The notes beneath the pieces were generated by a model. The model had not been told where the DNA came from. It saw nothing but the letters and a program-made list of their open reading frames with translations, and did not search any database. A stretch of 64,000 bases of DNA from an uncultured bacterium (GTDB taxonomy: Bacteria; Chloroflexota; UBA5177; JANWHV01): positions 320,001 through 384,000 of the forward strand of contig CAVSOU010000008.1 in the NCBI GenBank assembly GCA_963729625.1, given 5' to 3'. Below, piece after piece: positions 1 to 64,000 of the stretch; the stretch's first letter is position 1, and every line of letters starts with the position of its first letter. Made by a program: the position numbers and the translations under genes.

Positions 1-1
1 C

Positions 2-169
2 GCCTGCCGACCCGTGCCACCTGCCGAGCTAGCGCACTGGCTGCAGTCCGTGGCGCCACAACTGGTCGGTGGCGGCACGCGTGAGGATGCCATGGTGACC
101 GAGGACCGACGAGCCCGCACGGGCTCCGTGCATCGACGGTCTCAGGTCGAATGCGAAGTTGCGCGCTGA
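2..169 (+). CDS. 3' end of a gene cut by the window edge; possibly the C-terminus of an EAL-domain protein
   Basis: Frame 2 reads ACRPVPPAELAHWLQS...*, resembling the EAL C-terminal 'SRPLPAxELxxWL' ending; only a short fragment is visible. Confidence 0.35.
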   Translation, partial: ACRPVPPAELAHWLQSVAPQLVGGGTREDAMVTEDRRARTGSVHRRSQVECEVAR

Positions 170-632
170 CGTATCGTCACACCAGATATCTGCCCCGCGG
201 AATCGACTGCTCTCCGTATCGGCGACGCCCGGCTTACTCACGGGCGGGCGCTCGCACAAGGCAGCTCGCCCGAGTACGCACGGAGCACGCCTTATCGCAA
301 GCTGACCGCATGGCCGATGGCAGAGGCAGTCGCCACCGATCGGTGATGACGTGGTCGGTGTACAAGCAGGCAGATACCGGCTGGGGATGAGCGTTTGTGC
401 ATTCGGCAGGCGCTTGAGTGTACGTGTTCGTTGCAGGCGTGCACGGCATGTGAGCGGTGCATTGCTCTGCCGTCGGCGCTCGCGTATGATTTGACGCAGG
501 AACGCCCTTCGAACGAGAATCCAGCAGTGGGTGTCGGGAGCTACTGAGCAAAGAAGTAGCGCCGCATGTTGAGCTCGTCGTGGGCTTGCTCTGAGTCTCT
601 GCCGTGATGCGTTATCGGAGATAGCAAGGAGA

Positions 633-1436
633 GTGAGTGCGATGGACCTGGAATTACGTGGGAAGACGGCGCTCGTCACCGGCGGGTCAATAGGCATCGG
701 CCTCGCGGTAGCGCGTGCGTTCGCCGCGGAAGGCGTTCGCGTGGCGATCTGTGCCAGGGACGCACAGCGGGCCCAGGACGCGGTGGCGGCCATCGCCAAG
801 GAGTTCTCCATCGAGACTCTTGCCGTTGCCGGTGATGTCGCCAAGGCCGGCACGGCCGAGGCGTGCGTTGGCCAGGTTGAAGGTGCCTTTGGCGGTGTGG
901 ATATCCTCGTCAACAATGCAGGCACCGGTTCCTCCGAAACGATCATGGATGCGGCGGACGAACGCTGGCAGTACTATTGGGACCTCCACGTTATGGCGGC
1001 CGTCCGATTCGCCAGGGCGGTGGTTCCGTCCATGAGAAAAAGGGGCGGCGGCGTCATCGTGAACACGGCCTCGATCTGCGCAAAGCAGCCACTCAGCTAC
1101 GAACCGATCTACAACACGACAAAGGCCGCCCTGGTCATGTTCGGCAAGTGCCTCGCCAACGAGCTCATCGGCGACAATATTCGCGTCAATACGGTGAGTC
1201 CTGGTCTCATACTGACGCCCGACTGGCGCAAGACGGCGAACATTCTGACCGCCGGAACGACCACCACCGCGGACGAATACCTCGATAAGATCGCAAAAGA
1301 CAACGCGCCCATAGGCCGTTTCGCAAGTCCCGAGGAGCTTGCGAGCTTCTACCTGTTCCTGTGCTCGCCTCGAGCGAGCTACTGCGTCGGCTCGACGTAC
1401 TACGTCGATGGGGGCTGGCTCAGGACGGTCGAGTAA
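633..1436 (+). CDS. SDR family NAD(P)-dependent oxidoreductase
   Basis: TGGSIGIG, NNAG, YNTTK catalytic motif, VDGG at the C-terminus; AGGAG RBS. Confidence 0.95.
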   Translation: MSAMDLELRGKTALVTGGSIGIGLAVARAFAAEGVRVAICARDAQRAQDAVAAIAKEFSIETLAVAGDVAKAGTAEACVGQVEGAFGGVDILVNNAGTGSSETIMDAADERWQYYWDLHVMAAVRFARAVVPSMRKRGGGVIVNTASICAKQPLSYEPIYNTTKAALVMFGKCLANELIGDNIRVNTVSPGLILTPDWRKTANILTAGTTTTADEYLDKIAKDNAPIGRFASPEELASFYLFLCSPRASYCVGSTYYVDGGWLRTVE

Positions 1437-1866
1437 ACCAATCGCCCTTGTGCTTCTGGCGGTAGTGCACGGTCTGTAACGACACGTTCCCCTCGCCGCG
1501 CGCGGTTTTCACCACAGCTTGCATATGCTGCTCCCGACCGAATCAACCTGTACCGCCGGTTCCCAGGGCAAAGGTTCGCCGCGGGACCATACCAGATCGT
1601 AGGAGGAAGCGCGGCCCGACCGCAAGACAAGTTCGAAGGCCGGGCTCCTGTGTGCGAGCGCGATGCTCGGCACGACACCGCGGCGCCGTCCGCGTCCAAG
1701 CTTAAAGGCGCCGACGTGGTGCCCTTTCCGTTCATGACTGCTGTATGCGCGCTAACTGCCCAAGCGAATCCGAAGCAATGGAGCGCCGCTTCGTATCAAA
1801 TTGCTGGGTAGCATTGAGTGTTAGGGGCTCCGGTATGCCCGGACCAAGGACCGAAAGGAAACTGTA

Positions 1867-3165
1867 GTGAACGCACGCTCGTCGTTGCTCACTCGCGGCC
1901 TCACTCTTCTGGCGCTCATGCTGGCAACCGTGGGGCTCACTGCCGGACAGGCCCCGGACTCGGCCTATGCACAGGCCGCCGCCCAACGTGCCGGCGCTCC
2001 CGCCGCGAGCACTTGCTCGCTGCCGCTGATCCACGACAGCTATGACGGGTTCCATGTCGGCGTGCCTGCTGGCTGGAACCTCTCGACCATCAATGACACC
2101 ATCCTTCTCACCAAGGATCCCTCCGGCGCCGAGGCGGCGCTCGTCTATCCCGCGGTGCAGACCAACGGTCTCACCCCTGCCCGCTTCTTTGCCGCCTACA
2201 GCCATCTTCTGCAGCAGAGTGTGGCAGCCGCGGGCGGCAGCCTGTCGTTCCGCATGGTCGGTACATCCGGCGGCCTGCCGCAGGCGGCTGTCATCGAGCG
2301 GAACGGACGGGTAACTGTGCAGGGACGCGCGGTGGTCACGCTGCTTCGCCGCCAAACGGCGCGTGGAGCCTACCTGCTTGTGTTTTCCGCCTACTGGGCG
2401 CCCGCGAGTCGCCTTGCGGCCGACGCGGCGATGCTGGCTGCCATCGGGCCCTGCTATGGACCGGAGGCAGGCACACTGTATCAGGTTTACCAGGACCAGG
2501 TGTTCGCGTTCGCGTTGCCGCTGGGCTGGCAGGTAACCAATGAGGGGCAGGACAACCTGGATCTGATCGGTGACGGGAAGCGCGCGAAGGTCAGCTACCT
2601 GGCCATGGTCGCGCAGAGCAGCCAGGTGGGGACCACGCCGACATCGGTACTGAACGCTGTCTTCAGCCCGGCCCATATCCAGATTGACCGCGTCCTGTCG
2701 TCAGTCAATCTCGGCAGTCAGCAGACCGTCACCGGTGGCCAGGCGTCGGGGGAGCGGCTGGAGTTCCTGGGACGATACAGCAACGTCGCGATCCACGGCC
2801 TGGTCTATGTCGAGATCGCCGTGGACGGCTCGATCTCCAGCGGAGTACTGCGCGTGGCGATGGCTACCCGGGATCGCTGGAATGCGGACAACAGCGGGCT
2901 GATCAAGGTGATGACGAGCATCCGGCACAGCATGGCGCAAGACAACCAGCAGTATCAGCACCTTACCCAGCAATGGCAGCACTTCGCCCAAACCACCCAA
3001 CAATTCGACGATGTGCTCAATGGGGTCGAGGAAGTCCGGGACCCCACGACCGGCACGGTGTATGCAGCCCCTTATGATTCCTACAAGGTCAACGGTCCGG
3101 ACGGCCCTGGGTACTACGTGAATGACGGCGGCTTCCAGCAGCGACTGCAGCCTGTCAGCAATTGA
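1867..3165 (+). CDS. Secreted hypothetical protein
   Basis: Signal peptide ending AYA; two 'xPxGW' PsbP-like starts; C-terminal FDDVLNGVEEVRDPTTG; GAAAGGA RBS. Confidence 0.8.
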   Translation: MNARSSLLTRGLTLLALMLATVGLTAGQAPDSAYAQAAAQRAGAPAASTCSLPLIHDSYDGFHVGVPAGWNLSTINDTILLTKDPSGAEAALVYPAVQTNGLTPARFFAAYSHLLQQSVAAAGGSLSFRMVGTSGGLPQAAVIERNGRVTVQGRAVVTLLRRQTARGAYLLVFSAYWAPASRLAADAAMLAAIGPCYGPEAGTLYQVYQDQVFAFALPLGWQVTNEGQDNLDLIGDGKRAKVSYLAMVAQSSQVGTTPTSVLNAVFSPAHIQIDRVLSSVNLGSQQTVTGGQASGERLEFLGRYSNVAIHGLVYVEIAVDGSISSGVLRVAMATRDRWNADNSGLIKVMTSIRHSMAQDNQQYQHLTQQWQHFAQTTQQFDDVLNGVEEVRDPTTGTVYAAPYDSYKVNGPDGPGYYVNDGGFQQRLQPVSN

Positions 3166-3313
3166 GCTGAACCTCGCGGCCGCACCTTCGGTACGTGAAG
3201 GCGCCAACGAAACCGCCTTCTACTCCGCAAATAGCTAAGCGATCCCGTGGCCAAAGCGCTCGTTCTCCTGGTTCTTGCCAGCCTGCGAGGAGTCCCTCGC
3301 CTCCCAGCACGGC

Positions 3314-5188
3314 TCAGCCGGTCGCTGTCGGCGTGGGTACCGGGCTTCCGGCCACGCCGATCTCCCCCGCGGTGTTATTGGTGTAGGTCACGCCGGTGAC
3401 CGTCGCACTGGCCTGGCTATCGCTCGATGCGTAGTCTATGCCGAAGCCGGCGTTGTCGTGGATGCTCGTCTTCACCAGACTGACCGGGTGCGTGTCCTGG
3501 CCGATAAGCAATCCGTCGCCCAAGCTCCGGGCAATCTCGCTGTTCGCGATCGTGACCCCGCCATCGGTATTCAGGTTCAGGGCAGCTTTGTTGCCGCCAG
3601 AGTCCGCGCCGGCATATCGCACGTCCAGGCAGTCGGCGCTGAGCTTGGCGTGGTCGCTCACCTGGAGGCCTATCCAGTCACCCGGCGCGGCTTTGCTGGC
3701 GCTGCCGTCGCCATTGGTGTCGCCTTTCACCGCATCGTCCTGGAACGACGTCATGACCACCGGCTTTTGCAGCGTGCCATTCACCTGCAGGGAGGCGTTG
3801 CCCGCGATGGAAAGATACACCGGCGACACGTCTTCGGCGGTCTTGGCGGCCTTGAGCATCACACCAGGACCGATCGTCAGCTGGGTGTTGCCCTCAACCG
3901 TGATGTTGTCCGTCATCACAAAGGGAACGGCTGTGAGCGAGAGCGTGAGTGGTGGGCCGGACTGGACATCCATGCCCGGCAGGAAGACCCCGGGCTGGGT
4001 ATTGGGGGACATGTTCTTGGGCGTGAAGTTCAGGCTGTTGTCGAGTGTCAGTCCCGGGCCTGCCAGCAACGGGCGGTGATTGCCCGAGAACACCGTGTTC
4101 TTGATCACCGTGCTGGCGTCCGCATACTGTGCATCGATACCGTAGAGGCTGTTGTCGGCGATAAGGGTGTACGTAATTGCGAGGCGGGAGTTCTTGCCCT
4201 CGTCGCTAATGACAAGAGCGGCGTTGTGGCTTGACTTCGACCCGCCGCCGTAAGCCACGATGGCGTTATTGAGGCTGATCGAGCCACCATCCAGGACCCC
4301 GAGAGCGCTCCAATCGCCGGCATGGGCACACACTTTGCCCTGAGGACATGGGGCCAGGCCGGAGGAGGGGATGGCGCCACGCGCCTGATCGTACTCGGAG
4401 GTGAAGTAAGTCGGCTGATCGACGGTACCGTTCGCGACGAGCTTGCCGCTGACGTCGAGTGAGGCAACTCCATCACCACCCGGTTGGCCGCCGGCAAGCC
4501 CCACGATCACGCCTGGGTCGACCGTCACGGTCGCCTTGCTCTCCACATAGAAGTCGCCGTAGTCGAGCTGGTACGGGCAGCCGCGCGTGGTCCATTCCTG
4601 GCTCTTCACAATTTCACTTTGGCTCGTCATGTCGGTCGGGCCGTCGAAACAGGGGGTCAGCCAGGGGAAGTAGCCCACGCGGATGGACTCTACCTTCGCA
4701 TTCGTCTTGTCGAGGTCAAAGTAGGTGTGTACAGGGTTGGCGACGCTGGCCGCGATCACCGTGGTGCCGACGAGGTAGAAGCTGCTGCCGTTGAACTTGA
4801 TGCCTTTGATGGCCTTCACATCACTGGCGGGGCTGCCGACGTGAATTCCCGTCTTGCCCGACTTGGTGGCGAAGGCAGGCGAGGTCGTCTCAATGCCCAC
4901 GACCTGTCCGGCGTAGACGCGCACAAGGAGTTTGCCGCCCGCCGGCTCTTTCAGACTCACCTGCGTCTTGCTCTTGTCCGCGGCCGCGCCGTTGCCCAGC
5001 GCCGTCATCAAGCCCTTCACGCCACCCGAAGGTAAAGGTCCAAGCTTCACGGGGCCCATGGATACCCCGACCACAATGAGCGAGGGCGCGGCAGAGGCTG
5101 CCCGCACGTTGGCGGTTGGCTGGCCGGCCGCCATGACGACCGCGAGGGAGACGATGCTGAACAGGGGCACGAAGCGATGGTGTTTCAC
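3314..5188 (-). CDS. Secreted right-handed beta-helix (pectin-lyase-like) repeat protein
   Basis: Signal peptide; duplicated 'L.vNGT...P...TS..D...GDW..L.V' motif; I..N...GI beta-helix repeats; AGAAAGGAAAGG RBS. Confidence 0.85.
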   Translation of the reverse strand: MKHHRFVPLFSIVSLAVVMAAGQPTANVRAASAAPSLIVVGVSMGPVKLGPLPSGGVKGLMTALGNGAAADKSKTQVSLKEPAGGKLLVRVYAGQVVGIETTSPAFATKSGKTGIHVGSPASDVKAIKGIKFNGSSFYLVGTTVIAASVANPVHTYFDLDKTNAKVESIRVGYFPWLTPCFDGPTDMTSQSEIVKSQEWTTRGCPYQLDYGDFYVESKATVTVDPGVIVGLAGGQPGGDGVASLDVSGKLVANGTVDQPTYFTSEYDQARGAIPSSGLAPCPQGKVCAHAGDWSALGVLDGGSISLNNAIVAYGGGSKSSHNAALVISDEGKNSRLAITYTLIADNSLYGIDAQYADASTVIKNTVFSGNHRPLLAGPGLTLDNSLNFTPKNMSPNTQPGVFLPGMDVQSGPPLTLSLTAVPFVMTDNITVEGNTQLTIGPGVMLKAAKTAEDVSPVYLSIAGNASLQVNGTLQKPVVMTSFQDDAVKGDTNGDGSASKAAPGDWIGLQVSDHAKLSADCLDVRYAGADSGGNKAALNLNTDGGVTIANSEIARSLGDGLLIGQDTHPVSLVKTSIHDNAGFGIDYASSDSQASATVTGVTYTNNTAGEIGVAGSPVPTPTATG

Positions 5189-5266
5189 GATCGGTCCTTT
5201 CCTTTCTCCGCAATGCCATCCACGGTCTCGCTGCCGTTCAAGAAGACGCCATGCCGGCTCGTCACC

Positions 5267-6232
5267 TCAGCGCACGGTGTACGTCACTTGGTAATAGACG
5301 CCCCCGGTACCGGTTGCCGTTCCCGCCATGACCACCAGCTGGTAGGTGCCCGGTGGCAGCCGCGGGGAGGGAGCGACCTTGACCGTAACCGTGTTCCCCT
5401 TCACCAACTGATCAATGAGCTGGGCCACTGATACCGTTGCTGTGTCAACGAGTGTGATTGTGACCCGCGTATACCTGGGAAGCGCGGCCGCGAAGATCAC
5501 GGTGAAGGTCATCCCAGCGGATATTCGGCTGCCAGGAGCCGGGCAGATCCCGACTAGCTTGGGGAAATCGCCGTCGACAGGAACCGCGTGCGGCAGCTTG
5601 CACGTCGCAGGCAACCAGATGGCTGCGGAAGGCGTGGTGCCTGCGGAGGGCGTGACGGGCACCGTATACGTCCCTTGGTAGAAGACCTCGCCGGAGTCGG
5701 TGGTCGCGGCAACGTGCAGCGTGTAGGAGCCCGGCTTCAACGGCCACAAGGGGTCGACGGTGACTGTCGCGGCCTTGCCGTGCACTACCGCATCTTTCAG
5801 GGCAGCCTCTCCTCCCGGCCCGCTGAGCATGATCACGAGGTACGCATGCGCAGGCAGGGAACCCCCGAAGGTCACCGTAATGGTCGGCCTCGAGGACAGT
5901 GGCCCACCCGGAGCCGGGTCAATGCGGATAATGTCGGGGATGTCGCCGCTGCCCAGCGCGAGTGGCAGCCCGCCGGTGACCGTGGCCGCCGGCTGCACGG
6001 TCTTGTCCTTACCGCTCCGGCCGGCGTCCAGGCTCATGGCGCGCATGACGCCATGGTTCTCGCCAGTGATCACGCCGGTGACGGACGTGGCAAAGTGATG
6101 GCCGAGGGAAGCTCTGGCGGCGAGGGGCGCCGCGGAGACCGGCCCTCGGACGGTCGCGCGCGCAGGCAAGGCGATGCTTGCCAGGCCGAGCAAAGCAAGG
6201 CCAGCCAGCCCGAGGGCTCGCAGACTAATCAC
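5267..6232 (-). CDS. Secreted protein with two tandem Ig-like (CopC/Big_5-like) domains
   Basis: Signal peptide; two internal repeats 'PAPG...TV.F...LP...P...L.PG.Y.L.V...YTV'. Confidence 0.8.
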   Translation of the reverse strand: MISLRALGLAGLALLGLASIALPARATVRGPVSAAPLAARASLGHHFATSVTGVITGENHGVMRAMSLDAGRSGKDKTVQPAATVTGGLPLALGSGDIPDIIRIDPAPGGPLSSRPTITVTFGGSLPAHAYLVIMLSGPGGEAALKDAVVHGKAATVTVDPLWPLKPGSYTLHVAATTDSGEVFYQGTYTVPVTPSAGTTPSAAIWLPATCKLPHAVPVDGDFPKLVGICPAPGSRISAGMTFTVIFAAALPRYTRVTITLVDTATVSVAQLIDQLVKGNTVTVKVAPSPRLPPGTYQLVVMAGTATGTGGVYYQVTYTVR

Positions 6233-6297
6233 ATGAGCATCCTTTCATCATTGCCGGGGGCTCGACGTTCACACCCATGCCTCCAGGGCCCGGCACT

Positions 6298-7509
6298 TCA
6301 AGGTGTTCCCGAGCTTGGGGGATTCTTGAGCTCGAGAGACCACGTCACTTCGCGCTTAAAGGTTCCGTCAGGGGTGACGAGGGGCGGGGGTGATGGAGGG
6401 CTCTTGAGGACGTAGGGATGCTTGGGATCCAGCTTGCCCGTGAGCGTCCTGGGAAGGACGTCTCCCTTCTCGGTGCCCGGCGGACGCGGAGCTGTTGGCT
6501 CCCGCGGCGTGCACAGTGGCGCGGAATACTCGTCTTTCTCGATTGTATACTCGAGCCTCTTTTCAACTATGTTTAGTGCTCCAGGTACCGCGATTGAATA
6601 GGTCCCGCTGTCCCGGTTAAGGACGATGCCCACATTGTCGTTCCAGGTGTCCTTATTGGTTCCGTCCTCCTTCAGGTGCTCGACGGTCCTATCGGTCTTC
6701 TCAACAACGAGGCCTTTACAATCGTCATTAAACGCCATAATCCCGCTTGTGTCGGCCGTGGTCGTCTCTGTGTAGTCGATTATCGCCATCGGCTGATTAA
6801 CGTCGCCGGTTGACTTCGAGCGAGTGCTTGGCGGCACGAGCCGAACGCTCTCCAGGGTGTGGAAGTGGGACGTGGCGGAATTCGCGCCTGCGCCCTTACC
6901 GCTCGGCTTGGACGTAAGATCTGCGTCCTCCTCGATGGTTATCGATCCGGCCCAGTAGGTCTGGCACAGCCCGACGTTCAGCTTGTTCACCGCGGCTTCG
7001 GCCAGATCCGTCAGCACGCTGCCATTCTTGCCCGTGCCCGTAACTATCTGGGTATCCACGTACTGCGACGTCGTCGGGTCCACCACTTGCACCGTCACGC
7101 TATACAGATCGTCCCTCACTGAGTACGAGACGAAGACTAGGGTGGCGTCCATACCGGCCGCGATGTTTTCCATAGCCCTTGGCAGCCCCTCGCCGCCCGC
7201 GAGTTGTTGTTGTTTACTTAACGCCATGAGCTTGCCGTTGAGCGAAGCGGACGTGATCCTGGCGCACGGATACTTGGCCCCCAGCTGCATGACCACCGCA
7301 TTTCCGGTCTCCTCGCTATCTCCAGCCGCCCCGTGCTCTTCCGGGTTGCCGGCATTGTAGCTGCCGGTGACAGGCGCCACGAAGACTTTGTCCTGGCTAG
7401 CGGTCGCGCCGGCACGTGCTGGCCTGCCGGAGAGCGGCGCCCAGGGCAGCGTGACAAGCACCACGACGGTGCATACCAGGGCTCGAATCCATCGGCCTTT
7501 CGTGCTCAT
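6298..7509 (-). CDS. Secreted hypothetical protein
   Basis: Long ORF with signal peptide (ARA cleavage); first gene downstream of the riboswitch. Confidence 0.8.
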   Translation of the reverse strand: MSTKGRWIRALVCTVVVLVTLPWAPLSGRPARAGATASQDKVFVAPVTGSYNAGNPEEHGAAGDSEETGNAVVMQLGAKYPCARITSASLNGKLMALSKQQQLAGGEGLPRAMENIAAGMDATLVFVSYSVRDDLYSVTVQVVDPTTSQYVDTQIVTGTGKNGSVLTDLAEAAVNKLNVGLCQTYWAGSITIEEDADLTSKPSGKGAGANSATSHFHTLESVRLVPPSTRSKSTGDVNQPMAIIDYTETTTADTSGIMAFNDDCKGLVVEKTDRTVEHLKEDGTNKDTWNDNVGIVLNRDSGTYSIAVPGALNIVEKRLEYTIEKDEYSAPLCTPREPTAPRPPGTEKGDVLPRTLTGKLDPKHPYVLKSPPSPPPLVTPDGTFKREVTWSLELKNPPSSGTP

Positions 7510-7792
7510 TCTCACTGCTCATACCCCCAACCTGTGCTCTTCACGCCCCCCGCTGGCGGCCATCAGCATGTGTCGCCGATCGCGATCGGCCCTAGCACTT
7601 CACACATTCAGGATCGCGACCGAGACTTGCCCTTCACGTACACGAGCGACAAGTGCCCGCGCTCTGGAGGCCGCTGCCTATCCTGCTCCTCCCGAAGGGA
7701 TGGTCTAGGCTTCGTCGAGCTCCCGTCCAGGATCAGCGCGTATGCACAGTGCGCAGGCCCTAGTATCCGCTGGTCCACCGCCCAGCGCGGAC

Positions 7793-7830
7793 AGAAAAAA
7801 CCGGCGCGCGACACTCGTCGTGGCCGGTTT
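7793..7830 (-). terminator. Intrinsic terminator overlapping the 3' end of the riboswitch aptamer
   Basis: Minus strand AAACCGGC-CACGAC GAGT GTCGCGC-GCCGGTTTTTT: hairpin followed by a U-tract. Confidence 0.75.
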
Positions 7831-7954
7831 CACCAGTGGCTCGCTGCAGTCGGGGTGGCCAAGCGAAGGTAAGACTCAAGAGGAGCTGATGCTCGCTGGA
7901 TCGTCAGCACCTGATGGCGTCGAACCCGCTCAAAGACTACAGGTCTTCGCATCC
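7822..7954 (-). promoter_or_regulatory. c-di-GMP-II-like riboswitch aptamer with a ~65-70 nt insertion
   Basis: GGAUGCGAAGAC-CUGUAGUC...UUGGCCAC-CCC-GACUGCAG-CGAGCCACUGGUGAAACCGGCC matches the class II layout (paired stem, GGYCAC/GUG pseudoknot, 3' GUG-N3-CCGRCC). Confidence 0.7.
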
Positions 7955-8190
7955 ACTACAAGCTCAATCGTACACCCGTGCGTCAAGCGCTGTTTCCGTC
8001 AGGCTAGCGGACCCGCGGACGGAACCGCGTCGGGCCCAGCGCAGGTCGGAAACCGCAGGCAGCGCTCGTGCCGAGACTCCGGTGCGTCAAGATTCAGACG
8101 CGCAGCACGAACTGGCCGTACCGTTCCAGGGATTCGTCGTGCGTCGGCAGTTCAGTCGGCGTGGGGTCAGACAGCGCCCAACGGGTGCGT

Positions 8191-9234
8191 TCAGGACACC
8201 GGCAGCACCATTGCTCGGATGACGCCGTCGGCGTAGCTCGACGCCGTCTCCAGCGCCGCTTTCGCCTGATCCAGCGGCCAACGATGCGTCGCCAGGGATG
8301 CCACATCGATCTGCTTGCCCACCACCAGGTCAATTGACGGCCCGTAAGCGTGCTTCATGCGCCGTGATAACCGGATGGTCAAGCCCTTTCGCCGCGCTGC
8401 CGACGCTCTGACGGTCAGCACATCTTCGAGTGGAATGCCGACCACCACCACGCGGCCGCCGAGGCGAACAGCTTCGACACACTGGCTGGCCGTCCTATCC
8501 ACCCATGCCGACTCGATGGCCACATCTACACCGCGGCCTTCTGTGGCCTGGTGGACGGCTGCGACGACGTCTTCCCGATCCGCGTTGGCGGTCGCCGTGG
8601 CGCCCATCCTGCGCGCCATGTCGAGGCGCCACTCGTACAGGTCCGACACGAAGATGCGCTTGGCGCCGGCCAATCGCGCCAGCTGGACCAGCAGCAGTCC
8701 GATGCCGCCGGCCCCGACGATCAGCACATCGTCGTTGACCCCGATCTTGGCAAGTTGGCTGGCGTGCAGCGCGACGCCGAGCGGCTCGAGCAACGCCCCG
8801 GCCACGGAGTCAATTCCGGCCGGCAGCGGCACGCACTGCCTGGCCGGATGTACCATGCGCTCGCGCAACGCTCCATGACGAGGGTAGATGCCAAGGAACT
8901 CCAGGTGCATGCAGAGATTCGGGTTTCCCTCCAGGCAGCGTTCACACTGTCCACACGCGATGCCCGGATCGATGGCCACGGACTGCCCGACACGGAATCT
9001 GTCCGCCGTCCCTTCGCCAAGCGCAATGATCCGTCCAGCGGCTTCGTGACCCAACACCAGCGGACTCTCGATCGTCACGCCCCCGATCTGACCGTCGAGA
9101 AAGTTGTGCAGATCGCTCCCGCAGATGCCGACCGCGGTCACCTCGAGCAGCAGCTCGCCCCGAGCCGGTATCTCATCGGGCATGGACTCGATCCGCATGT
9201 CTCGCGGACCATAGAGCAGCGCGGCTTTGACCAT
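8191..9234 (-). CDS. Zn-dependent alcohol/polyol dehydrogenase (sorbitol/L-iditol DH-like)
   Basis: GICGSD, GHE, CGQCERC-x7-C, GAGGIG. Confidence 0.93.
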   Translation of the reverse strand: MVKAALLYGPRDMRIESMPDEIPARGELLLEVTAVGICGSDLHNFLDGQIGGVTIESPLVLGHEAAGRIIALGEGTADRFRVGQSVAIDPGIACGQCERCLEGNPNLCMHLEFLGIYPRHGALRERMVHPARQCVPLPAGIDSVAGALLEPLGVALHASQLAKIGVNDDVLIVGAGGIGLLLVQLARLAGAKRIFVSDLYEWRLDMARRMGATATANADREDVVAAVHQATEGRGVDVAIESAWVDRTASQCVEAVRLGGRVVVVGIPLEDVLTVRASAARRKGLTIRLSRRMKHAYGPSIDLVVGKQIDVASLATHRWPLDQAKAALETASSYADGVIRAMVLPVS

Positions 9235-9259
9235 GGTCTTTCCTTGCCTGAATAGTTCT

Positions 9260-10279
9260 TTACAACTCAATCAAGACTTTCATGGAGTGGCCGTGTGACT
9301 CCTCAATCGTCTTGTACGCTTCCAGGTAGTCCTGGAAGGCGAAGCGATGAGTCACCAGTGGGTCGAGATGCAGCTTCTGCTGCTCGAGCAACACGACCGC
9401 CCGCTCGAAGTCGTGCCTCAGGTACATCAGCGTACCGGTCACGGTCAGCTCACGATCTTGAACCAACCCCATGTCAACCACCGGCTTCTTGCCAAACACA
9501 CCGACCACAACGATCGTGCTGCCTTTACGGGCGCACGCAATCGCTTGCGTTATGGTCTGCTCCGCGCCGACACAGTCCAGGATCACGTCTGCCTTATCGG
9601 GGCCGAATGTCGCCAAGATAGCGGCGCCTAAGTCCTCTGTTTGCGTGTTCACGGTGTGCTCAATACCGCTGGCGCGGGCTTTATCGAGCCTGTAGGCGCT
9701 CAGGTCCGTGATCAGCACTCCCGCGGCTCCTTCAGCGCGAGCCACCTGGCCCACGAGGTTGCCGATCGTTCCCGCGCCGAGCACGACCACGTTCTTACCC
9801 TGCACCGTGCCCGCGCGCGCAAGGGCATGCACAGCGACCGCAATCGGCTCGATCATCGCTGCATGATCGAGCGAGATAGACTCCGGAATCTTCAGAACCT
9901 TCTCGGCGTCCACTGAGAAGTACTCCTGGGCTGCGCCGCCGGTCTGGAAGCCCATCACTTTCAACTGATCGCAAATGTGGTACATGCCATGCCGGCAGGG
10001 GTAGCACTCGCCGCATACTACCTGTGGCATGACAATCACTTTGTCGCCCAGCGCAAAGCCTCGCACGTGCGCGCCGATCTCGGCTACGGTGCCACTCACC
10101 TCATGGCCCTGCACCACCGGATAGCTGGTGTATGGATGCAGCCCGTGATAGACGTGGATATCCGATCCGCACACTCCGACCCGCCTGATCTGGATCAATA
10201 CCTGGTTATCCTCGATCGCCGGTCGCTCGACTTCACGAATGGTAATCGCTCCAGGTTGGGTCATCACGGCCTGTCGCAT
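9260..10279 (-). CDS. Zn-dependent alcohol/polyol dehydrogenase
   Basis: GVCGSD, GHE, CGECYPC, GAGTIG; GAGGAGG RBS. Confidence 0.93.
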   Translation of the reverse strand: MRQAVMTQPGAITIREVERPAIEDNQVLIQIRRVGVCGSDIHVYHGLHPYTSYPVVQGHEVSGTVAEIGAHVRGFALGDKVIVMPQVVCGECYPCRHGMYHICDQLKVMGFQTGGAAQEYFSVDAEKVLKIPESISLDHAAMIEPIAVAVHALARAGTVQGKNVVVLGAGTIGNLVGQVARAEGAAGVLITDLSAYRLDKARASGIEHTVNTQTEDLGAAILATFGPDKADVILDCVGAEQTITQAIACARKGSTIVVVGVFGKKPVVDMGLVQDRELTVTGTLMYLRHDFERAVVLLEQQKLHLDPLVTHRFAFQDYLEAYKTIEESHGHSMKVLIEL

Positions 10280-10399
10280 GGTTACCTCCTCTGACTGCTG
10301 CTGTCTGCTTCGCTGATCCGGTCACACCATCGATGCCCGTGTCGCCGCCGAGGTATCTTCTGCCATCGCGGCCTCCTTGAGACCCGGTACAGCCTCATC

Positions 10400-10522
10400 C
10401 TGTTCGGCTGAATGGGCAATCCGCCGGAACCGCGCGGGCTCGCGGTGTATCTTGCCTCGGATGCCTCCAGCTCCATGACGGGCAGTGACCTTATGATAGA
10501 CGGTGACCGCACCTGTTGGCAG
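10400..10522 (+). pseudogene. C-terminal remnant of an SDR
   Basis: MGNPPEPRGLAVYLASDASSSMTGSDLMIDGDRTCW is a degenerate SDR C-terminus; no N-terminal part. Confidence 0.7.
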
Positions 10523-10686
10523 CCGTCAAGAGAACAGAGAGCGTTTATCATGTCGCGGAAACAAGCCGCGGACTGTACTCGCACGCGTTTCGGAACGCGA
10601 GCGAGAGTACCGAAGCCCCTGTTCCGGTCGATTCAGCTGGAGGGTTCTGTTCTCGCCGAGGCGTCGTGGCAACACGGCTCAGAGCC

Positions 10687-10735
10687 TTGACACGCACCAG
10701 CCTTCATATTAGTATGTAGGTAGCTACTTACTAAT
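10687..10735 (+). promoter_or_regulatory. Sigma-70 promoter and TetR operator
   Basis: TTGACA-17-TAGTAT; inverted repeat ATTAGTATGTAG-gtag-CTACTTACTAAT (11/12) at 10708-10735 overlapping the -10. Confidence 0.8.
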
Positions 10736-10746
10736 GGGGGGTATGG

Positions 10747-11454
10747 ATGGCGACGGCGAAGGGCCGGCCCCGCGACCCGGACGCGACGCGCACGGCCATC
10801 TTGAATGCGGCGGAGGAGGCCTTCGCCAAACATGGATTTGCCGGCGCTCGCATCGACGCTATCGCGACGGCATCCGGCTACAATAACGGCCTGATCTTCC
10901 GCTATTTTACCGACAAGCTGGGACTTTACCGCGCCGTGGTGCTGCGCATCAAGGCCAATACGGAGGCCTGGTTCGCGCGGGACCTTGCTCCGCTCTTTGT
11001 ATCTAACACGGCGGATGCCGGCGAGATCGAGACGGTGCGCGCCGTTGTCGGCACCGCGCTCCGCTGGGTCTTCGACTATTACCTCGTGCACGTGAACTAC
11101 AGACGGATCCTGGCGTGGGAGGCGGCAGAGGGCTGGAGCACGTTTGCCCTTGTTCACGCAGACGTCAAGCAATCCTGGTGGCTGGAGCCGGCAAGCCGTT
11201 TTCTCGCGCGGGCGCAGGCCGCGCACGTGATCCGCGCGGAGATCGACCTGCCTATGTTGATTTCGGACGCGCTGTACATAGCGCTGCTTCACCAGTGGTT
11301 CGTTCCCAGGAACGAGCTCGACTTTCCCGGCGTCGACTTCTCGTCACTCGATGCTCTGGCCAGGGCACGCGAGCAAATCGTCCAATTGATCCTGCATGGG
11401 ATCGAGAACCACCGATACTACTCACCCACACCAGAGGGAGACCATCAATCATGA
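10747..11454 (+). CDS. TetR/AcrR family transcriptional regulator
   Basis: N-terminal HTH 'AILNAAEEAFAKHGFAGARIDAIA...LIFRYFTDKLGLY'. Confidence 0.93.
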   Translation: MATAKGRPRDPDATRTAILNAAEEAFAKHGFAGARIDAIATASGYNNGLIFRYFTDKLGLYRAVVLRIKANTEAWFARDLAPLFVSNTADAGEIETVRAVVGTALRWVFDYYLVHVNYRRILAWEAAEGWSTFALVHADVKQSWWLEPASRFLARAQAAHVIRAEIDLPMLISDALYIALLHQWFVPRNELDFPGVDFSSLDALARAREQIVQLILHGIENHRYYSPTPEGDHQS

Positions 11455-13229
11455 CTCTGCGGATTGCCGCTCGCAACGATCGGCCCGGTAACGTCACAAA
11501 CCGCCGCCACCCGTTGTTTTCGCCGATAACTGCCGTCGCTCTCGCGGTTGGCGTTTTGGTGCCGCTGATCTTCTCGGCGTCCTACGTGGGTGCTCTTCAC
11601 GATCCGAAGCCCCACGATATGCCTATCGGCGTGGTGGCGCCGTACTCGATGGCGTCAACGCTGATCACGGCAATCGACACGGCCAGCCAGCACGAGCTCA
11701 AGGCGCGCGAGGAAGCTGACACGAGCGCCCTGAGATCGGGCATCGACAAGCAGGAGATAGCCGGCGGCCTCGTCCTGAAAGTGCCGGGCGCCATCCCGAT
11801 CGGCGTGCTGGCGCCGGCGATCATGGCCGCGACCCTGGCGCACACGATCGGTGCCAGAAGCGGTGATGTGCTCGCAGCCAGGGTCGAGCCGAGTGCCGAT
11901 GCCCTGAAAGCGGATCTCAACGCACAGAAGGTATACGGCGGTGTCGTCTTCTCGCTTCCGGCGAGCATTCCGATCGGTGTCGTAGCTCCTTCAATCTTGG
12001 CGCCGGCAGTGGCAAAGCAGATCGGCGCTGCCGGTGGCGGTGTAGTCACCGTGCGTCCCGAAGCCAGCGTAGCCGCCTTGCGGTCCGATATCGCAAAGAA
12101 GGCTGTCTACGGCGGCATTGTGGTCGCGATTTCGACCGCTCTGGGCCTCGCCCCCGTCCAGGTTCTGACTGCCGGCAGCACCGACTACACCGTCAGCCAG
12201 CTCATCGCGGGGTTCGGGCAGCAGCTCGCGGCCAGGCTGCACACCAGCGTCACACTGGTGGATGTAAAGCCGCAGGCGGCTGGGGCAGCCACGCCATTGA
12301 CCATGGTACAGATTGTGACGACCAGCACCGCGGATTCCACGGTGGGCGAGATCGTGGCGACCTTCGGCCGGCAGCTGGCGGCAGCGCAGCACGCAGGTAT
12401 CACGGTCGTCGACATGGTGCCGCAGGTGCCGGGAACCCCGAAACCTCTGACCACCGTGCAGGTGTACACGGCTGGCGCGGTGAACTTTACGGCCAGTCGC
12501 GAGTTGGCTGAGTTTGGCCAGCTTTTCGCCGTGGCACGGCATGCCGCGGTCACGGTCACGGATGCGAAGCCGCTTCAGCCGGAGGACTCGACCGGCTTGT
12601 CCTCTCTGTACATGATGATCGGTTGGGTCTTTGGCGGCTATTTCCTGGCCACGGTGGTGACGACAATCGTCGGGTTCAAGCAGTGGACGCGCAGACACTC
12701 CTTCGTGCGACTCGGCGCACTGGCTCTGTGCTCGATCGCCTCGGGCCTGATGGGCGCCGGCATCGGCGCCGCATTCGGGCCGATATCGTCCGAGCACTTC
12801 TGGGCGGTCGCCGGCATCGGTACGCTGCTCGTGTTTTCCACGGCCTGCGCCACTGCCGGGCTGCAGGCGATCATCGGGATGTATGGAACGCAAGTCGCTT
12901 TGATCGCCTTCATCATGCTGGGAAATCCGTCGTCGGGCGGTATCGCCGCGCCGCAGATGCTGCCGGTTTTCTGGCGCGCGATCGGGCCATGGTTGCCTAA
13001 CGCCGCCGGATTCACCCTGCTTCGCAATACCCTGTACTATGGCGGCCGGAACTTCGGTTCGGCTATCCCGGTACTGTGCGCCTACACGGTCGCCGGCGCC
13101 GCTCTCCTGCTCATGTTCGGATCCTCACGTATGGCTCTCTTTACACCGCGAGTGGAGACGGCGGTTGATGCGCTTCGTCCCGGCCCACCCAGATTGGTTG
13201 GGGTGAAAGACGAAGAGGCGAGCGCCTAG
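11451..13229 (+). CDS. DUF3533/YhgE-like ABC-2 type membrane protein with expanded ectodomain
   Basis: ATGA overlap with tetR; TM1 then ALHDPKPH; C-terminal TM bundle with GNPSSGG and LP.FWRAIGPWLPN. Confidence 0.85.
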   Translation: MTLRIAARNDRPGNVTNRRHPLFSPITAVALAVGVLVPLIFSASYVGALHDPKPHDMPIGVVAPYSMASTLITAIDTASQHELKAREEADTSALRSGIDKQEIAGGLVLKVPGAIPIGVLAPAIMAATLAHTIGARSGDVLAARVEPSADALKADLNAQKVYGGVVFSLPASIPIGVVAPSILAPAVAKQIGAAGGGVVTVRPEASVAALRSDIAKKAVYGGIVVAISTALGLAPVQVLTAGSTDYTVSQLIAGFGQQLAARLHTSVTLVDVKPQAAGAATPLTMVQIVTTSTADSTVGEIVATFGRQLAAAQHAGITVVDMVPQVPGTPKPLTTVQVYTAGAVNFTASRELAEFGQLFAVARHAAVTVTDAKPLQPEDSTGLSSLYMMIGWVFGGYFLATVVTTIVGFKQWTRRHSFVRLGALALCSIASGLMGAGIGAAFGPISSEHFWAVAGIGTLLVFSTACATAGLQAIIGMYGTQVALIAFIMLGNPSSGGIAAPQMLPVFWRAIGPWLPNAAGFTLLRNTLYYGGRNFGSAIPVLCAYTVAGAALLLMFGSSRMALFTPRVETAVDALRPGPPRLVGVKDEEASA

Positions 13230-13301
13230 CCGCGTTATCCTTAGCACGATGATCGACATGCCGGCGTGCAACGAGCCGCGCTGTAGGGAAGGAGCACTGA
13301 G

Positions 13302-14681
<1,380 letters not shown>

Positions 14682-14861
14682 AGCATGGCCGGCACCATCG
14701 AGGCTGGGCGCTCTTACCAGAGACCATTGTTCCCGACAAGAGCGCCCGCCGTGGCGGCTGTGCTCGGTCCGTGCCTGCGGGCGAATGCCTTCGCGTCGAG
14801 CACTGCCTGCTGGGCGCGCCGCGCTGCCTTGAAGGGCCGGCTGGCTGCCATGTGGCGCCCG

Positions 14862-15075
14862 TCAACTGGGTGAACGGGCGCCTCCTTTCAAACCGACGGC
14901 CTCGGCGAAACGGCGTAGCGCCGCCAGGTGGGCGGCGGGCGTGGAAAAGCCGCAGTCCGTGGTCTGCACGACGGCGTGGGTGGCGCCGGCGCGTTGCCAG
15001 TCGGCCAGCAGATGCTGCCAAACCGCCGGATCACCTGACCCATACGGGATGCGAGCTTGCAGGCCAATACTTCTC
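14862..15075 (-). pseudogene. C-terminal remnant of an LLM-class F420-dependent oxidoreductase
   Basis: IGLQARIPYGSGDP..W...W.RAGATH......GF.....H..ALRRFAEA resembles the LLM C-terminus; N-terminus absent. Confidence 0.55.
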
Positions 15076-15267
15076 AGATGTGAGTACGTGGCGCCGATAG
15101 TCACTGGGTAGAGCACCCGGTGCGCAGGATCGCGGATCAGCGCGATCTCACCGTCTGGGTCTCTTGGCAAAGCATCTCTGCCCGCAACCCCGCGTTGCGG
15201 CATCTCCAGCTAGGAATGGTTGCCACCCGGTACGATAAGAGGGTAGATATCGTGCGGAGGCAGGGTT

Positions 15268-16089
15268 ATGACGGCGTTGGAGGACTGGGTAGCGCGGGTC
15301 AGCGCGCACCACGAGCAATCGCGACGGATTCAGGAGAAAACGGGCTGGGCGCCGGACGACAGCGGCCGCTATGTGGCGGACATGTTCGTCGCCGATCCGC
15401 GCCGGACGGACGACCCCGTCCTCAATCGGCTGCTGCGCGCGGTCTCGCCGGCGACCACCGTTCTCGACGTCGGCGGTGGCGCCGGACGGTACGCGCTGCC
15501 GCTGGCGCTCGCGTGCCGGCAGGTGACGGTCGTCGAGCCAGATCCCGGCATGGTGAAGACACTGCGGGGGCAGATGGTGCGGCACCGGATCGCGAACATC
15601 ACCGTCGTCGAGGAGAAGTGGCAGACGGTGGGCGTCGAGCCGGCCGATGTCGTGCTGTGCGCGCACGTCATCTACGATGTGGTGGCCATCGAGGAGTTCG
15701 TGCGCTGGCTGACTGCGCACGCGCGCAAGCGGGTCCAGCTCGTCGCCAACATGCCCTGGCGCATGCACGCGCTCTCGTCATTCTGGCCACCGGTACATGG
15801 CGAAGAGCGTATCACGTTGCCCTCCGTGCCGGAGCTGCTGCCGCTACTCTGGGAGCTCGGTGTGTTTCCCGATCTCGCGATGCTCAGCGTCTACCCACCT
15901 GAGCCGTTCCGCGACCGCGGACGAGCATTGGCCATCCTGCGCCGCATGATATATGTCAATCCCGGCAGCGAGCAAGACGCGCGACTCCAAGCCGCGCTGG
16001 ATGCGCTCGCCGACGAGGTACCCGGCGGCATCGCTCTGCGGGAGGCCACGCCGCGCCGGGAAGCCTTGGTCTCGTGGTCCGTCGAGTAG
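15268..16089 (+). CDS. Class I SAM-dependent methyltransferase
   Basis: VLDVGGGAG, VVEPD, DVVLCAHVIY. Confidence 0.9.
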   Translation: MTALEDWVARVSAHHEQSRRIQEKTGWAPDDSGRYVADMFVADPRRTDDPVLNRLLRAVSPATTVLDVGGGAGRYALPLALACRQVTVVEPDPGMVKTLRGQMVRHRIANITVVEEKWQTVGVEPADVVLCAHVIYDVVAIEEFVRWLTAHARKRVQLVANMPWRMHALSSFWPPVHGEERITLPSVPELLPLLWELGVFPDLAMLSVYPPEPFRDRGRALAILRRMIYVNPGSEQDARLQAALDALADEVPGGIALREATPRREALVSWSVE

Positions 16090-16163
16090 TCAAAGCCAGC
16101 ATCGGGATTGGCGACAGGTGATGCTGCCCGGCCAGGCGGCGCAGGAAGGGAATGCGGGATAGG

Positions 16164-16451
16164 ATGGCAGCCTACATCATCGCGGATGTGCACGTGACTG
16201 ATCCTGTAGCGTACGAGGACTATCGGCAACAGGTGGGTGCTACCCTGGAATTATATGGGGGTCGCTTCCTGGTGCGCGGTGGCGCGGCGCTGCCCCTCGA
16301 AGGCGGCTGGGCGCCGGAACGGATCGTCGTGCTGGAATTTGAGGGACTCGACCAGGCGAGGGCCTGGTATAGCTCACGTGAGTATGGGTCGCTGCTCCGC
16401 CTCCGGCAGGGGGCATCTGAGGGGCGCTTCATTCTCGTGGAGGGTGTTTGA
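16164..16451 (+). CDS. DUF1330 domain protein
   Basis: YGGRFLVRGG...LEG.W...IVVLEF....ARAWY.S.EY. Confidence 0.92.
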   Translation: MAAYIIADVHVTDPVAYEDYRQQVGATLELYGGRFLVRGGAALPLEGGWAPERIVVLEFEGLDQARAWYSSREYGSLLRLRQGASEGRFILVEGV

Positions 16452-16758
16452 GGCCCGCGATCGCCGCGTTTTCCGCACGTTGCACCGCGAAGTGCGACAC
16501 GGACAATCATGGGCTAAAGCACACGGCACAGAGATCCCAGGCATGCCGAGTTGCCTGCGCCTCCTTGTGCTCGAGCATGCTGCAGCGGACTGAGCGTCTG
16601 CTCCGGCGCCATACCCCCGCACTGTAGTGCCGAGATCGGTTCCCCGGCGGGAATTCTGGGGGGGATGGGGCGATAGGTATCCAGCGTGGCGCCTCAAGTC
16701 GATCTTACCATGGAGGCCATAAGGCGGCGCCGGGGCACCGCGATCATCGGGCTAGAAT

Positions 16759-16792
16759 AGGCTGCCGGCCCGGGTTTCCGGGCCGGCAGCCT
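16759..16792. terminator. Perfect 15-bp GC hairpin downstream of the Clp ATPase gene
   Basis: AGGCTGCCGGCCCGG-GTTT-CCGGGCCGGCAGCCT between convergent genes; weak U-tract. Confidence 0.7.
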
Positions 16793-16820
16793 GGTAGTTG
16801 GGATGGATTGTGCGTGTAGC

Positions 16821-19130
16821 TTACTCAGTTCCGGCCAGAGCGCTGCCGTCACTCGATCCCGCTGCCTGCGAAGATTTGGCAGGCATGCTGGGATCAATCG
16901 CAGCGGCAGCCTGCGGCGATGCCGTGGGTGCGCCGGTGGCCGTTACCGTGATCGCCTCGCCGCCCACAGTGAGCTGAGCGGTTTGGCCTGGGAGCAGGTG
17001 GCCGGCCAGGATAGCATCCGCCAGGGCATCGTCCACGTGACCCTGGACGGCGCGCCGCAGCGGCCGGGCGCCGTATTCCTCGTTGTAGCCCTGGTCAATA
17101 AGGAAGCTGCGCACGTCGTCGCCGAGCTCCAGGCCGATTTGCTGTCCTGCCAGCCGCGTCCGTACCTCGGCCAGCATGAGATCCACGATCACATGCAGAT
17201 TCTCGCGAGTGAGCGAGCGGAACACCACAACCTGGTCGACACGGTTGAGGAACTCAGGACGGAAGGCGTGCTTCAAGCTTTCGAGGGCCTTTGACTCGAT
17301 AGCTTCCTGGCGATTGTCGTCATCGGCAACCTTGCCAGCCATGAATCCCAGCTTGCCCGCTTTGCGCAGTTCGGCCGAGCCGGCGTTGCTGGTCATGATC
17401 ACCACGGTGTTCTTGAAGTCCACGGAGCGTCCTTTGCCGTCGGTAAGACGGCCATCGTCCATGATTTGCAGCAGCGCGTTGAACACCTCCGGATGGGCCT
17501 TCTCAATCTCGTCGAAGAGGACAACACTGTATGGGCGGCGACGCACGCGCTCAGTCAACTGACCGCCCTCGTCGTAGCCGACGTAGCCGGGCGGGCTTCC
17601 GAAGAGGCGGGCGACGGTATGCGACTCCATGTACTCTGACATGTCCATGCGGATAATCGCATCCTCTCCGCCGAACAGCTCGGCGGCCAGCGCACGGGCG
17701 AGCTCGGTCTTGCCGACTCCCGTGGGCCCAAGGAACAGGAAGGAGCCGATCGGTCGGCGCGGATCCTTGAGACCGGCGCGCGAGCGCCGTATGGCGCGAC
17801 TGACCGCCGTGATTGCTTCACTCTGGCCTACCACGCGTCCACTAAGATCGTTCTCCAGGCTGATGAGGTTCGCTCGCTCGTGTTCGAGCATCTGACCTAC
17901 CGGGACGCCCGTCCAGCCTTCAATCACTTTGGCGATGAGCTCAGGCGACACTACCGGCGGCTCGCTCAGGCCCGCTTCGACGCGAGCGTTCTGGAGCCGT
18001 TCGACGGCCACCACCTCGTGCTGGCGAAGGGTTGCGGCTTTCTCATAGTCCTCTGCCAGCGCCGCCGCTTCCTTCTGCGCCTGGATCTCGGAGAGCTCCC
18101 GCTCAAGCTCGCGCACGTGCGCACCCTGGCCGGACTCATCGATTTCCAGCTTGAGGGCAGAAGCCGCCTCGTCTATCAGATCGATAGCCTTATCGGGAAG
18201 GAATCGATCGTTGATGTATCGATCGGCCAGGCTGGCCGCGGCTACGACCGTTTCGTCTGGAATCCGGACGCCGTGATGCGCCTCGTAGTGCGGCTTGACG
18301 GCGTGTAGCATCGGGATAGCCTCTTCAACCGACGGCTCGCCGACAAGCACGGGCTGGAACCGCCGCTCAAGCGCGGCGTCCTTCTCCACGTGCTTACGGT
18401 ATTCGTCGAGGGTGGTGGCGCCGATGACGCGCAGCTCACCACGCGCGAGCGCCGGCTTGAGCATATCGGATGCGCCGACGGCGCCCTCAGCGGCGCCTGC
18501 GCCGACGACCGTGTGCAGCTCGTCGATGAAGAGAATGATGTCGGGATTGGCGGTTGCCTCTTCGATCATCGACTTCACTCGCTCTTCAAACTGGCCGCGG
18601 AACATGGCGCCGGCCACCATGCCGCCGAGATTGAGGGAGATGATGCGCTTCCCGCGCAGGAAGTGCGGGCCAGTGCCGTCGTTGATACGACGCGCCAAAC
18701 TCTCCACTATAGCCGTCTTGCCCACCCCCGGCTCGCCAAGCAAGACGGGGTTATTCTTCTGGCGGCGGCCGAGCACGGTGATGACGCGGCGGGCTTCGCG
18801 CTCGCGCCCAGCCACGGGATCGAGCTTGCCCGTTGCGGCCTCAGCCGTCAGGTCTCGGCCAAAGCGATCGAGGGTAGGTGTCTTGCTCTGCGGCGCCTGG
18901 CGCTCGGCCGTGGTAGTGCCGGTCGTGGCCTGCGATCCACCGCCGGCGCGGCTCGCGAAGATGTTCCCGAGCGCGTTGCCACCCAGGGCGGAGCTGTCGT
19001 CGCTCAGAGCGCCCTGCATGATCTGCTCGGCGCACTGCTTGCAGAAGAAGTGCGACTCGCGCTTGCCATTGATGAAACCTTCCAGCCGTACCTGCGCTTC
19101 GCGGGTTTGGCAGTTTTCGCACTTTTGCAT
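16821..19130 (-). CDS. clpE: ATP-dependent Clp protease ATP-binding subunit, ClpE-type (N-terminal Zn finger)
   Basis: CENC...CKQC; [17 protein letters not shown] '[10 protein letters not shown]', [11 protein letters not shown] ClpP loop; no Clp-N repeats. Confidence 0.88.
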
Positions 19131-19242
19131 GGTGTGTAGATTCCTCTCGGTTGATGCTCTCAGACGCCGTGCCTGGGAGCCGTGAAGCTGTACCGGCTGC
19201 GCGGCCGTAATGCCTCAGGTCGCTGCTTGTATGCCCACAGCT

Positions 19243-19665
19243 TCAGGGGTGGGGGCAGCGAGGACGTCCTGGGGGCCGCCGAGGGCCGACCTGCGCGTGA
19301 AAGGCGCCGAACAGGTCCTCTGCCGAAACCCCTTCACCTGCCGCTACCAGATACTCTCGAGTCCACAGTGTAGGAATGGTGGTAAGCTCCTTGAATTCCC
19401 GCCGCAGCACGCTCGACGAATGCGCCTTCAGTCCGCAGACGATGCTGTGAGGAGAGACGGTAGGCGGCGCTTCTACCATGAGGTAGACGAAAGCAGGCTG
19501 GATCCGCAGGCTGCGCAGTCCCACGTCCAGCGCCTCTGCCTTCTCCATGAGCAGATGCGCCAATCGTTCGGCGATACACCCAACCAGTACCGGCTTCAGT
19601 CGCATCGGCCCCCACGCAAAGTGGTAGACGAGCAGCGTGGGCCGGCAACTAATGTGTATATGCAT
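19243..19665 (-). CDS. IS200/IS605 TnpA (Y1)-fold protein with catalytic residues lost and a C-terminal AT-hook-like motif
   Basis: LVYHFAW.P...KPVL, LK..SS..LRREF, LWTREY are retained; DHVH is replaced by AFVY; no catalytic Tyr; ends RRPPGRPR. Confidence 0.8.
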   Translation of the reverse strand: MHIHISCRPTLLVYHFAWGPMRLKPVLVGCIAERLAHLLMEKAEALDVGLRSLRIQPAFVYLMVEAPPTVSPHSIVCGLKAHSSSVLRREFKELTTIPTLWTREYLVAAGEGVSAEDLFGAFHAQVGPRRPPGRPRCPHP

Positions 19666-19739
19666 CACTTCCATATACGCAATATACGCCTGTTTTGGAT
19701 TCACGCAAAGAGGTCGCGTCCGGGGCGGAGCCGCACCGG

Positions 19740-20218
19740 TCAAGACTGCTCACTGGCCAGCTGCACGTCCGCCGCTTCCTGTTGCAGCTTCTTGCCCAGT
19801 TCGTTGATCGTGACCTCCTCGTCCGTTTCGAGTGGCTCCTCCGGGACGGCGCTGTGGCGTAGCAAGCGGAGGATTTCCAGTTGCTGCTGGTTGATCTTGA
19901 AAAGGAAGTCCACTTCGCGCGCCTCGAGATCGTCGCGCAAATGGTCCTTCTGGGCCTGCCTGTTTTGGCTCATCATGATAATCGGCGCTGCGTACGCGGC
20001 TTGCGTGGAGAAGAGCAGGTTCAGCAAGATGAAGGGATACGCGTCCCAATGTTTATAAAGCCGATCAGGTTCAGCACGATCCAGAACGCGACGAACACGC
20101 TCTGCACGATAATGAAAGTCCAGGATCCCATGCCGTTGGCGATGTGGTCCGCCGCATGCTGGCCAAACGTGCTGGGTTCGTGAATATGGTCGCGCGAGTG
20201 AGCATGGCGTGCCGCCAT
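19740..20218 (-). pseudogene. DUF1003 membrane protein with one frameshift
   Basis: ADHIANGMGSWTFII in one frame and WDAYPFILLNLLFSTQAAYAAPIIMMSQNR in another; shift near 20052-20056 in a short A-run (real lesion or sequencing error). Confidence 0.85.
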
Positions 20219-20611
20219 TGGTGGCTCCTTCTTCTTATTCAACCGCCTGAGCGCTGCGACGCATTCTGCTATGGTGCTGCCTCCCGCAGCGTAGCATACG
20301 TGCTGAGCTTCCGCTGTGCTCCATGGAGAAGTTGGTGCTTGGTGGGGACGCGGCGACATTCTTCTGCACAGCGCGGGCCGGCCCGAGGGGCACGTTCGTT
20401 CAGCGCCTGCCGCATCTGGCACCTCTGCGTACCCGGCGCACGCCGTCGCGGTTGACCGCGTCCCTGCGCGGCATCGGCTGCGTGTACGGAGGCAGCCTCC
20501 AGGCCCACACGGACATGGACGCGCCCAAGGCGCTGCCCGACGCGCTTGTCGCTCTGGAGTCCTTGAACGGTGATTGCAACGGATGCGCGGATCCGGCCCG
20601 ATGTACTGCGG

Positions 20612-20822
20612 TTACTCTTCCGACCGCAACGGATCTCTGAAGAGTTCCGCCACGGGGTAGGAAAAGCCGGGAATTACATCCTCACCACTCCACTACTTCG
20701 TAGATGTATCCATCGTCGGGAAGTTCAAGCAGGGTATCGACCGTCACAGGCCCATAGCCGGGGACGACCTCCGCCCAAGGGGCAGGACAGTGGGGTGGAT
20801 GCGCATGTGCGGCAGTGGTCAT
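20612..20822 (-). pseudogene. Internally deleted Uma2 family endonuclease
   Basis: N-terminal TVDTLLELPDDGYIYEVVE joined directly to C-terminal EDVIPGFSYPVAELF; the core is missing. Confidence 0.7.
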
Positions 20823-20906
20823 CGCCAGCGCCCATCAAGATGAGCATATCACGCCGGTTCAGCAAGCACGGTGGGGGTAAAGGGCGGCACGTCGATCCAT
20901 CGAGTA

Positions 20907-21650
20907 TCACGTGCGTTGGCTGCGCTTGTATCCGCCAAAGACCGCGTGCCCGGCGCGCAACCAAAAGATGCTGGTGCCGGTGAAGCCGGACTCGGCAAGC
21001 CACGCTAAGTGGTCCGCGACAGAGGAGGGCATGTCCAGCGGATCGGGATGCTCGTAGAGATTCCAATCGCTCTCGACGAATTGAAGATACGCGTCGAGCG
21101 TGCCCGTGAACACTTCCGACTGCCTTCTGACCTCGACGTCCCAGGCGCGCGCCATATAGCGCCGTTCCCACTCACTGCGCGGCTCGACAACATCAGCGAT
21201 GAGCAAGGCGCCGCCGTCTGCCAGCCGGCTGTAGAGGTCGTGGTACAGCTCTCGCTTCTGTTCCATGTCGAGATGATGGAGCACCAGGGAGCTGACGAAA
21301 CAACAGACGTCGTCGCCACATTGATCGCGCCAGTCGCGATCCTCGAGACGGAAAGACCGAAGCTCGTAGCGGCCGGCGTGGGGGCGGAGACGCGCGCCGG
21401 TGGCACGCAACATGGAATCCGAGCCGTCGAGCCCAAGCACGTGGGCCGCTGGGAAGCGGCGTAGAATCGCTTCGCTGAGCCAACCCTCTCCGACTCCCAG
21501 TTCGACTGCCAGGAATGGCTCGTTTTCGATAGCGGGGATAAGGCTGACGATCGTATCGCGGATCTCGTCACGCGACGGAGTGAAAACACGTCCGAGCTCG
21601 ATGAACTGCCGCGAGCTCTCTTCGGTCCACGCTGGCTCCGGGGTTTCCAT
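20907..21650 (-). CDS. Class I SAM-dependent methyltransferase
   Basis: VELGVGEG, GLDGS..ML, SSLVLHHL, GGALLIAD. Confidence 0.9.
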   Translation of the reverse strand: METPEPAWTEESSRQFIELGRVFTPSRDEIRDTIVSLIPAIENEPFLAVELGVGEGWLSEAILRRFPAAHVLGLDGSDSMLRATGARLRPHAGRYELRSFRLEDRDWRDQCGDDVCCFVSSLVLHHLDMEQKRELYHDLYSRLADGGALLIADVVEPRSEWERRYMARAWDVEVRRQSEVFTGTLDAYLQFVESDWNLYEHPDPLDMPSSVADHLAWLAESGFTGTSIFWLRAGHAVFGGYKRSQRT

Positions 21651-21877
21651 GCAGGTTGCTCCTTCTCTCACTCGTCACGGTATCACGCGCGTGCCGGCAC
21701 CGAGCGTGCGCAGTGCACGGCAGCACGGTTTCCTCGGCGATGGGCCGGGCTTGGATATTTCGGCGCGCGTGAGAAAACAGTGACAACACGGCCATCGTGG
21801 TCAGCAGAGACCGACCAAAGTAGCGAGCCAGTCCTGGCAGGAGAGGAGCTGCCTCGTAGCATCCATGGTTGCCGGCT

Positions 21878-22957
21878 CTACTCCACATCCAGAATGGGCA
21901 GGTCGCCGATGCCGAAGCGATGACCGAGATTGACCAGCGGCTCGTACACCGTACGATGCAGGCGGACGCCGTTCAACCAGGCGTCGCGTTCGGCGAGACG
22001 CTCCTTGTCACCGGCAATCAGAATCTCGACGGCGCCCTCCACGCGCGCGCCTTCTTCGAGAAGACGGCGGAGATCGCGGGCGCGAGCCTGGAACGCCTCG
22101 AGCGGGCCGAATGCCGCGGGATTGAGCGCCATGAAATAGTGCCCAAGGTTGCTCTCGGACGCCGTATCCCACAGGCCGCCGATCAGGGGGCCGTAGAGCG
22201 CGCCAGACAACACGCCGGTAAGCATGTCTACGAGCACGCCAAGACCATAGCCTTTGTAGCCGCCGGTCTCTTCGACACCGCCAAGCGGCAGCAGCGCGCG
22301 AGCCTGCGTGGCGTCGAGTGTCTGGCTGCCGCTGTCATCGATGGCCCAGCCCGGCTGCAGAGTCTTGCCAATCCGCTTATAGACCTCGATGCGGCCGACA
22401 GGAACAGTGCTGGTGGCCATATCCAGCACGAAGGGTCGATCGTCGCCGGTGGGCACGGCCAGCGCAATGGGATTCGTCCCGACCATCGCCTGTCGACCGC
22501 GCGTCGGCGCAACCAATGGAGACGAGTTGGTCAGCGAGATGCCGATGAGCCCGTGATCGAGCGCAAGCATGGCATAGTAGCCGGCGATGCCGTAGTGGTT
22601 GGAATAGTGAACCGCGACCGCGCCGATATCCGCCATGCGAGCTTTCACGATGGCCAGGCGCATCGCATAGTCTCCTGCTACCTGTCCCATCCCGTTTTGC
22701 GCGTTCACCAGCGCCGTCGTCGCACTCTCGCGTTCAACCACCGGTGCAGCCGACGGTACGACGACGCCGCTGTCGATCAGCTTCACGTATTGTGGCAGGC
22801 GCGCGACACCGTGGCTTTCGATACCCCGGGTATCGCTCATGATAAGCACCGTGGCGGTTACCTCCGCGCCATCGGCCGTCATGCCGGCGCTGTGGAGGAT
22901 ACCTGCCGTGTACTTGTGAAGCGCGGACATTGCGATTCGTCTGTGAAGATCGTCCAT
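21878..22957 (-). CDS. Ldh_2 family (malate/L-lactate/ureidoglycolate) oxidoreductase
   Basis: GIESHGVARL, SNHYG, GTNPIA, LDMATS, GYKGYGL. Confidence 0.93.
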   Translation of the reverse strand: MDDLHRRIAMSALHKYTAGILHSAGMTADGAEVTATVLIMSDTRGIESHGVARLPQYVKLIDSGVVVPSAAPVVERESATTALVNAQNGMGQVAGDYAMRLAIVKARMADIGAVAVHYSNHYGIAGYYAMLALDHGLIGISLTNSSPLVAPTRGRQAMVGTNPIALAVPTGDDRPFVLDMATSTVPVGRIEVYKRIGKTLQPGWAIDDSGSQTLDATQARALLPLGGVEETGGYKGYGLGVLVDMLTGVLSGALYGPLIGGLWDTASESNLGHYFMALNPAAFGPLEAFQARARDLRRLLEEGARVEGAVEILIAGDKERLAERDAWLNGVRLHRTVYEPLVNLGHRFGIGDLPILDVE

Positions 22958-22971
22958 GCGCGTCTCCGTAG

Positions 22972-25458
22972 TTATGGGATAGAGTGCGGCACGCTGATGA
23001 CCACCATGTTGGACTGATCCAGCAGCAGACGCCGGAGATGGTTGGCTGTGTGGTTGTGCAAGAATCGGCCAAGACGGCCGCGGGCGCATACGAGGGGCAG
23101 CGCCATCGTGATTAATTCGCCGCCTTCGCGCTCTGCCAGCGCCTCGACATAGGCGCGCAGCGGCGCCACGATTGCCCGGTAGGGCGAGTCAATAGTGACC
23201 AGAGGGACGTGGTTGCCCCAGGCGTCCCACTCGCGGCGCGCTCTCTCCGGGTCGTCTTCGGCCACGACATGGACTGCCAGCAGGCGCCCGGTCAGCAGCG
23301 AGTGGCAGTAAGCCAGGGCGTCAAGCGATGCCTGGCTGAGCGATGAGACTGATACGAGATTCGTGTGATGCCCATGGATGAGGTTCTCGTCAATCTGAGC
23401 CGACATTTGGACAATCGCCACCGAATGGCGGCGCAAGAGCCTTCGCCGCACAAACCACTGCACGAGCCCTTGAATGGGACCGCGTGGCAGAGAAGGTAGC
23501 ACTACGGTGATCTTCATCTCCAAGTCCGGGACCTGCTCGCGTATCTGCGCGATCGCGTCCGCAAGCGCGGCATACCCTTGCCGGCCGGCAATGGCCTTGT
23601 ATTCGACACCGCGCTCGAGATCTTCGTGCTGGAATGACGGTGGCCCGACGACAATCACGCGTGGATGATTGAGGATGCGCGCGTAAGCCAGCGCGTGGAA
23701 CAGGTCACGCTTGCGCGTATGAAACGCCGAGATCAGCACCGTGTGCTGCAAATGCGTGGGCGCCGTCGTCGGGCGCGGCCGTGTCGCCTCCTTGGCCTCT
23801 CTATAGTGGCCCCGGATGCTCAGAAAGCCGGTGACCATTATTGGGACCAGCACCACGACCAGCCATGCGCCCGACAGGAACTTCGTGTACGCAGTGATGC
23901 CCAGCACCACGAGAGTGGCCGTGGCTCCGGCGCCATTGATAATAATTCCCTTGGACCACCCCTCCTCACGTCGCGTCCACCAGCGGAGTACCATGCCCGA
24001 CTGCGATAGGGTGAACGATGCAAACACGCCGATGATATACAAATTGAACAACTGGCTTGCGTCTGCCCAGTAGCGAAGGATGAGCAGAGTTGCCAGAGTG
24101 GTGAGGATAATAATGCCGTTGGAATAGGACAGTCTATCGCCGCGATGCGTGAACTGATGCGGTAGAAAATTGTCGCGCGCCATGAAGAAGGCCAGGCGCG
24201 GGAAGTCGGAGTACGCGGTGTTGGCGGCCAGCAACAAGATGAGCGCGGTGGTTATCTGGCCAAAATAAAACAGAGCACTGCCGTTCCCGAGGGTCGCGGC
24301 GTTCAGCTGCGAGATCAGGTTCGGCGGATTGTCGCCGGCATTCGGCACCAGGCCATAGGCATGCGATAGCAGCGTGATGCCGCTGAACATGGTGATGGCG
24401 ATGCAGCCTAATGCGGTCAGTGTCGTGCGCGCATTGCGCCACTCAGGCGGCTTGAATGCTGGAACGCCGTCTGAAATCGCCTCCACCCCGGTGAGAGCGG
24501 TACAACCGCCGGCAAAGGCACGCAGGATCAGGAACAGCCCCAGCGTCTCGGTGGCCTTGACTGGCGTCACGCCGAACTGCGGGTGCGCCGGCACGACATG
24601 CATGCCCGTTGTGAAGAAATGTATCGTACCGACGGTCAGCATCAGGTAGACAAACCCCATGAAACAATACGACGGCAGCATGAAGATCGTGCCGGACTCG
24701 CGTATGCCGCGAAGGTTGCCAAGCAAGAGGATGAGAATGGCCACGATATCGAAGAGCAACTGGTACGACGTCAGACTCGGATCGATGGATACGAGGTTGG
24801 CGACACCCTGCGTGATGCTTACTGCCACCGTCAACACGTAGTCGATCATCAACGAGGAGCCGGCGATCAGGCCGAACACCGCTCCCAGGTTGTCGCTGGC
24901 TACAATATAGGATCCGCCGCCACGGGGATAGGCCTTCACCGTTTGCCGGTACGAAAGGACTACGATGGCGAAAAGCGTGGAGATGGCAGCGGCGATGCCA
25001 AGCGACACGCCGAAGCTGCCGGTCCCCGCGACCAGCAGCACGGAGAGCATGGCGCCGGTGGCGTAAGCCACCGAGCTGATCGCATCCGACGAGAGGACGG
25101 CCAGCGCCTTGACCTTGGTCAGCCGCTCGTGCCTGGACTGCTCATTGGCCAGCGGATCGCCGACCACCCTCTCTTTGAGCGCGAAAAGCCACCGGCCGAT
25201 AGGCCCTTGCCCGCGCGGCAGCGCGGCCGTGGCGCGCACACTTGTGGGGCCACTATGCCGGAAAGCGCCGCGGCCAGTGCGAACGACGCGCACGTACTTG
25301 TCGCCCGGATGGCTGCCATGGACCTCTTTGGTCATCAAGAGGTCGGCACTGACGGCCGGGTGCTCCTCTTGCGCGCGCGCTTCCTCATCGTCCCAGCCCT
25401 GGCCGGCGGCGCGCAGCTCGGCCAGGCGCGCCGCGTCGGCAGATACCTCTTGAATCAT
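22972..25458 (-). CDS. APC family permease, KimA/YdaO-like potassium transporter with duplicated cytosolic domain
   Basis: SSDAISSVAYA, YPRGGGSY, DYVLTVAVS, TGVEAISDG, SPYR, LHNHT. Confidence 0.88.
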   Translation of the reverse strand: MIQEVSADAARLAELRAAGQGWDDEEARAQEEHPAVSADLLMTKEVHGSHPGDKYVRVVRTGRGAFRHSGPTSVRATAALPRGQGPIGRWLFALKERVVGDPLANEQSRHERLTKVKALAVLSSDAISSVAYATGAMLSVLLVAGTGSFGVSLGIAAAISTLFAIVVLSYRQTVKAYPRGGGSYIVASDNLGAVFGLIAGSSLMIDYVLTVAVSITQGVANLVSIDPSLTSYQLLFDIVAILILLLGNLRGIRESGTIFMLPSYCFMGFVYLMLTVGTIHFFTTGMHVVPAHPQFGVTPVKATETLGLFLILRAFAGGCTALTGVEAISDGVPAFKPPEWRNARTTLTALGCIAITMFSGITLLSHAYGLVPNAGDNPPNLISQLNAATLGNGSALFYFGQITTALILLLAANTAYSDFPRLAFFMARDNFLPHQFTHRGDRLSYSNGIIILTTLATLLILRYWADASQLFNLYIIGVFASFTLSQSGMVLRWWTRREEGWSKGIIINGAGATATLVVLGITAYTKFLSGAWLVVVLVPIMVTGFLSIRGHYREAKEATRPRPTTAPTHLQHTVLISAFHTRKRDLFHALAYARILNHPRVIVVGPPSFQHEDLERGVEYKAIAGRQGYAALADAIAQIREQVPDLEMKITVVLPSLPRGPIQGLVQWFVRRRLLRRHSVAIVQMSAQIDENLIHGHHTNLVSVSSLSQASLDALAYCHSLLTGRLLAVHVVAEDDPERARREWDAWGNHVPLVTIDSPYRAIVAPLRAYVEALAEREGGELITMALPLVCARGRLGRFLHNHTANHLRRLLLDQSNMVVISVPHSIP

Positions 25459-25869
25459 CCAGGACTCCGCACCGTGTCAGGAACCGGAAACAGACTTCGA
25501 GCCGGACATCACACTTCGGGTGAAGGGTACCAGAGAATCTTCGCCGCTGCAGGGCATGGGGACATCGAAACATCGGGGTCTTGTTCTTGAAGTGGGGGGA
25601 AGCGCTTGGTGCGGCTGGATCACTCCGCGCAGCATCTCACGTTCACATGGTATAGCGGTCAGCATCGAGCGAGCCGCGAAGTCGTGCGCGCCTCGCCGTC
25701 TCGCGCGGTGAAAGCAGGCGGCATACCCCCCAATTGGCTAGTGCTTTCAGGAAAGGTGGGTGATGGTATGCCATACCAGTGCGAGCTACAATGGAGTAGT
25801 GAGCTGGGTGCAGCCGAGCGATTGCGCGGTGGGCTCGACCCCGATGCGCACGGGTGTACGCCCGAAGGA

Positions 25870-26490
25870 ATGACCGTGGCCAGTGTACCGCTCATCGTAG
25901 CTCTCGCTTCTCCGTTGCTTCATGCTCGCTTGCGGGCCGAGCTTGCCCGAGATACCGATGTTGTCATTCTCTGCGACACGGACAATCCCGCCAAAGCCGC
26001 GCAGGAGATCGCTGCCTTGCGCCCACCGGTCGTGCTGGTTGATCGGGATATGGTGCTCAATCCCGCTCTAGGGCAGCTCGCGCAGCAACTCAACCCGCTG
26101 CCGGCAATGGTGCTTGTGACCGTGCACCGGGAAGGCGCACCGGTAGGGCACGTGTTGCCCATTGCCGGCACGCTCGCGTTTGACGCGCGGCCGGGCGAGA
26201 TCTCGCAGCATCTTCACGATGTGCTCGACGCCACGCATGTGAAGGCAGCGCTGGCCCCGGCCTCCCCTCTGCCGAACGTCCCGAATCTTAAGTCGCGGTT
26301 TACGATTGCCGAGCATGATGAGCCGGCGATACCGGCGAAAAGCGCCGTACGCGGCGCGAGCCGCGAGCCGGGGTTTTCTGAGAAGGCCCCTGTACCGAGC
26401 AAGACGTCGCAACTGACAAAGACCGGGTTTTTGCGCTCTGTGTTCGACGTCGTGCACGTGAACGATCGCGACGCGTCGTCCGTCCGCTAG
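25870..26490 (+). CDS. Degenerate receiver-domain protein with disordered C-terminal tail
   Basis: RPPVVLVD (Asp retained), but the N-terminal acidic pair and conserved Lys are missing; GAAGGA RBS. Confidence 0.6.
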   Translation: MTVASVPLIVALASPLLHARLRAELARDTDVVILCDTDNPAKAAQEIAALRPPVVLVDRDMVLNPALGQLAQQLNPLPAMVLVTVHREGAPVGHVLPIAGTLAFDARPGEISQHLHDVLDATHVKAALAPASPLPNVPNLKSRFTIAEHDEPAIPAKSAVRGASREPGFSEKAPVPSKTSQLTKTGFLRSVFDVVHVNDRDASSVR

Positions 26491-26580
26491 CGTAGCTGCT
26501 GCACCCGGCGCGCCTTTCGCTGCCTCGTCTCAGGTTGAGCGAAAGGGCAGGTGCCGGCTCCGCACAGGCAGGATCGAGAA

Positions 26581-26602
26581 AGGGCGCCCGCTTGGGCGCC
26601 CT
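26581..26602 (-). terminator. Hairpin terminator between convergent genes
   Basis: AGGGCGCCC-GCTT-GGGCGCCCT; minus strand continues TTTCT. Confidence 0.55.
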
Positions 26603-26681
26603 ATCGCACTCGTATCGTCACGGCGAGTCCTCTGCGGTCCAGGCGCATGCGCTCCCAACTCAACTCCAACAGGGGGACCGT

Positions 26682-27086
26682 CTAGATCTTCGACGGCTCC
26701 TCGTGAGCACGCAAGTACTCGACGACCTCGATCACTGCACGAAGCTTGTCGTCAGGAAGCTTGCTTGCGCCTTCCTTGACCATCTGCAGTGCGTCTTCGC
26801 GCGCGACTTTGTCTTCCAGCGGTAACTTCACGACGCTGAGGCTCGGCTCGAGATACTCTCCTCCGTCGGCGAAGTAGTCCAGTGGCACCTCGAAGAACGA
26901 GGCGAGCGCCTCAAGAGCGCTGAGACCAGGGTTGCTCATTGCTCCTGTCCGCAGTTTCCAGACGTAGCTTGCGGTAATACGGTTCCCCGTGGCGCGCTGA
27001 ACCTGGCCGTAGGTGAACTGCCGGCCTTGCGCGTTTCGGCGCGTGTTGAAGAGCCAATCAACCTTCTGCGCAAGTGTCTTATTCAT
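26682..27086 (-). CDS. XRE-family HTH regulator, EspR-like
   Basis: LAQKVDWLF...ITASYVWKLRTG...NP....LEALASFFEVPLDYF. Confidence 0.85.
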   Translation of the reverse strand: MNKTLAQKVDWLFNTRRNAQGRQFTYGQVQRATGNRITASYVWKLRTGAMSNPGLSALEALASFFEVPLDYFADGGEYLEPSLSVVKLPLEDKVAREDALQMVKEGASKLPDDKLRAVIEVVEYLRAHEEPSKI

Positions 27087-27432
27087 ATATTCACCCACTC
27101 CTTCAGGCTCCTCCCTAGAGTAAGCTGATTGCTTCTCAAGACTGCTTGCCTGTCTGCTCCCATACCTAGGCTATTCCAGGTTATCGGCCACGTCAGCGCC
27201 GTTTCCTCAGAATAAGCACAAGAGAACTGCTACATCTCTTCTGAAGCATTTTGCCGTCGGCAAACGCCTCGCACCAAGCTCAGCAGCGTCTCCAGCCGAT
27301 AAAGCACACTACGGTGATTCCTATTGTAATGCAGCGTCACCTATTACGCTACTAGTGGAGACGGCCAAATTGTATCTCATCGGCATCTTTCCCCGTCATC
27401 CACATGTGTCCGGCTGGGCTGGCTGTTGCTGG

Positions 27433-28497
27433 CTATCCCCGGATGTGGGCGTTGACGTGTTGAATGAGGATCTCGCGCACGCCGTCAAGGAGATGGTCGA
27501 GCCTGGTCATCATTTCGCGCAAGCGCGACGGATCGTCGTCAAGCGGCCGCAAATACTGGCGAAGCACGCAGCGATAGACGAACACCAGGAATATGGCGTA
27601 CTCGGCAATGATGCGCGGCCGGTCTTTCAGTGCGACGGTCTTGATATCTCGCACAAAAGCCTCGTCGGTGAAACCGCCGCGCCTGTTCTCCAGCGATTCG
27701 AGGATGAAACGATCTCCCTCAGCTACTATCGCGCGCACTTCCTCGAGCACTTCTTCAAGGCCGTTACGGCGCACGATGCCCCAGTCCTTGGCATATCTGG
27801 CGTCGAGCTCGATAGCCACCACAATCATCGCGGAAATGAAGCGCGCGCCGTCATTCATGGCGCGCATGCGATGGACGCGGTCCACCAGCAGGTCACAGGC
27901 TTCTCGCAACGCGTCGATAGCCGCGGTAGCCGATGTCTCGTCATCCAGCTCCGCGCTCTCGGCTTCGGGTTTGGTATCGGGAATGAGCGGAACGAGGTCC
28001 GCCTCTTCTCCGCCGATCAGGAGCTGTGCCCCAAGAATGGCAGGGGTCTCGCCACCAGCAGTCGTGCGGTCGCGCGAACCGGTTCTGGCGAGTGCCGGTT
28101 CCGGATCGGCGAACTCGCGCGATCGCTCCGGCTCAGGCTCCGGGTCGCTCGCGGCGCCGGCCATCGACGTTGCGGGCGGATCCGCGCTGCGCAGCGTGCG
28201 CAGGCCTGACGGCGGGGGGGCAACAGCAGATACGTTGTCGCTCGACAAAGGCTCGCCTTGCGGTATGAAGCGCGCAGCCTCTGGGGGGTTGGCGTCCAGC
28301 GCGTTCGTGATATCGTCGCCGTCAGTACCGAACAGTTCCTCGTCGCCGAGCACCCTGAGCTGAGGTTGCGACATCAGCGGATCGGCTATCTCGACATCTT
28401 GCTCGGGCTCGTGCTGCTGCTCTGCAGGCGCCTCGACCGAGGCAAGCGGCGCCATCTCAGTCTGGTCATCCCGCTTCCGGCGGCCAAAGAGCTTCAT
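27433..28497 (-). CDS. Hypothetical protein (acidic disordered N-half, helical C-domain), last gene of the chemosensory run
   Basis: 354-aa ORF, codirectional and closely spaced with the receiver genes. Confidence 0.75.
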   Translation of the reverse strand: MKLFGRRKRDDQTEMAPLASVEAPAEQQHEPEQDVEIADPLMSQPQLRVLGDEELFGTDGDDITNALDANPPEAARFIPQGEPLSSDNVSAVAPPPSGLRTLRSADPPATSMAGAASDPEPEPERSREFADPEPALARTGSRDRTTAGGETPAILGAQLLIGGEEADLVPLIPDTKPEAESAELDDETSATAAIDALREACDLLVDRVHRMRAMNDGARFISAMIVVAIELDARYAKDWGIVRRNGLEEVLEEVRAIVAEGDRFILESLENRRGGFTDEAFVRDIKTVALKDRPRIIAEYAIFLVFVYRCVLRQYLRPLDDDPSRLREMMTRLDHLLDGVREILIQHVNAHIRG

Positions 28498-28548
28498 ACT
28501 CGATCACACTTCTTCACGCGAGATTGGCCAGACGCATGCGCATGGCAG

Positions 28549-29055
28549 CTAGCGGGATTGCGCAGTGCGCTCACCATAGTCACGCTCGATCTTGTCGAGG
28601 CGGCCTCGGACACGTGGGCTACCCAGGTACTTGTAGATGAAGTCAAGCAGTTGCTGCGTCTCTATCGGCTTGGTGAGATACTCGTTGGCGTGCGCGAGCT
28701 TACCCTTGATTCTGGGAATGAATCCTTTGGATGCGGTAAGCACAATAATGGGCGTGTCTTTCAAGATACTCTTTTTGAGTTGCCGGCACACTTCCAGGCC
28801 GCTGATATTCTTACCGAAAATTGGGTTGCCGTCCTTGTCAACCTCGTCGGTCGGCGGCGGCTCAATATTGATATCGAGGAGAATCAAGTTTGGTCGCTTG
28901 GTAAACGCAAGCGCGAGAGCATCGCGAGCATTTATCGCCCAGTGCAATTCGTATTCATCCGCCAGCGCATCGCGGAGATTGCGACGATGAGTCTTCGAAT
29001 CTTCTACGATAAGGATCCTCTGGCGCTCAGGGCCTTGCCCAGCCATGCTATTCAT
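28549..29055 (-). CDS. Single-domain response regulator, PilG-like
   Basis: ILIVEDS, LILLD, VLT, 'RIKGKLAHANEYLTKP'; loop insertion after the Asp. Confidence 0.88.
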   Translation of the reverse strand: MNSMAGQGPERQRILIVEDSKTHRRNLRDALADEYELHWAINARDALALAFTKRPNLILLDINIEPPPTDEVDKDGNPIFGKNISGLEVCRQLKKSILKDTPIIVLTASKGFIPRIKGKLAHANEYLTKPIETQQLLDFIYKYLGSPRVRGRLDKIERDYGERTAQSR

Positions 29056-29159
29056 TGTCGATGTCTCCTTAGACCTCAAGGGTTAGGTATTGCAGCACTC
29101 TTACTGTGGCCAAGGTCACATCCCCATTTCTACGCGTTTGCACTGTTCAGCAGGAGGCC

Positions 29160-29627
29160 TTAGGAGGACAGGAGTCTGTCAACCGTCGCTACCAGCCCAT
29201 GTGCCGGATGGTCGAACTCGCCTTGAACTTTGCTGACGAACGCATTTGCCTGATTTGCCTTGGCGAAGGCTTCATCACTTGGCGTATTACGCGAGCTGAG
29301 CATGACAACGGGCGTCGTGCGATCCTCCTTGCGAAGGGTCCGCAGGATCTCATAGCCACCCCGCCGCGGCTCTGACAGCATGATGTCGAGCACGACCAGC
29401 GCCGGCGTGATCCCGCCCTGCCTTGCCGCATCCCAATCGGCGTAGTTGCTCACCGCGTGGACGCGATAGCCGGCAGCCTCCAGCGTGTTGATAATCGCCG
29501 CGCGGGACGTGGCGTCATCGTCCACTGCCATGATCAATGGACCGCTGCGCGGCCTGATTCTCGGGGTCGGCTTCACTTCAGGTTCCTCTGTTCGCTGAGG
29601 CGCTTTCCAGCGCCCGCCAAATAGCAT
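29160..29627 (-). CDS. Single-domain response regulator, PilH/CheY-like
   Basis: IMAVDDD, LVVLDIM, GYEILR, MLSS, FVSK. Confidence 0.88.
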   Translation of the reverse strand: MLFGGRWKAPQRTEEPEVKPTPRIRPRSGPLIMAVDDDATSRAAIINTLEAAGYRVHAVSNYADWDAARQGGITPALVVLDIMLSEPRRGGYEILRTLRKEDRTTPVVMLSSRNTPSDEAFAKANQANAFVSKVQGEFDHPAHGLVATVDRLLSS

Positions 29628-29702
29628 TCTCGTTCTCCTTCGAAGTCAGCCTGCCGTATCGGGCCTCATGTGTATCGTGCCGATCCCCATTCACACATAC
29701 TG

Positions 29703-30089
29703 CTAGGACAAAGGAACGCAGGCGAGATCAAAGACCGGGATCGGTCTCCCGGTCGTGTTTGCCAGCCCAAACACCATGCCGTTACCCGCCAGAATAGGTG
29801 GAGGCGGATCGATGGGCAACCGCTGGAGCTGGCAGGTGTCAACGGCCAGCGCGCCCATGCCGGCGCGCACTACCAGCAGATACTGCGGCTGCTGCTGCAT
29901 CTCAGCTTGTCCCCAGAACCAGCCTGGATGGACCACTTGCAGGCCGTCGCACAGGCCAAGAATACCAGGCTGTTCAGCCTCCTCCCTGGCAAACGCTGGG
30001 CAAGGCCCGGTGGATTCTATCTGATCCGCGGCAAAAGCCATCTGATACGGGCCACTTGTGGCAACGTAGACTTCGAGCTCGACGCTCAT
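29703..30089 (-). CDS. Divergent CheW-like protein (ChpC-like position)
   Basis: Overlaps the cheA stop; 'MAFAADQI', 'ALAVD', 'GRPIPVFDL' CheW-like strands. Confidence 0.6.
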   Translation of the reverse strand: MSVELEVYVATSGPYQMAFAADQIESTGPCPAFAREEAEQPGILGLCDGLQVVHPGWFWGQAEMQQQPQYLLVVRAGMGALAVDTCQLQRLPIDPPPPILAGNGMVFGLANTTGRPIPVFDLACVPLS

Positions 30090-33000
30090 GATGCCGCCTC
30101 TCTCGCCTGGCCGACACTTTCGGCCAAAACCAAGTTTGTTGCGCTGAGCAACTCATCAGAGTCGAAGGGCTTCGTAAAGTAGCGCGTAACACCTGCAGCG
30201 AGCGCTGCGGCCCGGTGACGTGCTTGTTGGCGAGACGTGATCATAAATACAGGCACCGTGGCGCCGCCATTCGGCAACAAACGCAATGCTGTGAGCGCCT
30301 CAAGGCCATCCATGCCGGGCATTTCCATATCCAGCGTAATCACGTCCGGCATCTGGCGGATACAGAAGTTCAGCGCATCGTGTCCATCGACTGCTTCTTG
30401 CACGGTGAAGCCTGCCTTGCTGAGCGTGTCGCGAAGCGCGCGCCGCATGGTCTGGCTGTCATCGACCACCAGAATGGTGTAGGCGATCCTGGCGGCAGCG
30501 GCCTTCGGCGCCTCAACCATAAGGGCGCCTGCGCGATCGACGAGCGTCGGCAGGTCGAGGATAGGCAGAATATGGCCGCCGCCGCCAACCGCGTAGCCAA
30601 GCAGGCCGCAGTGCTGGCGCAGGTACCGCGGCGCAGGTCGCACCGGAAGGTACTGGCTACCGCGGACCTCATCGACCACGATTGCGCCGTTTCTCCCGGC
30701 TACTTCAAGCAGCGTGGCGCGTCCCGCTTCGCCGTCCCCTGCCGGGCCATCGGCGAGTGTCACCGCGAAGACGGGCAGCTCCTTGCCGCCGGCCTGAACG
30801 CTCTGTCCCGGTCTCAGGCTGTTGAGCTCGGCGTACGGCACCGAATGCGTGGCAATCATCTGTGTGATCGGTATGGCGACCAAGTTGTGCCCTTCGCGCA
30901 CCACCTCGACCCGCATCATGGCCAGCGAGCGCGGCAGAATGATGCTGAATGTCGTGCCCTGGCCGAGAACCGAGTGGACGTCGATATGGCCGTTCAGAGC
31001 AGCAACTGCATCCTGTGCGCTCTTCATGCCAATGCCGCGACCGGACATGGCCGTCACCGCGGAGACGGTGCTAAAGCCAGGTCGCCAGATGAGACCGATC
31101 TTGTCAGCCACGGACATGGTCGCTACCTCGTCCGCCGTGACGAGGCCACGTGCGAGAGCAGCGGCGGCAACGCCATCCGCATCGATGCCGCGGCCGTCAT
31201 CGATGACGTCGATAGCCACGCCATCGCCCGTAGACCGGCCGCGAATAGTCAGGTGGCCCGCGAGTGTCTTCCCGGCCGCGATACGGCTTGCCGTGCTCGC
31301 CTCGATACCATGGTCGAGCGCATTGTTGATCAAGTGCATCATCGGCTCGAACACAGCCTCGGCAATACGCCCGTCGAGCACCAGATTGCCCCCGTCGAGA
31401 GCAAAGGTGACCTGCTTGTGCAGGCGGCGGCTGGCCGAGCGAACGGCATGGGCCAGGCGATCCTCGATTTGCGACAGTGGAATCATGCTGATGTCGAGCA
31501 AGGCGCGTTGGGCGCTGAGCGCCTTGTCTGCCTGCATCTCGACCTGAGCGGTTGTTTCGGCGAGATCGCGACGAAGGTTGATGTCGGATTCTTCGAGGTC
31601 AGCCAGGGCCTCGTCAAGCTGCCCAAGCAGCACGTCAACTGTCGTAAACTCCTCCTTTTCGAGGAGATCCCAATCGCCGGTACGTCGAGTGGTTCGCACC
31701 AACTCCGAACGCAGGCCCGCGAGCTCTGAGCCCACTCGCTCGATCAGGGTGCGCAGGCGCACGCCACTGCGGCGACTCTCGACGCGTTGCTGCGACATAC
31801 GGCTGACCAGGCTTTGCAGGGCATCGCGTGTCACCGACAGATCTTCGAGTGCCGTCAAAGCACTGCGCACGCTGGCGTCCGTGCCAAAATCCCGCAGCCG
31901 GCGCGGCGACGTCTCCACGGGCAATCCACGATCGCGACGGGTGACGGGCAGCTCTAGCCGAGAGAGCGGTTTCAGCGCCGTGTTCCGCAAGACCTGGAGC
32001 GATCCACCACGGCGGATGGCGGTCCGAAGTTGCTCCACGATCTCGGCGAGAGCGGCAGGATCCTCGATCGCCAGGCTCAGGAAGCGCCTGCCGCTGCCTT
32101 CCACATTGTCGGAGGTGTCATGGGCGACAAATGCCGTGCAGTGCTCGGCCGATTCGAAGATAGCGAAGCGTTCACGGAGCAGCTCGTCGCCTTCCGCCAG
32201 CGGCACGATGGCGATGCGGGCCTGTGGTGCAGGCACGTGGTCGAGCGCGCCAAATATGTAAAGCTGGCCCTTGTCTCCGGCCAGCTCGCGGTAGCGGGCT
32301 TCTTCCTCTAGGTACTGCGATATCTCCTGCACGCCGATAAACAGCGAGAAGGTCCCACTCGCATCGCGGGCACGCTCCTCGACAGCTGCGACGCGATCGA
32401 TCACGGCCGTGCGGCTGCGCACCTGAGCCCCATCGCTGTTCTCGATGAGCCGGCGGAAGCTCAGCTCGCGCAGGGTAACAACCCGGGCAAGCGGCTTCGG
32501 GATAGTCGACGGTATCACCACACGCTGCAACAGCGTGGCGTCCGGAGCCGCTTGTACCGGCGCCCCCGCTGCCGGCTCCGCATCAGATACGGCGTCCTCG
32601 GCGGCCGTCGTGCCCGCGGACTCGTCGGGCGCGGTCTCCGGCACGGCAGCGCGGCCAAGCTCGCCTGCTCGCACGCGCTCGGTGATCTCCTGCAAGTGCG
32701 TGACCAGCCCCTCGGGATCGCGCAGAAGCGGCTGCACGGGGCTGCCCCCGCCTGAATTCACGTGCTCGAGATTGTCCAGGAGAGTCTGGAGAGCGTCTTC
32801 GGCGTCGAGCACTCCGTCGAGCACGTCCTTTGGTACTTCACGCAACTCGCCGCGGAGCTGGAAGTCCTCGATCAGCTCGAAGAGGTCCTCTGCATGGTGC
32901 GCGATCATCTGGATGTCGGCGGCCTCGGCGCCAATGAGGGCGGCGCCGCCCTTGAGGGTATGCAGCTTGCGGCGAGCCACCAGCAGCGAGGCTTCGTCGG

Positions 33001-34147
33001 TCGGATCGGTGCTCAAGATCCCGAGCGAATGATGGAGGTCGGGCATCAAGCGCTTCGCCTCGTCCAGGAAGGTCGGCAGCAGCGAATGTCCGGTCGCGGC
33101 AATCGGCGCCTGCCGCTGCGCCTTCGGCGCGGCGGCCCATGCGCTGGGCAGGGGAATCTTGGCGGCGAGCGACTCCTCATCGATCACCACACCGGCCTGA
33201 GCCGCGGCCTTCCGCTGCATCGCCCCCAGCCGCTTGAGCAGGGCCACCTCGTTGTCAAGCGGGCGGCGAATCTCAAGCCGCCGCACTATGGCGGTAGCGA
33301 CCTCATTCAGCAGGCTGAACGCGCCGGCAGGCAGCCCCGGAGCAGGCTGCGAGGGATCGTAGTCGTCGCCGAGCAGGTAGTCGATAATATCCTCTGCGGC
33401 TTCCGAGAGCACGGCGAGCCCCTCGAGCTCCTCGGCAACCTCTGGCGGCGCGGAGACTTCCGTCATGCGGGCATCGCCCTTGATTGTATGGAATCCACGG
33501 CGGACCGTCAGCATGCAATCCATCGACTGCTGGTTACCCCAGAAGTTCTGCAGGGCAACTGGCAGCTCCTTGCTGGCACGAGTCTTGGCATCGCGACGGA
33601 AGAGCGTCTCGAGATCTTCCTCTTCCTCAGGCTGCGCGGCCTGGCCCGCTATGCCCACGGCGACCGGCGCCTCATCGTCGAAGCCAACGCTCGTAAGTGT
33701 GCCGACGAGTCCGAACGCTTTAGCTTCCTCCAGCGTCATGCCGAGCGCGGCGGCGATGGCTGCCGCGTCGTCTTCGCGCGGCTTTATGCCCAGGTATTCA
33801 TCCTCGATGTCGCCCACGTCGCTCGCGCTCGGCTCGCCCTCGGAAGCGGCTGCGAGCAGGGCAATACCCCGGCGCTGCAGATCGAGCACCTTGCCGCGGA
33901 GCGTCGCGTGCTCGTGCCATACGCACATGTCGCCCAGGACTCGGCACAATTGCTCGCCCTGGCGTTGATCGCGGTCCCAATACAGCTCCATGCAGTCGCG
34001 CAGGGCAGCCTCCAGCCGGGCGGCGGCTTTGGCGCGGGGAGTAGCAATATCAGCGCCCTCGTCATCCTCGAAGCTGCCTGGGATGGACGGCGGGGCGGCC
34101 AGCGCCGCGGCAAATGCTTCTTGCAGAACGTCCACAGCACCACTCAT
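30086..34147 (-). CDS. cheA: Hybrid chemosensory histidine kinase (2xHpt-DICT-HATPase-CheW-REC), ChpA/CheA-like
   Basis: FHTIKG and LHTLKG Hpt motifs; HLINNALDHGIE, DDGRG, PGFST, SGRGIGM; C-terminal VVDDS...LDMEMP...KPF. Confidence 0.92.
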   Translation of the reverse strand: MSGAVDVLQEAFAAALAAPPSIPGSFEDDEGADIATPRAKAAARLEAALRDCMELYWDRDQRQGEQLCRVLGDMCVWHEHATLRGKVLDLQRRGIALLAAASEGEPSASDVGDIEDEYLGIKPREDDAAAIAAALGMTLEEAKAFGLVGTLTSVGFDDEAPVAVGIAGQAAQPEEEEDLETLFRRDAKTRASKELPVALQNFWGNQQSMDCMLTVRRGFHTIKGDARMTEVSAPPEVAEELEGLAVLSEAAEDIIDYLLGDDYDPSQPAPGLPAGAFSLLNEVATAIVRRLEIRRPLDNEVALLKRLGAMQRKAAAQAGVVIDEESLAAKIPLPSAWAAAPKAQRQAPIAATGHSLLPTFLDEAKRLMPDLHHSLGILSTDPTDEASLLVARRKLHTLKGGAALIGAEAADIQMIAHHAEDLFELIEDFQLRGELREVPKDVLDGVLDAEDALQTLLDNLEHVNSGGGSPVQPLLRDPEGLVTHLQEITERVRAGELGRAAVPETAPDESAGTTAAEDAVSDAEPAAGAPVQAAPDATLLQRVVIPSTIPKPLARVVTLRELSFRRLIENSDGAQVRSRTAVIDRVAAVEERARDASGTFSLFIGVQEISQYLEEEARYRELAGDKGQLYIFGALDHVPAPQARIAIVPLAEGDELLRERFAIFESAEHCTAFVAHDTSDNVEGSGRRFLSLAIEDPAALAEIVEQLRTAIRRGGSLQVLRNTALKPLSRLELPVTRRDRGLPVETSPRRLRDFGTDASVRSALTALEDLSVTRDALQSLVSRMSQQRVESRRSGVRLRTLIERVGSELAGLRSELVRTTRRTGDWDLLEKEEFTTVDVLLGQLDEALADLEESDINLRRDLAETTAQVEMQADKALSAQRALLDISMIPLSQIEDRLAHAVRSASRRLHKQVTFALDGGNLVLDGRIAEAVFEPMMHLINNALDHGIEASTASRIAAGKTLAGHLTIRGRSTGDGVAIDVIDDGRGIDADGVAAAALARGLVTADEVATMSVADKIGLIWRPGFSTVSAVTAMSGRGIGMKSAQDAVAALNGHIDVHSVLGQGTTFSIILPRSLAMMRVEVVREGHNLVAIPITQMIATHSVPYAELNSLRPGQSVQAGGKELPVFAVTLADGPAGDGEAGRATLLEVAGRNGAIVVDEVRGSQYLPVRPAPRYLRQHCGLLGYAVGGGGHILPILDLPTLVDRAGALMVEAPKAAAARIAYTILVVDDSQTMRRALRDTLSKAGFTVQEAVDGHDALNFCIRQMPDVITLDMEMPGMDGLEALTALRLLPNGGATVPVFMITSRQQARHRAAALAAGVTRYFTKPFDSDELLSATNLVLAESVGQAREAAS

Positions 34148-34833
34148 GCTGCCGTCCCCCGACTGTAGCTGGCCAGAGTCACGCGAAGTGACTCGGCATA
34201 GCCGTTCTGCGACTGCTGGAAGATACGCAGATCGGCCGTAGCATTCCGCAAGCGGTCGGCCAGCAATCGAAGCTGGTTGGCCATGACGCAGAAAAGCTCT
34301 ACAGGTGCGGAAGCGTCCGCGCTACCTGCTCGGCAGGCAGCGATCTCGATGTTGTTGCCCATCAGCGCCAGGCGGAGACTCAAGGCCGCCAGGGTCTCGC
34401 GAATACCCTCATACTCGCGCTCCAGCGCCTCGCAGTACATGTCGATCCGCTCGCGCAGCCGGACAGAGCCTGGCCGCTCATCTTCAAGGTCGACGACGTC
34501 GAAAATGCGCGTGAGCGGCCGCAGGGCTTGGCTGTCGCGAAGCAGACGCTGCTGTAAGTCAAATACCGTGCGGTTGAGCACGGAGCTTGCTTCGTCGAGC
34601 TGATGGTCGAGCGCTTGCAGCTCGGGGCTGCGAATGTCGGAGCGGATGACGTGGCCACTAAAGTTAAACGTCAGCGACGACAACTCACGTGTCACCCGCT
34701 GAACAGCGCCGATCAGTTGGTCAGCATTGTCCTGGCTGGCCTCGAGCATGCGCTCAAGCAGGTGGTTGACCACCGGATCGGAGGTGTTCGGATCACGTTC
34801 TCCGATCTGCGCGAGCGGCTCCGTGGCGTTCAT
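34144..34833 (-). CDS. Soluble protein with degenerate MCP-signalling hairpin(s)
   Basis: LMGNNIEIAACRAG...FCVMANQLRLLADR resembles [11 protein letters not shown]...[12 protein letters not shown]; translationally coupled on both sides. Confidence 0.65.
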   Translation of the reverse strand: MNATEPLAQIGERDPNTSDPVVNHLLERMLEASQDNADQLIGAVQRVTRELSSLTFNFSGHVIRSDIRSPELQALDHQLDEASSVLNRTVFDLQQRLLRDSQALRPLTRIFDVVDLEDERPGSVRLRERIDMYCEALEREYEGIRETLAALSLRLALMGNNIEIAACRAGSADASAPVELFCVMANQLRLLADRLRNATADLRIFQQSQNGYAESLRVTLASYSRGTAA

Positions 34834-35984
34834 GCCGCGCTTTCCGTGGACATAGCAGGCTTGCTGTCGCTTTCCGGGCCCACCTTGAGATCGGCAACCG
34901 ACTCACGCAGACCGGCTACGACGAGGCGCATGTTTGCAATCTCGTCGCCGGAGGTGATCAACAGCTCGGTGAACTGTTCGAATACCTGGGCGATCTCGCC
35001 AATAGAGCGAGCTGCCTGCTGCGCGGAATATGCCTGCCCGCCGGCCGCCTCCGCCACATCGTCGATGAATTGAACCAGCGACGTGTTGGTCTGGGTGATC
35101 TGGTCGAAGGTCGTGCGCACGGTGCGCACTTCTTCGACACCATGCCGCACTTGCTCGGAAATACGCTCGATACGCCGGTTTACTTCATCGATGGAGGTAA
35201 CTACACTGCGCACCGCGCCTTCCGCGTCGGCAAGCGTGTCCTGCGCTTGGCGGGCGAGACGACCGATGTTCGTAGCAAACGCGGAGCCGGATTCCGTGCC
35301 CAGGTGGCGCGCTTCGAGGGTGGCATTCGCGGCCTGCATGTCGAGGTTTTCCGCGTTGCTCTTGACCGAAGCCACAAGGGCGGTCAGGCGGATAGAGTCC
35401 TCCTGCAGGCGCTTGAACTCCCGCGTTGTGCCGATAGCCGCTTCCTTGATGGCGTCTACTGCTTCGGCGATGCGGCCTACGGATTCCTGTCCCGAGTTCA
35501 CCGCGAGGCGGGAGTTAGCGGCAAGAGTGGTCGCTGTCTCCGTGGCGGACTGCACGTCCACGGCCGAGGCCGCCACCACGTCGACGCTTGCCGCCACTTG
35601 AGCTACCGACTCAGCCTGGCTCGTTGCCACATCCACGATGCGCCGCACGCCTTCGTCTACACGGGCCGCACCTTCCTGAACCGCCTGGGAAGCGTGGATG
35701 ATGCCGCCGACGATTTGGCCGTAGTCGTTGATCAGGCCGTTGAGCGAGAGGGAGAGGAGGCCGACTTCAGATTCGCTGTCGGGCACCTGCACGGTGAGAT
35801 CACCCTCTCGGGCGTTCGCCAGCGCTTGCGACACGGCGACGATGTCTTCGGCCAGTGCTTCGGCCTTTTCGCGTATCTGCGCTTCACTTCGCGCGATGCT
35901 CTCTTCGATTCTCTTGTTGGCGCGCATCCAGATAGCCAACGTGAGAATCACTATGAGAACGATAACGAATATGGTTGTTAACAT
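34830..35984 (-). CDS. Methyl-accepting chemotaxis-like protein (PilJ-like), single TM, no sensor domain
   Basis: N-terminal TM, HAMP 'EGDLTVQVP...EVGLL...LN', heptad signalling domain with a divergent tip. Confidence 0.85.
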   Translation of the reverse strand: MLTTIFVIVLIVILTLAIWMRANKRIEESIARSEAQIREKAEALAEDIVAVSQALANAREGDLTVQVPDSESEVGLLSLSLNGLINDYGQIVGGIIHASQAVQEGAARVDEGVRRIVDVATSQAESVAQVAASVDVVAASAVDVQSATETATTLAANSRLAVNSGQESVGRIAEAVDAIKEAAIGTTREFKRLQEDSIRLTALVASVKSNAENLDMQAANATLEARHLGTESGSAFATNIGRLARQAQDTLADAEGAVRSVVTSIDEVNRRIERISEQVRHGVEEVRTVRTTFDQITQTNTSLVQFIDDVAEAAGGQAYSAQQAARSIGEIAQVFEQFTELLITSGDEIANMRLVVAGLRESVADLKVGPESDSKPAMSTESAA

Positions 35985-36342
35985 CGTCCCTCCAATCGTA
36001 GTATCTGGGTGCGCCGCACGGGCGCGTGCTTCCCCTCGACTCTTCTAACTCCTTGATCGTCGGTGCATTCCCGTGCCTGCGTATGTCTCGCGTGGCCTTT
36101 CAATTGAGCGTCATAGGCTCGAGCGGAAGAGAGACCTTGGGATTCTGGACAACTCAGCGCGAGCACACCAGCAAGTGTCACACCAGGGACGACAGGAGAA
36201 AAAACGCGCATGCGCCCGCGTACCACAGTATAGTTCGCCACCTCTCGCCAGAACATAGCCTAATGGTACCACCACACTATTGTTTCATCAGCGCAAACAG
36301 CGCCAAAAAATGTGCAATATGCGCAAAAATGACTGGTTAGTT

Positions 36343-36909
36343 CTATGCATCAGCCTCGCGTCGGCCGTGCGCCGGCTCATTCCAGGGCCGCTCGGCTCCC
36401 ATATCCCTGAGTACCGCGTTGCACACTTCTTCCATATCGAGCTTGGCCGCTTCTCCATGCGGCGTCTCTACGATGGACGTGACGAATGCGCCAAGCGGGT
36501 GGTTGGTGCTCGGAGTGGTTTGGGCGGCCTGAAGCAGCTCGTAGCCGTAGTCAACCGCGAATGCGAGGCGGTACTCGCCGATCTCCGGTGGTATGGCCTC
36601 GCCAATAACCACCACGCGGCGGCTTTCGGCGATGCTCAGCCCAATGGGACCGCTGCGCAGGCCGAGAAGGCGGGGAAGGTCGATCAGCAGCTCACCGCGC
36701 TGGGCCACATTGATAAGTCCCAGCACGTAGGTGGGCACCAGGCCCTTTGGCAGGGGAGTGATCGTGGGAACGCCACTGATGTATGGGAGCAAGACTGTCC
36801 GGTCATTGTCCGGCACTGCGAAAAGGCTACCGCCCAGTGACACCAGATAGCACCACTCGGAGTCCGCTATTTCCGTTTCCTCATGGCTTACCGGTTTTTC
36901 AGCGATCAT
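36343..36909 (-). CDS. cheW: CheW-like coupling protein
   Basis: ITPLP....YVLGLINV..RGELLIDLPRLLG...LAFAVD. Confidence 0.85.
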   Translation of the reverse strand: MIAEKPVSHEETEIADSEWCYLVSLGGSLFAVPDNDRTVLLPYISGVPTITPLPKGLVPTYVLGLINVAQRGELLIDLPRLLGLRSGPIGLSIAESRRVVVIGEAIPPEIGEYRLAFAVDYGYELLQAAQTTPSTNHPLGAFVTSIVETPHGEAAKLDMEEVCNAVLRDMGAERPWNEPAHGRREADA

Positions 36910-37349
36910 GCTTGCTCTCCTGTTTGATTCGCGTTTGCCACTGGAATGGTGGTGCCACAACCCCTAGCCACGAATTCAGCTGCTGCTGGATCCTGCCACG
37001 ATCAATGCAAATCTCGGTGTCCGGATTGTATCCGCCCGATCGGAACCGGCCCGCCCTCCGCGAGCATAGCCGCATGCTTGTTGCACGCGCTATCCAGCCC
37101 CGGCCAGGCGCCCAGGATGGGTCTCATTCTAGCCCCATAGAGCCGTGTGCTATACGGCCCGATAGTACCAGGGCGCTCCGGCTTCCCGCGCGACATGCGG
37201 CGCAATCGATGCGGGAAGGGTTCCACATAGCCATATTATCTACTACCTCGCCTGCGAACGCGATCGACAAGTGTGGACACGACCCTTGAGTTCCGCTCTA
37301 CATATGCTTATCGGCAGGGACACCTGACAGCAATAGGGCAGAATTGCCC

Positions 37350-39017
37350 CTAGCCCGGCAATCCGAGCAGTTCGCGGAAGGACTGCACCAGGCCTTGCCA
37401 GCCGATCCTCCGCCCCTGCAGCCAGTCGCGCAGTCCGCAGCACTCGCACACCGGTCTGAGTCGCTCCGGGCTTTGCTTATAGTCGTGCACTTCGAATTCG
37501 TGGCCGCACCAAGCGCACTTGCAGAGGCGCCGCCGGCTCCAATCCTTGGCGCTACAGCGATAGCATTGTTGCGGCACACTGTCACCCACTGCTTTGCTTG
37601 TCAACCAGCGATGCCCGCAGCGCCGGCAATAGCAGGTGCGCCCGGCGCCGACCTTGACATCCCAGATGACGATCTGATGGTTGGTCAGCAGTTCCTGTCT
37701 GAGCGTCAGGTCGAGGTGAACCGACTCGGTAGCAGGCACCACTTGTTGCGCGTCGGTTCCCAGGTCGCGAAGCCGCTTGAGCCGCGTGCCGAGCTGGGAG
37801 ATAGTCACGAGTGGCGTCACCACCGGTAGGCGACGGAGTAGCTGCTGCGCCTCGGCGGTGGTCTGGCCGGTAAGCGGCGCCAGCTCGTTCGCCAGGGTGG
37901 CCAGGTCGGCCCCGCGTCGAACGCGCGTGATCACGATCACCAGTGTTCCAGGCATGAGCATGGTCGTTGCAGCCGATTGCTTCGTGCCGTTCATCTGCGT
38001 AGCCGTAGTCTGTGCCGGATCGGCCGCGGCAGTGTTCCTGGGCGAGCTGCCTGCCGCCGGCCGCGGCCGGACGGGCCGTGGCTTTCCCTGGAGCGCCGCC
38101 TCGAACTCGGGCACATCGGCAAAGCGCTTGGTACGATCGGGATCCAATCCCCTGACAATGATCTGCTCCAGCTCGGGCGAGACTGCCGGATTGAGGCTTC
38201 GCGCGGACGGGAACTGGAATGGAGGCTGCCGTGAGGGATCGCGCAGCGTCAGCAGGTGGTGCATCGTAGCCGCCAGCGAATAGATGTCGGATCGAGCGTC
38301 GGTCTGCCCGGTGTAGTGCTCCGGCGACGCGTAGCCGCTCGTGCCCAGTGCAGTCGTGTCGGTGGTCTGGCTGTGCTTGAAAAAGCGCGCGATGCCGAAG
38401 TCGATCAGCCGCATACGGCCGCCGGGCTCCACGAGTATATTGCCGGGCTTGAGATCGCGGAAGATAATCGGAGGCTGCTGATCGTGCAGGTAACGCAGAA
38501 CCGCGCACAGCGCCAGAGCCCAGGTGCGGACCTGCGCCTCCGAATAGGGCTCGGAGCGCGCCGCCACTGCTTTCTCCAGGTTCTCTCCCGCGATGTACTC
38601 CATGACAAGGTAGTGGCGGCTGTTGGCGCTGAAGCGATCGAACACCGCGGGAATAGCCGGGTGGCGGAGGCCCGCCAGCAGATCCGCCTCGCGCAAAAAG
38701 TCGCGCTCGGCCTCGGCGCGTTCCTCGGGTGTGGCGAAGGTATCGACCATCTCTTTCACGGCGACCACGCGGTTGGAGAAGTGGGTGTCGAAGGCCCGAT
38801 AGACCGTGCTCATGCCGCCGCGGCCAAGCACGTGGTCCACTGCGTACCGCTCGCCGAGGACGAGGCCGCCGCTGGTCACCGGCGCGCCCGGCACAACCTT
38901 ACTCGGCGGTCGCACCGGCGCCGCAGGCACGGGCCCGCCCAGACGTGCACCGCAGACCAGGCAATAACGATGATTACCCGATACAGTGGCTCCACAGTGG
39001 CCACAGGTGCTCTGCAT
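37350..39017 (-). CDS. Hanks-type Ser/Thr protein kinase with N-terminal zinc ribbon and C-terminal CxxC ribbons
   Basis: GRGGMSTVY, VAVKE, FRDLKPGN, DFG, GYASPE; CGHCG..CLVCG; CRRC/CYRC/CAWC/CECC; no TM. Confidence 0.93.
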   Translation of the reverse strand: MQSTCGHCGATVSGNHRYCLVCGARLGGPVPAAPVRPPSKVVPGAPVTSGGLVLGERYAVDHVLGRGGMSTVYRAFDTHFSNRVVAVKEMVDTFATPEERAEAERDFLREADLLAGLRHPAIPAVFDRFSANSRHYLVMEYIAGENLEKAVAARSEPYSEAQVRTWALALCAVLRYLHDQQPPIIFRDLKPGNILVEPGGRMRLIDFGIARFFKHSQTTDTTALGTSGYASPEHYTGQTDARSDIYSLAATMHHLLTLRDPSRQPPFQFPSARSLNPAVSPELEQIIVRGLDPDRTKRFADVPEFEAALQGKPRPVRPRPAAGSSPRNTAAADPAQTTATQMNGTKQSAATTMLMPGTLVIVITRVRRGADLATLANELAPLTGQTTAEAQQLLRRLPVVTPLVTISQLGTRLKRLRDLGTDAQQVVPATESVHLDLTLRQELLTNHQIVIWDVKVGAGRTCYCRRCGHRWLTSKAVGDSVPQQCYRCSAKDWSRRRLCKCAWCGHEFEVHDYKQSPERLRPVCECCGLRDWLQGRRIGWQGLVQSFRELLGLPG

Positions 39018-39436
39018 GGTTTCGTCGTGCCTCGATCAGCAGATGATGCTCCGCCGGGTCAGCCCGGCGGCTTCTGGACTCGATTCTCAGCATACAGCGT
39101 AAGGTAGGACCGGTGCGCCGAAAACGACGAGCGGCGGCGAAGCGCAGATCGAGCCCAGAGGCAAGGGTTCGTCTCGATCGCGACCGCCGGCGCGATCGAG
39201 CCTGGAGCTATCGAGGCTACGTGTTCGCCCCGCGGACCGCGGCGAGTACCTGGCGTCACATACGTGTCGGCCCTTCCAGGCCGCATCGTCAGGGCGAGGC
39301 GCTGGCCGGTTCTGTTCTCTGCTCACCAGCCCCGGAGCCAGCATGCCCGCTTTGTGCTTTCCTGGCTCACCTGTTGAGAATCAGGCAGAAAGCGGCACCG
39401 TGTGTCTGTGCGCGAAGCTTCACCCGCTCGCGACCG

Positions 39437-39751
39437 TCATGGGCTGGCAAGAGGCAAGCGCCGGCTATGGCGAATGTGAAGCACATACACTGAATCGCCG
39501 TCGATAGTGAACAGAATCCGATACACATGAGGCTTGCGCCCATACAGCAACTGCCGCACCTCGAAAGGAAACCGCGCATTCTCGGGGGCTAGGGGGCAGC
39601 GTTCAGGCAGCTCGGCGAGGGTGTCAATCGCCTTCTCCAAGGCCAAGAACCATCGGAGGCCGGTTTCGCCTGCACCTTGAGCTAACAGCCATTCCAGTAT
39701 TGCGCCCGCGTCGCGCTCGGCTTCGGCCGAAGTCTCAACCCGAAAGGGCAT
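39437..39751 (-). CDS. Type II TA toxin, RelE/ParE family
   Basis: AERD...I..L...PERCP....R.L.......YRILFTI....VYVLHIRH. Confidence 0.9.
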   Translation of the reverse strand: MPFRVETSAEAERDAGAILEWLLAQGAGETGLRWFLALEKAIDTLAELPERCPLAPENARFPFEVRQLLYGRKPHVYRILFTIDGDSVYVLHIRHSRRLPLASP

Positions 39752-39980
39752 GCTTCTGTCGAAGCTCGGCAAGAAACTCGGCAGCGGGCCTGGTGCGTCC
39801 GGCTTTGACATCCGCATAGCCGCTGCGGATACCTTGCAGCGCCTCTTCGAAATCCTGCCGCTCCCATTCCAGGTAAGTGGCCAGCGCTTCATCAAGGGCG
39901 GAAGCAGGGTCTTGTCCGCGCCGCTGGGCGTATTCCTCCAATTGTGCCAGGCGTTCCGGTGTGAGGGGGATCGCATTCAT
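39735..39980 (-). CDS. Cognate antitoxin (RHH/ParD-like)
   Basis: Small gene overlapping the toxin start; 'IRSGYADVKAGRTRPAAEFL'. Confidence 0.85.
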   Translation of the reverse strand: MNAIPLTPERLAQLEEYAQRRGQDPASALDEALATYLEWERQDFEEALQGIRSGYADVKAGRTRPAAEFLAELRQKHALSG

Positions 39981-40388
39981 AGCTGGCGCCTCGCCTTTCC
40001 TACCTCTTATCGTATTGGGGTGAGGCCGCAAGGTCAAAGACTATGTGCGCACTGGTGGCTGGGCAGCTTGGCAGCCCGCGACGCCAGCGGTACCTGCAGC
40101 CTCGCCTGGTCCGCCTGCCACAGGGCATTTTCCCGCTGCCGCCGGGCGAGGGCGGCCGGGCGCCGGGCGTGCAGCAGCAGTCGATGGTCCTGCGCCGTCA
40201 CATACACGGCAATACGCCGGGTCATGGTAATCCCCGCATCCCGGTGGTAAAGTACTCGCAGTATCGGCTGAGAAGCCGGCTCCATGGTTCATGCTGTGTG
40301 AGCTGATCCACGATTTCCACCTCGCAGCACATTCCGCGGAGTTTGTTCTTGAGACTGTCTGAACACCGTGGGAAGGGATGCCGCAGGC

Positions 40389-40703
40389 ATGGATGTCTTT
40401 GGACTACGCGAGACGGTCGTCAGTCAGTACGCGGATTACATTCGCAGCTTCCTGCGCATCAAAGATCCCGGCATCGATGCCTATGTGACGGAAAACCTGG
40501 ATAGAGGCCGGTACTGGCCGGACCCGCTCGTCCAGCTGAACCCGAGCTTCGAGCCCGGCGACACTGTCGATGACTTGGTCGCACGCGGCGTGCTCGCGGA
40601 GGGCTGTCGCAGGATCTTCCGGCGCAACAAGGATGCCAACGGCTTGGGCGACACGCTACGGCTGCATCGGCTCAGGCAGCCTAATTCCCGTGCTTTCTTG
40701 TGA
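40389..40703 (+). pseudogene. N-terminal fragment of a large DEAD/DEAH (DUF1998-type) helicase
   Basis: MDVF.LR..VV..Y..YIRSF...WPDPLVQLNPSF...LRLHR, truncated before Walker A. Confidence 0.75.
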
Positions 40704-40711
40704 CTACGTGC

Positions 40712-41101
40712 TTAGTCTATACCGCCTGGGACATGCAGCCCTTGGCCCGCGACCTGGATTATGAGGGACCGCCTTTCGACTGGGACGAGAGGCGCCGCGG
40801 GCTCCTGCGGTCAGAGCTCGACGCATACTACGCCCGACTCTATGGCCTGACGCGGAAGCAGCTGCGGTATGTTCTGGACCCGCACGACCTGACGGATCGC
40901 GAACTGGCCGACATCTTGGACCCTTGGGAGGACGACCCCGAAGCCCCGCGCACCAAAGGCTTCCCTGGCGAGACGTTCAGGGTGCTCAAGCAACGCGAGC
41001 TACGTGAGCAACGCGAATACCGAACGAAGCGGTTGGTTCTGGAGGCGTGGGATCGGCTGGCTGCGCTCTCTATGTCTCGTGCATGGGGCCTTTGTACCTA
41101 G
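40712..41101 (+). pseudogene. C-terminal fragment of an Eco57I-like (type IIG) RM methyltransferase
   Basis: LVYTAWDMQPLARDL.YEGPPF.WDE.RR..LRSELDAYYARLYGL...FPGETFRVLK..E....EYRTKRLVLEAWD. Confidence 0.8.
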
Positions 41102-41240
41102 AAGCCTGCCGGCCGCGTTCTACTGCTCCCTGCGCAGCCCGGCACACGTAGAGGACACGCTGCTACTCGCGATCAACGCCCACCATGATGCCGACACCGT
41201 GGCCTCGATGGCCAGTACGTTGGCCGGCGCGCTCGGGCCG
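41085..41240 (+). pseudogene. Fragment of an ADP-ribosylglycohydrolase
   Basis: SLPAAFYC.L......TLLLAIN...DADTVASMASTLAGA matches the DxDT motif. Confidence 0.6.
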
Positions 41241-41417
41241 ATCATGTCGCAGAAGGATGATTCTACGTCGAGTGTTCTGCGACAAGCGGCTTCGGTAGGG
41301 CCTGAGATCGCTGAGGAAGCCTCTGTCACATAGCTCTGTAGGCCCGGTATTTCACCGGTCGTGCTCATAATCATGGCACAGTCTGTTATTCTCATTTCTA
41401 GACTTTGCCCAAGTACA

Positions 41418-42650
41418 ATGAAGGAACCGGCGCAAGGACTGCAAGTTATGATCGGTCTCCGCGACGGCCGGGATGTTGAGCTCCACGACGATGCTCGTGA
41501 GGTACGGCTCCTCGAATCACTGCACTCAATGAGGTCAGCCGAAGGCCTAACCCACAACTTCTACCGTTATCCAGCCAGTATGTCCCCATATCTAGCTCGC
41601 GAGGCAATCGAGCAGTTCACTAAGCTTGGCGACGTGATACTCGATCCCTTCGTAGGCGGCGGTACGACCGTTGTAGAGGCGCTGGCCGCTGGCCGCCGAG
41701 CTGTGGGGATCGATCTGAATCCAATTGCGACGTTCGTGACCTCAGTCAAGACGACACCTTTGAGCGATCGTGACGCGCGCACTATTCGGGATTGGGTTCA
41801 CTGTCTTGACCTGGAGACCGGTGTCTTCAACCACGACGTTGACGCCGAGCTGCGCACGAAGAACATGCCGATCTCGACATCCCGGATATTCGAACGTGCT
41901 CTTGAAGCAGTGGGTAGGCTACCGTTCCGACGGCAGCAGCTCTTCGTCCGCTGTGCCCTTCTGCGTCTCGGGCAGTGGGCCATTGACTGCAAAAGCACGT
42001 TTCCGGATCAGCGAATGATGAAGGACAGGCTGTGCGCCTTCGTCGATGAGATGATCTGCAGCCTTGACGAGTTGGTTACAGTGGCCCGAGCCAAGGGCAC
42101 TTCCAAGAGCAAGCTGAGCAGTAAACGTCAGCTGTTACAGCGATCGGCGGCGGGAATTGACGAAGACGACCGCTTGCGCAACTTACTCGGTGAGGCCCGG
42201 CTTGTGCTGACGTCTCCGCCTTATCCCGGGGTGCACGTGCTCTATCATCGCTGGCAAGTGAACGGTCGACGGGAAACTCCCGCGCCGTACTGGTTGATTG
42301 ACGAACAGGACGGCCACGGCGCCGCATACTATACCCTTGGAAGTAGGACACCATGCGGACTCAACAACTACTTCGAGACAATCACCAAGATTTTCCAGTC
42401 GGTGCGCGCCCTTATGCATCCTTCAGCCTTGGTCGTCCAGTTGGTGTCCTTTTCCGACGTGGCGAGCCAGCTGCCAGCCTTGTTGCAGGCAATGGAAACT
42501 GCGGGCTACGAGGAAGACGCACGAGTGACTGTTGATCGTTCATCGCTGTGGCGCGTGGTCCCGAACCGCCGTCGATGGTACAACCATATCGACCTCTGCC
42601 AGGAGGCGACGCGTGAGCTGCTGCTCTTCCACCGCCCATGCGGGGAGTGA
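41418..42650 (+). CDS. Amino-group DNA methyltransferase, probably N4-cytosine (motif I before motif IV); start uncertain
   Basis: THNFYRYPA, ILDPFVGGGTT, GIDLNP ... LVLTSPPY. Confidence 0.9.
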   Translation: MKEPAQGLQVMIGLRDGRDVELHDDAREVRLLESLHSMRSAEGLTHNFYRYPASMSPYLAREAIEQFTKLGDVILDPFVGGGTTVVEALAAGRRAVGIDLNPIATFVTSVKTTPLSDRDARTIRDWVHCLDLETGVFNHDVDAELRTKNMPISTSRIFERALEAVGRLPFRRQQLFVRCALLRLGQWAIDCKSTFPDQRMMKDRLCAFVDEMICSLDELVTVARAKGTSKSKLSSKRQLLQRSAAGIDEDDRLRNLLGEARLVLTSPPYPGVHVLYHRWQVNGRRETPAPYWLIDEQDGHGAAYYTLGSRTPCGLNNYFETITKIFQSVRALMHPSALVVQLVSFSDVASQLPALLQAMETAGYEEDARVTVDRSSLWRVVPNRRRWYNHIDLCQEATRELLLFHRPCGE

Positions 42651-42681
42651 CGTTGTAGCCCTACTCCCGAAATCCACGTGT

Positions 42682-45075
42682 TTAGACTGCTACCAGGCTC
42701 CGACCAAGAGTCCGAATAATGGGCACGATCACTTGAGCCAGGCCACTACAATGCTGGCTGATTGCATCCAGGTCTTCACTGTCGTCGTCCTCGTGAGCGC
42801 TATCGCTTGCTCCTCCGGCTGTGACGCGAGCCGCCGCGATGCGCAGGTTATGCTTGATCATGCCAACAGCGGCCAGCACAAGACCGTACGTATACCAGTG
42901 CTTGACCAGTGGCTTGTCTTCAGGCTTTGACTTTGCAAGCTCCGTGAGCAGGAACGTGTTGTCAACGTTGATCAGGTAGTCGTACCCACCTTCGCCGTCG
43001 TGCCGGACGCGTGGGGCATCATACAGATCGAATGCAGGGTTCTCTCTCTCCCAGTCCTCTTTGCGTATCTCCCTGATCTTCGGCAGTGCAAGGCCAGGTG
43101 TCCTTAACTGCCCAACTTTGCTGGCCGACTTACCCGAATTGCCGTGCGGCTCGCCTGGTCGGCCGGATTCATGCGCCGCGTCAGGTACTTCTGGCTCTGC
43201 CTTGAGCGTGAACGATGAGGCGAACGGCATGCCTCGGGTCCCGCGGTCAGGGTCGTCCACTGTGACCCTTACCACAATGAGGTCACCAACACTCGCGTCC
43301 CAAGGTACTCTGAAGCGTGTGTCGAACTTGCCGTTCCACAGACGCGAGTGCTCGCAGAGATTTGGTGGATCGAAGGAAATAGCGCCTGGCTGGTTGTGGC
43401 GCGAGAAGTAGTCGTTGACCGCGTCGGTCTCGAACTCGACATGGCAGGTCCTGTTCAGAGGGCAGCCCTTGACCAAGCCGGTCTTTGGCTCGTGAGCCAG
43501 CCGGAAATACGTGGGGAATCGGCGGCCCACGAACGGTGGCGCATCGCCTGGGCCAGTTGACGTGACCAGGCGCGCGCCGGCTGCAAACAAGTTCGATAGG
43601 GTAGGATCCGCGTCCAGCAGAGCCTGGAAGGCGCTCAGGGGGGCATCGGCATCAAGGTGCTTCTCCATCTCTTTCTTGCGCCGAACCTGGTTGATGCGCT
43701 GCAGGCCGGGGTGCTCCTTCAGCGCGGTCGTCAGCGCCTCCTCAATTTTGAAGTACACCTCATTGCGCCGAACGCGGTCACGCGAGGCCATAAAGAAGTC
43801 TTCCCGGACGCGGGCGTCCATGGCTGTGCAGTCGACCGTGACCAGTAGAGGTCGGCGACGATCATCCAGGTAGTCGAACTTTAGCTTGCGCTTGACGAAA
43901 TCGGGCGGAAGCGATCCATGTACCTGGCCGTTGACCATGAACGAGACACCGTGTGGCACATGCCGGTCGATGGTTCCTTCCTTGTAGACGGCGATCTGGT
44001 ATGGAAGGGTCCCGATCGTTTGCAGTGAGAGCGCGGACGAAGCAGGGAAGCCGTCCTCCAGCTTTGCGCTATCGCCGTCGTCATTCTCGGCAACGGCACT
44101 AACCCACCCGCCGATCACCGAGGCACTATAGTAGTTCGCCGCGTAGTCGCGCGTCTCCACGACTCTAAACGGGAGACAGGGAAGGTACAGCAATCGCTCA
44201 AGCTCATAGCGACCCTCGGCGGTTATGATACTCTTGGCTCTCCAGCGATAGTCATAGAGCTTTACGCACGTGCCATACGCAAGGTCGACCGCGTAGGCGG
44301 GGGCCGGGTAATTCTTTCGGGACTTGCCCGGAAGCACTCTTACACCGTCTGCCTTGAACGACGGCACCTTGCCGTTTGGCGCCAGATACACATAGACTGA
44401 GCTTCTGCGTCCGCCAGATGGCAGCATGCGCCGGACAAGCGTGAAGCCCCAGTCCTCAGCTGTGTCGTCGTCTGGGGCGACAGGGCCGTAGGGTTGCCGA
44501 CGCGATGCAATCAGCTGGTAGTTCTCCTGACCACAGAACTGCAAGATACCTGTGCCACCAGAGTTGAATTTCCCTTGTACGAAAGGAATACGCATCTTGT
44601 TGGAGCGTTGTAGCGAAACCAGTGTGTCTGGGAACCTGGCTGGCGTCTGGCCCTCGCCCCGATCGATGATGAGATAGCCCGGGTTCTGCTTGCTACCAAC
44701 AGCGACGACATTGATGTTCTCGGCGAGTGCACTCTGTTCCCTGCCGCTGAGGTTGCTGAGCCGACCTTCACGTACAGCGAAAAAGCGCTCGACAGCTTCG
44801 GTCATCGTCTGGGGAGCGTCGGGGCCTTCAGGATCAATGCCCAGCTCAAAGCACTTCGCCATGAGCATAGCGTCTATGCTATTGATGATCTTCTCCACCA
44901 GAGCAGCTGACGCATCGCTCTGCTGGTTGCCGATCGTAGAGAAGTTGTTCTCAAAGCCCAGGGGCTGCCACACGGACTCGTCGTCAACCAAGTATCCCGC
45001 GTTGCTGAGTATGGCAGTCACGGCGTCTTCGGTCTCTGCTTGGAGTAAGTGGCTGAACAGGGTCAAGGTGTCCAT
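42682..45075 (-). CDS. GHKL (MORC/HSP90-like) ATPase-domain protein, ~800 aa
   Basis: ALVEKIINSIDA (N-box), IIDRGEG (G1), GKFNSGGTG (G2), GTCVKL; AGAAAGGAG RBS. Confidence 0.8.
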   Translation of the reverse strand: MDTLTLFSHLLQAETEDAVTAILSNAGYLVDDESVWQPLGFENNFSTIGNQQSDASAALVEKIINSIDAMLMAKCFELGIDPEGPDAPQTMTEAVERFFAVREGRLSNLSGREQSALAENINVVAVGSKQNPGYLIIDRGEGQTPARFPDTLVSLQRSNKMRIPFVQGKFNSGGTGILQFCGQENYQLIASRRQPYGPVAPDDDTAEDWGFTLVRRMLPSGGRRSSVYVYLAPNGKVPSFKADGVRVLPGKSRKNYPAPAYAVDLAYGTCVKLYDYRWRAKSIITAEGRYELERLLYLPCLPFRVVETRDYAANYYSASVIGGWVSAVAENDDGDSAKLEDGFPASSALSLQTIGTLPYQIAVYKEGTIDRHVPHGVSFMVNGQVHGSLPPDFVKRKLKFDYLDDRRRPLLVTVDCTAMDARVREDFFMASRDRVRRNEVYFKIEEALTTALKEHPGLQRINQVRRKKEMEKHLDADAPLSAFQALLDADPTLSNLFAAGARLVTSTGPGDAPPFVGRRFPTYFRLAHEPKTGLVKGCPLNRTCHVEFETDAVNDYFSRHNQPGAISFDPPNLCEHSRLWNGKFDTRFRVPWDASVGDLIVVRVTVDDPDRGTRGMPFASSFTLKAEPEVPDAAHESGRPGEPHGNSGKSASKVGQLRTPGLALPKIREIRKEDWERENPAFDLYDAPRVRHDGEGGYDYLINVDNTFLLTELAKSKPEDKPLVKHWYTYGLVLAAVGMIKHNLRIAAARVTAGGASDSAHEDDDSEDLDAISQHCSGLAQVIVPIIRTLGRSLVAV

Positions 45076-45103
45076 CAAGTTCTGACGCTCCTTTCTAGGG
45101 CCG

Positions 45104-46273
45104 TCAGGCGACCGGGTCCGACACGAGTTCAAGGGATAGCTGTGCGGTTGAGGCCCGACTGGAGGAGCCTCCCTTCCAACCGGCGGAGCGCAGGTTGGTG
45201 AGTATCTGCTTCTCCTGAGCACCCAGGGGAAGCTCCAGGTGATCCTTCAGCACAGCCTGAGTGGCAGTACGGGCCTGGCGATTAGACACGACGGACCCGG
45301 CGACAATGCAGACATTGTCCCAGAGGGGGTTGACCTCCCTCCCAACAGCCTTTCGCCAGTCGACCAGCTTGAGCTCTGCAAGGCGTTGACGCCAATCCTT
45401 GGGATGGTATTCAAGGAGCGCATTTCCAACGGCGCCGAGGGCGCGCAGCACGACGCTATGCGTGTTGATCTGCTCCTGGCGCAGGAGTTGCGCCGGCATC
45501 TTGTCGTCCTTGACCCGCTGCCAGTCAGGGATTGCAGAGGCGACTTCGGCCCAATACTCGACGGCAAGCGCCAGCTTCTCCTTGTAACCCTTCGTCCCCT
45601 TAGCATCGATTTTGGACCCGAGCAGCTCGCCGGTGGCGTCGTACAAGGACGACAGAGTCAGCAGTTTGGGAGAGCGCAGCGGAATCGACATGCGCTCTTT
45701 GTCGATCATGCCCTTGAACACTGGGACCTCTTCAGTCATCTCCATGGTAAGGGTGGACAGATTGTCGCGGTGGTCGTACAGAATGTCGAGCGACTTAGAC
45801 GTCTTGTGCGCAAAGCGGTTGAGGTCGGAGAACATCTGCTGGAGTCTATCCAGGTCCTCCATCGGAAACAGTAGGACGCTGATGCGGTCCTTCCCGATTG
45901 CGGGACTGTCCTTGAGCGCCAGTGCGATTGCGGCAGCTCGGTGCTGTCCGTCGTTGAGTATGAACTGCATGTTCTCTAGGTCCATCTCGATGGTGCCGAC
46001 ATTCTCGTCACCGTCAGATTGGACGAAGTTCACTGGGCAGTCATAGGAAGCTGTGATCGATGAGAAGATGTAGCCATCCTCATTATCGATCATGTACTTT
46101 GCGATCTCCGGCACGCGCGACGCGTTTAGGACGCGCTGGGCACGCAAGGAGGGCTCCAGCTGCTCCCAGTCATTGAACTTGAAGAAGCGCGGCACCTCGC
46201 TGAGGGCCATCGTGGTTGCATAATAGGATCTCTTGCCGAGTGTGGCGCGCAATGCGGGGAATCTCACTTTCAT
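45104..46273 (-). CDS. dndB: DndB-like DGQHR-domain protein
   Basis: RAQRVLN..RVPEIAKY, YIFSSITAS, INDGQHR-type motif (LNDGQHR), QQMFSDLN, YDHRD; AAGGAGG RBS. Confidence 0.9.
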   Translation of the reverse strand: MKVRFPALRATLGKRSYYATTMALSEVPRFFKFNDWEQLEPSLRAQRVLNASRVPEIAKYMIDNEDGYIFSSITASYDCPVNFVQSDGDENVGTIEMDLENMQFILNDGQHRAAAIALALKDSPAIGKDRISVLLFPMEDLDRLQQMFSDLNRFAHKTSKSLDILYDHRDNLSTLTMEMTEEVPVFKGMIDKERMSIPLRSPKLLTLSSLYDATGELLGSKIDAKGTKGYKEKLALAVEYWAEVASAIPDWQRVKDDKMPAQLLRQEQINTHSVVLRALGAVGNALLEYHPKDWRQRLAELKLVDWRKAVGREVNPLWDNVCIVAGSVVSNRQARTATQAVLKDHLELPLGAQEKQILTNLRSAGWKGGSSSRASTAQLSLELVSDPVA

Positions 46274-46286
46274 GGTCTGCCTCCTT

Positions 46287-46422
46287 AGCTCAGATTACTG
46301 CAGCTCCTATACACCAAGGCTTGAGCTGGCCTGAAACAAGATTATCAGCTCTTGTGATGAGTGTCAAGAGCTCTTAAAGTATTTCGGTAGAGCTCCTATT
46401 ACTTGCGTCTAGCAGCTCCTAC
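46287..46422 (-). promoter_or_regulatory. Sigma-70 promoter of dndB embedded in a phased AGCT(C[C/T]TA) repeat array
   Basis: Minus strand TTGACA(46367-46362)-17-TAATCT(46344-46339); AGCT at 46287, 46302, 46324, 46347, 46369, 46391, 46414. Confidence 0.8.
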
Positions 46423-47132
46423 TTACGAGGTTGCCACCGCCGTCCACAGGAGCCGGTTTCGCAATCCTTCCCCCGATCCCACCGCTGCGCTATCGGGATC
46501 CGGCGGCGCTGTGATCGCCACCCGAGCAGGGAGTCTCTAGTCGTCTGGCTTTGCGGTGTATTTCGGCAATCGCGACAAGATCTTGGTGGATCAGCGATGC
46601 ACCGGGTTGTCGAAAGCCGTCGCTTGCCTGCCCCGAGTGTCATTCATCGCCCGTGAGTGCTGCCGCCCATCTTCGCCAGGCGTGTACCAGCTCAGCGGGT
46701 CAGCACAACAACAACTGGATCGAGCTGCGCAAGTGGGCCTTGTTACCGGCTACACTCGTGGAGAAAGGCGCTTTCGGATTATTCGCGGCCAATATCCATG
46801 TCATAGGCAGCACGTGCCGTATAATGGGCGAACTGTGTGAGTATTGCCGTGGCACGTGGCTGACATAGGCGGTCGAACCGCTCACAACTGTAGGTCAGCG
46901 TACTCGCCTTTTCATCGCGGGTGATGGTACTGCTGAACACGGCTGAGCGCGACCATTTCGGGATTGCGAGCTGCGCATATTCGGGAGAGACCTTCTCACT
47001 CAGGACGCTGTAGTCTCCAATTACCTTTGATGCGGCTGCTTGCAGCTGAGAATAGTGCGCGAGCCATGAGGGAATAATCCCTACCGGCTCTGGCTCTGGC
47101 ACTGTGATTCGTGCCTTACCGTTGTCACGACG

Positions 47133-47220
47133 CACTATCTCGCGGCGCGCCACCACCGCCTTCCCGACCAGGCGCAGCTTCTGATCCCGCAGGCAGGCAC
47201 GCGGCCCGATTTCGTCCTAG
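47133..47220 (+). pseudogene. C-terminal shard of a DUF1998-type helicase
   Basis: HYLAARHHRLPDQAQLLIPQAGTRPDFV resembles the 'LPD.AQ..I....TRPDF' tail of these helicases. Confidence 0.55.
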
Positions 47221-47241
47221 ACGGCGCCCGACCGGCAAGCA

Positions 47242-48124
<883 letters not shown>

Positions 48125-48150
48125 TTGCCACAACGCCAACGGCCACCATA

Positions 48151-48597
48151 CTACGGCTTCAGCAGGTCACTCAGCACGACTACATCCAGACCCTGCAAGC
48201 GATTGAACACCGGATCGTTGGTGATAAGGTGGGTGCAACCGGCAACCAGCGCACTGGCGGCGTGGATGGCGTCCGGTGTGCGTAGCCCCAGATCCGCTCG
48301 GATCTGGGCAGCTCGCTCCAGAACCTCCAGGGAAACATCGACAAGCCGCAGATCGGGCGACTCTTTGAGCAGGCGGCGATATGTGTCCGCAATGAGCGCG
48401 TTGCCCGACTTGAGCGGCGCCACCAGCGTCTCGGTAAGCGTCAGGCCGCTGGTGTGGAGGCTGCACTCGCCCGCACCTGCGCTCCGCCACAGAGGGTAAA
48501 GCAGTGCCGCGTACGGTGCCACGTGTTCCACGCTGTAGATGACACAGTTCGTGTCCAGATAGATGAGGCTGCCGGTTGGCAGCGTCAGCCGTCCCAC
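48151..48597 (-). CDS. VapC-family PIN toxin
   Basis: IYLDTN, LTETL, LRTPDAIHAASA, LITND. Confidence 0.92.
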   Translation of the reverse strand: MGRLTLPTGSLIYLDTNCVIYSVEHVAPYAALLYPLWRSAGAGECSLHTSGLTLTETLVAPLKSGNALIADTYRRLLKESPDLRLVDVSLEVLERAAQIRADLGLRTPDAIHAASALVAGCTHLITNDPVFNRLQGLDVVVLSDLLKP

Positions 48598-48818
48598 GTA
48601 TCGCGCTCGGCACTTATGTAGGCATCCACCTCGTCGGCAGTCGTGAACAGCTGCTGCCCGGCACTCTCCTCGAGCAGCTCGATTGCGTGCCTGGCAGGCG
48701 TGGCCGATTCCAGCTCAATGGTGACACGGACGCGCTGACCAGGCGCCAGTTCCGGGACACACACGGCGAGCGTGCCGTCAACGGCGACCACGGCGCTGCG
48801 ATGCAGGGACGAGACCAT
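48585..48818 (-). CDS. Cognate antitoxin
   Basis: Small gene overlapping the toxin; 'DEVDAYISAERDTWD'. Confidence 0.82.
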   Translation of the reverse strand: MVSSLHRSAVVAVDGTLAVCVPELAPGQRVRVTIELESATPARHAIELLEESAGQQLFTTADEVDAYISAERDTWDG

Positions 48819-48911
48819 TGTATGCCTCCAGATTGCCGTCGATTTGACTTGTATGGTACCAGATGCACATTGGTGCCGGGCGGCACCGCTCGTTAGGTTA
48901 TCGTGCAGCGC

Positions 48912-49172
48912 TCACTCACCATAACATCTTCGAACGCCCTGGCGCCTGAACCATACTTCCAGAAATGGTTGCGCGCGCTCGCAGACCCTTGGTTGCGGAA
49001 TGCCCAGGGCGGCCGCGGCCTGGACTCGGGTCCAGCCTCGCTCTACGATGGCGTCGTGAATCTGGAGTCCCAGGGCAGCCTTAGCCGGCAACTCCTCTGG
49101 TTCCAGCAGGCCAAGATCGGCGAAGATAACGCCGCTGCCATGCACCACCTCGATGTCTTCATCCGTGTTCAT
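48912..49172 (-). pseudogene. HigA-like XRE antitoxin, 3' disrupted
   Basis: GSGVIFADLGL...KAAL...I...GWT..QAAAALGIPQPRV, then homology is lost. Confidence 0.72.
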
Positions 49173-49340
49173 GCTCCTCGCCATCCTTGAGGTGCTTGGC
49201 GTCAAGCTGTCGCGCCCAGGCTAAACGGGCGCGGATCAGCTCTTGGTCTACCCGCGCTATCTCCATCCCGTGGGGTGATTTCTTCTGGAACGCATGCAGC
49301 ACGTAGATGGCGCTCCGCAGCACCACAGTGACAACGCTCA
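49159..49340 (-). pseudogene. HigB/RelE (Gp49-like) toxin, C-terminal half only
   Basis: AIYVLHAFQKKS..G......ELIRARL; N-terminus replaced by the GNAT gene. Confidence 0.78.
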
Positions 49341-49865
49341 CCATCTGCCGGCTGCTCGCAGCGTCGCCTCGATCGTCCGCAGCGGCAGTATGGGCGACAG
49401 CGGCGCATCCAACAGTGGGACCGCGCCATAGCTGCCGTACCATGTCGCTACCCGCGCATTCTTCGCATCGATGAGCAGCGCGACACCGCCTACTTCCGTC
49501 GCGGCCAACAGGCAGCGTCTGCCTGCCGCGAGCAGCAATTGCCCACCCAAGCCCCGCCCCTGCAGCCGGCGGTCGACGGCAAGACGAGCCAGGCGGAAGC
49601 ACGGTACGTCATACCGTGCGAGCCCCCTTCGTACAATCTCCGGCGTCCGCGCATAGTCGACGGATGCAGGGCTCACACTGTAGAAGCCGAAAACGATGTT
49701 GTCGTCCATGTCGTCGACCGCGACGAAGGTCTTGGCGCCGCCCAGCTCATGGCTCCGACGCGCGTGGTGGCGCAGGAATTCATTCAACGCGTCTTCGCCG
49801 CAGTCGAATGCCTCCCTGTTGTGTCGCTTGCCGATCGGCTCTTCATGCCAGGCCGTGAGGCTCAT
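49338..49865 (-). CDS. GNAT family toxin (TacT/AtaT-like tRNA acetyltransferase)
   Basis: [35 protein letters not shown]. Confidence 0.92.
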   Translation of the reverse strand: MSLTAWHEEPIGKRHNREAFDCGEDALNEFLRHHARRSHELGGAKTFVAVDDMDDNIVFGFYSVSPASVDYARTPEIVRRGLARYDVPCFRLARLAVDRRLQGRGLGGQLLLAAGRRCLLAATEVGGVALLIDAKNARVATWYGSYGAVPLLDAPLSPILPLRTIEATLRAAGRW

Positions 49866-50140
49866 GCCTGGCGCGGGAGCGCCCGAGCAGCGGCGAGAAG
49901 CCGTGCGTTTGGCGGAGGCGGATTTTCCAGCAGGTCCAGCACCCGTAGACTGTCCCGCTCGCTGAGGCGCAGGTGCTCTGCTTCTTCGATGATGTCCGTG
50001 GCAGCACGTAAGGCATGCCGCACGACAAAATCCGTCAGGTCGGTGTGCTGCAGTGCCACCGCGCGCAGCAGGATGGCCTTTTCCTCAGGCCGAATGCGGA
50101 GCGATATCCGGTTGTTGTCTTCTACCGCTAATCGGGGCAT
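49862..50140 (-). CDS. DUF1778 RHH antitoxin (TacA-like)
   Basis: RISLRI..EEK..L.RA......LTDFV...A......LDLLENPPPPNARL. Confidence 0.93.
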   Translation of the reverse strand: MPRLAVEDNNRISLRIRPEEKAILLRAVALQHTDLTDFVVRHALRAATDIIEEAEHLRLSERDSLRVLDLLENPPPPNARLLAAARALPRQA

Positions 50141-50157
50141 GAACCTGATCCCTCCTC

Positions 50158-50200
50158 GTGTACGTATTCAAATAGTACAGCGGAACGGAGAAAAGGTCAA
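50158..50200 (-). promoter_or_regulatory. Promoter/operator of the DUF1778-GNAT module
   Basis: TTGACC-17-TACTAT; imperfect palindrome TGTACTATT-TG-AATACGTACA over the -10. Confidence 0.7.
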
Positions 50201-50215
50201 CGCAGTGACGACGTC

Positions 50216-50271
50216 CGCGCCCAGGCTATTCGAGCGCGGATCGGCTCCTGGTCTACCCGCGCTGTCTCCAT
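50216..50271 (-). repeat. Second partial copy of the higB 3' segment (49211-49266)
   Basis: CGCGCCCAGGCTA...GGTCTACCCGCGCT.TCTCCAT present at both sites. Confidence 0.8.
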
Positions 50272-50341
50272 GAAAGACAGCTGCTTCCGATCCGGCAATC
50301 CCTGCCGATGCAGGCGCAGCGGCCTTCGCCGTGCAGGGGCA

Positions 50342-50376
50342 TTGTCAATCCGATTGGATTGTGCTACAAGTGACAC
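50342..50376 (+). promoter_or_regulatory. Probable leaderless promoter of the phd-vapC module
   Basis: TTGTCA-17-TACAAG then 6 nt to the ATG; no RBS; AATCC-GATT-GGATT palindrome in the spacer. Confidence 0.55.
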
Positions 50377-50652
50377 ATGACATCAGTTGGAATTCGCGAG
50401 CTGCGACAACGCGCCAGCGAACTGCTCAGACTGGTCGCGCAAGGCGAGATCGTCGAGGTCACCGATCGCGGTCGGCCGGTAGCGCACCTCGTCCCGGTGC
50501 CGGCAGGAACCGCCCTTGAGCAGATGCGTGCGGCCGGTGAGATTGACCCGGCCTCGGCCGACCTTGACGATCTCCCTGAGCCTCTGGTGTTGCCCGACGA
50601 TGCGGAGACGCCATCGGCTGCTCTGGTCCGGCTACGCCGTGAGGAACGCTAA
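50377..50652 (+). CDS. Phd/YefM family antitoxin
   Basis: VGIRELRQRASELLRLV..GE.VEVTDRGRPVAHLVP. Confidence 0.93.
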   Translation: MTSVGIRELRQRASELLRLVAQGEIVEVTDRGRPVAHLVPVPAGTALEQMRAAGEIDPASADLDDLPEPLVLPDDAETPSAALVRLRREER

Positions 50653-50655
50653 GCG

Positions 50656-51048
50656 ATGGCGGCCACCTATCTGGACTCATCGGCCATCGTCAAGCTGGCC
50701 GTCCGCGAGCCAGAGTCTGATGCCTTGCGGCGCTATTTGCGTCGCCGGCGCCCGCTGCTCTCAAGCGCGCTGGCGCGCACTGAGGTGCTTCGGGCCCTGC
50801 TGCCAGGCGGAGAGTCGGCCGTGGCCGCCGGTCGGCGTGTTCTCGAGCGGGTTGATCTGGTACGAGTGAACGACCGAATACTGAATCTGGCCGGCTCACT
50901 GCTGCCGCTTGAGCTGCGATCCCTGGATGCCATCCATCTGGCCACCGCTACACGTCTTGGAGCCGAGCTGAGCGAGATCGTTACCTACGACGAACGGATG
51001 ATGGCAGCCGCTCGCTCCATGGGCCTCAAGACTGCCACGCCGAACTGA
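50656..51048 (+). CDS. VapC-family PIN toxin
   Basis: YLDSSAIVKL, EV.RAL, LRSLDAIHLATA, TYDER. Confidence 0.93.
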   Translation: MAATYLDSSAIVKLAVREPESDALRRYLRRRRPLLSSALARTEVLRALLPGGESAVAAGRRVLERVDLVRVNDRILNLAGSLLPLELRSLDAIHLATATRLGAELSEIVTYDERMMAAARSMGLKTATPN

Positions 51049-51205
51049 TCCGCCCTGTCCCACACACGGCGCTCCAGCACACGCCAACTGGGCAGGATAC
51101 ACGTCTGTGCCACGAATGTCAGGGTCCGAGTGAGGGAAAATGCCTGTGTGGTAGTCGCGCGCGGCTTGCGCGAAGCGAGATGTGCCCTGGTACACTAACC
51201 GCACC

Positions 51206-52759
51206 ATGAGTAACACCTTCTACATCACTACCCCCATCTACTATGTGAATGCCGAGCCGAGCACCGGCAGCGCGTACACGACAATCGTGGCCGACACGGT
51301 GACCCGCTACCAGCGCCTGTTTGGCAAGAACAGCCGCATGTTGACCGGAACCGACGAGCACGGCGATAAGGTGGCCCAGGCCGCCGCCGCCGCCGGTGTC
51401 TCGCCATTGGACTACGCCACGCGTATCAGCGACGTGTTCCGCGGCACCTGGCCGCGGCTGGGGATCGAGACAGACGACTTCATCCGTACCACCGAGCCAC
51501 GCCACGCCAAAGTCGTGCAACAGATACTGCAGATCGTGTACGACAAGGGCGAGATCTACTTTGGCGAATACGGGGGTCTCTACTGCTATGGCTGCGAGCG
51601 GTTCTACACCGAGAAAGAGCTGGTAGACGGCAAGTGCCCGCAGCACCGAACCGAGCCGACGTACATAAGCGAGAAGAATTACTTCTTCCGCATGAGCGCG
51701 TACCAGGAGTGGCTGATCCGCCTGCTTGAGGAGCGGCCGGAGATCGTGCGGCCGGACCAGTACCGGCGCGAAGTCCTCGGCTTCCTGCGCGACCCTCTTG
51801 AAGATCTGTGCATTTCGCGCCCCATCGAGCGGCTCACCTGGGGCATTCCGTTGCCGTTTGATGCCAACTACGTGACCTACGTCTGGTTCGACGCCTTGAT
51901 CAACTATGTCTCGGCTCTGGGGTTTCCCGACGGCGATCTGTACAAGACCTACTGGCCGGTAGCGCAACATATCATCGCCAAGGACATCCTGAAGCCGCAT
52001 GCCATCTTCTGGCCGTGCATGCTGCAGGCGGCAGGGATTCCTCTCTTTCAGCACCTGAACGTGCACGGCTACTGGACCATGGCCGGGCAGAAGGGATCGA
52101 AATCGGTCGGCGTCGACGGCAGCCTTGCCGAGGCCATGGCCCTCTTCCGCGCTCCGCTTGACCTGGTGCGCCGATTCGACGTCGACGGCACACGCTACTT
52201 GCTTCTGCGCGAGATGCAGTTTGGGCAGGATAGCGAGTTCAGCCCGGAGGCGCTGGTCCGGCGCTATAACGCGGATCTGGCGCATGACCTGGGAAACCTG
52301 GCGAATCGAGTCGTCAATATGACCGCCCGCTACTTCGATGGGCATATACCCGACCCGCCCGGGGAGACCGACACGGATCGCGACCTGCGCGACGCGGCCA
52401 TCGCCGCGCCCGACGCGGTGAGGTCCGCCATCGACGCCATGCTGCCGCACCAGGCGATCGGCGCGGCAATTGCCCTGGTGAAGCGGACCAACGGCTACCT
52501 GGAGCAGAAGTCGCCCTGGACGGCAGCGAAATCCGGCGACATGGAGAGCGTCGCAACCACCCTGTATTACGCGGGAGAAGCCCTGGGCATCGCCGCTACA
52601 CTGCTGCTACCGGTCATGCCGCGAAAGATGGCAGCGCTTCGCCAGGCCCTCGCATTGCCCGATCAGCCGCATGTCGGAGGTTGGGGCCACCTGGAGCCCG
52701 GCGCCGCCTTGGGCGCGTTGCCCATCCTCTTCCCGAAGATCGAGGAAGCTTCAGCCTGA
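51206..52759 (+). CDS. metG: Methionine--tRNA ligase (short form) with atypical signature motifs
   Basis: FYITTPIYYVN, LTGTDEHG, CYGCE..CPQH, YVWFDALINY, KDI...HAIFWP, LGNL.NR; HIGH reads STGS, KMSKS reads KGSKS. Confidence 0.9.
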   Translation: MSNTFYITTPIYYVNAEPSTGSAYTTIVADTVTRYQRLFGKNSRMLTGTDEHGDKVAQAAAAAGVSPLDYATRISDVFRGTWPRLGIETDDFIRTTEPRHAKVVQQILQIVYDKGEIYFGEYGGLYCYGCERFYTEKELVDGKCPQHRTEPTYISEKNYFFRMSAYQEWLIRLLEERPEIVRPDQYRREVLGFLRDPLEDLCISRPIERLTWGIPLPFDANYVTYVWFDALINYVSALGFPDGDLYKTYWPVAQHIIAKDILKPHAIFWPCMLQAAGIPLFQHLNVHGYWTMAGQKGSKSVGVDGSLAEAMALFRAPLDLVRRFDVDGTRYLLLREMQFGQDSEFSPEALVRRYNADLAHDLGNLANRVVNMTARYFDGHIPDPPGETDTDRDLRDAAIAAPDAVRSAIDAMLPHQAIGAAIALVKRTNGYLEQKSPWTAAKSGDMESVATTLYYAGEALGIAATLLLPVMPRKMAALRQALALPDQPHVGGWGHLEPGAALGALPILFPKIEEASA

Positions 52760-52859
52760 GGGAGGATGAGCGACGCCACGACACTGAAGGTGGCGCCGGC
52801 GAAAGGCTCGGCTCACCAGGTCGCGCTCAAGTGTTGCATGCCCTTGCCCAATACGATCG

Positions 52860-53195
52860 CCGATCGTCCGTGCCGCGTACTCGCCGACGAGCACCTTGGG
52901 AGCGTCGTGGCTGTAGCTATCGAAGTAGGTTGCGTGGCTGTAGCTATCGAAGTAGGTTGCGTGGCTGACAAACCAATCGGGCGTTTCATAGAAATGCGGC
53001 TCGAACAGGTCCGGCCTCCGGCTGTTGATGTCGGCAGACGTTGAGATCAGCTTGATCGAGGGGTACGCCGCCTTGATCGCGTCGGAGAACTGGGCGACCT
53101 CTTGGGGGCCTGTGCAGCTCCCAGCATAGTACGAGACGCGATAGGCCGCGCGTGGCCGTACTGGAATGCCGAAATAGCCTGGATTGGCCTCGCCG
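52860..53195 (-). pseudogene. Collapsed GH51 alpha-L-arabinofuranosidase remnant
   Basis: ANPGYFGIPV...Y joined to QF.DAIKAAYP.IKLI...H.Y..PDWF......FDSY....PKVLVGEYA. Confidence 0.75.
52906..52967. repeat. 27-bp tandem duplication (2.3 copies)
   Basis: CGTGGCTGTAGCTATCGAAGTAGGTTG x2 plus CGTGGCTG. Confidence 0.9.
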
Positions 53196-53443
53196 ATGCG
53201 CTCGCCTGCGGCTACATGCGAGACAGGCAACCGCAAGCTCTCTGTACGGGCCCGCTCACGCGTGCGGAGCTGCCGGGACACTTGCGGCCGGTGCCGAGCA
53301 GCGGAAGGCCCGACAATACCGGACGGCACGGCGCTTGGACTCTTCCCAGGCCGCACCACGCCGCGCCGCCGTACCGCGTGCGGGCCCGTCCAGAAGATGG
53401 ACGGGCGTTACACTCAGGAGTAGAGCGATACAGGAGCACGGTG

Positions 53444-54625
53444 TTGAGGATCATTCTCTACACGGGCAAAGGTGGCGTCGGCAAGACAAGCACGGCCGCC
53501 GCGACGGCACTTCGCTGCGCCGACCGCGGCCAGCGCACCATCGTCGTCAGCACCGACATCGCCCATAGCCTGGCGGATTCGTTCGATATGCCGTTAGGCC
53601 CCGAGCCCGTGCAGGTTGCCTCCAACCTCTGGGCGCAGGAGACCGACGTCTACTACAACGTCGATCGTTATTACCGCGTCATCCAGGATTGGATGCACAC
53701 GCTGTTCACGTGGCGTGGACTGGACGACGTGATGGCCGAAGAGCTGGCCATATTGCCGGGCATGGACGAATTGTCCAGCCTCTTTTGGATCTCCGACCAT
53801 CACGACTCCGGCAACTTCGACACGATCATCATCGATTGCGCACCGACCGGCGAGACACTGCGCCTCCTGGCAATTCCTGACAGTGCCCGCTGGTGGCTGG
53901 AGAAGGTCCTCCCGGTGCAGCGCCGCATAGCGCAGGTCACCGGTCCGGTGGTGCGCCGTTTCACCGGCATGCCCGTGCCGAACAGCGCCGTCTTCGACGC
54001 GGGCGAGGCGCTATTCCACAGGCTGGATCGCATGCATACGCTGCTTTCCGACCCCGACCTGACGTCCGTCCGCCTGGTGGTCAACGCCGAGAAGATGGTA
54101 ATCAAGGAGGCCCAGCGGACGTACACCTACTTGAACCTCTACGGCTACGCGATCGACCTCGTCATATGCAACCGCATGCTGCCCGAGGGAGCCGAGGACG
54201 GCTATCTTGCCATCTGGCGGCAGCAGCAAGCACGCCATCGACAGACCATCGACGAGGCTTTCTCACCGCTGCCCATACGGCAGGCGCCCTATTTCGAGCA
54301 GGAGGTGTTTGGCCTGCCCATGCTCCGCCGCCTTGGCGAGGCCGTCTTCGAGCAGGACGACCCGAGCACGTTCTTCTATCGAGGCCGACCGTACGAGGTG
54401 ATGAGGGATGGGGACAACTATCGGCTTGAGATGACGCTGCCGTTCATGAGCAAGGAGCAGGTCACGGCGAAGCGGCTGGGCGACGAGCTGTTATTGCAGG
54501 TAGGCAGCTATCGTCGTACTTTGGTGTTACCACGCGCGCTCGTCGATCTGCGCGTCGAGTCGGCAGCCATGCAGGATTCCAAGCTTACTATCGCGTTTGG
54601 AGGGAAGAGAGATGGCACAGCCTAA
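53444..54625 (+). CDS. ArsA/GET3-family ATPase with C-terminal HSP20-like domain
   Basis: TGKGGVGKT, STDIAHSL, DCAPTGETLRLL, C-terminal 'GDELLLQVGSYRRTLVLP'. Confidence 0.92.
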   Translation: MRIILYTGKGGVGKTSTAAATALRCADRGQRTIVVSTDIAHSLADSFDMPLGPEPVQVASNLWAQETDVYYNVDRYYRVIQDWMHTLFTWRGLDDVMAEELAILPGMDELSSLFWISDHHDSGNFDTIIIDCAPTGETLRLLAIPDSARWWLEKVLPVQRRIAQVTGPVVRRFTGMPVPNSAVFDAGEALFHRLDRMHTLLSDPDLTSVRLVVNAEKMVIKEAQRTYTYLNLYGYAIDLVICNRMLPEGAEDGYLAIWRQQQARHRQTIDEAFSPLPIRQAPYFEQEVFGLPMLRRLGEAVFEQDDPSTFFYRGRPYEVMRDGDNYRLEMTLPFMSKEQVTAKRLGDELLLQVGSYRRTLVLPRALVDLRVESAAMQDSKLTIAFGGKRDGTA

Positions 54626-54878
54626 CGCTCCGATAGCCAGTGAAAGCCTTGAGGAAAAGGTGCGACGGCTCGAAGATCAGGTCCGCGAGCTGCGCCAGCG
54701 GGAGGCCCTGTGGCCCGGGTCGCTCGTGCGCCTTCTGCTGCCGTCCGAGGTTCGGAAGCATCTGCGCGCCGCCCAGCGCGAGCGCCTGCTTGCCGTGCGT
54801 GCTCTGATCGACGCGGCCATTCAGCGAACGGAGGAAGCGCCTGGTCCCAAGCGCGCGGAGAGCCTGCACATCGAGTAG
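54612..54878 (+). CDS. Small helical hypothetical protein coupled to the ArsA ATPase
   Basis: Overlaps the arsA stop; 'EVRKHLRAAQRERLLAVRALID'. Confidence 0.75.
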   Translation: MAQPNAPIASESLEEKVRRLEDQVRELRQREALWPGSLVRLLLPSEVRKHLRAAQRERLLAVRALIDAAIQRTEEAPGPKRAESLHIE

Positions 54879-54908
54879 CGCTCGAACCGTGGCGCTTTTG
54901 CGCAATTC

Positions 54909-55292
54909 GTGGTTTCACCCACACAGTACCGGTTTTCCGATGTCGTGGTCACGTGCGATGAGCGCGATCGTGGCGCGGCACGGGAAGCACAGAGCCCGCG
55001 CGTCGTGCTAGAAGTGCTCTCCGACTCGACCGAGCGGGAAGATCGCACCGATAAGTTTGCCCTGGTGCGCACCTGTCCCAGCGTCCAAGAATATGTGTTG
55101 ATCTTGACGCGGTACCAAGCAGTGGAAGTCTACCGCCGCGCGGAGCCTCACTGGACGTACGAGGGTTACGGACCAGAGGATAGCGTGGAGTTGACGAGCA
55201 TCGGCGTACGGCTCTTGGTCTCAGACCTCTATCAGCTCACGGACGTCCCAGGGCGCAGTGAGCCGCGGCAGCACGGAGAGAGCAGGACATGA
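54909..55292 (+). pseudogene. N-terminally truncated Uma2 family endonuclease
   Basis: DVVVTCD, P.VVLEVLSDSTE..DR..KF, VQEYVLI; N-terminal ~70 aa absent. Confidence 0.72.
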
Positions 55293-55316
55293 CACGTCAC
55301 CGTACCACTATGCCTG

Positions 55317-56285
55317 TCAGTTCCGCGCTTCCAGCCTGACGGCTGCCGCGCGCCGGGCCGGCCATGGCACACGCAGCCGCTCCTGCGAGACGGCCACGCC
55401 AAGAACGACGACCACGGCGCCGATTGGCTGGTTCCAGCTCAGGTGCTCACCGAGGAAAGCCACGCCCGCTACCGTCGAGAAGAGCGGGATCACATAGGTT
55501 ACGGTCGAGGTGACCGTGGCTCCGGCATCGCGTACCAGCGCATAGTTCAACACGTAGGCAATACCGGTGCCCAGTGCGCCGAGGGCAAAAATGCTCAACA
55601 CCACCCGAAGCGGTATGGTGGCCGGCATGTGCGTGGTGAAAGGTGCGACGACGCCGAGCTCGACGGTGCCGCACAGCAACTGGCCGGCCGCTAGCGCCAG
55701 CATGGACTCCGATCTGCCGGTCAATACCCGCCGCGAATAGGGATAGCCAAGACCGTAGCAGCCGGCCGCCGCCAGGCAGGCCAGGCTTCCGAGCAGCGCG
55801 GCCCCGCCAAGCCCGCTCCAGATACCCAGCACCACCAGGACACCCAGGAAGCCGATCGCCAGTCCGGCAACGCGCGACCGCGTCGGGCGCTCCTCCGGCA
55901 AGGCCGCGAGCACCACCACGAGCGTGAGAAGCGGGGTCGTGGCATTCCAGATGCCTGCCAGGACCGACGTTACATGTGTCTCGCCGTAGGCAAAGAGCGT
56001 AAACGGCAGCGTGTTGAGCAACAGTGCCGCCGCCGCCAGCCTGATCCAGATCGAGCCGAAGGCAGGCAGTCCCTCGCGCCTGACGGCAAGAATAATCAAC
56101 AATGTGCCTGTGCCCACCGCCATGCGGCCGAGCGCGACCTGCACCGGCGCCAACACTTCGTCGCCGACCTTGATGAACAGGAAGCTCATGCCCCAAATGG
56201 CTGCTAGCAGGAGGAAGCGGCCGCGCCAATCTGATGTTTCCCGATCGGGATGAGGGGCCGATTGTCGATGGTTCTTGAAGCTCAT
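55317..56285 (-). CDS. DMT/EamA family transporter
   Basis: IWGMSFLFIK, NATTPL, LGTGIAY, FLGE.L. Confidence 0.92.
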   Translation of the reverse strand: MSFKNHRQSAPHPDRETSDWRGRFLLLAAIWGMSFLFIKVGDEVLAPVQVALGRMAVGTGTLLIILAVRREGLPAFGSIWIRLAAAALLLNTLPFTLFAYGETHVTSVLAGIWNATTPLLTLVVVLAALPEERPTRSRVAGLAIGFLGVLVVLGIWSGLGGAALLGSLACLAAAGCYGLGYPYSRRVLTGRSESMLALAAGQLLCGTVELGVVAPFTTHMPATIPLRVVLSIFALGALGTGIAYVLNYALVRDAGATVTSTVTYVIPLFSTVAGVAFLGEHLSWNQPIGAVVVVLGVAVSQERLRVPWPARRAAAVRLEARN

Positions 56286-56469
56286 TCCCCTACTGTACCG
56301 GAGTCGGACTCGCCGGCGCTGGCGGAATCCGGACATGGTCGTGGGCGAGTTGCCGACACCATGAAGCAACTGCTGGAGCAGCTCCGCTCGAGACTACTCC
56401 AGCAGTCGCAGAGACATATACCGGGGTCAACCTAGGCGGCGAATTCTGACGCATCACCGCAAAGAGGCG

Positions 56470-57657
56470 CTAGAACTGCCCTTGGGCGATTCCCGCAACG
56501 GTGATTCCAGAGGGCGTGGCACCGGCCGGCAACGCCATCGGTGAGGTTGGGCTTGCCAACATGTAACCGTCATGGAGATGGACCATGCTCACGGCCTTGG
56601 GGCCGTTATCGATCCCATAGAGGTTGCGGCCACTCGGATCGACGCGCAGGTCGAGCGGAGCCGGGCCAGTGCCGGCCATGGGAAGATCCCCGAGCAGGGA
56701 CAGCGATCCATCGAAGTTGATGGCGTAGCTCGAGATGGAGCCGCTCCCGGTGTTGGCGGTGAAGAGATACTGGCCATCGGGCGAGATCGCCACCCAGCAA
56801 GGAGCTGCCTGCTGATCCGCAAAGGGGGAGGTGCCAATCGACGTCAAGGCACCATTCCAGGCTACGTGAAACGCGGACACCGTGCCAAGAAGCGCGCCGT
56901 TGTGGGCGTTGGAGACAAACAGCTGGGAGGGATTGGTGGGCCGGAACGCGCTGCCGAATGGACCGGCGCCTTGCGCAGTGAACGGCGAGCCGGATGCCGG
57001 CGTGAGCCCGCCCTGCCGGTTCACCATAAAGCTGTCGATCAGGTTATCGGCAACCTCGACGCCGATCAGGTGCGTGCCGTCGCCGCTGAAGAGCACGTCG
57101 CCGAGATCGTTGGCGGCGCCGGGGACCTGCACCGGCGCGCTGGTCACGGGCGATAGCTGGCCGGCACCATTTAGGAAGAAGCCGGCATAGTTGGCGGAGA
57201 CGGAAGAGATAGCCGAGCCGTCATTCGCCACGTACACCAAGGGTCCATGGACCGCGATGCTCACCGGCTGAACACCGCCGGAGGCGAACGGGCTGTTGGC
57301 TACCGGCAGGAGGCCGCCGCCGGGCTGGATAGTCAGGACCGAGATCTGGTTGCTGCCCCCATCCGCCACGAGGAGGAAGCGGTCATCCGGCGTGACCTGT
57401 ATGGCATCCTGCGAGCCAAGACCCTTGCCGAGGCCCGCCCCGCCCACCGCGAACGGGGAGCCGGGGAGGACCGTCAGCGAGCCATCGGCGTTCTCGCTGT
57501 ATCCGGCGACGGTGTTCCCGGCGGCCGTGTTGTCATTCACATAGACATATGCCGGCGCGTTTCGGTCAGCGAGGATGTGCTGCGCCGAGCTTACCGTCCC
57601 ACCTGCCGCCAGGGCAAGCAGGCCGGCGATTGCGGCGAGACGTGGTAGTACCTGCAT
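56470..57657 (-). CDS. Secreted lactonase-family beta-propeller protein
   Basis: Signal peptide; repeated 'GSL....SPF..GG..P', APCWVAISPDG. Confidence 0.88.
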   Translation of the reverse strand: MQVLPRLAAIAGLLALAAGGTVSSAQHILADRNAPAYVYVNDNTAAGNTVAGYSENADGSLTVLPGSPFAVGGAGLGKGLGSQDAIQVTPDDRFLLVADGGSNQISVLTIQPGGGLLPVANSPFASGGVQPVSIAVHGPLVYVANDGSAISSVSANYAGFFLNGAGQLSPVTSAPVQVPGAANDLGDVLFSGDGTHLIGVEVADNLIDSFMVNRQGGLTPASGSPFTAQGAGPFGSAFRPTNPSQLFVSNAHNGALLGTVSAFHVAWNGALTSIGTSPFADQQAAPCWVAISPDGQYLFTANTGSGSISSYAINFDGSLSLLGDLPMAGTGPAPLDLRVDPSGRNLYGIDNGPKAVSMVHLHDGYMLASPTSPMALPAGATPSGITVAGIAQGQF

Positions 57658-58113
57658 GGTGACGCTCTCCTGTACTGCTATGTTGTGCGCTGAGCGTATA
57701 CTCGCTCAGTCCGCGTGATGCTATGGACGTGGGTCTCGACTGGGTGCGCAACGCGCTGCGCGGCATCGCCGGCTTCGGGGCGAAAGTGGGTATCGGTGTC
57801 CGGGGCCGCTGGAGCCCGCGCGTAGGCAGGTTGTTGGCCTGCCCAGCCGGTTGCGCGTGCGGCTATGCTGCGCGCACTATCTTGGGTTGATGGAGCCTCC
57901 TTTCGATCCCGCTGGCGCTGGACTTTATCAACTCACCCACACTCTCTAGTCTTGCCAGGCGGCCAAACGTTACGGAGCGATTGTGTTTGCCCTCGAATCC
58001 CTGATCGGGTACCGTGGTCGCCGCTACGCATGTTGCTCCGAGAGTGAGCGCGCGACGAGTGGCACGAATCCAACACGGCACGCCGGACGAATCTCTCTCA
58101 CGGGGAGGGAAAG

Positions 58114-58815
58114 ATGGAGCAGTCGGCAACGAACGCAGTCGATCGTCTACCTGGCGTGCATGGCTCCGGAGATGGGTTGGTGGTCGCGGCACTGCAACGG
58201 GGCGACGAGACTGCCTTTGCCGCGCTGATCGAGGCGTATCACGCCTCCATGATGCGCGTTGCTCTGGTCTATGTATCGCACATGGACGTGGCGCGAGAAG
58301 TCGTCCAGGAAACCTGGCTGGAGGTGTTCCGCGGTCTGGCAAGGTTTGAAGGCCGCTCGTCGCTCAAGACCTGGATCTTCCGCATCCTCGCCAACACTGC
58401 CAAGAGCCGCGGCCAGCAAGAAGCACGCAGTGTGCCATTCTCCGCGCTCCCCGGCCGCGATGCCGATCTGGACGGGCCCGCTGTGCCGCCTGAGCGCTTT
58501 CGTCACAGCGAGCCGTGGCAAGGGGGCTGGCTCATTGCGCCTTCCAGTTGGGAGGATCGCCCAGAAAACCTCACTCTTTCGAGGGAAGCGCAGGCCTGCA
58601 TCGACGCGGCGATAGCAGCACTTTCCCCTCAGCAGCGTGAGGTAATCCGGCTGCGCGACGTGGTCGGTTGCACGGCGGACGAAGTCTGCGCCCTCCTCGA
58701 CATCAGCGCCGCCAATCAGCGCGTCTTGCTGCATCGCGCCCGTTCCAAAGTGCGCGGTGTTCTTGAAGCGTATTTCGATCCCGATCTCGGTGCGACCTCC
58801 GGTCACGTGCCTTGA
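58114..58815 (+). CDS. ECF RNA polymerase sigma factor
   Basis: EVVQETWL, FEGRSSLKTWIFRI, L...QREVI.LRD, NQRVLLHRARSKVR. Confidence 0.93.
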   Translation: MEQSATNAVDRLPGVHGSGDGLVVAALQRGDETAFAALIEAYHASMMRVALVYVSHMDVAREVVQETWLEVFRGLARFEGRSSLKTWIFRILANTAKSRGQQEARSVPFSALPGRDADLDGPAVPPERFRHSEPWQGGWLIAPSSWEDRPENLTLSREAQACIDAAIAALSPQQREVIRLRDVVGCTADEVCALLDISAANQRVLLHRARSKVRGVLEAYFDPDLGATSGHVP

Positions 58816-59005
58816 GCCCGCACAGTGTGTTGACCGGGGTGTGCCTCGATTCGGCCGCAACACTGCTGTAACAACTTGGCACCTCGCGGGACTATACTCT
58901 ATACGGGCGAGTGTGGATAGCGGGAGATTTCCGAGCAACTGCGGTGCGCCTCGAAGGCTACTCCTGCGCCCCGGTGTTCCGCCTGGGTGTGCCAAAAGGT
59001 ATGTG

Positions 59006-59254
59006 ATGATGGCGACGAACGAGCTAACCTGTCAAGAGCTGGTTGAGCTCGTGACCGAATACCTCGAGGAGACACTCCCCCCAGAGGCGAAACGACGATT
59101 TGAAGCGCATATCGACATGTGCGCTCCATGCACGATATACCTGGCACAAATGCGCCAGGCCATCGCCATGACCGGCTGGCTGCGTGAAGACGACCTTGAG
59201 CCGCACATTAAGGAAAAGCTGCTCGACCTCTTTCGCCATTGGAGAGCAGGCTGA
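59006..59254 (+). CDS. zf-HC2 (ZAS) soluble anti-sigma factor
   Basis: CQELVELVTEYLE...HIDMCAPC (Hx3Cx2C). Confidence 0.9.
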   Translation: MMATNELTCQELVELVTEYLEETLPPEAKRRFEAHIDMCAPCTIYLAQMRQAIAMTGWLREDDLEPHIKEKLLDLFRHWRAG

Positions 59255-59324
59255 TGCCTCAAGTGGGCAATGGCAGGCAACCGTCCACGCCGACCTTCGG
59301 CCTGACCAATGCCACGCGTTCCTG

Positions 59325-60551
59325 CTACATCGCCGCCATCTCGACCATAGCTGGCGTGGGCATCCCGCTGGTAAGCGGCTCGATATAGCGGCGGATGGCC
59401 AGCGCGACCGCCGCTCCTTCGCCCGCAGCGGAGGCTGCCTGCTTGGTGCTGCCGGCACGGCAGTCGCCCGCGGCGAAGAGGCCCGGCACGTCAGTCTGGA
59501 GCATGCCGTCGGTGCACACGAAGCCCTGCGCGTCGAGCATCGCCACGCCTTTTACCAGAGCGGTATTGGGACTCAGACCAATGAAGACAAACACCCCATC
59601 CGGATGTAGCTCCCGCACGTCCCCCGTCCTAGTGTCCCGCACGACCACCGTTTGCAGCTTGTCGGTACCCCGAAACTCGGCAGGGGTCGCGTTGGTAAGC
59701 ACCGTCATCCGGGGATGCATATGTACTTTCTCCACCACCACCTTGCTGGCCGAGAGGGCATCAGCGCGAGTGACGATCGTGACATGCTCGGCAAACTTCG
59801 TCAGGAAGATCCCCTCCTCGCCCGCGGAATTGCCTCCGCCGATCACCAGCACGTCTTTGCCGCGGTAGAAAGCGCCGTCGCAGGTGGCGCAGAAGTGCAC
59901 GCCGGCGCCGATGAAGTCCTCCTCGCCGGGAATGCCCAGGCGGCGATAGGTAGAACCGAGCGCCAGCAGGACAGCCCACGCACGATACTCGTTGCCGTCG
60001 GCGGTGCACACCACCCGGTAGTTGCCGTCGACTCCGATGCTCGTCACCTCCTGCGCGGAGAGGATCTCCACGCCGAACCGCTCCGATTGCTGGCGAAGGC
60101 GGCCGGCGAACTCCGCGCCGGTGATACCCTCCGGGAATCCGGGGAAGTTGTCCAGGCGCTCCGTAATGCCGGCCTGTCCGCCGATGCCGGCGCGCTCGAT
60201 CACCAGGGTGTCTATCCCTTCGCGGGCGGCGTAGAGCGCGGCAGTCAGACCAGCAGGCCCGCTGCCGACCACGATCAGATCATAGAAGCGGTTCCTAGCC
60301 ATCGTCTGCAGGCCGAGCTTGGCTGCAAGCTCGGCGTTCGAGGGTTCCACCAGGGTCGATCCATCTTCGAAGACGATTACGGGAATAATGTGCTTGCCGC
60401 CGTTGGCCCGCTCGACCACGGCCAATCCCTGGGCATCGGCGTCCACGTCCACGAAGCTGTAGTGAACTCGCTGCTCGCCAAAGAACATCTTGGTCCGTTT
60501 GCAGTCGCTGCACCAGTGTGTGCCGTAGAGAGTGATGTTGGTGTGCGACAT
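59325..60551 (-). CDS. Glutaredoxin/mycoredoxin-like domain fused to thioredoxin reductase
   Basis: WCSDC; GSGPAG, CATCDG, GGGNSA, FAAGD. Confidence 0.92.
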   Translation of the reverse strand: MSHTNITLYGTHWCSDCKRTKMFFGEQRVHYSFVDVDADAQGLAVVERANGGKHIIPVIVFEDGSTLVEPSNAELAAKLGLQTMARNRFYDLIVVGSGPAGLTAALYAAREGIDTLVIERAGIGGQAGITERLDNFPGFPEGITGAEFAGRLRQQSERFGVEILSAQEVTSIGVDGNYRVVCTADGNEYRAWAVLLALGSTYRRLGIPGEEDFIGAGVHFCATCDGAFYRGKDVLVIGGGNSAGEEGIFLTKFAEHVTIVTRADALSASKVVVEKVHMHPRMTVLTNATPAEFRGTDKLQTVVVRDTRTGDVRELHPDGVFVFIGLSPNTALVKGVAMLDAQGFVCTDGMLQTDVPGLFAAGDCRAGSTKQAASAAGEGAAVALAIRRYIEPLTSGMPTPAMVEMAAM

Positions 60552-60917
60552 TCCAGATTCTCCTTCCTCCAGCCAGATTCTCACCGTCCCGGCGGCCAAC
60601 CGTAGCGAATTTGAACGGCGTACCTTGTCGAATGATGCGTGTAGAACTGCCTGCGCGATGGGTCTGCCGGCGTGGCGAGTTGGCACCACGGCGCGGCTTT
60701 GACGCGGGGAAGGACCCGCGTTGTCACTTAAGGATATCGAGAACCCGGCGGACTTGCGGGCCCTCTAGCGATTGCAGACGTGAGCCACCGAAGCGCTTCC
60801 ATGCGCGAACGTCGCACACCCGGCGCGAGCCTGGGCATAGAGCCGCACACAGCGTGCTCGTCAGACGAGGAGCGGGCCCAGCCGAAAGGTTGCGCACGGC
60901 GATCGGGTGATCGGTGC

Positions 60918-61694
60918 TTAGTTCCCGCGAAAGACGGGCTTTCGCTTCTCCAGGAACGCGTTGATCCCTTCCTGGTAGTCGTTGCTGTCGTAGACCTCGC
61001 GGCGCAGGGCCTGAATGCGTTCATACGCTTCCGGGTTCAACGGATGCGCGCCCGCCAGGACACGGATCTCTTCCTTCATAATCCTGTGCACGAGTGGCGC
61101 CGCCTCGGTAATCTTTCTTGCCAGATCCATGGTGAACGGTTGCAGTCGATCGCGCGGCACGACGTGATTGATCACGCCGCAGGCCAGGAGCCGCGCCGCC
61201 GGAACCGGCTCGGCGGTAAATAGCATCTCTTTGATGAAATGCATATCGGCACCGTTCATGAAATTGAGAATGCCGGACAGGTTGTAGGGAACGCCGAGCC
61301 TCGCCGGCGTGATGGCAAACGTGGCGTCGTTGGCGGCAATGATCAGATCGCAGCTCATGACCAGCTCACACGCCCCGCCCCAGACGGAACCCTCGATCAT
61401 CGCCATGACCGGGAGCGGGCACGTTTCGATCTTGCGCACAACCGTGCGCAGGGGATCATTGTAGGTCAGTGGATCGCGGCCATTGGTTGGGAGCTCCCGC
61501 ACGTCATGGCCGGCAGAGAAAATAGCGGCCCCTTCCGGTGCGCGGAGAATCACGACGCGGGCCCCCTGGCACGTCATCTCCTCCAGAGCCGTGGTAAGGT
61601 CGGCCATCAGCTCCTTGTTGAGAGCATTGACCCGCCCATGATTCAAGGTGATGGTGCCGATTGTGTCGGCAATACTGGTGAGAACAAGCGGCAT
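60918..61694 (-). CDS. scpB: Methylmalonyl-CoA decarboxylase (crotonase family)
   Basis: FSAGHDVRELP..GRDPL.Y.DPL, EGSVWGGA, YDS.DYQEG..AFLEKRKPVF. Confidence 0.88.
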   Translation of the reverse strand: MPLVLTSIADTIGTITLNHGRVNALNKELMADLTTALEEMTCQGARVVILRAPEGAAIFSAGHDVRELPTNGRDPLTYNDPLRTVVRKIETCPLPVMAMIEGSVWGGACELVMSCDLIIAANDATFAITPARLGVPYNLSGILNFMNGADMHFIKEMLFTAEPVPAARLLACGVINHVVPRDRLQPFTMDLARKITEAAPLVHRIMKEEIRVLAGAHPLNPEAYERIQALRREVYDSNDYQEGINAFLEKRKPVFRGN

Positions 61695-61722
61695 GTTGCG
61701 GTCCCTTTCGACAGGCTCCGGG

Positions 61723-62124
61723 CTAGAGCACCCCCAGATCCCGCAGCCAGGTGACGAAGTCTTCCGGCACGGGCATTGTCGAGAGGCGCCCCTGGCGAAT
61801 GAGGCTCCAGTCGTCAAACCTGTGCGTCTCTCTGATGGTCTTGAGGCTGATTGGTTCCGCAAGCTTCCGCGCAAAGCGCACGTCCACGACCGAGCTCTTC
61901 TCATCGTTCGGATCGGGGCGCGGTGCCGAAATCACGTCGGCGACACCCACGATGCTGGACTGGCCCTGGCTGTGATAGATCAATACGCGATCGCCGGGAG
62001 CCATGCGCCTGATCACAGCCACGGCCTGGGCGTTCCGCACGCCGTCCCAGACCGTCGTCCGGTCGCGAGCCAGGTCGTCGATGGAATAGGATCCCGGATC
62101 GGTCTTGGCGAGAAAATACGGCAT
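61723..62124 (-). CDS. EVE domain-containing protein
   Basis: LAKTDP..YSIDDL, WDGVRN, M.PGD....YHS, RLSTMPV. Confidence 0.92.
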   Translation of the reverse strand: MPYFLAKTDPGSYSIDDLARDRTTVWDGVRNAQAVAVIRRMAPGDRVLIYHSQGQSSIVGVADVISAPRPDPNDEKSSVVDVRFARKLAEPISLKTIRETHRFDDWSLIRQGRLSTMPVPEDFVTWLRDLGVL

Positions 62125-62335
62125 CGATCGTTCCTTTCTTTTGTGCTCGCTGGAGTGTGCCGGTTGACGCCGGGCCAACCGCGGCTTAGTGCTGAGCTGC
62201 AGTGCCTCGGGTAGCTCCGGGCCCACTGCCGGGTCTCCTTTCGCGCATGTATTTCGAGCGCCCAGATCGTAACAGGTTCGTCCACCACTGTGCGTGCTGT
62301 GGGTGACGTGCAGGAGATGCGGTACGATCAGAGCA

Positions 62336-62480
62336 GCACTCCGGGCAGGCCGCTGTCCAGCCCGGTTCGCAGACGGCCTTTGGAGACCAACGGCGCGGCC
62401 GGAGGAGACCTGCCGAAGCACAGTTTGGAGGTTGCACAGAACAACTCACCGTCTGGCTGTACGCATACGCCCGGGAGTGT
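62336..62480 (-). ncRNA. Candidate rod-like structured RNA (6S-like geometry); strand uncertain
   Basis: Nested complementarity GCACTCCGGGC/GCCCGGGAGTGT, CAGC/GCTG, CAGACGG/CCGTCTG, central bubble, terminal imperfect hairpin. Confidence 0.4.
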
Positions 62481-62534
62481 CCACCGCGTGATCCCACATA
62501 GTGTCGTTGCGTACATCCTTCGAAGCGCTTATAG

Positions 62535-62550
62535 TTGAGAAGAATCTCAA
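62535..62550. promoter_or_regulatory. Palindromic candidate operator
   Basis: TTGAGA-AGAA-TCTCAA in an AT-rich divergent promoter region. Confidence 0.45.
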
Positions 62551-62624
62551 AACGAGGCTGTTGCCGTCGATTTGCGGCCTCACTATCACGATCTTGCGTT
62601 TGCCAAAGTAGGAGTGGGTAGCTT

Positions 62625-64000
62625 ATGAATACAACGCGTCTCCTTTCAAACGATGGAGTCTCCAACCCTGCGACGATCGGGCTCGCCCCGCGATCCGCCC
62701 GTGCCGTGAGCGGGCGACGACGCCTTGGCGTGCTTGGCGCTGTCGCGCTTGCCGTGCTGCTTGTGGGGAGCGGTCCCGCGGCCTCTGCGGCCCAGGCGCG
62801 ACAGGGCAGTGCTGCAGCGCGCGTGCAGGCAGCCGTGCCGTCGGGCGACGCCGCCTACCTGCCGGCGTCCACTGCCTTGTTTGCCAGCGCTAACCCGTCG
62901 ATTGGCGGTGTCCAGGGAACGTACCTGCACGGGCTGGAAAGCATCTTCCTGAGCGAGCCCGGGTTCGGCGGCGTTATGAAGAGCGTCACCGGGGCCAAGA
63001 GCACGAACTGCCTCGACGTCAACAACCAGGTTCTGTCGTGGATTAACGGATCGGTCACGCTTGCCATCACCGATCCGTCGGTCTTCAGTACGATGACCAG
63101 TACGCTCCCGTTAACCGGCACGAAGTCTACGAAGTCCTCCTCGACCCAGGGACTCGCCGTCCTGTTTGCCGTAAAGCCCGCCACGGTGCTGAGCATGCAG
63201 GCGCAACACAAGCTGGATGTGTTGCCGGGCATCCTCGCGCATTACCGGCTGGGCACCGCCAAGGCGGCGGGCAGCTACAGCGGCGTGAACGAGTATTCCG
63301 TGCGCATTACCGCGTGCGGCATGGATATGGGCTCCAAATCGCCGGCCTATGCCGCCATTGTGAGCAATGAGGCGCTGGTGACGCCGACATTGAAGGACCT
63401 GCAGAAAGAGATCGACACCGTCCAGGGTAAGGCAGCGTCGCTGGCAAGCACTGCACCCTACCAGCGCCTGATTGCCGCCGTACCGCCCACCGGGCTTGGC
63501 TATCTTTACGTCGATACGCCGGCGTTGGTACAGGCAGGCTCGGGCGTTGCCAGCTCGCTGAGCGGCACGACCGGCATTACAAGCACCGTGCCAAGCGTGG
63601 GCGGTGTTGCCAAGGAATTCGGGCCGTTCGGCGCCGCGCTCCTTGCTCAGGCGAACGGGTTGCGTATCCAGAGCGTACAGCTGATGAACGCTGCATCCAA
63701 GCAGAAGACTTCGATGGTCACGCCGAATCTGGGCGCGACCCTGTTGCCAGCGGGCACGATGGTCTATATGTCGATTGGCAACCTCCAGGGCGTGATCAAC
63801 AGCGTGATCGCAACGCTCAAGGCCGCGGCCGGCCCGCAAGGCGCCAAGACGTACGATCAGCTCACCGCTTCTTTCTCCAGCGTGCTCTCCCTGCTGAACG
63901 GCGAGTTTGCCCTCGGCCTGCTGCCGATGAGCGGAAAGGACGCCGCTGCCCTGGGCGCCGGCAATATCAGCGGCCTACCCCTGGCGGCGCTGTTCGGCAT
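62625..64000 (+). CDS. Secreted DUF3352-like protein, running off the window edge
   Basis: AGGAG RBS; MNTTRL...RRRLGVLGAVALAVLLV signal; 'AAYLPASTALFAS', 'LNGEFALG'; frame appears open to the edge. Confidence 0.7.
   Translation, partial: MNTTRLLSNDGVSNPATIGLAPRSARAVSGRRRLGVLGAVALAVLLVGSGPAASAAQARQGSAAARVQAAVPSGDAAYLPASTALFASANPSIGGVQGTYLHGLESIFLSEPGFGGVMKSVTGAKSTNCLDVNNQVLSWINGSVTLAITDPSVFSTMTSTLPLTGTKSTKSSSTQGLAVLFAVKPATVLSMQAQHKLDVLPGILAHYRLGTAKAAGSYSGVNEYSVRITACGMDMGSKSPAYAAIVSNEALVTPTLKDLQKEIDTVQGKAASLASTAPYQRLIAAVPPTGLGYLYVDTPALVQAGSGVASSLSGTTGITSTVPSVGGVAKEFGPFGAALLAQANGLRIQSVQLMNAASKQKTSMVTPNLGATLLPAGTMVYMSIGNLQGVINSVIATLKAAAGPQGAKTYDQLTASFSSVLSLLNGEFALGLLPMSGKDAAALGAGNISGLPLAALFG

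Follow-up and report, generated by a model that had tools for sequence, protein, structure and literature searches.

In type II restriction-modification (RM) systems governed by C proteins, the first product of the operon binds repeated operator boxes and limits or delays the harmful component, the methyltransferase (MTase) being transcribed separately. Binding to its own promoter is also known for DndB, the first product of dndBCDE operons, since the Salmonella protein recognizes two palindromic boxes there and controls its own operon (PMC4507180). In comparative work, DndB was portrayed as a fusion that joins a ParB-like domain with HEPN (PMC3632139), nuclease or NTPase roles have been discussed (PMC10853773) and ATP and GTP were reported to be bound by a DndB-like protein (PMC12704722). 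Among GHKL ATPases, the ATP site of the paraMORC3/Shedu protein VcSduA (PMC12137116) and that of Tiamat (10.64898/2026.09.30.754977) are needed for anti-phage activity.

The window analysed here, a 64-kb stretch of DNA from an uncultured member of the Chloroflexota, contains a gene for DndB next to genes for a GHKL ATPase and an MTase. On balance, we regard this cassette as a horizontally mobile, RM-like module of three genes with a predicted function in defence. Devoid of phosphorothioation genes, it is most probably a cassette in its own right and not a decayed dnd locus. The locus comprises the following features:

40700-41101: Eco57I/MmeI-type methylase shard, a 133-aa piece of proteins that measure 1300-1450 aa in full
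41004-41333: ADP-ribosylglycohydrolase shard, profile match to positions 227-278 of 287 only
41418..42650, + strand: SPPY amino-methyltransferase gene, ~410 aa, in an open frame at 41361-42650
42682-45075, - strand: ATPase gene, 797 aa, ATG at 45075 and stop at 42682
45104-46273, - strand: dndB, 389 aa with LNDGQHR, first gene of a two-gene operon with the ATPase gene
46286..46418, - strand: promoter/operator region of the dndB-ATPase operon, with hexamer repeats and -35/-10 elements read by eye
47276-47659: GNAT toxin gene shard, a truncated duplicate of the one at 49338-49865
47546-48124: DUF559/Vsr-like ORF, outside the module and not conserved at the other three-gene loci

An earlier note had recognized in these letters a two-gene operon converging on an intact MTase gene, an A/T-rich block and neighbours reduced to shards, and all of this holds. 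The ORF coordinates place 28 bp between the dndB stop and the ATPase ATG, which is preceded by an AAAGGAG ribosome-binding site, and leave a stop-to-stop gap of 31 bp between the convergent MTase and ATPase genes. The MTase start lies between 41418 (an internal ATG) and 41448, and the ORF survey called no further ORF inside the module besides the three intact genes. Shards are found at 40700-41101, 41004-41333 and 47276-47659. At 58.5% GC, the module falls below the window as a whole (62.6%; sd 1.6% in windows of module size); it overlaps all five lowest-GC windows and is the lowest-GC part of the 64 kb. Its surroundings include toxin-antitoxin genes and methylase gene remnants.

The assignment of the first gene to a DndB-like DGQHR protein was confirmed by profile search. 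Its product scores 341.6 bits against TIGR03233, above the cut-off of 328, as well as 337.4 bits against PF14072 (E 1.1e-100, cut-off 29.1) and 230 bits against TIGR03187; the PADLOC DndB model matches at 2.6e-110 and no other PADLOC model does. The family belongs to the DGQHR, ParB/Srx-fold class, and D108, G109, Q110, H111 and R112, which form DGQHR, are invariant in 16 sequences together with R44, Q46, R47, R53 and K160. This protein is the sole DndB of its genome.

The ATPase begins with a GHKL (Bergerat) ATP-binding domain (residues ~40-300) followed by a transducer or middle domain (~300-470), while its C-terminal half starts with a long helical linker that leads to a beta-sandwich of the Ig-like type (~518-633); after a disordered loop (634-662), a small beta unit and a C-terminal helical bundle (666-797) complete the protein. 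The Bergerat motifs EKIINSIDA, DRGEG and GKFNSGGTG, first picked out by eye, withstood a comparison of 72 homologues in which K62, N65, D68, G140, G142, G168, G173 and G176 are invariant and E61 and D138 are conserved in at least 90%. The description as a MORC-type GHKL protein has to be broadened: the GHKL and transducer fold is retained and the MORC label is too specific, Hsp90 giving a slightly better match than MORC. Pfam HATPase_c_3 (PF13589) has no match in the window ATPase; 9 of 23 family members show sub-threshold matches at the same place (E 0.015-0.12), and one distant relative from a plasmid passes the cut-off of 25 with 26.1. No nuclease fold was recognized in the ATPase, the C-terminal model returning Ig-like matches only in a search that barely probed residues 666-797. 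At 50% identity, the family resolves into 3431 clusters among 1.84 billion representatives, and every source-named homologue in the homologue listing is labelled 'hypothetical protein'. As to whether the trio corresponds to an already described system, none of the 5027 models of PADLOC-DB 2.0.0 matched the ATPase at E<=0.01, and DndB paired with a GHKL ATPase was not found in the literature searched. PADLOC includes Tiamat and Shedu models.

In the MTase, HNFYRYPA is followed by LDPFVGGGT (motif I) and, ~180 aa further, by TSPPYPG (motif IV). This order is the reverse of that in the PF01555 family, where motif IV comes before motif I. PF01555 matches above its cut-off of 26.7 (55.9 bits, E 7.4e-15) over profile positions 160-213 only, the motif-I part, and only generic MTase_II models of PADLOC were matched (MTase_II, E 6.5e-20). 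The PDB sequence matches are likewise limited to motif I: a TTHA0409-like methylase (4e-08), N4-cytosine MTases (1e-4) and CcrM (1e-3). Both LDPFVGGGT and TSPPYPG are kept in at least 90% of 28 homologues, and the gene can be maintained as an intact SPPY amino-methyltransferase.

The neighbourhood survey, conducted with tblastn, covered 79 related loci. In 14 of them, the gene immediately upstream of the ATPase gene, in the same orientation, is dndB; 29 have the c1 MTase, and all three genes occur together in 12. Ten of these 12 loci display the convergent layout of the window, their 3' ends ranging from a 53-bp overlap to a 31-bp gap, and every other gene at the 12 loci is a singleton cluster. 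The carriers are spread over at least six phyla, including Pseudomonadota, Chloroflexota, Methylomirabilota, Acidobacteriota and Gemmatimonadota. The earlier note had proposed to abandon the trio if it did not co-occur elsewhere; that objection fails because the three genes recur as a unit elsewhere.

Phylogenies refine this picture. In the ATPase tree (66 rows), a 29-row clade (SH-aLRT 99) holds nearly all MTase-linked members, and the DndB-linked ones are gathered in a subclade of 18 rows (99), 14 of them recognized by label and L017 by tblastn; clade B (37 rows, half of the family) is without the c1 MTase. The genes flanking clade A members, upstream and downstream, yielded no helicase or REase family. 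In the DndB tree, the window protein and 12 linked DndBs form one group whose subgroups (L018, L022), (window, L002, L003), (L020, L024) and (L004, L016, L019, L021) match the ATPase tree, and canonical dndC-linked DndBs of the same phylum fall outside this group, at 39-40% identity. Agreement between the MTase and ATPase trees is confined to shallow groups; the MTases of L003, L018 and L022 are placed differently, so MTases may be exchanged. L009 and L010, a pair of near-identical DndB-ATPase loci, belong to a different DndB lineage and lack the c1 MTase within 7 kb. A sister DndB in another genome of the phylum precedes a true HATPase_c_3 ATPase (E 2.6e-17), and this operon adjoins a type II REase-MTase pair. 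The dndB and ATPase genes constitute one operon and are inherited together, and the SPPY MTase accompanies this operon in the same convergent position.

The promoter of the operon, on which the earlier note is silent, carries six copies of A(G/A)GAGCT(G/C) (core SAGCTS) starting at 46301, 46323, 46346, 46368, 46390 and 46413, hence spaced by 22, 23, 22, 22 and 23 bp, and a degenerate GAGCTA at 46286-46291 beside the AAGGAGG ribosome-binding site. One copy abuts TTGACA (46362-46367) and the next abuts GATAAT/TAATCT (46339-46346); the array overlaps these candidate -35 and -10 elements, both read by eye and neither listed by the consensus promoter scan, as well as the ribosome-binding site. The phased cluster is local since the pattern is not enriched across the window (142 occurrences against 123 +/- 11 expected). 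By exact-hexamer count, the same 22-23-bp phasing exists upstream of dndB in 10 of the 12 other three-gene loci; by eye, L020 and L022 contain degenerate copies, and L003 keeps a 22-bp phasing with a different hexamer, GACATC. Regular repeat spacing is absent from every DndB-less locus, and the phased array is also absent from L009 and L010. From this co-occurrence we infer that DndB probably binds the array at its own promoter.

In the RM-like reading that we favour, the MTase would mark DNA as belonging to the host. The effector arm would be the GHKL ATPase, which probably dimerizes as other GHKL proteins do and would clamp or sense unmarked DNA under ATP gating. DndB would bind the repeat array, as Salmonella DndB binds the boxes of its own promoter, and act mainly as an autoregulator exerting tight control over a potentially self-harmful ATPase operon, in the manner of C proteins in type II RM. 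Since its DGQHR nucleotide-binding/catalytic motif is kept, DndB may also supply an NTP-dependent switch or a nicking activity. Of the three-component self/non-self system suggested earlier, the recurring three-gene unit without dndC or dndD stands, with its 12 of 79 loci and shared DndB/ATPase subgroups; the ability to tell self from non-self is retained as a prediction.

It is possible, though unlikely, that DndB serves as the effector enzyme more than as a regulator: in a complex with the ATPase, which would target it to unmethylated DNA, its ParB/Srx-type DGQHR site would nick DNA or hydrolyse nucleotides. The invariance of DGQHR and of several basic residues in 16 sequences is consistent with such an activity, as are the lack of a recognizable nuclease domain in the ATPase and the ParB-like/HEPN architecture (PMC3632139), nuclease/NTPase roles (PMC10853773) and ATP/GTP binding (PMC12704722) described or discussed for this family. 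In addition, the dndB and ATPase frames called across loci overlap by 4-8 bp or stand up to 62 bp apart, a proximity that suggests coupled translation. The slot upstream of the ATPase gene would then accommodate interchangeable nucleases such as DndB or PIN; a PIN protein does occupy it at seven loci, and fits an effector and a regulator role alike. However, two of these seven loci (L008 and L042) have an ORF of ~90 aa ahead of the PIN gene, an arrangement that hints at ordinary VapBC, and no small antitoxin-like ORF was called upstream of the PIN gene in the other five. Several occupants of the slot are without nuclease motifs: HTH_17, HTH_3 or HARE-HTH proteins in other members of the ATPase family, and a ~340-aa family whose C-terminal stretch looks winged-helix-like by eye and is probably so. 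The phased array that accompanies DndB also points to sequence-specific binding at its own promoter. The regulator and effector roles of DndB are mutually compatible.

We consider improbable a nuclease-free form of epigenetic immunity or silencing, in which the ATPase dimer would entrap unmarked incoming DNA as an ATP-gated clamp and the ParB-fold DndB, beyond a repressor role, would load at the phased iteron array as an NTP-dependent clamp coupled to the ATPase. The MTase would mark self, and the trapped DNA could not be replicated or transcribed, in analogy to the compaction of chromatin by the MORCs of eukaryotes. If true, the cassette would represent a prokaryotic forerunner of MORC-type silencing equipped with a ParB-like loader.

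Quite improbable is a role other than defence, either as an epigenetic or repair device, in which the MTase would set a mark, a MutL-like ATPase would recognize mismatches or hemimethylated DNA and DndB would regulate, or as a selfish addiction cassette without benefit for the host. The GHKL-plus-transducer architecture is indeed common to MutL, Hsp90 and topoisomerases, no nuclease was found in the ATPase, and one distant ATPase relative is followed by the mismatch endonuclease Vsr. On the other hand, the ATPase is present in only 5 of 301 genomes of the window's phylum and in none of four genomes of the same genus, the GC content dips over the module, the setting is one of toxin-antitoxin genes and methylase remnants, and the neighbours of ATPase relatives include type I RM, NERD, SIR2, NYN and Dam genes. 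Such patchiness, GC dip and neighbours are what mobile defence genes, unlike housekeeping repair genes, typically show.

The lack of dndC, dndD and dndE noticed beside the module extends to its own genome (87% complete), where none of the three was found, with a small chance left of an unlinked dnd cluster; in five other carrier genomes searched dndC was not detected and dndD was never over the cut-off. As a positive control, the same search of the phylum's 301 genomes returned dndC over the cut-off in 8. That the three genes are unrelated neighbours, with a dndB left over from a lost dndBCDE operon, is scarcely credible: this DndB does exceed the equivalog cut-off of canonical DndB and gene fragments do surround the module, but the trio recurs at 12 other loci in several phyla with matching DndB/ATPase subgroups, the linked DndBs are grouped apart from the dndC-linked ones, and dndC/dndD were over the cut-off in none of the six carrier genomes searched.

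Should the RM-like cassette prove to act in defence, it would be a three-gene addition to the known anti-plasmid/anti-phage repertoire. DndB has hitherto been treated as a phosphorothioation accessory, and the cassette shows its second, independent career beside GHKL ATPases. Links to DNA modification speak for the RM-like reading: distant ATPase relatives have a C5 MTase, Vsr or an N6_N4 MTase beside them, and those on three plasmids adjoin PAPS-reductase, DUF4007 and class-V aminotransferase genes. The adjacency of ATPase relatives to N6/N4, C5 and phosphorothioate modification genes suggests a general reader/effector of DNA marks. The phased operator array offers a direct and cheap entry to the study of ParB-fold control over a harmful operon.

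With C-protein RM systems, the cassette shares a small operon, a first-gene controller, putative in this case, and a separate MTase. Those systems use a small HTH controller and a classical endonuclease, whereas the cassette would use a ParB-fold protein of 389 aa that keeps a nucleotide-binding motif, and carries a GHKL ATPase. Compared with dndBCDE operons as described in PMC4507180, it has a first operon gene of the same DGQHR family and repeated boxes over its own promoter. It differs by the absence of dndC, dndD and dndE, by a GHKL ATPase gene downstream, by linked DndBs that form a separate group at 39-40% identity and by an operator of 4-7 hexamers at 22-23 bp in place of two TACG-N10-CGTA palindromes.

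VcSduA (PMC12137116) and Tiamat (10.64898/2026.09.30.754977) are defences made of a single protein, a GHKL ATPase like that of the window, to which their clamp-like middle region can be likened, and Tiamat genes also adjoin methyltransferases. Both are described with a PD-(D/E)xK nuclease domain and no DndB partner, whereas no such domain was recognized in the window ATPase. The account of prokaryotic MORC and paraMORC1-5 proteins in PMC2292703 has several features in common with the window ATPase: a GHKL domain at the N-terminus whose ATP motifs are intact and a transducer, a sporadic and laterally mobile spread, DNA methylase neighbours and a proposed role as the ATP-driven DNA-manipulating arm of an RM-like system; the Vsr neighbours reported there are encountered on the window side only in distant ATPase relatives. 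In contrast, the window ATPase lies below the HATPase_c_3 threshold, its C-terminal half is made of an Ig-like domain and helices, no conserved SF-II helicase or restriction-fold endonuclease stands beside it, and its partner is DndB, neither ParB nor DndB being mentioned in the main text of that paper. It is set apart from the paraMORC families by description and may equal one of them. We view the cassette as a variant of the GHKL-in-RM theme in which the combination of DndB, GHKL ATPase and MTase is new.

The operon of two genes described in the earlier note, dndB followed after 28 bp by a gene for a GHKL protein of about 800 aa, was recovered by ORF listing and by direct reading, as was its convergence on an SPPY methyltransferase (MTase) gene, the two stop codons lying 31 bp apart.

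Features of the cassette and its flanks (window coordinates; strand where recorded)
39437-39976: ParE
40700-41101: Eco57I/MmeI-type N6-methylase fragment, a 133-aa piece of proteins of 1300-1450 aa
41004-41333: C-terminal tip of an ADP-ribosylglycohydrolase (last ~50 profile positions), just upstream of the MTase gene
41418-42650, + strand: SPPY MTase gene, convergent with the ATPase gene
42682-45075, - strand: ATPase gene, 797 aa, preceded by an AAAGGAG ribosome-binding site
45104-46273, - strand: dndB, 389 aa, containing LNDGQHR
47276-47659: shortened duplicate of a GNAT toxin gene
47546-48124, opposite strand to dndB and 1.3 kb upstream of it: DUF559/MTES_1575-like (Vsr-fold) ORF, 192 aa
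48151-48597: PIN protein
49338-50140: TacA and GNAT toxin

The cassette, described earlier as more A/T-rich than its flanks, has a GC content of 58.5% versus 62.6% for the window and is the lowest-GC stretch of its size there. Its neighbours are indeed shards, as the fragments at 40700-41101, 41004-41333 and 47276-47659 attest. The gene remnants at 40368-41333 upstream of the MTase gene, which include a piece without any family match (40368-40703), look like the wreck of an earlier restriction-modification (RM)-like system. On the other side, a 300-nt duplication with 95% identity (47242-47541 versus 49304-49603) accounts for the shortened second GNAT copy. A toxin-antitoxin gene cluster surrounds the module (39437-40037 and 47242-51048). 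Other loci with the cassette do not share the DUF559 ORF as a conserved neighbour.

The DGQHR protein, initially called DndB-like, proved to be a full DndB: it scores 341.6 bits with TIGR03233 (curated cut-off 328) and matches PF14072 and the PADLOC DndB model with E values of 1.1e-100 and 2.6e-110. The amino-methyltransferase is intact, as had been stated; its SPPY motif is kept in at least 90% of 28 homologues and it matches PF01555 through the SAM-binding part only (E 7.4e-15). The reported lack of phosphorothioation genes holds as well, searches of the window's genome (87% complete) having retrieved no dndC, dndD or dndE. In five further carriers, including one whose genome is a single 4.4-Mb chromosome, dndC was not found and dndD gave only matches of 18-23 bits for a cut-off of 246; as a control, 8 of the phylum's 301 genomes gave dndC scores above the cut-off.

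By sequence, the ATPase has no match in Pfam, NCBIfam or PADLOC, neither phmmer nor a 72-sequence profile retrieved anything from the PDB, and comparison of the profile with one single HATPase_c_3 protein gave a probability of 0.04. The family is nevertheless large and well conserved, with at least 1431 homologues of about 790 aa, all of those bearing a source name being called 'hypothetical protein', and with 3431 clusters at 50% identity retrieved by the profile within 1.84 billion representatives. The GHKL ATP-binding motifs pointed out in the earlier note are invariant or nearly so across 72 sequences. An AlphaFold2 model (pLDDT 85.4, pTM 0.83) submitted to Foldseek gave 404 matches at E<=1e-3, among them Topo VI-B (3e-10), HtpG/Hsp90 and GyrB 43K. 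At the level of this predicted structure, these matches settle the fold as GHKL plus transducer, not specifically MORC, so that the GHKL half of the proposed 'MORC-type GHKL ATPase' stands and the MORC half is too specific. Weaker sequence links agree with a GHKL fold: sub-threshold PF13589 matches to the corresponding region of 9 of 23 family members, one distant relative above the PF13589 cut-off, and language-model neighbours that include clusters with PF13589 on 26-30% of their members. No recognisable nuclease was found in the ATPase, a search for longer, fused versions of the protein came back empty (weak evidence), and the phage collection yielded no relatives. Complex prediction with ATPase residues 296-797 and DndB returned no answer (score 0.00, mark 0.32).

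A scan of the genomes of 185,579 species identified 305 ATPase relatives, and the best 79 of these 305 loci were examined with tblastn. In 14 loci DndB immediately precedes the ATPase on the same strand, 29 contain the window's MTase family, and 12 hold all three genes, which bears out the proposed module beyond this genome. The convergent layout recurs in 10 of these 12 three-gene loci, with 3' ends ranging from a 53-bp overlap to a 31-bp gap. Since all other neighbouring genes are singletons, the conserved unit comprises exactly three genes.

Two clades make up the 66-row ATPase tree. One, of 29 rows (support 99), contains nearly every MTase-linked member and includes an 18-row subclade (support 99) in which 15 members, counting locus L017 from tblastn, are DndB-linked; the other, of 37 rows, contains one MTase of the window's family. 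In a DndB tree built with FastTree, without support values, the 12 linked DndBs and that of the window form one group whose subgroups correspond to those of the ATPase tree, and the canonical, dndC-adjacent DndBs of the same phylum fall outside it at 39-40% identity. The MTase tree agrees with the ATPase tree in shallow groups only, the MTases of three-gene loci L003, L018 and L022 being placed elsewhere. Carriers are labelled as belonging to at least six phyla, and the ATPase is present in 5 of 301 genomes of the window's phylum and in none of four genomes of the same genus; such a distribution is typical of a cassette spread by horizontal transfer.

An array overlooked in the earlier note occupies the 130 bp upstream of dndB and is made of six copies of A(G/A)GAGCT(G/C) starting at 46301, 46323, 46346, 46368, 46390 and 46413, spaced by 22, 23, 22, 22 and 23 bp, with a seventh, degenerate copy beside the dndB ribosome-binding site. 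One copy abuts TTGACA and its neighbour GATAAT/TAATCT, a promoter read by eye and missed by a consensus promoter/terminator scan whose counts were at chance level. The hexamer is not enriched window-wide (142 found, 123 +/- 11 expected), and by our own arithmetic the chance of five successive 22-23-bp steps at that density is of the order of 1e-10. Since conservation of the array is confined to its hexamer cores, Tandem Repeats Finder did not detect any repeat at 46200-46600. By exact-hexamer count, 10 of the 12 other three-gene loci share the 22-23-bp phasing upstream of dndB, and degenerate copies can be seen by eye in L020 and L022. The hexamer is CAGCTG with a 22-bp step in L018 (4836-4902) and GACATC with the same step in L003 (2528-2594), the MTase of both also being displaced in the MTase tree; these variants may mean that DndB specificity has changed or that the array is connected with the MTase target. 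That the hexamers are themselves MTase target sites agrees with the coincidence of a different hexamer and a displaced MTase in L003. It was not taken as the leading explanation, since loci lacking DndB, some with closely related MTases among them, show no regularly spaced array; the array thus goes with DndB. In Salmonella, DndB is a dimer that binds two palindromic boxes in the promoter of its own gene and regulates the operon to which it belongs (PMC4507180).

Across the ATPase family, the slot directly upstream of the ATPase is variable and is occupied by DndB, PIN, HTH_17, HTH_3, HARE-HTH, a ~340-aa family or, in four loci, the MTase itself. The PIN-domain gene, found there in seven loci (L006, L007, L008, L028, L033, L042, L080) and preceded by a ~90-aa ORF in L008 and L042, may be either part of a chance VapBC pair or a swapped-in partner. 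The family of ~340-430 aa, without Pfam or PADLOC match, occupies the slot in 11 loci, many from methanogens (L014, L026, L029, L035-L038, L041, L043, L046, L051), and carries a conserved WGQYNK motif; its C-terminal part appears winged-helix-like by eye. Other neighbours of ATPase relatives are type I RM subunits, Dam, NERD, SIR2 and NYN; more distant relatives adjoin a C5 methyltransferase, an N6_N4 methyltransferase or Vsr.

Two further settings deserve description. On plasmids of Ensifer, Hymenobacter and Devosia (L097, L098, L099), distant relatives with 30-33% identity over ~70% of the ATPase's length stand beside PAPS-reductase, DUF4007, class-V aminotransferase, GmrSD_N/DUF262 and SIR2 genes. 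A 'sensor histidine kinase' gene is a further neighbour on two of these plasmids; its Ensifer copy, the only one scanned, carries HATPase_c_3 and HATPase_c domains. This gene set resembles Ssp-type phosphorothioation clusters, and the arrangement may be an unnamed reader module of such systems. SspFGH was rejected as the identity of these relatives, its proteins being described as Walker-A and FtsK-like, not GHKL (PMC8092258). In another genome of the phylum (L129; G034, contig 2, 5047-12471), the sister DndB heads an operon that continues with an unnamed ORF, a 572-aa true HATPase_c_3 ATPase (E 2.6e-17) and a 278-aa ORF and is convergent on a type II REase and an Eco57I-type methyltransferase with a VapBC pair upstream. 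DndB has thus been combined more than once with a GHKL ATPase next to DNA-modification genes, from parts that are not orthologous.

We lean towards a mechanism in which the MTase would mark self DNA, the GHKL ATPase would serve as an ATP-driven clamp or sensor arm on unmarked DNA, and DndB would autoregulate the operon through the array, in the manner of the controller proteins that regulate type II RM systems. Against this reading stand loci L009 and L010, which have neither MTase nor array, the partial congruence of the MTase tree, and the half of the ATPase family that is devoid of a window-type MTase. DndB may add an NTP-switch or nicking activity via its conserved DGQHR site; beside the promoter array that accompanies it, a role chiefly as an enzymatic effector appears less likely. 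The favoured mechanism also leaves the killing step without explanation, there being no recognisable nuclease; a non-defence function of the module, whether epigenetic, in repair or in addiction, is nonetheless improbable. Chance proximity of three genes that recur together elsewhere is scarcely credible.

Among known systems, the 'Hsp90-like defence proteins' with HD or phosphoesterase domains that the Tiamat preprint mentions were ruled out by their different architecture. A pairing of DndB with a GHKL ATPase was not found in the open-access literature, supplements apart: the main text of a 2024 reappraisal of Dnd systems mentions neither GHKL, MORC, HATPase nor Hsp90 (PMC10853773), and that of the 2008 MORC paper neither ParB nor DndB (PMC2292703). 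GHKL ATPases have been predicted in RM-like operons since 2008, as MORC and paraMORC1-5 in that same paper (PMC2292703), and paraMORC3/Shedu (PMC12137116) and Tiamat (bioRxiv 10.64898/2026.09.30.754977) are GHKL-nuclease defences. A GHKL ATPase in an RM-like operon had thus been predicted before, and within the open-access text searched it is the pairing with DndB that is apparently new.
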